Source of the DNA: Abditibacteriaceae bacterium
GTDB taxonomy: Bacteria > Armatimonadota > Abditibacteriia > Abditibacteriales > Abditibacteriaceae
Reading direction: 5' to 3'
Assembly (NCBI GenBank): GCA_031372065.1
Contig: JANMKN010000066.1
Location: 1 to 27,635 of the forward strand
Length of the DNA stretch: 27,635 nucleotides
In this document: in pieces, positions 1-27,635 of the stretch
How the letters are laid out: every line of letters starts with the position of its first letter
Position numbering within the stretch: position 1 is the first letter of the stretch
Notes under the pieces: model-generated
The model's input: the letters and a program-made list of their open reading frames with translations, nothing else
Database searches by the model: none
Told to the model about the DNA's origin: nothing
Program-made: the position numbers and the translations under genes

Positions 1-59
1 TGCGGCACAATCACTTGGTAGCAAGTTGGCTTAGAATAGGTTGATTCTACGGTTTTCTC

Positions 60-84
60 GACTGATTCTACGATAGAATCAGTC
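60..84. terminator. 11-bp perfect hairpin just downstream of the pseudokinase stop; possible terminator or binding site
   Basis: gactgattcta-cga-tagaatcagtc; tgattctacg also occurs as a direct repeat at 42-51 and 63-72; no clear U-tract on the - strand. Confidence 0.35.
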
Positions 85-88
85 ACCT

Positions 89-1672
89 TTATTGCGCCAC
101 GGCAGGCACGTTGCTTTTTAGGCGATTGTATTCGCCTTGAAAGTAGGACATTTTTTGGTTGGCGGCATCAACCGAACGCTTCGCCGAATTCACAGCGGAC
201 TGTGCCCGTGCCGCTTCGGCTTGAGCTTGTGTCAATTGGCCTTGCAATACATCGGCTCTGGCGTCCATGCTCTTTTTGGCGGTTTTGACTTCGTTTTGCA
301 AGCGTTTTGCCTCGCGTTCAGCGCCTTCGGCTTTTTTCTTGGCGCTTTCCAGTTCCGAAAACAAGCCCAAATACATTCCTTTATATTGCTCGACCAAAAG
401 CGACATATAATCGGTCATCAGAACTTTTTTCAAGATGCCGGTTTGCTTGGCCTCGTCGGGAAAGGGCAAAAGTTTGGGCGGCTTGGCGTCGAGATATTTC
501 GCCCGCAGACGGGCCAATTCCTGTGGGTCGGATTTTTGAACCGGCGGTGGTGGTTGCATTCGAATGCCTGCAATCATCAAGACAACAACGCCAATAGCGA
601 TGAAAGCCGACAGCAAACTGCGCCGTTTGGGCGGCGTTTGTGGCGGTGGCGGCGCGGGCGGCGTCCAAATTTCAGTGCCCGGCCTGTTTTCGTCATTGCG
701 CGCTGCTGGAATGAGAGGCGTGCCTTGAAGCGATTGCAAAGGAGAAGCGGCCTCGCTTTGCTGCGCTTGCGCTAAGGGCGCTTGCGCTAAGGGCGCTTGA
801 ACTAAGGGCGTTGGCGCGGGAGATTGCGCCACTGGCGTTTGCAGCAACGGGCTTTGGGCAATCGCCTGCGGCAACTCTAATTCTGGCGCGCTTGATTTTA
901 ACGCGTTCTGCGAGGCGTTAATTGGCGGCGCGGTGCTGGGAGGTTGTAATTGTTGAGGAATTTCAAATTGTTTCGCCGTTTTTGAATCGGAAACTGGCGG
1001 CTTGGCAATGGGCAATGACTCGGCTTTTGGTGGAATGATACTGGTAGCCTCTGGAGTCAGCGAGCGAACTTGCGCTTCGGACGGCTGCAATGCGCGCGAC
1101 AGTCCTTCCACCAAGTGCTTTACCAGATGAAAACGTTGGCGCGGGTCGCGGGCCAAGGCGCGAACCAGCACTTTGTCTACTTCGGGCCGCAATTCGGGAC
1201 GAAGCGCGCCCGCAAAACGTAGCGCTGCCGTGCGGTGCTGATACAAAATATTTTCCGGTTCTTCGTCATCGAAAAGCGGCGCCCCGGTCAGCAATTCAAA
1301 AGTCAGGGCGCCCAACGAGTAAATGTCGCTTTGTGCGTTCGGTTCGCCGCCTAAAGCCTGTTCGGGCGTGTAATAACGCGCGATTACGCGATCTATAGGC
1401 GGTTTATCAGCGGCGCGATATTGCCCGAAATTATCCAGCACCACGCGCCCGTTAGCTTCAAAGCGCACATTACGCGGATTGAGGCTGCCATGAACGCCGC
1501 CCTGCGCGTGCAGGCCACTAATCACCGATGCGATGCTTTGCAGCAGGGCCAAAACGCGTTCCGTAGGCCACGGCGCTGGCTCTTTTTGCAGTGCTTGTTC
1601 CAACGTCAGTCCGGCGAAAATCGAAAAGGGCAGTTGCCCATCGGAAGGTGTCTGAATATTCATAGAATTCAC
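89..1672 (-). CDS. Membrane-anchored Ser/Thr pseudokinase (C-lobe only) with Pro/Ala/Gln linker, one TM helix and C-terminal coiled coil
   Basis: HGSLNPRNV (for HRDLKPxN), LDNFG (for DFG), YYTPEQ, SDIYSLG, ELLTGAPLF; no Gly-rich loop or VAIK; TM LLSAFIAIGVVVLMIAGI; Ala/Lys/Gln heptads at the C-terminus; GTG start abuts the upstream stop (alternative ATG at 1663). Confidence 0.85.
   Translation of the reverse strand: MNSMNIQTPSDGQLPFSIFAGLTLEQALQKEPAPWPTERVLALLQSIASVISGLHAQGGVHGSLNPRNVRFEANGRVVLDNFGQYRAADKPPIDRVIARYYTPEQALGGEPNAQSDIYSLGALTFELLTGAPLFDDEEPENILYQHRTAALRFAGALRPELRPEVDKVLVRALARDPRQRFHLVKHLVEGLSRALQPSEAQVRSLTPEATSIIPPKAESLPIAKPPVSDSKTAKQFEIPQQLQPPSTAPPINASQNALKSSAPELELPQAIAQSPLLQTPVAQSPAPTPLVQAPLAQAPLAQAQQSEAASPLQSLQGTPLIPAARNDENRPGTEIWTPPAPPPPQTPPKRRSLLSAFIAIGVVVLMIAGIRMQPPPPVQKSDPQELARLRAKYLDAKPPKLLPFPDEAKQTGILKKVLMTDYMSLLVEQYKGMYLGLFSELESAKKKAEGAEREAKRLQNEVKTAKKSMDARADVLQGQLTQAQAEAARAQSAVNSAKRSVDAANQKMSYFQGEYNRLKSNVPAVAQ
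763..810 (-). repeat. Intragenic 15-bp tandem repeat (about 3 copies, PLAQA/PLVQA)
   Basis: gcgcttgcgctaagg x2 then gcgcttgaactaagg. Confidence 0.8.
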
Positions 1673-3784
1673 CTATTGGCGTTCAACACGGCGGGTCGCC
1701 AAGTCACTGCGCTGCGCCATGACTTTGCGATGTAGCAAGTGTGGAAAGGCGTAATTAAGTCGCTCACGAACCATTAAAACGGTCCATGTCAGATACAAAA
1801 AGAGGGTGCCGTAGAGCAACAAAATCAACGCGCCCATTTGGGGGTGACATTGCACATCAGCGCCCGGCACTTTGAGGCCGAAATCCGCTAAAAAGGCGGG
1901 CAGGCCTTGAATATTCATCAGCGAACCAAAGGCCCAAAAACTGGGCGTGAGATGACAGATTCGCTCGAACCATTCGTTGCCCGCCGTCATGCCAAAGCCG
2001 CCGGAAAACACGAACAGCGGAATCAGCGTAACCGGCACCAAAGTGATGGCCTGATCGCCGTTTCCGGCCACCGCCGAGACGCCAAGCCCTAAAATCATCG
2101 CGCAAATGCAGGCTAAAATCACGAAAAACAACGTCGGCAGCGAAGAAGCCGGATCAAGAGGCACCTTTCGCGTGACAGCGAATATGAGAATCACACTTTG
2201 CACCGCGCACAAGGCCGCCAGTAACAGCGCCTTGGATGCTAAATAAGGCGTTAATCCCACGCCCACCGAACGTTCGCGGGTGAAAATGCTGCGTTCTTTG
2301 GTCAGTTCTTTGGCCGCGTTGGTCAGGCCCAGCAGCATCGAAATAATAATCAGCCAGAACAAAAACATCGGCGCTTTGATGACCGGCGGCGCGGAATCGC
2401 CTGCCCACATCACTTTTTCCATCGTCTTTGGCCCGAAAACCAGCGACAGCAGCAGCGCCACTACTAAAGGCTGGGCCAGCAAGAATCCGAGATTGAAACG
2501 GTCAGCTTGAAGCGTGTCCCAGTAACGCTGAAGCAAAGTCTGCAACTGCCGCATGGCGCTGAGGCGTTGCTGTCCGGCGCCCAGCGCGGTCAAAACATCG
2601 CGCGCTTTGTCGGGTTCGGGGCCGCCCGCCAGTTCGCGCACATGACGGCGCGGGCCGTGTTTTTCAAAAAGCGGCGAGGCTTTGAATTTTTCTTCCCAAT
2701 AAACCGGGTCGTGCGTGTTGTTTATGGCGTTCAGCACCTGCGCAAAATCTTTGGCTTTGAAATAAGCCAATGCCTCGTCGCGCGTGCCCGCGAAAGCCAA
2801 ACGCCCACCGCTGGCGAGCAAAACCACGCGATTGCAGGCATCAATGCAGCGTTCGGCGTGCGTCACCATGACCATCGTGTGCCCGCGCAGGCTCAAATCT
2901 TTGAGCAGATTGACGAACTCCACTTCAAAATCGGGGCTTAGACCGGTGGTTGGTTCATCCAAAAAAATCAGACCGGGCCGGTTTATCAGTTCGACAGCCA
3001 CATTGACGCGCTTGCGCTCGCCGCCGGACAATGTGCGAACCCGTGCATATTTGCGATGACTTAATTTCAAGTCGTCCAACACTTCGTCCACGCGTTCGTC
3101 TATTTCCTGCGCGCTGATGTCGGGCGGCAAGCGCAATTGCGCGGCATAGCGCAAGACGGCTTCGACTGTTAGTTCCTGATGAACAATGTCATCCTGCGGC
3201 ACATAGCCAATGGCGGCTTTGAACCAACTCAGATTGGCATACAAGTCAACGCCATTGAGGAACAAATGCCCGCTGGTAGCCGGTTCAAAACAAGTAAGCG
3301 CTTTTAATAACGTGGATTTTCCGGCGCCGCTGCCGCCGATGAGCGCCACAACTTCGTTGGGTTCGATGCGAAAATTAATATCGCGCAATGTGCATTTGAT
3401 TTCGCTTTTGCCGCCCAGCCAACGCGGAAACCAAGAAGGCAAAAGGCAAGTCCACGGCCCTTTGTGTTGGCTGATGTTCACCACATCCAGATGCACTTTT
3501 CCGGCGGCATAATGAGTCAGGTGCCCACCAAAAAAAACGAAACGACTCAGGCCAACTTGAAACTCGTCGTGATCTTGCAACGGCTGCGGCGCCGTGATGC
3601 GCTGGCCTTTGAAGAAAGTCCCGTTTTGGCTGTGATCTACCAAAACATAGCCCGCAGGACTGCGTTGAACGACACAATGCAGGCGGGAGACGTGCGGAAA
3701 ATCCAAGACAATATGACATCCTTTGTCTCGGCCCACGGTAATCCGGTCTGTCAGTGCAATACTGCGCGCCGTCGTCAAACTCAT
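1673..3784 (-). CDS. FHA domain-ABC ATPase-ABC-2 permease fusion (Rv1747-like architecture, single FHA)
   Basis: FHA motifs GR...VSRLH...SQNGTF; Walker A GGSGAGKST; Q-loop YVPQDD; signature LSGGE; Walker B IFLDEPT; H-loop VTH; about 6 C-terminal TM segments. Confidence 0.95.
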   Translation of the reverse strand: MSLTTARSIALTDRITVGRDKGCHIVLDFPHVSRLHCVVQRSPAGYVLVDHSQNGTFFKGQRITAPQPLQDHDEFQVGLSRFVFFGGHLTHYAAGKVHLDVVNISQHKGPWTCLLPSWFPRWLGGKSEIKCTLRDINFRIEPNEVVALIGGSGAGKSTLLKALTCFEPATSGHLFLNGVDLYANLSWFKAAIGYVPQDDIVHQELTVEAVLRYAAQLRLPPDISAQEIDERVDEVLDDLKLSHRKYARVRTLSGGERKRVNVAVELINRPGLIFLDEPTTGLSPDFEVEFVNLLKDLSLRGHTMVMVTHAERCIDACNRVVLLASGGRLAFAGTRDEALAYFKAKDFAQVLNAINNTHDPVYWEEKFKASPLFEKHGPRRHVRELAGGPEPDKARDVLTALGAGQQRLSAMRQLQTLLQRYWDTLQADRFNLGFLLAQPLVVALLLSLVFGPKTMEKVMWAGDSAPPVIKAPMFLFWLIIISMLLGLTNAAKELTKERSIFTRERSVGVGLTPYLASKALLLAALCAVQSVILIFAVTRKVPLDPASSLPTLFFVILACICAMILGLGVSAVAGNGDQAITLVPVTLIPLFVFSGGFGMTAGNEWFERICHLTPSFWAFGSLMNIQGLPAFLADFGLKVPGADVQCHPQMGALILLLYGTLFLYLTWTVLMVRERLNYAFPHLLHRKVMAQRSDLATRRVERQ

Positions 3785-4066
3785 GAACGCTACCTTTAAC
3801 GAATCACAAAATCATCTCAAAGTTGCGGCCACTACACCAGCAAAAACGCGCCGGATAAACAGTTGCATCCGATTCGTATGTTTCTATATTTCACTAACGT
3901 CAGCCTCTAACTGCAAGGGAAAAAGCAAAATGACAACTAAAAAGGGCTATATTGTGAATGGACTTCCCAAGTCTGCACGAATGAGAAGACGAATTATACT
4001 TAAAGACGCTGTTTGGCTTTGAGTTTTGTTTGTGTGCCTGTTTGTGATTTTGCGAACCATATTACC

Positions 4067-5977
4067 ATGCGTTGCCTGAATTGCCACTTTGACGGCGTTG
4101 AACCTGAAACTCCCGTATGTCCTTCCTGTGGAGTCGTTTTCGCGACTTTGTTTCGCGATATGCTGCCGCCAAAAACTCTTTTGGATGGGCGTTATGAAAT
4201 CGAATACGTTTTAGGACAGGGCGGCTTTGGCATCACTTATTTGGCGATGCATTCGCAGTTGGGAAAGCGCGTTGCCATCAAGGAGTATTATCCGGCAGAG
4301 CGCGTTGCGCGTAATACCACCACTTGGGGCTTGCTCATCGGCACTAATCAGCAAGCCGATTTTCAGCGGGGATTGAAACGCTTCGTCGAAGAAGGGCAAA
4401 AATTAGAGCAGTTGGAACATCCCAATGTTGTCCGCGTGCGCGACTTATTCAGCGAACGCGGCACGGCCTATCTGGTGATGGAATACCTTTCAGGTCGCTC
4501 GTTGCGCGAGGAATTAAAAGTAGCGGCGGCGCCCGAAAAACAACAAGGGCCATTGCCCGAAGAACGTGTGCGCCAAATCATGGGCGCGCTGGTCGAAGCG
4601 CTGGCAGCGGTGCATCAACAAGGACTTCAGCATCTTGACATCAAGCCCGATAACGTGATGGTTGAAAATTCGGGACGCGTGGTGCTGATTGACTTCGGCG
4701 CCTCGCGGCGCGGTATGGGCACCACCTCGACCCGCGCCTTCACGCAAGGTTATGCGCCGCCCGAATTGACTTCGGAAGCGATGGAAGTCGGCCCGCAGAG
4801 CGATATTTTCGAAATGGGCGTCATGCTGCACGAGTTGCTGACCGGCAACTTGCCCGCGATGGATGTGACCACGCGCCTGATTCGCGGCGAAAAATCGTGG
4901 GCACCTGCCGACATGAGCGAGCCGTGGAAATCCTTGATTGAGCAGTCCTTGCGCTTGGAAATGCAAGCGCGTCCACCCGATATTCACGAATGGTGGCAAT
5001 TGGCCCAATATAAGCCGACGCGCGGCGCCGATGATTGGGCCGAAGTGCAAATAACCGAAGAGGAAGCCCGTTTGGGCGGCCATAAAGCCTATGTGTCGCA
5101 AGGTTTGCAACAAGGCGTGGTGGAAATTCCGCCGCGCACTCGCTCCGGGGCTGTGATAACCGAAGCTGGCAACGGTCTTCCCGGCTTGCATGGTGGCGCA
5201 GCGGGCGACATGAAAGTCAAAGTCATTGTCCAGCGTCCCGCTCGCCCGGCCCGTTCTGCGGGCACGTCGCGTCCTGCTACCCCGCCTCGGCCCGCCGCTT
5301 CCACTCCAAAGGTTGAAAAATCGCCGAAAACCATTCCGGCGTGGGCCATTGGCGCGCTGTTGGTGTTGCTTCTCGTGGTGGGCGGTATTTTATTGAAGTC
5401 ACGCACCGCATCGCCGTCATCTCCAAACAGCAGTGGCAAAACCACGCCAACGGCGGTGCCGGGCAACACGGAAATTGCCTCGCCGACAAAGGCGCCGGTT
5501 GATGTGGCCGCATTAAATAAGCAATTGCTCACTGCCATAGCGAAACACAATGTGCCAGGCGCCAAGACCGCATTGCAACAAGGCGCTTTAATCAATTCCG
5601 CCAATAAAGATGGCGAAACGGCGTTGTTGCTGGCCTCCATTTCCCAACACCCCGCGACAGTGCAGGTTTTATTGGACGCCAAAGCCAACACGCGCCTGAC
5701 CGACTCCGACGGCATCACGCCTCTTATCGCCTGCGCCATGCAAGGCGATGCGGAAACCATGCGCTTATTATTGAAAGCCGACGGCGATTCAAAATTCGTC
5801 AACGCCCAAACCAAAACCAACGGTTATTCGGCCCTGATGCGCGCCAGTGCGCGCGGCGAGGTGAATATGGTGAGGTTATTACTCGCTCAGGGCGCCAACA
5901 AATCGCTAAAATCCAAACGCGGCCTCATGGCGCGCGATTTCACCGACAATGCACAAGTTCTCACGTTGTTGAAATAA
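4067..5977 (+). CDS. Ser/Thr protein kinase with N-terminal zinc ribbon, DnaJ-C-terminal-like domain, TM helix and C-terminal ankyrin repeats
   Basis: ATG at 4067 (MRCLNC...CPSC) preferred over TTG 4013; LGQGGFG, VAIKE, HLDIKPDN, DFG, YAPPE; TM WAIGALLVLLLVVGGILL; ankyrin motifs GETALLLAS, GITPLIACA, GYSALMRAS. Confidence 0.93.
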   Translation: MRCLNCHFDGVEPETPVCPSCGVVFATLFRDMLPPKTLLDGRYEIEYVLGQGGFGITYLAMHSQLGKRVAIKEYYPAERVARNTTTWGLLIGTNQQADFQRGLKRFVEEGQKLEQLEHPNVVRVRDLFSERGTAYLVMEYLSGRSLREELKVAAAPEKQQGPLPEERVRQIMGALVEALAAVHQQGLQHLDIKPDNVMVENSGRVVLIDFGASRRGMGTTSTRAFTQGYAPPELTSEAMEVGPQSDIFEMGVMLHELLTGNLPAMDVTTRLIRGEKSWAPADMSEPWKSLIEQSLRLEMQARPPDIHEWWQLAQYKPTRGADDWAEVQITEEEARLGGHKAYVSQGLQQGVVEIPPRTRSGAVITEAGNGLPGLHGGAAGDMKVKVIVQRPARPARSAGTSRPATPPRPAASTPKVEKSPKTIPAWAIGALLVLLLVVGGILLKSRTASPSSPNSSGKTTPTAVPGNTEIASPTKAPVDVAALNKQLLTAIAKHNVPGAKTALQQGALINSANKDGETALLLASISQHPATVQVLLDAKANTRLTDSDGITPLIACAMQGDAETMRLLLKADGDSKFVNAQTKTNGYSALMRASARGEVNMVRLLLAQGANKSLKSKRGLMARDFTDNAQVLTLLK

Positions 5978-5980
5978 ACG

Positions 5981-7006
5981 ATGCCAACTTCTAAGGCGCC
6001 GAAAATTAGAATTGTCATCTTGCTTTGCATGATAGCGCTGGTTTATGCTTTTGTGCGCTACGAGATACATAACTCCTACGTCAACGGTTTGATGCAATCT
6101 GGGCCAATTCACGCCTCTTTTGAATCGGAAGTATTTGGCCCTCAAGAATCTAAACGCCAACACCAATTTTGGGCTTTGTGGGCGCAACGACAGCAACGTG
6201 ACATCGGGCCTGAATTGGTGCCTTTCGTTAACGACTCTTATGGAGGCATTCAATGGAACGCGGCGCGTGCTTTTGCCCTGCTGGAAGACCCTTCTGGTGA
6301 AAAACCGTTAGTTGATTTACTCAAGACTAAGCCAGAACACTTTGATGAACGGTTGAGAATTGCCCAGTATTTTGCCTTGGGGCGGATTCGTTCTCGCCAT
6401 CAGAAAGGCAAAGCTAAGTTACAGACCATTTTAAAAGAGCTCAATCTGTCTTGGGCAGATGTGGTGCAAATGTCGAAAAAACTCAACACCGATTGGGGCG
6501 TGTATAAATTTCGAAGTTCTGCGGGCTATCAAGTTCTCGTTTATGTGGCGGAAGTGTTGTATGATATGCGACGCCGTGGAGACAATGTTGATAATTTAGT
6601 TGCCGAGGTGACATTGAATAGACAGCAAAAAATCATGTTGAAAGGGGCGACACTTCCGATTGAGAAGGAAACTGACCTTATATTCGATTGGGCGTTTCTT
6701 AATACAGCGATAGACTCCAATGACGAATATCTATATAACAATCATTTCCCCTTGTTAGCGCCAAAAGCTACAAATCATCTGTTAGCAAAAATGAACGATG
6801 TTCTGCGACATCCCGAAAAGTGTCCCGATGTTGAAGCCGCTATACATCAAGAAGCACTGTTTAAAATGGCTCTTGCTACCAATGATAAAAGATTCATTCC
6901 GGTCTTCCGTGAGTTTGAAAAAGGGAAACTCATGGGGCCTATTGCGGGGCGATACAGAATGTATTTGGAAAATCAACTGAAATATGGTTTGCTGAAACCT
7001 TTGTGA
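5981..7006 (+). CDS. Hypothetical membrane-anchored or secreted protein with HEAT/PBS-lyase-like helical repeat
   Basis: 341-aa ORF starting 3 nt after the kinase stop; N-terminal hydrophobic IVILLCMIALVYAFV; ELVPFVNDSYGGIQWNAARAFALL resembles a HEAT repeat; visibly AT-richer than flanking genes. Confidence 0.75.
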   Translation: MPTSKAPKIRIVILLCMIALVYAFVRYEIHNSYVNGLMQSGPIHASFESEVFGPQESKRQHQFWALWAQRQQRDIGPELVPFVNDSYGGIQWNAARAFALLEDPSGEKPLVDLLKTKPEHFDERLRIAQYFALGRIRSRHQKGKAKLQTILKELNLSWADVVQMSKKLNTDWGVYKFRSSAGYQVLVYVAEVLYDMRRRGDNVDNLVAEVTLNRQQKIMLKGATLPIEKETDLIFDWAFLNTAIDSNDEYLYNNHFPLLAPKATNHLLAKMNDVLRHPEKCPDVEAAIHQEALFKMALATNDKRFIPVFREFEKGKLMGPIAGRYRMYLENQLKYGLLKPL

Positions 7007-7015
7007 TTGGTTTGA

Positions 7016-7078
7016 TTCAGATTTCTCTTTGGAAAAAGCGGAAACCTCAGTGAGAGAAGCAGATTTCCCAATCGGCCC
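7016..7078 (+). repeat. Three detached 21-bp units of the repeat family found at 7413-7664
   Basis: ttcagatttctctttggaaaa / agcggaaacctcagtgagaga / agcagatttcccaatcggccc match the array pattern (agatttctc or aaacct, agt, g-gaaa). Confidence 0.7.
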
Positions 7079-7081
7079 ATT

Positions 7082-7237
7082 ATGGCATTGCCCTCGTTCT
7101 TGTTGTGGAATGTGGCAACGGGCAAATTGGAAAAGAAAACGCCCGACACCCACGAAGAAAGCTCGGCTATCTCGCCAGATAGGAAAATGTTGGCGGTTGG
7201 CTTATTACACAGCGCCGATTTGTATCGGATTAAGTGA
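7082..7237 (+). pseudogene. C-terminal fragment of a WD40-repeat protein (51 aa)
   Basis: Manual translation MALPSFLLWNVATGKLEKKTPDTHEESSAISPDRKMLAVGLLHSADLYRIK*; LWNVATGK and SPDxKMLAVG are WD40 hallmarks, but only about one blade is present. Confidence 0.65.
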
Positions 7238-7283
7238 GCATCCACCAAGCGCAGTCAAACTATGCTGCCTGAGACGGAGAATT

Positions 7284-7318
7284 AGGCGGCAGGAGGCAGA
7301 CGGCGGGAAGCAGGAAAA
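7284..7318 (+). repeat. Short degenerate heptamer run (AGGAGGC-like x4-5)
   Basis: aggcggc aggaggc agacggc gggaagc aggaaaa. Confidence 0.45.
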
Positions 7319-7412
7319 GCAGCCCCATTTCGGTCTTTTCCCTATGGCGACGGTGGGATTAGGGGCGAAATTTGGCTTTTTGGGGGCGAAAAGTGGATGG
7401 GGAAGCGAAACA

Positions 7413-7664
7413 TCGGCTTTTCTTAGTGGGAAAGGGCGTTTTCTCACTAAGGGATCGAGTTTTCTCAGTGGGAAAAGCAGAAACCTGAGTCAGGTAGCGA
7501 GATTTCTCACTGAGAAAAGCCGATTTCCTTGTCAGGTAGCGAGAAACCTGAGTCAGGTAGCAAGAAAGCTGAGTGGGAAAACGAGATTTCTTTGTCAGGC
7601 AGCACGATTTCCCAGCGGGAAAAGTAGAAACCTGAGTGAGTTTTCTTGATTTCTTGATGGGAAA
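7413..7664. repeat. Array 1: 12 contiguous degenerate 21-bp units, each with a palindromic 15-bp core
   Basis: Units such as tcgagttttctcagtgggaaa, agcagaaacctgagtcaggta, gcgagatttctcactgagaaa, gcacgatttcccagcgggaaa at exact 21-bp spacing with no indels. Confidence 0.9.
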
Positions 7665-7727
7665 AATGGAATTTTTGGTCGTAACCCTGCCTGTGTGGTA
7701 GGGAATTCATATTTGAGGAGGCCAGAA

Positions 7728-8108
7728 ATGGCAGACATTGCAGTGCCGTATGAGAGGCAAAAGACCGATGCGGATTTGACCGAAATCATTGACCGTTCCG
7801 ACGCGGGCATCAGCGTCTTGGATCAGTTGGGGACAGCCTATCAGAGCTTGCCCGGTTATGCAATGACGGCTTTGCAAGCGCTGAATCAAGAACTAAAAGA
7901 TGACCAGACGTTGCTGGAAGGTTTGATCACACAGATTCTGCCTGTTTTGCAACGCCTTGATGTCAACGCCGCGCAAATGCAGGAACTGAATAAAGGGTTA
8001 TTGCCACTGCTGCGCGGCGCTTTGCTCGGCAAACCGGAAGCCGTGCTGCTTGACCGCATCACCGGCCCAACAGAGCAGGGACATCCGGCTACGCCAACTA
8101 ATCCCTAA
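7728..8108 (+). CDS. Hypothetical 126-aa alpha-helical protein downstream of array 1
   Basis: GAGGAGG at 7715-7721 before ATG 7728; Leu/Gln-rich amphipathic pattern; ends GHPATPTNP; followed by a terminator. Confidence 0.8.
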   Translation: MADIAVPYERQKTDADLTEIIDRSDAGISVLDQLGTAYQSLPGYAMTALQALNQELKDDQTLLEGLITQILPVLQRLDVNAAQMQELNKGLLPLLRGALLGKPEAVLLDRITGPTEQGHPATPTNP

Positions 8109-8137
8109 GACGGAGGCAAGGCAATGACTGAAAATCG

Positions 8138-8174
8138 AACGCGGCGAGAGAATTATTTCTCTCGACGCGTTTTT
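8138..8174. terminator. Intrinsic terminator between the convergent 126-aa gene and tpiA, probably bidirectional
   Basis: aacgcggcgagagaa-ttat-ttctctcgacgcgtt followed by a T run, with an A run upstream. Confidence 0.8.
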
Positions 8175-8192
8175 GTTGGTTTGTCGCTGTTT

Positions 8193-8990
8193 TTAGGAAG
8201 ATGCCGCTTTGATGATGGCGGCGAAAGAATCGGCTTTGAGGCTGGCGCCGCCGACAAGAGCGCCGTCAATGTGTTCGCGTCCCAATAAATCGTGGGCATT
8301 ATCGGGCTTCACGCTGCCGCCATATTGAACGCGCACTTTTTGCGCGGCGGCTTCGCCAAATAATTCTCCTACAGCGGCTCGAATGACGCCGCAGACGCGA
8401 TTGGCTTCTTCGGCTTCGCAGGTTTCGCCGGTGCCAATGGCCCACACCGGTTCGTAAGCGAAAACGATTTCGGCGGTGTCGTCCACGCCTTGCAAGGCGG
8501 CGCGCGTTTGGCTTTGCACGATGCTATCGGTATCGCCCGCTTGACGCTCCGCCAAGGTTTCGCCGACGCAAATAATCGGCGTCAGGCCGTTTTCCAGCGC
8601 GGCGCGCGTTTTTTTGTTGACCGTTGTATCGTTATCGCCAAAGACTTTGCCGGCGTCGCCTTCGAGTTCGGGTTCGGGCACGCCAAAGCGTCCGCGCCGT
8701 TCGCTGTGGCCGACAAGCACATAAGTCGCGCCCGCATCTTTGAGAAACGGCGCCGACACTTCGCCTGTATAAGCGCCCGAAGCCTTCCAGAAAATGTCCT
8801 GCGCTCCGGTGGCAATGGCGCTGCCTTCGGCGGCTTCGGAAAGCACCGGCAACACAGTGAAAACGGGGCAAAGCAAAACTTCCACGCCCGTTACGCCTTC
8901 GATTAAAGGCTTTAATTCGTCCACAAAAGCCACCGCATCAACGATGGTTTTGTTTAATTTCCAGTTTCCGGCAATAAGTGGTGTGCGCAT
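8193..8990 (-). CDS. tpiA: Triosephosphate isomerase
   Basis: IAGNWK, GAYTGEVS, GHSERR, AYEPVWAIGTG, YGGSVKP, LVGGASL. Confidence 0.99.
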   Translation of the reverse strand: MRTPLIAGNWKLNKTIVDAVAFVDELKPLIEGVTGVEVLLCPVFTVLPVLSEAAEGSAIATGAQDIFWKASGAYTGEVSAPFLKDAGATYVLVGHSERRGRFGVPEPELEGDAGKVFGDNDTTVNKKTRAALENGLTPIICVGETLAERQAGDTDSIVQSQTRAALQGVDDTAEIVFAYEPVWAIGTGETCEAEEANRVCGVIRAAVGELFGEAAAQKVRVQYGGSVKPDNAHDLLGREHIDGALVGGASLKADSFAAIIKAASS

Positions 8991-9096
8991 GAAAAATTCG
9001 ATCTTTCAAAAAGTGAAATGGGCCAACTGCCCCAAAGTTTCTATCATAAAAACGCAGCGAGGGAAAGGCGGGGAAAGGCGCGTGCGTTGGCCGGAT

Positions 9097-9137
9097 AAAA
9101 CAAAAGCCTGTTGCGAAATGCAACAGGCTTTTGTTTT
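9097..9137 (-). terminator. Intrinsic terminator after the YccA-family gene
   Basis: 18-bp perfect inverted repeat aaaacaaaagcctgttgc / gcaacaggcttttgtttt, 11 nt after the stop. Confidence 0.85.
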
Positions 9138-9148
9138 GGTCGAGTTTT

Positions 9149-9883
9149 TCAATCGCTGCGGCTGCCTGCCAAAATGCGCAGAATTGCCATGAAAATGTTG
9201 AAAAAGTCCAAGAACAAATCTAACGCCGCCGCACAATAGCCTTTGGCATCGTAGCGATGAATGATCTGCGAGGTGTCATACAGCACAAAGCCGCTAAACA
9301 AAAACAGAGAAATCCATGCCATCCAGTAGCCAGCGCCCGAACTTTTGAAAAAGAAGGCGTTGGCTAATCCGCCGATGACAAGTGCGATGACACCAACAAA
9401 TAAAAAGCCGCCCATGAACGAAAAGTCTTTTTTCGAGACGAAAACATAAGCGGTCAGCGCGCCGAAAACCAGCACACTGAGAAACGCGGCTTGGGCCACG
9501 ATGCCGGGAAACGCACCTTCATACATAGACAGCAGTGGCGCGAAAAGAAAGCCGATCAAACCAGTGAAACTGAACAACGCAATGTAGTTCAGCCCTTCGG
9601 TGCGCGATACCGCGCCCGCAATCCACACGCCACCAAACATGAGGATGACGGCCAACCATGTCGAGGACAAAATGCCCACCGACACATTATACAACGGCGT
9701 ATTCAATGTGATACCGCCCATGACAATGGCCGATAAAATTCCAGCCAGAAAAAGCACATACGTTTTTTGAATAAACGCCATCTGCACTTCGGCGGACGAC
9801 TGCGCTACAGTCCAACCCGTGGATGTGTTAAACGCATTTGGTTGATTGCCCTGATTGTTTTGAAAAGGATTTTGATTCATCAT
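9149..9883 (-). CDS. Bax inhibitor-1/YccA family membrane protein
   Basis: FIQKTY, KKDFSFMGGFL, FSGFVLYDTSQII, AALDLFLDFFNIF; about 7 TM segments. Confidence 0.93.
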   Translation of the reverse strand: MMNQNPFQNNQGNQPNAFNTSTGWTVAQSSAEVQMAFIQKTYVLFLAGILSAIVMGGITLNTPLYNVSVGILSSTWLAVILMFGGVWIAGAVSRTEGLNYIALFSFTGLIGFLFAPLLSMYEGAFPGIVAQAAFLSVLVFGALTAYVFVSKKDFSFMGGFLFVGVIALVIGGLANAFFFKSSGAGYWMAWISLFLFSGFVLYDTSQIIHRYDAKGYCAAALDLFLDFFNIFMAILRILAGSRSD

Positions 9884-9939
9884 TTTCCCCCTTGAGATTA
9901 CGTCGCAATTTAAACGAGGCAGCCATGGACAGGAGCCAT

Positions 9940-11166
9940 TTATTTGTTGTCCAACACGGCCACACCGGGTAGTTCGAGGCCTTCAAGAAATTCCAAACTG
10001 GCGCCACCGCCGGTGGAAACGTGCGACATTTGGTCGGCCAAATCCATTTGCTTCACAGCAGCGGCGCTGTCGCCGCCGCCAATGATGGTCGTTGCTCCAT
10101 TTTTAGTAGCGCGTCCCACAGCTTCGGCCACAGCGCGCGTGCCAGTGGAGAAAGCCTCCACTTCAAAGCGGCCCATCGGCCCGTTCCATAGCACAGTTTT
10201 GGCGCCTTCGATGGCTTTGGTGTAGTTGGCAATTGTCTCCGGGCCGATGTCCATGCCCATTTTATCGGCAGGAATTTGTCCGGCGGGCACGAATTTGATT
10301 TCGGCGTCGTCCGTGTCGCGGTCAGCCACCAAAAAGTCGCTGGGCAAGCGAAAATCTTTGCCGCCCTCTTGAGCCAATTGCAAAAGCTCGGCGGCAATCG
10401 GCGCGTCTTCGGCTTTGAAATACGAGGTGCCCACTTCGCGTCCTTGCGCTTTTTCAAAGGCATAACTCATCGCGCCGCCCACCAAAAGTGTGTCCACCTT
10501 TGTTAGCAAATTGCGAATGACGCCGATTTTGTCGCTGACTTTCACGCCGCCCAAAATCGCCACAAAAGGCCGCGCCGGATTTTGCAACAGGGGGCCGAGA
10601 TGTTCCAATTCGCGCGCCATCAAAAGTCCGGCGACTGCCGGTTTGCCCGCTTCACGCATGGCGCGGGCCACGCCTTCGGTGGAAGCGTGCGCGCGATGCG
10701 CCGCGCCGAATGCATCATTGACATAAACATCGGCCAAATCAGCCAATTGCCGCGCAAATTCGGGATCGTTTTTCTCTTCTTCGGGATGGAATCGGAGATT
10801 TTCCAGCAGTAAAATCTCCGATTCTTCCAACTCACTTACGGCTTGGCCTACATCGGCGCCGACAGCACTGGAAACGGTGAAAATTTCTTTGGGCGCGCGA
10901 TCTCCGGCCATCATAAGTTCGCCCAGATGTTTGGCAATCGGCGCGAGGCGCAGCGATTCGACAACTTGGCCCTTGGGACGGCCAAAATGCGCCATCAAAA
11001 CAATTTTCGCGCCTTGCGACATCAAATAATTCAAGGTCGGCAGCGTTTCGCGAATGCGTGCATCATCGGTGATGCGTCCCTGTTCGTCCACCGGCACATT
11101 GTAATCCACGCGCATCAGCACAATCTTGTCCAGCAAATTCACGTCGGTGATAGATTTCTTGTTCAT
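9940..11166 (-). CDS. pgk: Phosphoglycerate kinase
   Basis: MRVDYNVP, AHFGRPKG, LLENLRF, NDAFGAAHRAHAS, WNGPMG, GGGDS, STGGGASLEFLEG. Confidence 0.99.
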   Translation of the reverse strand: MNKKSITDVNLLDKIVLMRVDYNVPVDEQGRITDDARIRETLPTLNYLMSQGAKIVLMAHFGRPKGQVVESLRLAPIAKHLGELMMAGDRAPKEIFTVSSAVGADVGQAVSELEESEILLLENLRFHPEEEKNDPEFARQLADLADVYVNDAFGAAHRAHASTEGVARAMREAGKPAVAGLLMARELEHLGPLLQNPARPFVAILGGVKVSDKIGVIRNLLTKVDTLLVGGAMSYAFEKAQGREVGTSYFKAEDAPIAAELLQLAQEGGKDFRLPSDFLVADRDTDDAEIKFVPAGQIPADKMGMDIGPETIANYTKAIEGAKTVLWNGPMGRFEVEAFSTGTRAVAEAVGRATKNGATTIIGGGDSAAAVKQMDLADQMSHVSTGGGASLEFLEGLELPGVAVLDNK

Positions 11167-11171
11167 GATTT

Positions 11172-11275
11172 ACCTTTGAAAACACAAAGGACACAAAGGC
11201 GCACAAAGTGCCACAAAGAGAGGTGAAAATCTTTGTGAGTCTTTGTGAATCCTTTGTGTCCTTTGTATTGGAAGG
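11172..11275. repeat. Inverted array of 9-10-bp CACAAAG repeats forming a long hairpin across the gap-pgk spacer
   Basis: cacaaag at 11183, 11192, 11202, 11212; ctttgt(g) at 11231, 11241, 11252, 11261; closed by acctt/aaggt. Confidence 0.9.
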
Positions 11276-11278
11276 TTC

Positions 11279-12295
11279 TTACAGTCCCTTGCTCACCATA
11301 TAATTGATGAGGTCGGCGACGCGGCAGGAATAACCCCACTCGTTGTCATACCAGCTCAACACTTTGAGCATTTTGTCGCCCATGACCATCGTTGTCGGCC
11401 CGTCCACGATGGACGAATGCGGATTGCCTTTGAAGTCCACGCTGACGAGTTCTTCGTCGCAAACATCAAGAATGCCCTTGAGAGGCCCAGCGGCAGCGGC
11501 GCGAAACGCAGCATTAGCAGCTTCGGCAGTGACACTTTTGGAAGTGTTCACCACAAGGTCAACAACAGAAACCGTCGGCGTCGGCACGCGCATGGACATA
11601 CCGTGCATTTTGCCTTTGAGTTCGGGAATCACAAGCGCAATGGCTTTGGCAGCGCCTGTTGAAGTGGGAATCATCGAAACCGCACCGGCGCGGGCGCGAC
11701 GCAAATCCTCATGCACCTGATCGTTCATGCGCTGATCGTTGGTGTAAGAGTGAATAGTGTTCATCAGGCCGCCTTCGATGCCGAAGGTGTCGAGAATCAC
11801 TTTAGCAATCGGCGCCAAGCAGTTGGTGGTGCAGCTTGCGTTAGAAACAACGTGATGCGCAGACGCATCGTATTTTTCGTTGTTGACGCCCATCGCGATT
11901 GTCAAGTCTTCGTTCTTGGCTGGAGCCGAGATGATGACTTTTTTGGCGCCGCCCGATTCGATGTGCGCTTTGGCTTTGGTGGCGTCGGTGAAAAAACCGG
12001 TGGATTCCACGACAATATCGGCGCCCACATCGGCCCAGCGCAGGTTAGCCGGGTCGCGTTCTTTGAATACTTTGACAAATTCGCCGTTGACGACAAAACC
12101 GTCTTCTTTCACTTCGACAGTGCCCGGAAACGCGCCGTAATTGCTGTCGTGCTTGAGCAAATGCGCGTTGGTGTGCGGGTCTGACAAATCGTTGATGGCT
12201 ACCACGTCAATGGTATCACCATATTTTTCGGTGATGGCCCGAAACGTGATGCGCCCGATGCGCCCGAAGCCATTTATGCCTACTTTAACCGCCAT
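11279..12295 (-). CDS. gap: Type I glyceraldehyde-3-phosphate dehydrogenase
   Basis: [62 protein letters not shown] upstream. Confidence 0.99.
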
Positions 12296-12454
12296 GAGAG
12301 TGTTCTCCTTTGTTTTCCAAAAAATCTAATTTTCGGCGCACAGTATACTGATTATCAGCTTTGCGGCGCTTAACGTCCGCTTATAAAAGCAGCGCGTTTT
12401 GGTGCTGTGTTAGAGAATTTCCTGGAAACAAAACGTGTAAATCGGCTTGCCCCT

Positions 12455-13405
12455 ATGACTTTTTTACATCTGCCTTTCTTCGCCGAATTAGAAAAATCGC
12501 AAAATATTTTGATTGCGGGCGCGGGTGGCGGCTTTGATTTTTTCTGCGGCTTGCCGCTTTACGCCGCCTTGAAAAGCGCCGGGAAAACTGTGCATTTGGC
12601 GAATCTGAGTTTTTCGGATATTGCCGGTGCGCAGGCGCGGCGCCTTTCGGCGATTTGCGCCGAAGTGAATGCCGATTCGCTGGGAAACGAAGCCTATTTT
12701 CCCGAATTGCATTTTGCGCGTTGGATGCGCGGGCGCGGTGAAGAAGTCACGGTGTATAGTTTTCAAAAATCCGGCGTTGAACCGCTGCGTGAAGCCTACG
12801 AAATTTTGCAGCGTGAACTGGGTTTCGATACGCTGATTTTGGTGGACGGCGGCACTGATAGCCTGATGCGCGGCGACGAAGCCGGGCTTGGCACGCCGGT
12901 GGAAGATGTCACTTCGATTTTGGCCGCGAATCAATTACAAATTCCGCGTAAAATGCTGGCGTGTCTGGGATTTGGTGTGGATGCGTTTCACGGCGTTTGT
13001 CACGCGCAATTTCTCGAAGCGGTGGCCGATATTACCTGCGCGGGCGGCTTTTTGGGCATTTGGAGCCTGACAAACGATATGCCCGAAGCGATTTTTTATC
13101 GCGAGGCCAGCGAATTCGTCTTTCGCAAGATGCCGCGCTATCCGAGCATTGTTTCGTCGTCTATTTTGTCGGCGCTGGAAGGTCGTTTCGGCGATTATCA
13201 CACCACGGCGCGCACGCAGAATTCCAAACTTTTCATCAACGCACTGATGACGCTTTATTGGTGCTTCCAATTACAGCCTGTCGCGGCGCGCTTGCTTTAT
13301 CCTCAGGCGATTTTAAAAACAGAATCGGACTTTCAGTTGGCGCATATCATCGAAGAATTTCGTGAAAACGTCAAACGCAAACCTTACGAAGATTTGCCGA
13401 TGTAA
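12455..13405 (+). CDS. DUF1152-like protein of unknown function
   Basis: LIAGAGGGFD, LVDGGTDSLMRGDEAGLGTPVED, GFGVDAFHGVCH match my recollection of this family; ATG 12455 preferred over GTG 12407. Confidence 0.8.
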   Translation: MTFLHLPFFAELEKSQNILIAGAGGGFDFFCGLPLYAALKSAGKTVHLANLSFSDIAGAQARRLSAICAEVNADSLGNEAYFPELHFARWMRGRGEEVTVYSFQKSGVEPLREAYEILQRELGFDTLILVDGGTDSLMRGDEAGLGTPVEDVTSILAANQLQIPRKMLACLGFGVDAFHGVCHAQFLEAVADITCAGGFLGIWSLTNDMPEAIFYREASEFVFRKMPRYPSIVSSSILSALEGRFGDYHTTARTQNSKLFINALMTLYWCFQLQPVAARLLYPQAILKTESDFQLAHIIEEFRENVKRKPYEDLPM

Positions 13406-13458
13406 TCGCGATTTGGGCGTTTGAATCCTGTTTGCTGGGGCGCGCTAAACTGGGGGCG

Positions 13459-14730
13459 ATGACCGAACTTAATGTCGTTTCTCCGGCGCTGCAAAAACAC
13501 AGGTTGCGCGATTTAGATGCGCAGCAATGGAAAAGCGGCATCGCCGCGTGGCTGGGATGGATGTTCGACGGCCTGGATATGCATCTTTACACGCTGGTGG
13601 CGTTGCCGTTCGTGGCGCAGTTACTGGGCGTCCCGTCCACCAAAGACCCGGCGGTTGGTCATTACGCGTCTATTATTCAAGCGGCGTTTTTGTTTGGTTG
13701 GGCCTTGGGCGGCGGCTTTTTTGGATTGGTTGGTGACAGGTTAGGGCGCTCACGCACGCTTAGTCTGACTGTTCTCACCTACGCTGCGTTTACCGGCCTT
13801 TCGTTCTTTGCGCAAACGTGGTGGCACCTGATGATTTTTCGCTTTATCGCCGCGCTGGGCATTGGCGGCGAATGGGCAGTTGGCGCATCCTTGATTGCGG
13901 AAACATGGCCCAAACCGTGGCGCCCGTGGCTGGCGGCGATTCTACAAAGCGGCGTCAACATCGGCGTGCTGTGTGCCGTGATGATGGGCTTTCTTTTGGC
14001 GGGCTATGAGCCGAAGTTTTTATTTTTGGTCGGTGTTATTCCGGCTTTTGCCGTGTTTTGGATACGCCGCGCCGTGCCGGAGCCGGACGAATGGCACGCC
14101 GCCAAAGCTGAAAGCGTGGAGAAATCGCCCGGTATCGGCGAACTATTTCGCGGCGAGACGCGGCGCATTACGGTGTCTGTGCTTTTGGTGTGCGCTGTGG
14201 CGCTCACCGCGCATTGGGCGTTTATGTTTTGGCATATTCAGCACTTGCGCAATTTGCCCGAAGTGCTTTCGATGTCTTCCGAGGCGCAAAACAAGCTGGC
14301 GAGCCGCGTTTTGCTGCTTGTGATGGCCGGTTCCATCGCGGGGAACTTTTTTTGTGGCTGGATGGCGCGTTTTTTCGGTTATCGCGCCACGATTGCAGCG
14401 ACTTTTTGCTTTTATTTTGTGGCTATGGTGAGCGCCTATATGGTGCCGCGCGACCTTGCGACTTTGATGTATTGGTTTCCTTTTATTGGTTTTTGTCAGG
14501 GCGTTTTTGCCTTGTTCACCATGTATTTGCCGCCGCTTTTTCCCACTTTGCTGCGCACCACGGGCGCCGGATTTTGCTACAACATTGGGCGCGTCGCGGC
14601 GGCTTTTGGCACGGTGTTTTTCGGATTGTTTTCCAAGGTGGGCGATCACCGCGCCGCGCTGCTTTACGCGAGTTTTTTGTTTCTGCCTGCGGCAGCTTTG
14701 TCGTTTTTTATGCCGCACGTTAAAGATTGA
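13459..14730 (+). CDS. Major facilitator superfamily transporter
   Basis: GWMFDGLD, motif A GLVGDRLGRSR, RFIAALGIGGEW, LFPTLLRTTG; about 12 TM segments; ATG 13459 preferred. Confidence 0.95.
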   Translation: MTELNVVSPALQKHRLRDLDAQQWKSGIAAWLGWMFDGLDMHLYTLVALPFVAQLLGVPSTKDPAVGHYASIIQAAFLFGWALGGGFFGLVGDRLGRSRTLSLTVLTYAAFTGLSFFAQTWWHLMIFRFIAALGIGGEWAVGASLIAETWPKPWRPWLAAILQSGVNIGVLCAVMMGFLLAGYEPKFLFLVGVIPAFAVFWIRRAVPEPDEWHAAKAESVEKSPGIGELFRGETRRITVSVLLVCAVALTAHWAFMFWHIQHLRNLPEVLSMSSEAQNKLASRVLLLVMAGSIAGNFFCGWMARFFGYRATIAATFCFYFVAMVSAYMVPRDLATLMYWFPFIGFCQGVFALFTMYLPPLFPTLLRTTGAGFCYNIGRVAAAFGTVFFGLFSKVGDHRAALLYASFLFLPAAALSFFMPHVKD

Positions 14731-14820
14731 ATCATCGCATTTCTGTAACACAGCCGACACATTTTTCATTTAAAATGAAAGCGGCGCTTTGGCGCCTCGA
14801 AATTCAAATTGCATCTCGTT

Positions 14821-17800
14821 ATGAACACTTCAACTTCACCGGATTTTTCGACTGCCAACCGGCAAATGCTGCACTACGTCAACCTGAAATTGGCCTTTTT
14901 GGGCGTGCCGTCATCGAACGCGGCGGGCGAACCAGAATTCGACAAAATGCTGACTGCGCTACTCGCGCATCAGCAGGAAACAGATCGCCTTTTGGCTGAT
15001 TATTTATGCCCCGCCGACCAGCGCATTCAAGATTTTCTGACGCGCTATTTAGCCGATGTGGAAAGCGAAAATGCGCTGCCTTGCCCGAAATTACCGGCGC
15101 GCACCTTTCGTCTTGACCAAGCGGGCGTGGCGCGCGCTGTTTCGCTGCCGCCCGACCAAGACGAATTCAAATCGGACATCGTGCATTCGTATCGCTTGCA
15201 AAACGGCGTGCTGCACAATCCCAAAAGCGACAGGCGCACTACCAAGGGCGTTTTTCACATTGTCGAAGGCGGTTTGCCGGTGCCGGACGACAAAAAAACG
15301 GTGCCGAAAAAAGCCTATGCGCATCTGCTGAAAATCGCGCTCAATCCGCCGCGCTCTTTGATGGCATTGCCCTTTACGGCCTCGCAAAAAGAGCAGGCCG
15401 AATGTTGGGTGACTCTGCTTTTGCGTCCGCTGGTTTGCCCCGGCGTGCCGGGTTACATTCACGAAAAGCGCATGGAAACACGCTTTTTCGTGCCCGGCAA
15501 TTTGGTGGGCAATCTGGACTTCGTGGAAAGCATTTTCGGCAACGCGGGCGACCCCTATTTGCCGTGCAACGATGCCGCGCTCGATATCGAAGGCTGGACG
15601 GGGCACACCGGCTGCGTGATTTTGGCGCCGCATCTAACGGGCGTCAAAAAAGTGGATGTCGGTCTGCCGCATTGGGATTATGCTACCGAACGGCAACGCC
15701 GCGATGGAATGTGTTGGCAGGACGAAAACGAGCTTTACAACGACGGCAATGCCTTTAAAGTGGCGTGTCGTGATGAAAGCGGCGTGATGGTGACGATTAT
15801 CACCGACAACTATTTTGGCTACTGCAAAAAAGAAGTCAAAACGCAAATTTCGTTCGCCGCGAACTTGGCCGGTTTCTACGAAGAAGAACACGCCGGCGGT
15901 GCTTTGGTGTTTCCATCTTACGATTTGGGCGAAGAGTATTCCGGCGGCGTTCATGCGCCGAAATTGGATTATTCCTATCCCGAAGTTTTGCGACTTTACG
16001 GCGATGTTTTGAACGTGCATCCCGATGGCTACGCGACGGACAAAAATTACGACAGCATCATTTATGTGCCCGAAGATGCGCACTTCGATTTAGCCTCGCA
16101 GTTGGTGACGTGGGATATAAAAGGCGGCGTGGCGCGTATAAAACTTGCGCCCGGTAAAGTGTATGTGCGGCCTTCGGGCTATCGCGTGCAAATGGAAAAA
16201 CCGCCCGGCGGACGCAGTTGGCGCTTGGTCGGCACTGTCGGCGAAGGCACGCTTTGTCACAAGCCTTGCACGGTTTCGGGCGGCGGCAAATCGGAAATTT
16301 CCAAGTCGCTTTCCGATGCCATTTTGCATGGCCCGGTTTTTGTGGCGGACTTTCAAAAAGATTTCGATAGGGTCGCCGAAATCATGAATCGCGATTTTTC
16401 GGGACGCTTTAGCGCAGAATATCTGGCCGATAAAAAACCGACTTCGCCCGACAGCCGCCCGATTCTCAGCCCGGCGCGCTCGCTGGGTTCGGTGATTAAA
16501 TTACTGACGCCCGCTTCGCGCGATTACACCGAAGACTACAACGAACAATTGAACGCCATTCCGCAATACATTAAGGAATTGGTTTATGTGGTCAAGCGCT
16601 TTTATAAAGCCGAATGGGGTAATAACTGGCGTGAGCATTTTTCGGTGGACGTGATTAACGGCACGCCGGGCAACGAACTGAAAATGGACAACCGCAAACT
16701 GATTTCCAACTTTTTGCGTGTGGGCTACGAAGCCGACGGCTCGTGGCGCGTTTTTGGTTTGCGCAAAGATTTTCATCCGGCCATGAAAATCTCGATGGAA
16801 GACGATATTTCCGCGTCCATCGTGGTGCCCAGCGAAGAATTGAAAGGCCTTAACTCGGATTATCTAAATTCGGCTGTCAAATTCGTCGAAAACTGCGAAA
16901 CGCGCCTCTTTCAGCGCCCCGACGACGCGGTGATTCGCGGTTACGACAAGCAAACCGAAAGCGATTTTGCGCAAAGTGACAACTTCTTTTCCAACTACGA
17001 ACCGCTCCGCGCACAAGACGCGCATGACATCAAAGAAGACACCATCGGTTTCGATCAATACACCGAGCCTATGCGTGAATTAATTGAAACGATGGACGAA
17101 AAAGCGAATGGTTTTTTCGTGGCGACTTCGCATCCGCGCATAGTAGACGGCGCGCCCTCGAAAAACCCGCGTTATTTGCAATTGCGCCCCGATTTAACGC
17201 ATCCGCGCGACGCTTATGTGGCGCGCATGGGCACGCGCATGAATCGCAAATTGCCGCTCCATGCGCCGCTGCATTTGCCGGTCAACGCCGTCCTGCCGGG
17301 CCGCCGCAACAACCCGCCCGAAGCGGGCATTCGCGCGCTGGCGGTTTACAATCCGATTCATTATATGGAACTGCCCGAACTCTTTATGGAGTTCATTTGT
17401 TCGATGACCGGCAAGTCGCCTTCGACTACCGGCGCGGGCAGCGAAGGCGCCTTAACCAAAGGCCCATTCAATGCGCTTTTGCCGATTGAAGATTTGAATA
17501 ACGCGCTGATTGCGTTTGTGCTGACGGGCTACGAAGTTTTCATCACGGCAACGGGTTATATCGGCCCTTATGCGCGCATGGATCATGACATCAGCTTGCT
17601 GGTGCCCGAAGTGTGGAGCCGGATGCAGGTTTTCGAGCGCGACCCGCAATTTCTGATTCGCAACGGTTATTTGGAAAAATGCGAAGACATGGAATTCAAC
17701 GGCGAAAAAGTGCTGACCAGTCGCCTTGGCTATCGCATCACGCGGCGTTTTGTGAAGACGTATTTCGGGCGCGTTTTCAATCATCCGCACACGATTTTTA

Positions 17801-18222
17801 CCGATGAAATGCTGCGTCCCGAAAAGCAAAATCTGGAAATCATCGTGGACGGCATGAACAACATTGTCGAAACGCAAGGGCACGTCGCCGAAGGCTATTT
17901 CAAAGATGGCAGCATCGAACTGGCTTGCCCGCCGCTGCACGCGCTCTTGAACATCATGCAAACCGGCTATTTTCAAGGCAAAGCGCTGCATAACCCGGCG
18001 ATTCGTGCTTTGTTCTCGAAAGAAAGTTTGCTGGACAGCGATTGGTTCAAGCAGCGCCAAGTCACTTTGCGCCAGCGCGATGACCAGTTGTGGCAGCGCC
18101 ATGTCGCTTATTTGGAAGCGTTTCTCCAAAAAGCCAATTACGCCGACGAAGCCGCGCGCCTTCATATTCCGGCCAAGCTGGAAGCGGCGCGTGGCAAAGT
18201 GGAAGGCCAAAGCAAAGGCTGA
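14821..18222 (+). CDS. Pyrophosphate-dependent phosphoenolpyruvate carboxykinase (PEP carboxytransphosphorylase, EC 4.1.1.38)
   Basis: About 1130 aa; NGVLHNPKSDRRTTKGVFH, DNYFGYCKKEVKTQ, EEEHAGGA, HKPCTVSGGGKSEISK, TGKSPSTTGAGSEGALTKGPFNAL, recognised as the Entamoeba/Propionibacterium PPi-PEPCK family. Confidence 0.88.
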   Translation: MNTSTSPDFSTANRQMLHYVNLKLAFLGVPSSNAAGEPEFDKMLTALLAHQQETDRLLADYLCPADQRIQDFLTRYLADVESENALPCPKLPARTFRLDQAGVARAVSLPPDQDEFKSDIVHSYRLQNGVLHNPKSDRRTTKGVFHIVEGGLPVPDDKKTVPKKAYAHLLKIALNPPRSLMALPFTASQKEQAECWVTLLLRPLVCPGVPGYIHEKRMETRFFVPGNLVGNLDFVESIFGNAGDPYLPCNDAALDIEGWTGHTGCVILAPHLTGVKKVDVGLPHWDYATERQRRDGMCWQDENELYNDGNAFKVACRDESGVMVTIITDNYFGYCKKEVKTQISFAANLAGFYEEEHAGGALVFPSYDLGEEYSGGVHAPKLDYSYPEVLRLYGDVLNVHPDGYATDKNYDSIIYVPEDAHFDLASQLVTWDIKGGVARIKLAPGKVYVRPSGYRVQMEKPPGGRSWRLVGTVGEGTLCHKPCTVSGGGKSEISKSLSDAILHGPVFVADFQKDFDRVAEIMNRDFSGRFSAEYLADKKPTSPDSRPILSPARSLGSVIKLLTPASRDYTEDYNEQLNAIPQYIKELVYVVKRFYKAEWGNNWREHFSVDVINGTPGNELKMDNRKLISNFLRVGYEADGSWRVFGLRKDFHPAMKISMEDDISASIVVPSEELKGLNSDYLNSAVKFVENCETRLFQRPDDAVIRGYDKQTESDFAQSDNFFSNYEPLRAQDAHDIKEDTIGFDQYTEPMRELIETMDEKANGFFVATSHPRIVDGAPSKNPRYLQLRPDLTHPRDAYVARMGTRMNRKLPLHAPLHLPVNAVLPGRRNNPPEAGIRALAVYNPIHYMELPELFMEFICSMTGKSPSTTGAGSEGALTKGPFNALLPIEDLNNALIAFVLTGYEVFITATGYIGPYARMDHDISLLVPEVWSRMQVFERDPQFLIRNGYLEKCEDMEFNGEKVLTSRLGYRITRRFVKTYFGRVFNHPHTIFTDEMLRPEKQNLEIIVDGMNNIVETQGHVAEGYFKDGSIELACPPLHALLNIMQTGYFQGKALHNPAIRALFSKESLLDSDWFKQRQVTLRQRDDQLWQRHVAYLEAFLQKANYADEAARLHIPAKLEAARGKVEGQSKG

Positions 18223-18226
18223 AATT

Positions 18227-18456
18227 ATGCACATGGGAAGCGACGGACATGGCGGCTGGGAAAAGCCCATCGTGAACACGATGGGCCTTTGCGTGTCGGC
18301 ATCGGCGGCCCAGTTGGTTTGGGCAAAACGGCGTTTTCGCCGGAATTGGTGGACGTTTATGTGATTGGCGTGGCGCAGGGCGAAAAAATCCCGCGCAAAG
18401 GCGGGCCGGGCATCATGCAATCGGACTTGCTAAGCACCCCAACAAAATTAAATTGA
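18227..18456 (+). pseudogene. ureG: Degenerate urease accessory GTPase gene (frameshift, large internal deletion, truncation)
   Basis: Manual translation from 18268: [55 protein letters not shown]; both halves are UreG signatures; ATG 18227 ([10 protein letters not shown]) is in a different frame. Confidence 0.9.
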
Positions 18457-18476
18457 ACTATAAGCATGGGCATGCT

Positions 18477-18507
18477 ACGGAGCGCGGGCGTCTCGCCCGC
18501 GCTCCGT
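18477..18507. repeat. REP-like perfect GC-rich palindrome (14-bp stem)
   Basis: acggagcgcgggcg-tct-cgcccgcgctccgt. Confidence 0.8.
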
Positions 18508-18538
18508 GCTTCCACTCGCTTTTATGCCAAGGGTGAAC

Positions 18539-18597
18539 CCAGAGCGTAAGCGACGGGCTTAATTGGCTCGGAGAAAAGCCCGTCGCTTACGCTCTGG
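18539..18597. repeat. REP-like inverted pair (22-bp perfect arms, 15-nt spacer)
   Basis: ccagagcgtaagcgacgggctt ... aagcccgtcgcttacgctctgg. Confidence 0.8.
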
Positions 18598-18772
18598 CTT
18601 GCAAGTGATGCAGGACGACACCAAAAAGATGCGCGGCGATTTGCCGTTAGCCGGACAATTGGCGCATCGCGGCAATACCATCCCCAAACGCTCGAATTAA
18701 ATTGCTTCATAGCAGCGCCGAGAACCCCCTTATACTCTCCTTACTTTCTTCGGAAAGAATAAAGGAGGAAAA

Positions 18773-19798
18773 ATGAAACATGGGAAACTGGCAGCGCTCG
18801 GCCTTTTGGCTTTGGCGACTGCCCCACAAACTGTGTTGCGCGCCGCCGATGAAGCGGCGCTGACGACACGCTTCACTTACGAAGCCAACGTGCCCCAAAC
18901 TGAAGGCAACGCGCCGGTGCGCTTATGGGTGCCGTTGCCCTCGGACAGTCAGTGGCAAACGGTCAGCGATGTCGCCATCGAAGGCGGAAAAGCGCTGACG
19001 ACCACCGAAAAGAAATTCGGCAACCGCATGGTGTATTTCGAGGGCGCGGCGCCGTTGAAAGTGAAAATTGCTTTCACGGTGGCGCGCCGCGATGTGCGAG
19101 TGCTTTCGCCCGGTGGCGAAATTTCGGTGGCGAAACCAAAGTGGTTCAAAACCACGCTGCGAGCCGATGCCAAAGTGCCAGTCGGCGGCAAATGGCAAGA
19201 CCTCGCCCGGCAAATCGCGGGCGATAACACCGACGCGACCGGGGAAATGCGCGCCTTTTTTGATAACGTCGTGGCGACGATGCAATACGATTACAAAAAA
19301 GAATCGCCCAAACTCGGCGACGGCGATGTGGCGTTTGTTTGCGACTACAAAAAGGGCAACTGCTCGGATTTGCATTCTTACATCATCTCACTGGGCCGCA
19401 GCGTTGGCGTGCCGGCAGTGATTGAATATGGCTTTCCGATTACCGGCATTCCTGTGGACGAGCCGCTGAAAAGTGAAGGTAAAATCGGCGGCTATCATTG
19501 CTGGACGTGGTTCAAAGACCCGCAAACCGGCTGGATTCCCTTGGATGCCTCCGATGCGCGCCGCTGGCTCGACAAAGAGCGTCCCGATATGCGCAATTTC
19601 TTGTTTGGCAACCTTGTCACGCCGCGCGCCGCCGTCACGATGGCACGAGGCCGCGATATTAATTTGGTGCCGTTACAAAACGCCGCACCGCTGAATTACT
19701 TCATTTATCCGTATGCCGAAAGCAACGGAGCGCCGACCAAAGCCGAGTGGACGATGACTTACAAACTGCTCGGTCAGGCCGCAAGCGCCAAACCATGA
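18773..19798 (+). CDS. Secreted transglutaminase-like domain protein
   Basis: AAGGAGG RBS; signal peptide MKHGKLAALGLLALATA; RLWVPLP; catalytic triad motifs GNCSD, YHCW, WIPLDAS. Confidence 0.9.
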   Translation: MKHGKLAALGLLALATAPQTVLRAADEAALTTRFTYEANVPQTEGNAPVRLWVPLPSDSQWQTVSDVAIEGGKALTTTEKKFGNRMVYFEGAAPLKVKIAFTVARRDVRVLSPGGEISVAKPKWFKTTLRADAKVPVGGKWQDLARQIAGDNTDATGEMRAFFDNVVATMQYDYKKESPKLGDGDVAFVCDYKKGNCSDLHSYIISLGRSVGVPAVIEYGFPITGIPVDEPLKSEGKIGGYHCWTWFKDPQTGWIPLDASDARRWLDKERPDMRNFLFGNLVTPRAAVTMARGRDINLVPLQNAAPLNYFIYPYAESNGAPTKAEWTMTYKLLGQAASAKP

Positions 19799-19835
19799 TG
19801 TAACTCAGCGGGCCGTGCGTCCGCACTGCCAATTT

Positions 19836-19874
19836 AAAAGCCGCTTCGATGAAATATTCTCGAAGCGGCTTTTT
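19836..19874 (+). terminator. Intrinsic terminator after the transglutaminase-like gene
   Basis: aaaagccgcttcga-N10-tcgaagcggctttt followed by T. Confidence 0.85.
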
Positions 19875-19920
19875 GGTGTTTTTGGATGCTGGATGCTTGT
19901 TTCTTGATGCCAAGAAGCGT

Positions 19921-20151
19921 GCAAACGTGATTTACCCTCGCGCAAAAGACATTTACTCTCGCGCAAAAGACATTTACCGTTGCGCAAAAGAGATTTACCG
20001 TCGCGCAATAGACATTTACCGTCGCGCAATAGGCATTTACCGTCGTGCAATGGGCATTTAGCGTTGCGCAATAGGCATTTACCCTCGCGCAAAAGAGATT
20101 TAACGTCGCGCAATGACGACTTACGTTCGCGCAATGGGCATTTAGGCGTGC
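19921..20151. repeat. Array 2: 11 contiguous degenerate 21-bp units (consensus about GCAAWAGRCATTTACCGTCGC)
   Basis: gcaaaagacatttactctcgc, gcaaaagacatttaccgttgc, gcaatagacatttaccgtcgc, gcaataggcatttaccctcgc and others at exact 21-bp spacing with no indels. Confidence 0.95.
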
Positions 20152-20185
20152 GCAAGGCGGAAAATAACTCAGAAAAATAGGCCTC

Positions 20186-20215
20186 TTGCCATTGTCTGGG
20201 GTATTTACTTAAAAT
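20186..20215 (+). promoter_or_regulatory. Putative sigma70 promoter between array 2 and its downstream gene
   Basis: TTGCCA (20186-20191), N18, TAAAAT (20210-20215). Confidence 0.55.
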
Positions 20216-20244
20216 AGGAATAATTTCCGTGAGGAGTGCCCCCT

Positions 20245-20970
20245 ATGCAAGACAAATTTACCAACCGGCTGGTGATGTTCAATGCCGCGAAGACAACGCT
20301 GAATGAACCGCAGTTTAAAGGCGTATGGTTTGAGCAAGAGCCGGAGATGTTCGCCACCAAAGTGGCACAGATGACGCAGGCGTTGACCGATTTGGAATTG
20401 TTTTATCAACGTCAAGGCAGCGCGATTACCGGCGTGACGCAAAACAAAACGCGCGAAGAACGCGAAGCCGTTGCGGTAGCCTACGCGGTGGCGGGCTTTT
20501 TGGTGGAGTATTTTGAGGAAGCGGGCGACGAAACCAACGCGGCGAAAGTCCGCTTTTCGCTCCACGATTTGCGCCGCCTACGCGACCCGGAGGCTGTTGC
20601 CAAAATGCGCGAAGTGCGCAATTTGACGCGAGGCCTCGTTGAAAACGTTGACCCTGTAATCGTGACCAAAGCGGCCAAATACGGCATCACCGAAGCGCGT
20701 TTGACCTCGGTTCACAAAGAAGTCGAAGAATTTGCCGCTGTTGTCGCCGCGCCGCAATCGAGCATTTCGCAACGCGCCGCGCTGACCAAACAAATGCGTG
20801 ACCGCTTCAACGCCGTCGAAGCCTTGTTTGTCTCGCTGGACAGATTAGTTCTGAACTTTGACGACAGCGCCGCCGGTCTCGCCCTGATTGCCGCCTACCA
20901 AGCCTCCCGCGTCATCCACGACGCCGGACACGGCCCCAGTAGCGCGACAAACACGCCTGCCACGCCGTAA
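20245..20970 (+). CDS. Hypothetical 241-aa alpha-helical protein downstream of array 2
   Basis: GAGGAG at 20231-20236 before ATG 20245; amphipathic helical pattern, YGIT motif, ends GHGPSSATNTPATP; followed by a terminator. Confidence 0.88.
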   Translation: MQDKFTNRLVMFNAAKTTLNEPQFKGVWFEQEPEMFATKVAQMTQALTDLELFYQRQGSAITGVTQNKTREEREAVAVAYAVAGFLVEYFEEAGDETNAAKVRFSLHDLRRLRDPEAVAKMREVRNLTRGLVENVDPVIVTKAAKYGITEARLTSVHKEVEEFAAVVAAPQSSISQRAALTKQMRDRFNAVEALFVSLDRLVLNFDDSAAGLALIAAYQASRVIHDAGHGPSSATNTPATP

Positions 20971-20986
20971 ATGCGTAAACATCAGT

Positions 20987-21024
20987 AAAAAGCGCCCCAC
21001 GAAAATTCTCGCGGGGCGCTTTTT
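20987..21024. terminator. Intrinsic terminator, probably bidirectional
   Basis: aaaaagcgcccc...ggggcgcttttt. Confidence 0.88.
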
Positions 21025-21161
21025 GAATCGGAGGCAACGTGGGCGTGGAAAATGTGTCTAAAAAAGCACTTCACTTTTCAGGCGCAACAATAATCTCTGA
21101 CCGCAGCCAATAAATCACAATGATGCCCACCGCACTTGAATGTTTGAAGTAAAATAACAAC

Positions 21162-21224
21162 CAGCTTATCTACCACGCGTAGAAAAAGTAACGAAAACGC
21201 CTTCCATTTTGGGGAGGCGTTTTC
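21162..21224 (-). ncRNA. Putative structured 3' RNA element after the DUF3800 operon (long hairpin plus short hairpin); may be only a terminator
   Basis: - strand: GAAAACGCCU-CCCCAAAAUGGA-AGGCGUUUUC GUUACUUUU UCUAC-GCGUG-GUAGA UAAGCUG. Confidence 0.4.
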
Positions 21225-21235
21225 TGTTTGTGAAT

Positions 21236-21754
21236 TCAGGGTGGCGCTTGCCCTTGTGCTTTCCAATAGGCTAAAAAGTCTCGCTCCTGTTTATCGCGCT
21301 GATGGCGGTATTGAATTAAATAAGCAGTCCATAACAAGAAATAGTCGGGGCGCTCATCCAAAACCACCAAGTAACTGAAATCGCGCGGCGCAATCAATAA
21401 TCGCGTTTTTCCTTTGCGCTCATTACGCCACCAAATTACCTCTGGCCTGCCATTATCCAAAGCCTCGACTAAAGCGCGCGGCCACAAGATTCGCTCACAG
21501 CGTCTTAAATCGGGAGTGCGCTCCACCTCAATATTCCCCTCACTCACGCAATGCCAAAAAGTCGCTTCTTTGTTATCGAAAAGCGGATGGCGTTTGAGGC
21601 GGAAAACTTTATCCAACAAAACCGGCGAAGACAAAACCCAATCATCCATAAAAAGTTGATAGACCGCTTCGACGTAATCGTTCCAGCGCCCACCGTAGTG
21701 AGTTAAAAGGCAGAGTTCTGGAAGCCAATCAGGAGCATAATTTGAGTCTGTCAT
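21236..21754 (-). CDS. Hypothetical protein partnered with DUF3800; possible RelE/BECR-fold RNase
   Basis: 172 aa; ATGA overlap with the DUF3800 stop; ATFWHCVSEG, DLRRCERILWP, C-terminal YLVVLDER...LLWTAY; the fold is an inference. Confidence 0.8.
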   Translation of the reverse strand: MTDSNYAPDWLPELCLLTHYGGRWNDYVEAVYQLFMDDWVLSSPVLLDKVFRLKRHPLFDNKEATFWHCVSEGNIEVERTPDLRRCERILWPRALVEALDNGRPEVIWWRNERKGKTRLLIAPRDFSYLVVLDERPDYFLLWTAYLIQYRHQRDKQERDFLAYWKAQGQAPP

Positions 21755-22494
21755 CCCAATGGCTCCCGACCTTGATTTTCAGCGCCCCAATTGCCACTGG
21801 CAAGCGGCGACCAATGAAATAAATTCACTTTGCGCGCCCGAAGTAAAGTGGAACGTGTTAATTGATAGCCGCTGCGTTTGCGTAAGCGTTCGACAAGGGC
21901 TGTTTTCGCCACATTGCTGGTTAAACCTCGATTGGCGTAAGCGATGATGCCGCACAGTAAATCGGCTAACTGAATTTGCTCGACTTGATGCGATTGAACC
22001 TGATGCACGCCCTGTAAAATGCGGCGCTCGAAATCCCACATATTGTTGCATAAAACGTCATGCAAACTTTGGATTTTCGGGCCGCCGCGCGTGTCTTTGT
22101 AGTCGACAAAAATGCGATAGCGCGCTTCAGGGTCAAGCAAGGGGTTCAAGAGGTAAAAATACATCTTGTAATACCAATCATCGTGCGATTGGCCGAAACC
22201 GTCGTGCGCAAGGCCGACTTTATCGGCGATGAGGCCGCGAAAATTCAGGTCGTCGTCATCCAAAAAATAATTCAAAACGGCGCTGTAATATTTTTGCTGC
22301 CCCACAGAAACTTTGTTCCACTTGCTTTCAAAATGCGCGGGCAAACCATGCTCAATTTTGATTTCGCGCAAGCGTTCGGCGACTTCGCGCGTTTTGCGCG
22401 TCGGACACCACACCGCGCCTAAAACCATAATCGGTTGATGGTCGTTTTGCAAATGACAACTCTCGTCGCAGTAGATGTTGTAAATACCGTTCAT
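21751..22494 (-). CDS. DUF3800 family protein (predicted RNase H-like fold)
   Basis: N-terminal IYCDESCH, ESKWNKV, IFVD, C-terminal SHQVEQIQLADLLCG; ATG 22494 preferred over GTG 22521. Confidence 0.9.
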   Translation of the reverse strand: MNGIYNIYCDESCHLQNDHQPIMVLGAVWCPTRKTREVAERLREIKIEHGLPAHFESKWNKVSVGQQKYYSAVLNYFLDDDDLNFRGLIADKVGLAHDGFGQSHDDWYYKMYFYLLNPLLDPEARYRIFVDYKDTRGGPKIQSLHDVLCNNMWDFERRILQGVHQVQSHQVEQIQLADLLCGIIAYANRGLTSNVAKTALVERLRKRSGYQLTRSTLLRARKVNLFHWSPLASGNWGAENQGREPLG

Positions 22495-22496
22495 GA

Positions 22497-22610
22497 TTAC
22501 TGGGCGCGGGTGAGTTTCCACAGTTCGGCGATGATGCGGGTTTGCAGTTTTTCGTCAACGGTGCGGGCGCGGGCTTCGCCGGTTTCGTGGAAGGTTTTGC
22601 CGATTTGCAC
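22497..22610 (-). CDS. Small 37-aa ORF (or gene remnant) directly upstream of DUF3800
   Basis: GGAGG (22618-22622) 7 nt before GTG 22610; MQIGKTFHETGEARARTVDEKLQTRIIAELWKLTRAQ*; stop lies 2 nt before the DUF3800 ATG. Confidence 0.55.
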   Translation of the reverse strand: MQIGKTFHETGEARARTVDEKLQTRIIAELWKLTRAQ

Positions 22611-22754
22611 GCCTGCGCCTCCAAAAAGCGATTTGCCCTTGCACTTTGGCTTTGCTTACTTTTTGCTTATTTTCAGTATAACTTACTAATTCGCAGGTCA
22701 ATTTAGCAATTAGCTTTTTAAGACGCCACCACTTTGAGTAACCTTAAAGGCAAC

Positions 22755-23714
22755 ATGAGATTAGGTTTCGCGGTAAAAGTGCTCGGCAAGTCTGGGCTGA
22801 AAAGCAATGATGCGCGGCGCTGGCAAAATGAGCCGCATTTGAAAAATTCCATCGAATTTGTGGACGCGATTTTCGATTATCTTGAAGAACAAAAAATCTC
22901 GATGTATCGTTTGTCCAGCGATTTCGCGCCGTATCTTACACATCCCGATTTGCCGCAGTTTCACAATCAGTTAGTGGAAGCGCGCAGCGAACTGGAAGCG
23001 CTCGGCGCGCGGGCGCGCAAAATGAATTTGCGTATCAGTTTTCATCCGTCGCAATACATTGTTTTGAACGCGCCGAACCCCAAACTGGTAGAAACCTCAA
23101 CGCGCGATTTTTTGGTGCAGGCGCAAATGCTGGACATCATGGAACAAGGCCCGGAAGCGGTTGTTGTCACGCACGTTGGCGGCGTTTATGGTGAGCGCGA
23201 TGCGGCGCGGCAGCGTTTTATAGATCATTTTAAACTTTTGCCCGAACCGGCGCGGCGGCGTTTGGTGTTGGAAAACGATGACACGTCGTGGGGCGTGGAC
23301 GACGTTTTGAAAATCCACGAAGCCACCGGCATTCGCTGCATTTTCGATCATCAACATCATTCGTGCATCAATCCAGCGGAACTGTCGCACGAAGACGCCT
23401 GTCGCAAAATTTTGGCGACATGGCCGGACAACGTGCGCCCGAAAATTCATTATTCGTCGCCGCGCTTGGAGCCGCGTATCATCGAACGCCGCGACAAAAC
23501 CACCGGCAAAAAGGTGCAAAACGAAGCGCCGCCTCTGGCCTCGCAGCACGCCGATTATGTGGATGACGCCGTTTTTATACCTTTCGCGCGCAAAGTCGCA
23601 GGCGACGGGCCAATTCCCTTCGATGTGATGTGCGAAGCCAAAGCCAAAGACTTAGCCGTTTTGAAATTGCGCGAAGATTTAGCGCGCGAGGCACCCGAAA
23701 TCGTGGTGGAATAA
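22755..23714 (+). CDS. uvsE: UV DNA damage repair endonuclease
   Basis: MRLGFAV, MYRLSSD, RISFHPSQYIVLN, HVGGVYG, LVLENDD, FDHQHH, PKIHYSSP, HADY, DVMCEAKAKDLA. Confidence 0.93.
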   Translation: MRLGFAVKVLGKSGLKSNDARRWQNEPHLKNSIEFVDAIFDYLEEQKISMYRLSSDFAPYLTHPDLPQFHNQLVEARSELEALGARARKMNLRISFHPSQYIVLNAPNPKLVETSTRDFLVQAQMLDIMEQGPEAVVVTHVGGVYGERDAARQRFIDHFKLLPEPARRRLVLENDDTSWGVDDVLKIHEATGIRCIFDHQHHSCINPAELSHEDACRKILATWPDNVRPKIHYSSPRLEPRIIERRDKTTGKKVQNEAPPLASQHADYVDDAVFIPFARKVAGDGPIPFDVMCEAKAKDLAVLKLREDLAREAPEIVVE

Positions 23715-23763
23715 ATAGGGCGAGGCGAACCATCGGGTGGCGGAAATTATCGAACAACGTATT

Positions 23764-25218
23764 ATGCCGATTTTTGCCTATCAAGCTCGTGACAAAGCCG
23801 GTCTGCGCGTGGCGGGCACGCGCGAAGCGCAAAACCGCGATGCGGCGCTGGAAACTCTGCGCGCCGAAGGGCTTTTCGTCACCAAATTAGCACCTGTTGG
23901 CGAAGCGAAAAACGGCGCGATTCCCGTTCAAGCGGGGCTGGCGTCCTCTTCCAATCAAGTAACTTCCGAAGCGGCTCGTTTGGAAGTGGGCGCAAGCCCC
24001 GCGATGCGCGAAATGCCGCAACGCGAAATGCCGCAACGCGAAATGCCGGCGCAAATGCCCGCCTCTGAAGTTCCCTTTCCGACGCCGGTAACTCTGCCGA
24101 CGACTCCTCTTGTCGCTGCGCCCCTGAAGCCTTTGCAAGTTGAAATACCGCAAGCGCAGGAAGGCTTAAACAAGCCATTGCCAGCGCCTCATCCCACGCC
24201 GACGCAGGCTTTGCTGACCGCCGATGCCAAGCAACTATCGCTGTTTTTTCGGCAAATGCACGCCATGATTCACGCCGGAACTTCGGTGGCGCACGCGTTG
24301 GGTTTGATGGCCGAAAACGCGCCAAATGCGGCTTTGCGGCGCGCTTCGGCGGAAATGTGCGCTCGCACGCAGCGCGGCGAAGAATGGAATCGCGCCATGA
24401 GCGCTTATCCCGGTTTGTTTTCCGAACTCATGGTCGGCATGGTCACAGCGGGCGAACACGGCGGCTTTCTCGAACGTATTTTGCTGCGCCTCGCCGAGTA
24501 TTCCGAGCGCGATTATGAAATTCAACAAACCGTCAAGCGCGAAACGTGGTATCCCAAACTCTTGTTGGTATGTTCGTTTCTGATTCCTTCGGTGGTGCCG
24601 CTGGTTAAAGATGGCTTCGGCGCGTGGTTCGCTTCGATAAAAGGCGTTTTGTTCTTTGCGTTGTTGCTTTTTGTGGGCTGGAAAATTTTGAATAAAGTCG
24701 CGCCGGGCCAACTTTCCAACGGGCCGCAACGCGTGGCGATTGACGAATTCAAATTGCGCTTTCCTTATGCCGGAAAATTTGTGCGCGCTTTGGCCGCCGC
24801 CAAATTTTGTCGCGCCTTGGGCGCCTTGCAGGGCGCTGGCATGGGACTGCATAAAACGATTAATCTGGCTTCCGATGCCTGCGGCAACGAAGCGATGGCG
24901 CGTCAAACGCGGCGCATTATTCATCGCTTGGACAGCGGCGAAAGCCTGACTTCGGCGCTGAAATCTACCGGCCAATTTCCACCGATTGCGCTGCAAATGC
25001 TGGCAACCGGTGAAGCCTCCGGCAGCATCGAAGCGCAACTCGATAAAGTCGCCGATTTTCTCGAAGCGGATGCCGAAACCGCGATTAAGCAATCGGTTCA
25101 AGTGCTGGGTATTGTGATCTTCTTGTTGGTAGCGATTCGCGTCGGCATACAGGTGATCGGCGGCTATACCGGCTACTTCGACAATATCGAAAAGACGGCA
25201 AATGAGTTTTCCAATTAG
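23764..25218 (+). CDS. Type II secretion F / type IV pilus PilC family inner-membrane platform protein
   Basis: MPIFAYQARDKAG, FFRQMHAMIHAG, AGEHGGFLE, YPKLLL, TGEASGSIEAQLDKVADF; two GspF repeats. Confidence 0.93.
   Translation: MPIFAYQARDKAGLRVAGTREAQNRDAALETLRAEGLFVTKLAPVGEAKNGAIPVQAGLASSSNQVTSEAARLEVGASPAMREMPQREMPQREMPAQMPASEVPFPTPVTLPTTPLVAAPLKPLQVEIPQAQEGLNKPLPAPHPTPTQALLTADAKQLSLFFRQMHAMIHAGTSVAHALGLMAENAPNAALRRASAEMCARTQRGEEWNRAMSAYPGLFSELMVGMVTAGEHGGFLERILLRLAEYSERDYEIQQTVKRETWYPKLLLVCSFLIPSVVPLVKDGFGAWFASIKGVLFFALLLFVGWKILNKVAPGQLSNGPQRVAIDEFKLRFPYAGKFVRALAAAKFCRALGALQGAGMGLHKTINLASDACGNEAMARQTRRIIHRLDSGESLTSALKSTGQFPPIALQMLATGEASGSIEAQLDKVADFLEADAETAIKQSVQVLGIVIFLLVAIRVGIQVIGGYTGYFDNIEKTANEFSN
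24007..24051 (+). repeat. Intragenic 15-bp tandem repeat (REMPQ-like x3)
   Basis: cgcgaaatgccgcaa x2 then cgcgaaatgccggcg. Confidence 0.9.
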
Positions 25219-25352
25219 GCTTGGCTGCCAGCATAAAGATCGCCCGAAATCCGATTTTTGCCGCCGTTTCGTGAGATTAGGTATCATTTAACAGAACCCG
25301 CCGATTTTCTCCACGCGGATAGTTGATGGCGCGACGGTTCGCCCTGCTCACG

Positions 25353-26111
25353 ATGTCGCAAGATTATTACGCCATTTTAGAAATCGCGCCCGATGCCGAT
25401 CTGACTGTCATTAAAAGTCAGTATCGAAAGTTGGTGCGGCAATATCATCCCGACATCGCCAGCGATAAAGAAACGGCGCACGCGCGAATGCAACTCATTC
25501 TCGAAGCGTATAATATTTTGTCCGATGTCGAAAAGCGGGCTACTTATGATCGCTCGCGCAATGTCCCGCCCACGCCACGCCCCATCGCCCGCACGGCGAA
25601 TCGCCGCCCGTTATCTGCCGCTCCGTCGGGTGGGCAGCCGCGCAGCACCTACGGCGGGCAAAGTCGCACGGCGCGTGGACAAAACGAGTGGAGCAATCAA
25701 GCGCCCGCTTCGGCTGCGACCAATCCGCGTATGCGTTTGCTCTCGATGGTCTATGACGCGGCCCAATTGCATTTCAAAGAAAGCCGCAGCGACGAAGCGA
25801 TTGCCATTTGCGAGCGGATTATGAAATCCGACGGCAGCAATGCCGAAGCCCCGGCGCTGCTCGGCGATATTTATGCGGATCAAGGCAAAAACGATCTGGC
25901 TTTGGTAATGTATGAACGCGCTATGCGCCGGCGTCCCGACAACTTGAATTATCGTCAGAAATACGAGTCGCTTTTAGGCGCTAAGGGGCATATTGCCGCC
26001 ACCAACAGCCAGCGCAAAGCAAAATCAACAGGGTGCGGCGCCAAAGTGTTATTCTGGCTGCTCCTTATCGCCATGACGCCCTTTATTTGGGATTTCATCT
26101 CCCAACAGTAA
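25353..26111 (+). CDS. J-domain protein with TPR motifs and C-terminal TM anchor
   Basis: DYYAILEI...YHPD...EAYNILSD; TPR-like EAIAICERIM...LLGDIYADQG...ALVMYERAM; hydrophobic VLFWLLLIAMTPFIW. Confidence 0.9.
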   Translation: MSQDYYAILEIAPDADLTVIKSQYRKLVRQYHPDIASDKETAHARMQLILEAYNILSDVEKRATYDRSRNVPPTPRPIARTANRRPLSAAPSGGQPRSTYGGQSRTARGQNEWSNQAPASAATNPRMRLLSMVYDAAQLHFKESRSDEAIAICERIMKSDGSNAEAPALLGDIYADQGKNDLALVMYERAMRRRPDNLNYRQKYESLLGAKGHIAATNSQRKAKSTGCGAKVLFWLLLIAMTPFIWDFISQQ

Positions 26112-26131
26112 AACTCCATAAAAGCTGAATC

Positions 26132-26986
26132 ATGTCCGCCAATCTTCAGATTTTCACCGCTAAAAAGCGCCGCTCTGCCTCGTCATCGCCTATCGCTGTG
26201 GTTTCGCTCTACGACGCACCAAGTGCCGCGCTGTGCTGCGATGCGGGCGCTGATGCGTTGCTGGTTGGCGATTCGATGGGCAACGTGATTTTGGGTTACG
26301 ACAACACGGTGCCGGTGGATATTGATGCCATCGCGCATCACACCGGCGCTGTAGTGCGCGGCGTGAAATCGTCCTCGCGCCCTGATGTGCCCGTAGTTGC
26401 CGATATGCCTTTTGGCAGCTATCACGGCAGCGAGAACGAAATCGTGGCGAATGCCACGCGTTTGCTGCGCGCGGGCGCGGTGGCGTTGAAACTCGAAGGC
26501 GCGGGAGCGCGCACGCTGCGCGCCCTTGAATTGCTGCTTGAAATGGGCGTGCCGGTTATGGGCCATATTGGTTTCACGCCGCAGGCCATTTTGCGCTTTG
26601 AAACCACTGTGCAAGGCAAAACAGCGCCTGACGCAGACCGTTTGCTGGACGAAGCCTTGCGTTTGGAAAATGTGGGATGTTTTGGAGTTGTTCTCGAAGC
26701 GATGACGCAGCAAGTCGCGGCGCGCATCACGCGCGATGTGCAAATGGCAACGATTGGCATTGGCGCCGGGGCGCAGTGCGATGGTCAGGTTTTGGTGTGG
26801 CACGATTTAGCCGGACTGTTGCCGGGCAAGCCGTTTCGTTTTGTGCGCCAATATGCCCAAGGGCGCGAAGTTTTATTGGAAGCGGCTCAAAATTATGTCA
26901 GGGAAGTGAAGTCGAAAGAGTTTCCCGCGACAGAAAACGCGTGGTCTATGAATGATGAAGAAGCCGCGCGTTGGAAAAATGAGTAA
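26132..26986 (+). CDS. panB: 3-methyl-2-oxobutanoate hydroxymethyltransferase
   Basis: LLVGDSMGNVILG, VADMPFGSY, LKLEG, VMGHIGFTPQ, TIGIGAG, DGQVLVWHD. Confidence 0.97.
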   Translation: MSANLQIFTAKKRRSASSSPIAVVSLYDAPSAALCCDAGADALLVGDSMGNVILGYDNTVPVDIDAIAHHTGAVVRGVKSSSRPDVPVVADMPFGSYHGSENEIVANATRLLRAGAVALKLEGAGARTLRALELLLEMGVPVMGHIGFTPQAILRFETTVQGKTAPDADRLLDEALRLENVGCFGVVLEAMTQQVAARITRDVQMATIGIGAGAQCDGQVLVWHDLAGLLPGKPFRFVRQYAQGREVLLEAAQNYVREVKSKEFPATENAWSMNDEEAARWKNE

Positions 26987-27017
26987 GACACGCGAAGTAT
27001 GATTTTTCAGAAATCTA

Positions 27018-27046
27018 TGGACGCGTTGCGCAGGCTTGGCTATAAT
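27018..27046 (+). promoter_or_regulatory. Putative sigma70 promoter for tRNA-Phe
   Basis: TGGACG (27018-27023), N17, TATAAT (27041-27046). Confidence 0.6.
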
Positions 27047-27084
27047 GAAGTTCCGCTGTTTGCTGAGTTTTTGCAAAAAGACTC

Positions 27085-27157
<73 letters not shown>

Positions 27158-27163
27158 ATTGGG

Positions 27164-27265
27164 AATGCGGAATGTGGAGTGCGGAGTGCGGAATGAATCC
27201 GTATCCGTCCCGCATTCCGCATTTTTGTTTTTGCACATTACATTCGGCATTCCACACTCCGCATT
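27164..27265. repeat. Inverted heptamer array (AATGCGG / CCGCATT) filling the tRNA-aminotransferase spacer
   Basis: aatgcgg aatgtgg agtgcgg agtgcgg, then ccgcatt ccgcatt ... cggcatt ccacact ccgcatt. Confidence 0.9.
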
Positions 27266-27268
27266 TGT

Positions 27269-27635
27269 ATGATTCCTCTTCTCGATCTCACCCGGCAGTA
27301 TCAATCTTTAAAACCCGAACTCGAAAAAGCGGCGCTCGAACTGCTTGAAAGCTGCGCTTATATTTTAGGCCCCGCCGTGGCTGAATTTGAAGCCAATGCC
27401 GCTAAAGCGCTGCAAGTGCGGCACGCCATTGGCGTTGCCAACGGCACCGATGCGTTGCAAGTCGCGCTGATGGCAATGGGCATCGGGCCGGGCGATGAAG
27501 TCATCACCACGCCGTTTTCGTTTTTCGCTACTGCCGAAGTCATCTCCGCCGTCGGCGCCACGCCGGTTTTTGTGGACATTGAGGCCGCGACTTATAATCT
27601 CGATCCGCAATTAATCGAAGCTGCTATCACCGAAA
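27269..27635 (+). CDS. DegT/DnrJ/EryC1/StrS family aminotransferase, 5' part (runs off the window; absent from the ORF track)
   Basis: Manual translation [11 protein letters not shown]...[11 protein letters not shown]...[41 protein letters not shown]. Confidence 0.95.

Follow-up and report, generated by a model that had tools for sequence, protein, structure and literature searches.

Period-21 satellite arrays are linked to genes of uncharacterised protein families in an Abditibacteriaceae genome and may form mobile cassettes with them

We analysed a stretch of 27,635 nucleotides from the genome of an Abditibacteriaceae bacterium, referred to below as the window. It contains two loci of the same build (cassettes or copies 1 and 2), each with one gene between a tandem array of 21-bp units and a terminator-like hairpin (Table 1). 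Re-inspection confirmed every element that a first-pass annotation had given for copy 1 (12 units of 21 bp, a 63-bp gap, GAGGAGG, a 126-aa ORF and a terminator) and likewise the layout of copy 2 (11 units, an identity of 0.79 at a lag of 21, a 241-aa ORF and a terminator at 20987-21024). For array 1 the count of 12 units stood, whereas its end at position 7413 did not, since about four degenerate units continue upstream to position 7329. A GH...PATP tail described as common to both proteins did not hold up: GH occurs within the last 20 residues in 1 of 39 copy-1 and 4 of 10 copy-2 homologues, and the two tails share P/T richness only.

Table 1. Features of the two cassettes in the window (positions in nucleotides).
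Feature	Position	Strand	Remarks
Leader of array 1	7329..7412	+	about 4 further degenerate 21-bp units, in register with the array
Array 1	7413..7664	.	12 x 21-bp quasi-palindromic units, non-coding satellite
Spacer of cassette 1	7665..7727	+	63 bp; ribosome-binding site GAGGAGG at 7715-7721
Gene of cassette 1	7728..8108	+	126-aa acidic protein, predicted helical, with P/T-rich tail; predicted antiparallel homodimer
Terminator-like hairpin of cassette 1	8140..8174	+	intrinsic type, hairpin and T-run; belongs to the cassette
Array 2	19930..20160	.	11 x 21-bp units, sequence family other than that of array 1
Promoter match between array 2 and gene	20186..20215	+	sigma-70-type, 10/12
Ribosome-binding site of cassette 2	20231..20236	+	
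Gene of cassette 2	20245..20970	+	241-aa protein, predicted all-helical; 17-member family in this genome
Terminator-like hairpin of cassette 2	20987..21024	.	intrinsic type

Array 1 is degenerate, with an identity of 0.49 at a lag of 21, 0.62 at 42, 0.59 at 63 and at most 0.34 at other lags; TRF detected parts of it at periods 21, 42 and 63. Its unit has a dyad core centred on position 14, and C at position 10 and G at position 18 are present in all 12 units. The spacer of cassette 1 holds no match to the sigma-70 consensus. Stretches 78-86% identical to the leader of array 1 and entering array units were found at the ends of contigs C103, C118 and C245. Arrays related to array 1 but lying apart from any family gene, called solo arrays here, are carried by C141 and C400, and those related to array 2 by C64 and C166. 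Judging from four leaders and four far ends, the array family of copy 1 appears to consist of two gene-linked and two solo arrays.

Several other elements were noticed around the cassettes. A 51-aa ORF (7082-7237), presumably the end of a WD40-type gene, precedes cassette 1, and related tails precede the C245 leader and the arrays on C184, C228 and C116. Both cassettes are flanked by short heptamer repeats (about 7290-7320 and 19878-19900); the genome has 27 period-7 arrays. A DUF3800 gene and a 172-aa gene without Pfam match lie directly behind cassette 2 (21236-22521), in a segment unmatched in three congeners. A palindromic repeat at 23930-24002, with dozens of copies in three congeners, is located inside a 493-aa ORF (23737-25218), apparently in frame, and two more short palindromic repeat families (11180-11270 and 18535-18600) are multi-copy in congeners. 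At 18289-18456 there is a 55-aa remnant which we take to be the start of a UreG-type GTPase.

When the genome that contains the window was scanned by lag for tandem arrays with periods of 15-30, 236 arrays of period 21 were found, 218 of them period-specific, compared with 0-13 (0-8 specific) for each other period. The median copy number is 10.3. The fundamental period is 21 in 224 arrays, 42 in 32, 41 in 28 and 20 in 10. By sequence, the 195 strong arrays group into about 120 families whose consensus units look unrelated; 54 of 172 units are palindromic at 0.8 or above (null: 1), and no uniform A/T-tract harmonic was seen inside the units. With a crude gene call (4974 genes) the arrays are non-coding and intergenic. 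From copy number and length, solo arrays are estimated to make up about 1% of the genome.

Protein families were seeded from all 169 array-adjacent genes encoding 90-350 aa. Eleven multi-member uncharacterised families are array-enriched, ten with the array upstream and one with the array downstream, and 41 strong arrays lie just upstream of genes of about ten uncharacterised families. The cassette pattern of the first-pass annotation was recovered, and it extends well beyond the two copies of the window. An upstream array is present in 52 of the 62 members of the ten families with enough sequence and in 19 of 600 other genes. Seeds have arrays by construction; among non-seed members the fraction is 14 of 24. 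These in-genome fractions, like the joint expansion described below, are biased upward because the families were seeded from array-adjacent genes and the profiles built from this genome.

In the downstream-type family, whose proteins have 150-162 aa, an array is located upstream in 0 of 7 and downstream in 6 of 7 members. We noted its arrays on C234, C239, C320, C382, C43 and C69 (L100, L101). Long fn3-like proteins (306-313 aa) have a 41-bp array upstream in 5 of 8 cases, short ones (200-215 aa) a 21-bp array, and one 327-aa gene has a 20-bp array with solos of its own. The 41-bp and 20-bp array families tied to protein subfamilies, again with their own solos, are those of C9, C14, C151, C207 and C219, and of C137 together with C82, C122 and C261. 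Array side and period go with the protein family.

Twenty family representatives yielded only two weak fn3 matches and one match to the PQLLE family. The families are linked weakly or not at all by hhalign, and one mechanism for all of them is therefore an assumption. Close relatives of copy 2 without array occur on C94, C95 and C135 and at L158 and L159, and the congener homologue L002 falls below the array threshold. In 17 of 41 cassettes a sigma-70-type match is present no more than 170 bp from the start, versus 129 of 1217 genes; 14 of the 17 matches are placed between array and gene and three overlap the last unit of the array.

Most arrays adjoin unrelated genes, an outcome the first-pass annotation had set down as a possible refutation of its cassettes. 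They are, to a large extent, gene-less copies of the same families rather than independent repeats: 45 of the 152 arrays not upstream of a family gene share at least six 11-mers with a linked array (0-1 in 20 permutations), and when the rule is tightened 34 solos can still be assigned to 24 of the 41 linked arrays. Solos show no bias in orientation towards their neighbours (20 vs 14, 16 vs 16). Seven of 157 solos lie near family sequence, five being downstream-type cassettes and two arrays beside decayed genes; at about 150 of the 157 no gene remnant was detectable within 700 bp.

Six of twelve solo loci were searched in congeners, and one was not syntenic. Solo arrays are absent at 12 of 12 orthologous congener junctions, which represent five conserved gene junctions. 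These are presumably ccsA-hemC, tmk-holB, ftsI-murE, sbp-cysT and def-fmt. At two of the five the array occupies nearly all of the space from the stop codon to the next start codon. In 3 of 3 congeners the neighbours of both window cassettes are present without the cassettes, and the window arrays have no match in these three. There are 0 period-21 arrays in 400 kb of congener G002 and 2 in 398 kb of G003, versus 14 expected. Five family searches, whose profiles are biased towards this genome, turned up 36 matches in it when fragments are counted, against 0, 2 and 3 in the congeners. Arrays and genes expanded together in this genome. The loci are real, their arrays non-coding, linked to genes and specific to this lineage.

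At the ends of the arrays, whose boundaries are approximate, no pattern of terminal repeats was seen. Inverted matches of at least 9 nt occurred in 6 of 136 arrays (null: 1), close to the null, and flanking direct matches of at least 9 nt in 8 of 136 (null: 0), possibly formed by edge units. No target-site duplication was evident at the five solo junctions, and contigs of three DNA runs contained no excision joint skipping either cassette, which is weak evidence. Two solos of one family, C152 and C197, have an adjacent terminator-like hairpin in common, which suggests solo-to-solo copying together with flank. On C343 (2581-3704) a Y1-transposase-like gene, one of seven in the genome, is followed at a distance of 109 bp by a long solo array.

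These observations bear on the idea that the protein mobilises its array, with dimers that bridge one array to another or to a target and so promote copying. Gene-linked arrays would then be autonomous elements and solos their non-autonomous copies, in the manner of RAYT genes and REPINs but with no nuclease involved. This would fit the 24 linked arrays with at least one solo relative, the solos gained at conserved junctions, the joint expansion, and seven paralogous cassettes of one metagenome that share a sharp left boundary while their upstream flanks mostly differ. We nevertheless consider it unlikely: no catalytic family was matched, no excision joint was seen (weak evidence), two of the solos are arrays beside decayed genes, and for several solo families this 94%-complete genome contains no linked gene.

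A comparison of paralogues revealed that arrays also move between genes. The window segment 7416-7754 differs from that of a paralogue on C41 at 8 of 339 bases, array and spacer having been copied at 98% identity; the encoded proteins share 65% identity, the genes differ by numerous synonymous changes, and the C41 paralogue is followed by a similar hairpin start. Conversely, protein pairs of 84-91% identity have an array similarity of 0.69-0.73, where the 95th percentile of unrelated arrays is 0.67. Over all pairs protein identity and array similarity are not correlated (rho -0.03). Because contigs of two runs of one study, which may include the source sample, carry each of the C41 and window junctions, these are not only an assembly join. 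A near-identical array with a divergent paralogue, and the reverse, mean that the array-plus-promoter module is exchangeable. The proposed strict pairing of one protein with one array is contradicted by this swap as well as by the array-less closest relatives of copy 2.

The swap, the array-less gene relatives and the many solos without gene remnant would also be accounted for if the arrays acted in cis or were minisatellites that spread by themselves. Any protein reading them would then be one of the host, such as a nucleoid protein or a regulator, and the genes would be passengers whose products do not contact the array. Satellites of this period have been published from many phyla (PMC8161180), and the cassette proteins are acidic and match no DNA-binding fold. 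We regard this explanation as possible, though doubtful. It leaves unexplained why about ten families bear arrays compared with 3% of other genes, why side and period track the protein family, and why the far-end motif described below keeps whole-unit length steps from the start codon.

Homologues of the copy-1 protein are encoded at 48 metagenomic loci, 40 of them with upstream sequence; most of these 40 stem from a single metagenome and form clusters of kin. At the strict threshold (0.5) an array was detected at none of the 40. Averaged over these loci, the autocorrelation has peaks at 21, 42 and 63, and a lag test was positive at 26 of the 40 loci versus 3 of 98 controls. Since only this more sensitive test detected them, the arrays of the homologues are much more degenerate than that of the window. 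Period-21 sequence upstream of homologues had been predicted for a family of stand-alone array-plus-gene cassettes; such a family exists, and the array link recurs in its homologues. In relatives, another upstream-type family has the array upstream in 6 of 8 homologues, a further one in 1 of 2 near-full-length and 0 of 2 fragment homologues, and the downstream-type family has it downstream in 2 of 5.

The arrays of copy-1 homologues have a motif at their far end, located 326-395 bp from the start codon in 21-bp steps (L037-L074); 14 of 15 distances fall within 13-17 modulo 21. Its reverse complement resembles a sigma-54 -24 box but lacks the -12 GC. The motif was noted about 10-15 bp inside the sharp cassette boundary. 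Searches for longer or fused versions of copy 1 found none (weak evidence), and neither relatives on viral contigs nor copy-2 relatives on plasmids were found.

Two further roles had been suggested for the array. As an RNA, it would be a repeat partner of the protein in a layout like that of type III toxin-antitoxin systems. Array 1 can indeed fold (z about -6 versus base shuffles), and Bacillus satellites are reported to be transcribed (PMC8161180). The sense strand of array 2 does not fold (z -0.5), and 14 of the 17 predicted promoter matches lie in the interval from array to gene, copy 1 having no match. Together with an array downstream of the gene in one family, the solos without preferred orientation to their neighbours, no match in Rfam or PADLOC, and a DNA-helix period that would not be expected of an RNA, this renders a repeat RNA quite improbable and the toxin-antitoxin layout was discarded.

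That the array encodes an upstream heptad peptide is hardly credible. In the sense direction one frame runs through array 1 without a stop (ORF 7029-7649) and one through array 2, and open frames are slightly commoner than in column-permuted arrays (1.86 vs 1.55 of 6). Against this, the variability of the array columns shows no periodicity of 3 (0.141 vs null 0.164) and thus no codon signature, 18 of 41 linked arrays lack an open sense frame, and array versions of 20 bp and 41 bp exist. A database homologue of protein P0028 has a heptad-repeat N-terminal extension, which is probably its array read in frame by a gene caller.

Both window proteins are predicted to be all-helical, with a pLDDT of 65 for copy 1 and 84.5 for copy 2, and they are not demonstrably homologous to each other (hhalign probability 17.6). 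For copy 1 the prediction is a symmetric dimer with antiparallel subunits, at a score of 0.72 versus 0.00 for the best control; 20 of 30 solved homodimers attain the mark, as does 1 of 23 monomers. The runs agree in at least 95% of contacts at a pLDDT of 86, and residues 20, 23, 84 and 88 would meet across the dimer near both ends. R10, R23, P42, D78 and L95 are invariant in 39 sequences of the copy-1 family, 36 of which are net acidic. By textbook rises, the 53-residue helix of the copy-1 model would measure about 80 Å and one 21-bp unit about 71 Å.

Searches of Pfam, NCBIfam, PHROGs and PADLOC returned nothing significant for either protein, and Foldseek and VIA gave generic helical matches only, the best structural ones at Z 7.5 (rmsd 1.6, 57 aligned) and Z 9.2 (rmsd 2.8, 100 aligned). 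In the ESM Atlas copy 1 has no match above 0.81. Copy 2 resembles unnamed Bacteroidota clusters (0.96-0.97) and, as a lead, a cluster with 32% DUF6261 (0.89); it matches the NCBIfam family NF052641 (PQLLE) weakly (E 0.0016). One cassette protein passes the cut-off of that family (113 bits, cut-off 80), whereas copy 1 matches neither PQLLE nor DUF6261. For these two families we found no described function in the literature, DUF6261 being named only in passing, in listings.

Among the readings of the first-pass annotation, a phased DNA platform remains the best. We tentatively favour, at somewhat less than even probability, mobile satellite-plus-gene cassettes in which protein dimers likely coat phased dyads next to the promoter and arrays are copied by recombination. 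Each locus would be a lineage-specific, likely mobile unit made up of a non-coding satellite with units of two helical turns, a promoter region, one gene and a terminator. Rod-shaped dimers may be strung along the array, each on one dyad unit, and would likely control their own promoter. Gene-less copies of the array would likely also be placed at other intergenic positions; recombination or conversion, not a transposase, would be responsible for them. Recognition would have to be loose, directed at the period and a short dyad rather than at one array sequence per protein. The array link tied to certain families, the side and period following the family, dyad units that would match a predicted two-fold dimer, promoter matches adjoining the array, the 21-bp steps of the far-end motif and the joint expansion argue for coating dimers. 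Against them, no known DNA-binding fold was matched, the module swap and the array-less relatives of copy 2 speak for loose pairing, and the acidic character of the copy-1 family is the main argument against direct DNA binding.

A bolder version, which we consider rather unlikely, sees a widespread class of enzyme-free selfish elements, whose small helical proteins would polymerise on two-turn satellites, measure and bridge them, and thereby fix the repeat length and seed solos. If true, selfish-element proteins would be the missing partner of constant-length bacterial satellites and a counterpart of eukaryotic satellite-binding proteins. Solos between operon genes may also alter how these are expressed, and a protein that measures phased DNA could serve as a tool.

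Phased repeats by the promoter of a gene whose dimeric product coats them are familiar from parC/ParR centromeres and from iteron/Rep systems. Here no motor ATPase or Rep gene is adjacent, and the loci are chromosomal, comprise dozens of families and have no ribbon-helix-helix or helix-turn-helix match. Nostoc SDR elements are another possible comparison. A type III toxin-antitoxin system was rejected, no ToxN/AbiQ/CptN/TenpN-type toxin or antitoxin RNA being matched, and so was a CRISPR array, as the 21-mers are contiguous and degenerate, without unique spacers, and Rfam gave no CRISPR match.

In RAYT/REPIN systems a gene stands beside its own repeat family, which also has gene-less extragenic copies (Bertels and Rainey, PMC3116915). 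Gene-less cognate copies are dispersed extragenically in our genome as well. The cited part of that work describes REPINs as inverted doublets adjoining a tyrosine transposase (PMC3116915); our units form tandem arrays with a median of 10 copies instead of an inverted-doublet hairpin, and the seven Y1_Tnp matches of the genome all lie outside this contig. An identity with REPINs was rejected on the grounds of the tandem arrays and the adjacent gene, which has no transposase match. The BrickBuilt MITE of Porphyromonas gingivalis is an intergenic multi-copy minisatellite of 23-nt units with leader and tail, and a sister element has 41-nt units (PMC4596501). As described in the cited sections, it has IS5-type terminal inverted repeats, a single sequence family and no associated gene (PMC4596501), in contrast to the missing ends of this kind, the roughly 120 families and the linked genes found here. 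A BrickBuilt-type MITE was rejected, terminal inverted repeats being close to the null in 136 arrays.

The first-pass annotation had known of no matching named system. The arrays do fit a published class, the bacterial satellites of Subirana and Messeguer, which have a constant length of 20-21 nt, or two helical turns, a variable sequence and no coding function, with several species-specific families per genome (PMC8161180, PMC6749651; see also PMC8625621). Constant length with variable sequence (about 120 families), non-coding intergenic location and species specificity (12 of 12 congener junctions empty) were all found in our genome. Those authors propose an unnamed protein polymerising on the satellites (PMC8161180). 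The cited sections of PMC8161180 and PMC6749651 name no partner gene, whereas in our genome some of the arrays accompany uncharacterised genes, and the solos derive from the same families as these. A further published feature of the class is a short sequence common to most repeats of a species; the consensus units found here look unrelated. Within the literature covered, we found no paper linking 20-21-nt satellite arrays to genes. How a fixed period of 20-21 nt goes with a freely changing sequence is a stated open question for bacterial satellites. This genome offers dozens of candidate protein-array pairs with periods of 20, 21 and 41, on both sides of the gene and with a natural module swap, so that the idea of a partner is directly testable. 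What is new is likely a candidate gene partner for the known class of 20-21-nt satellites.
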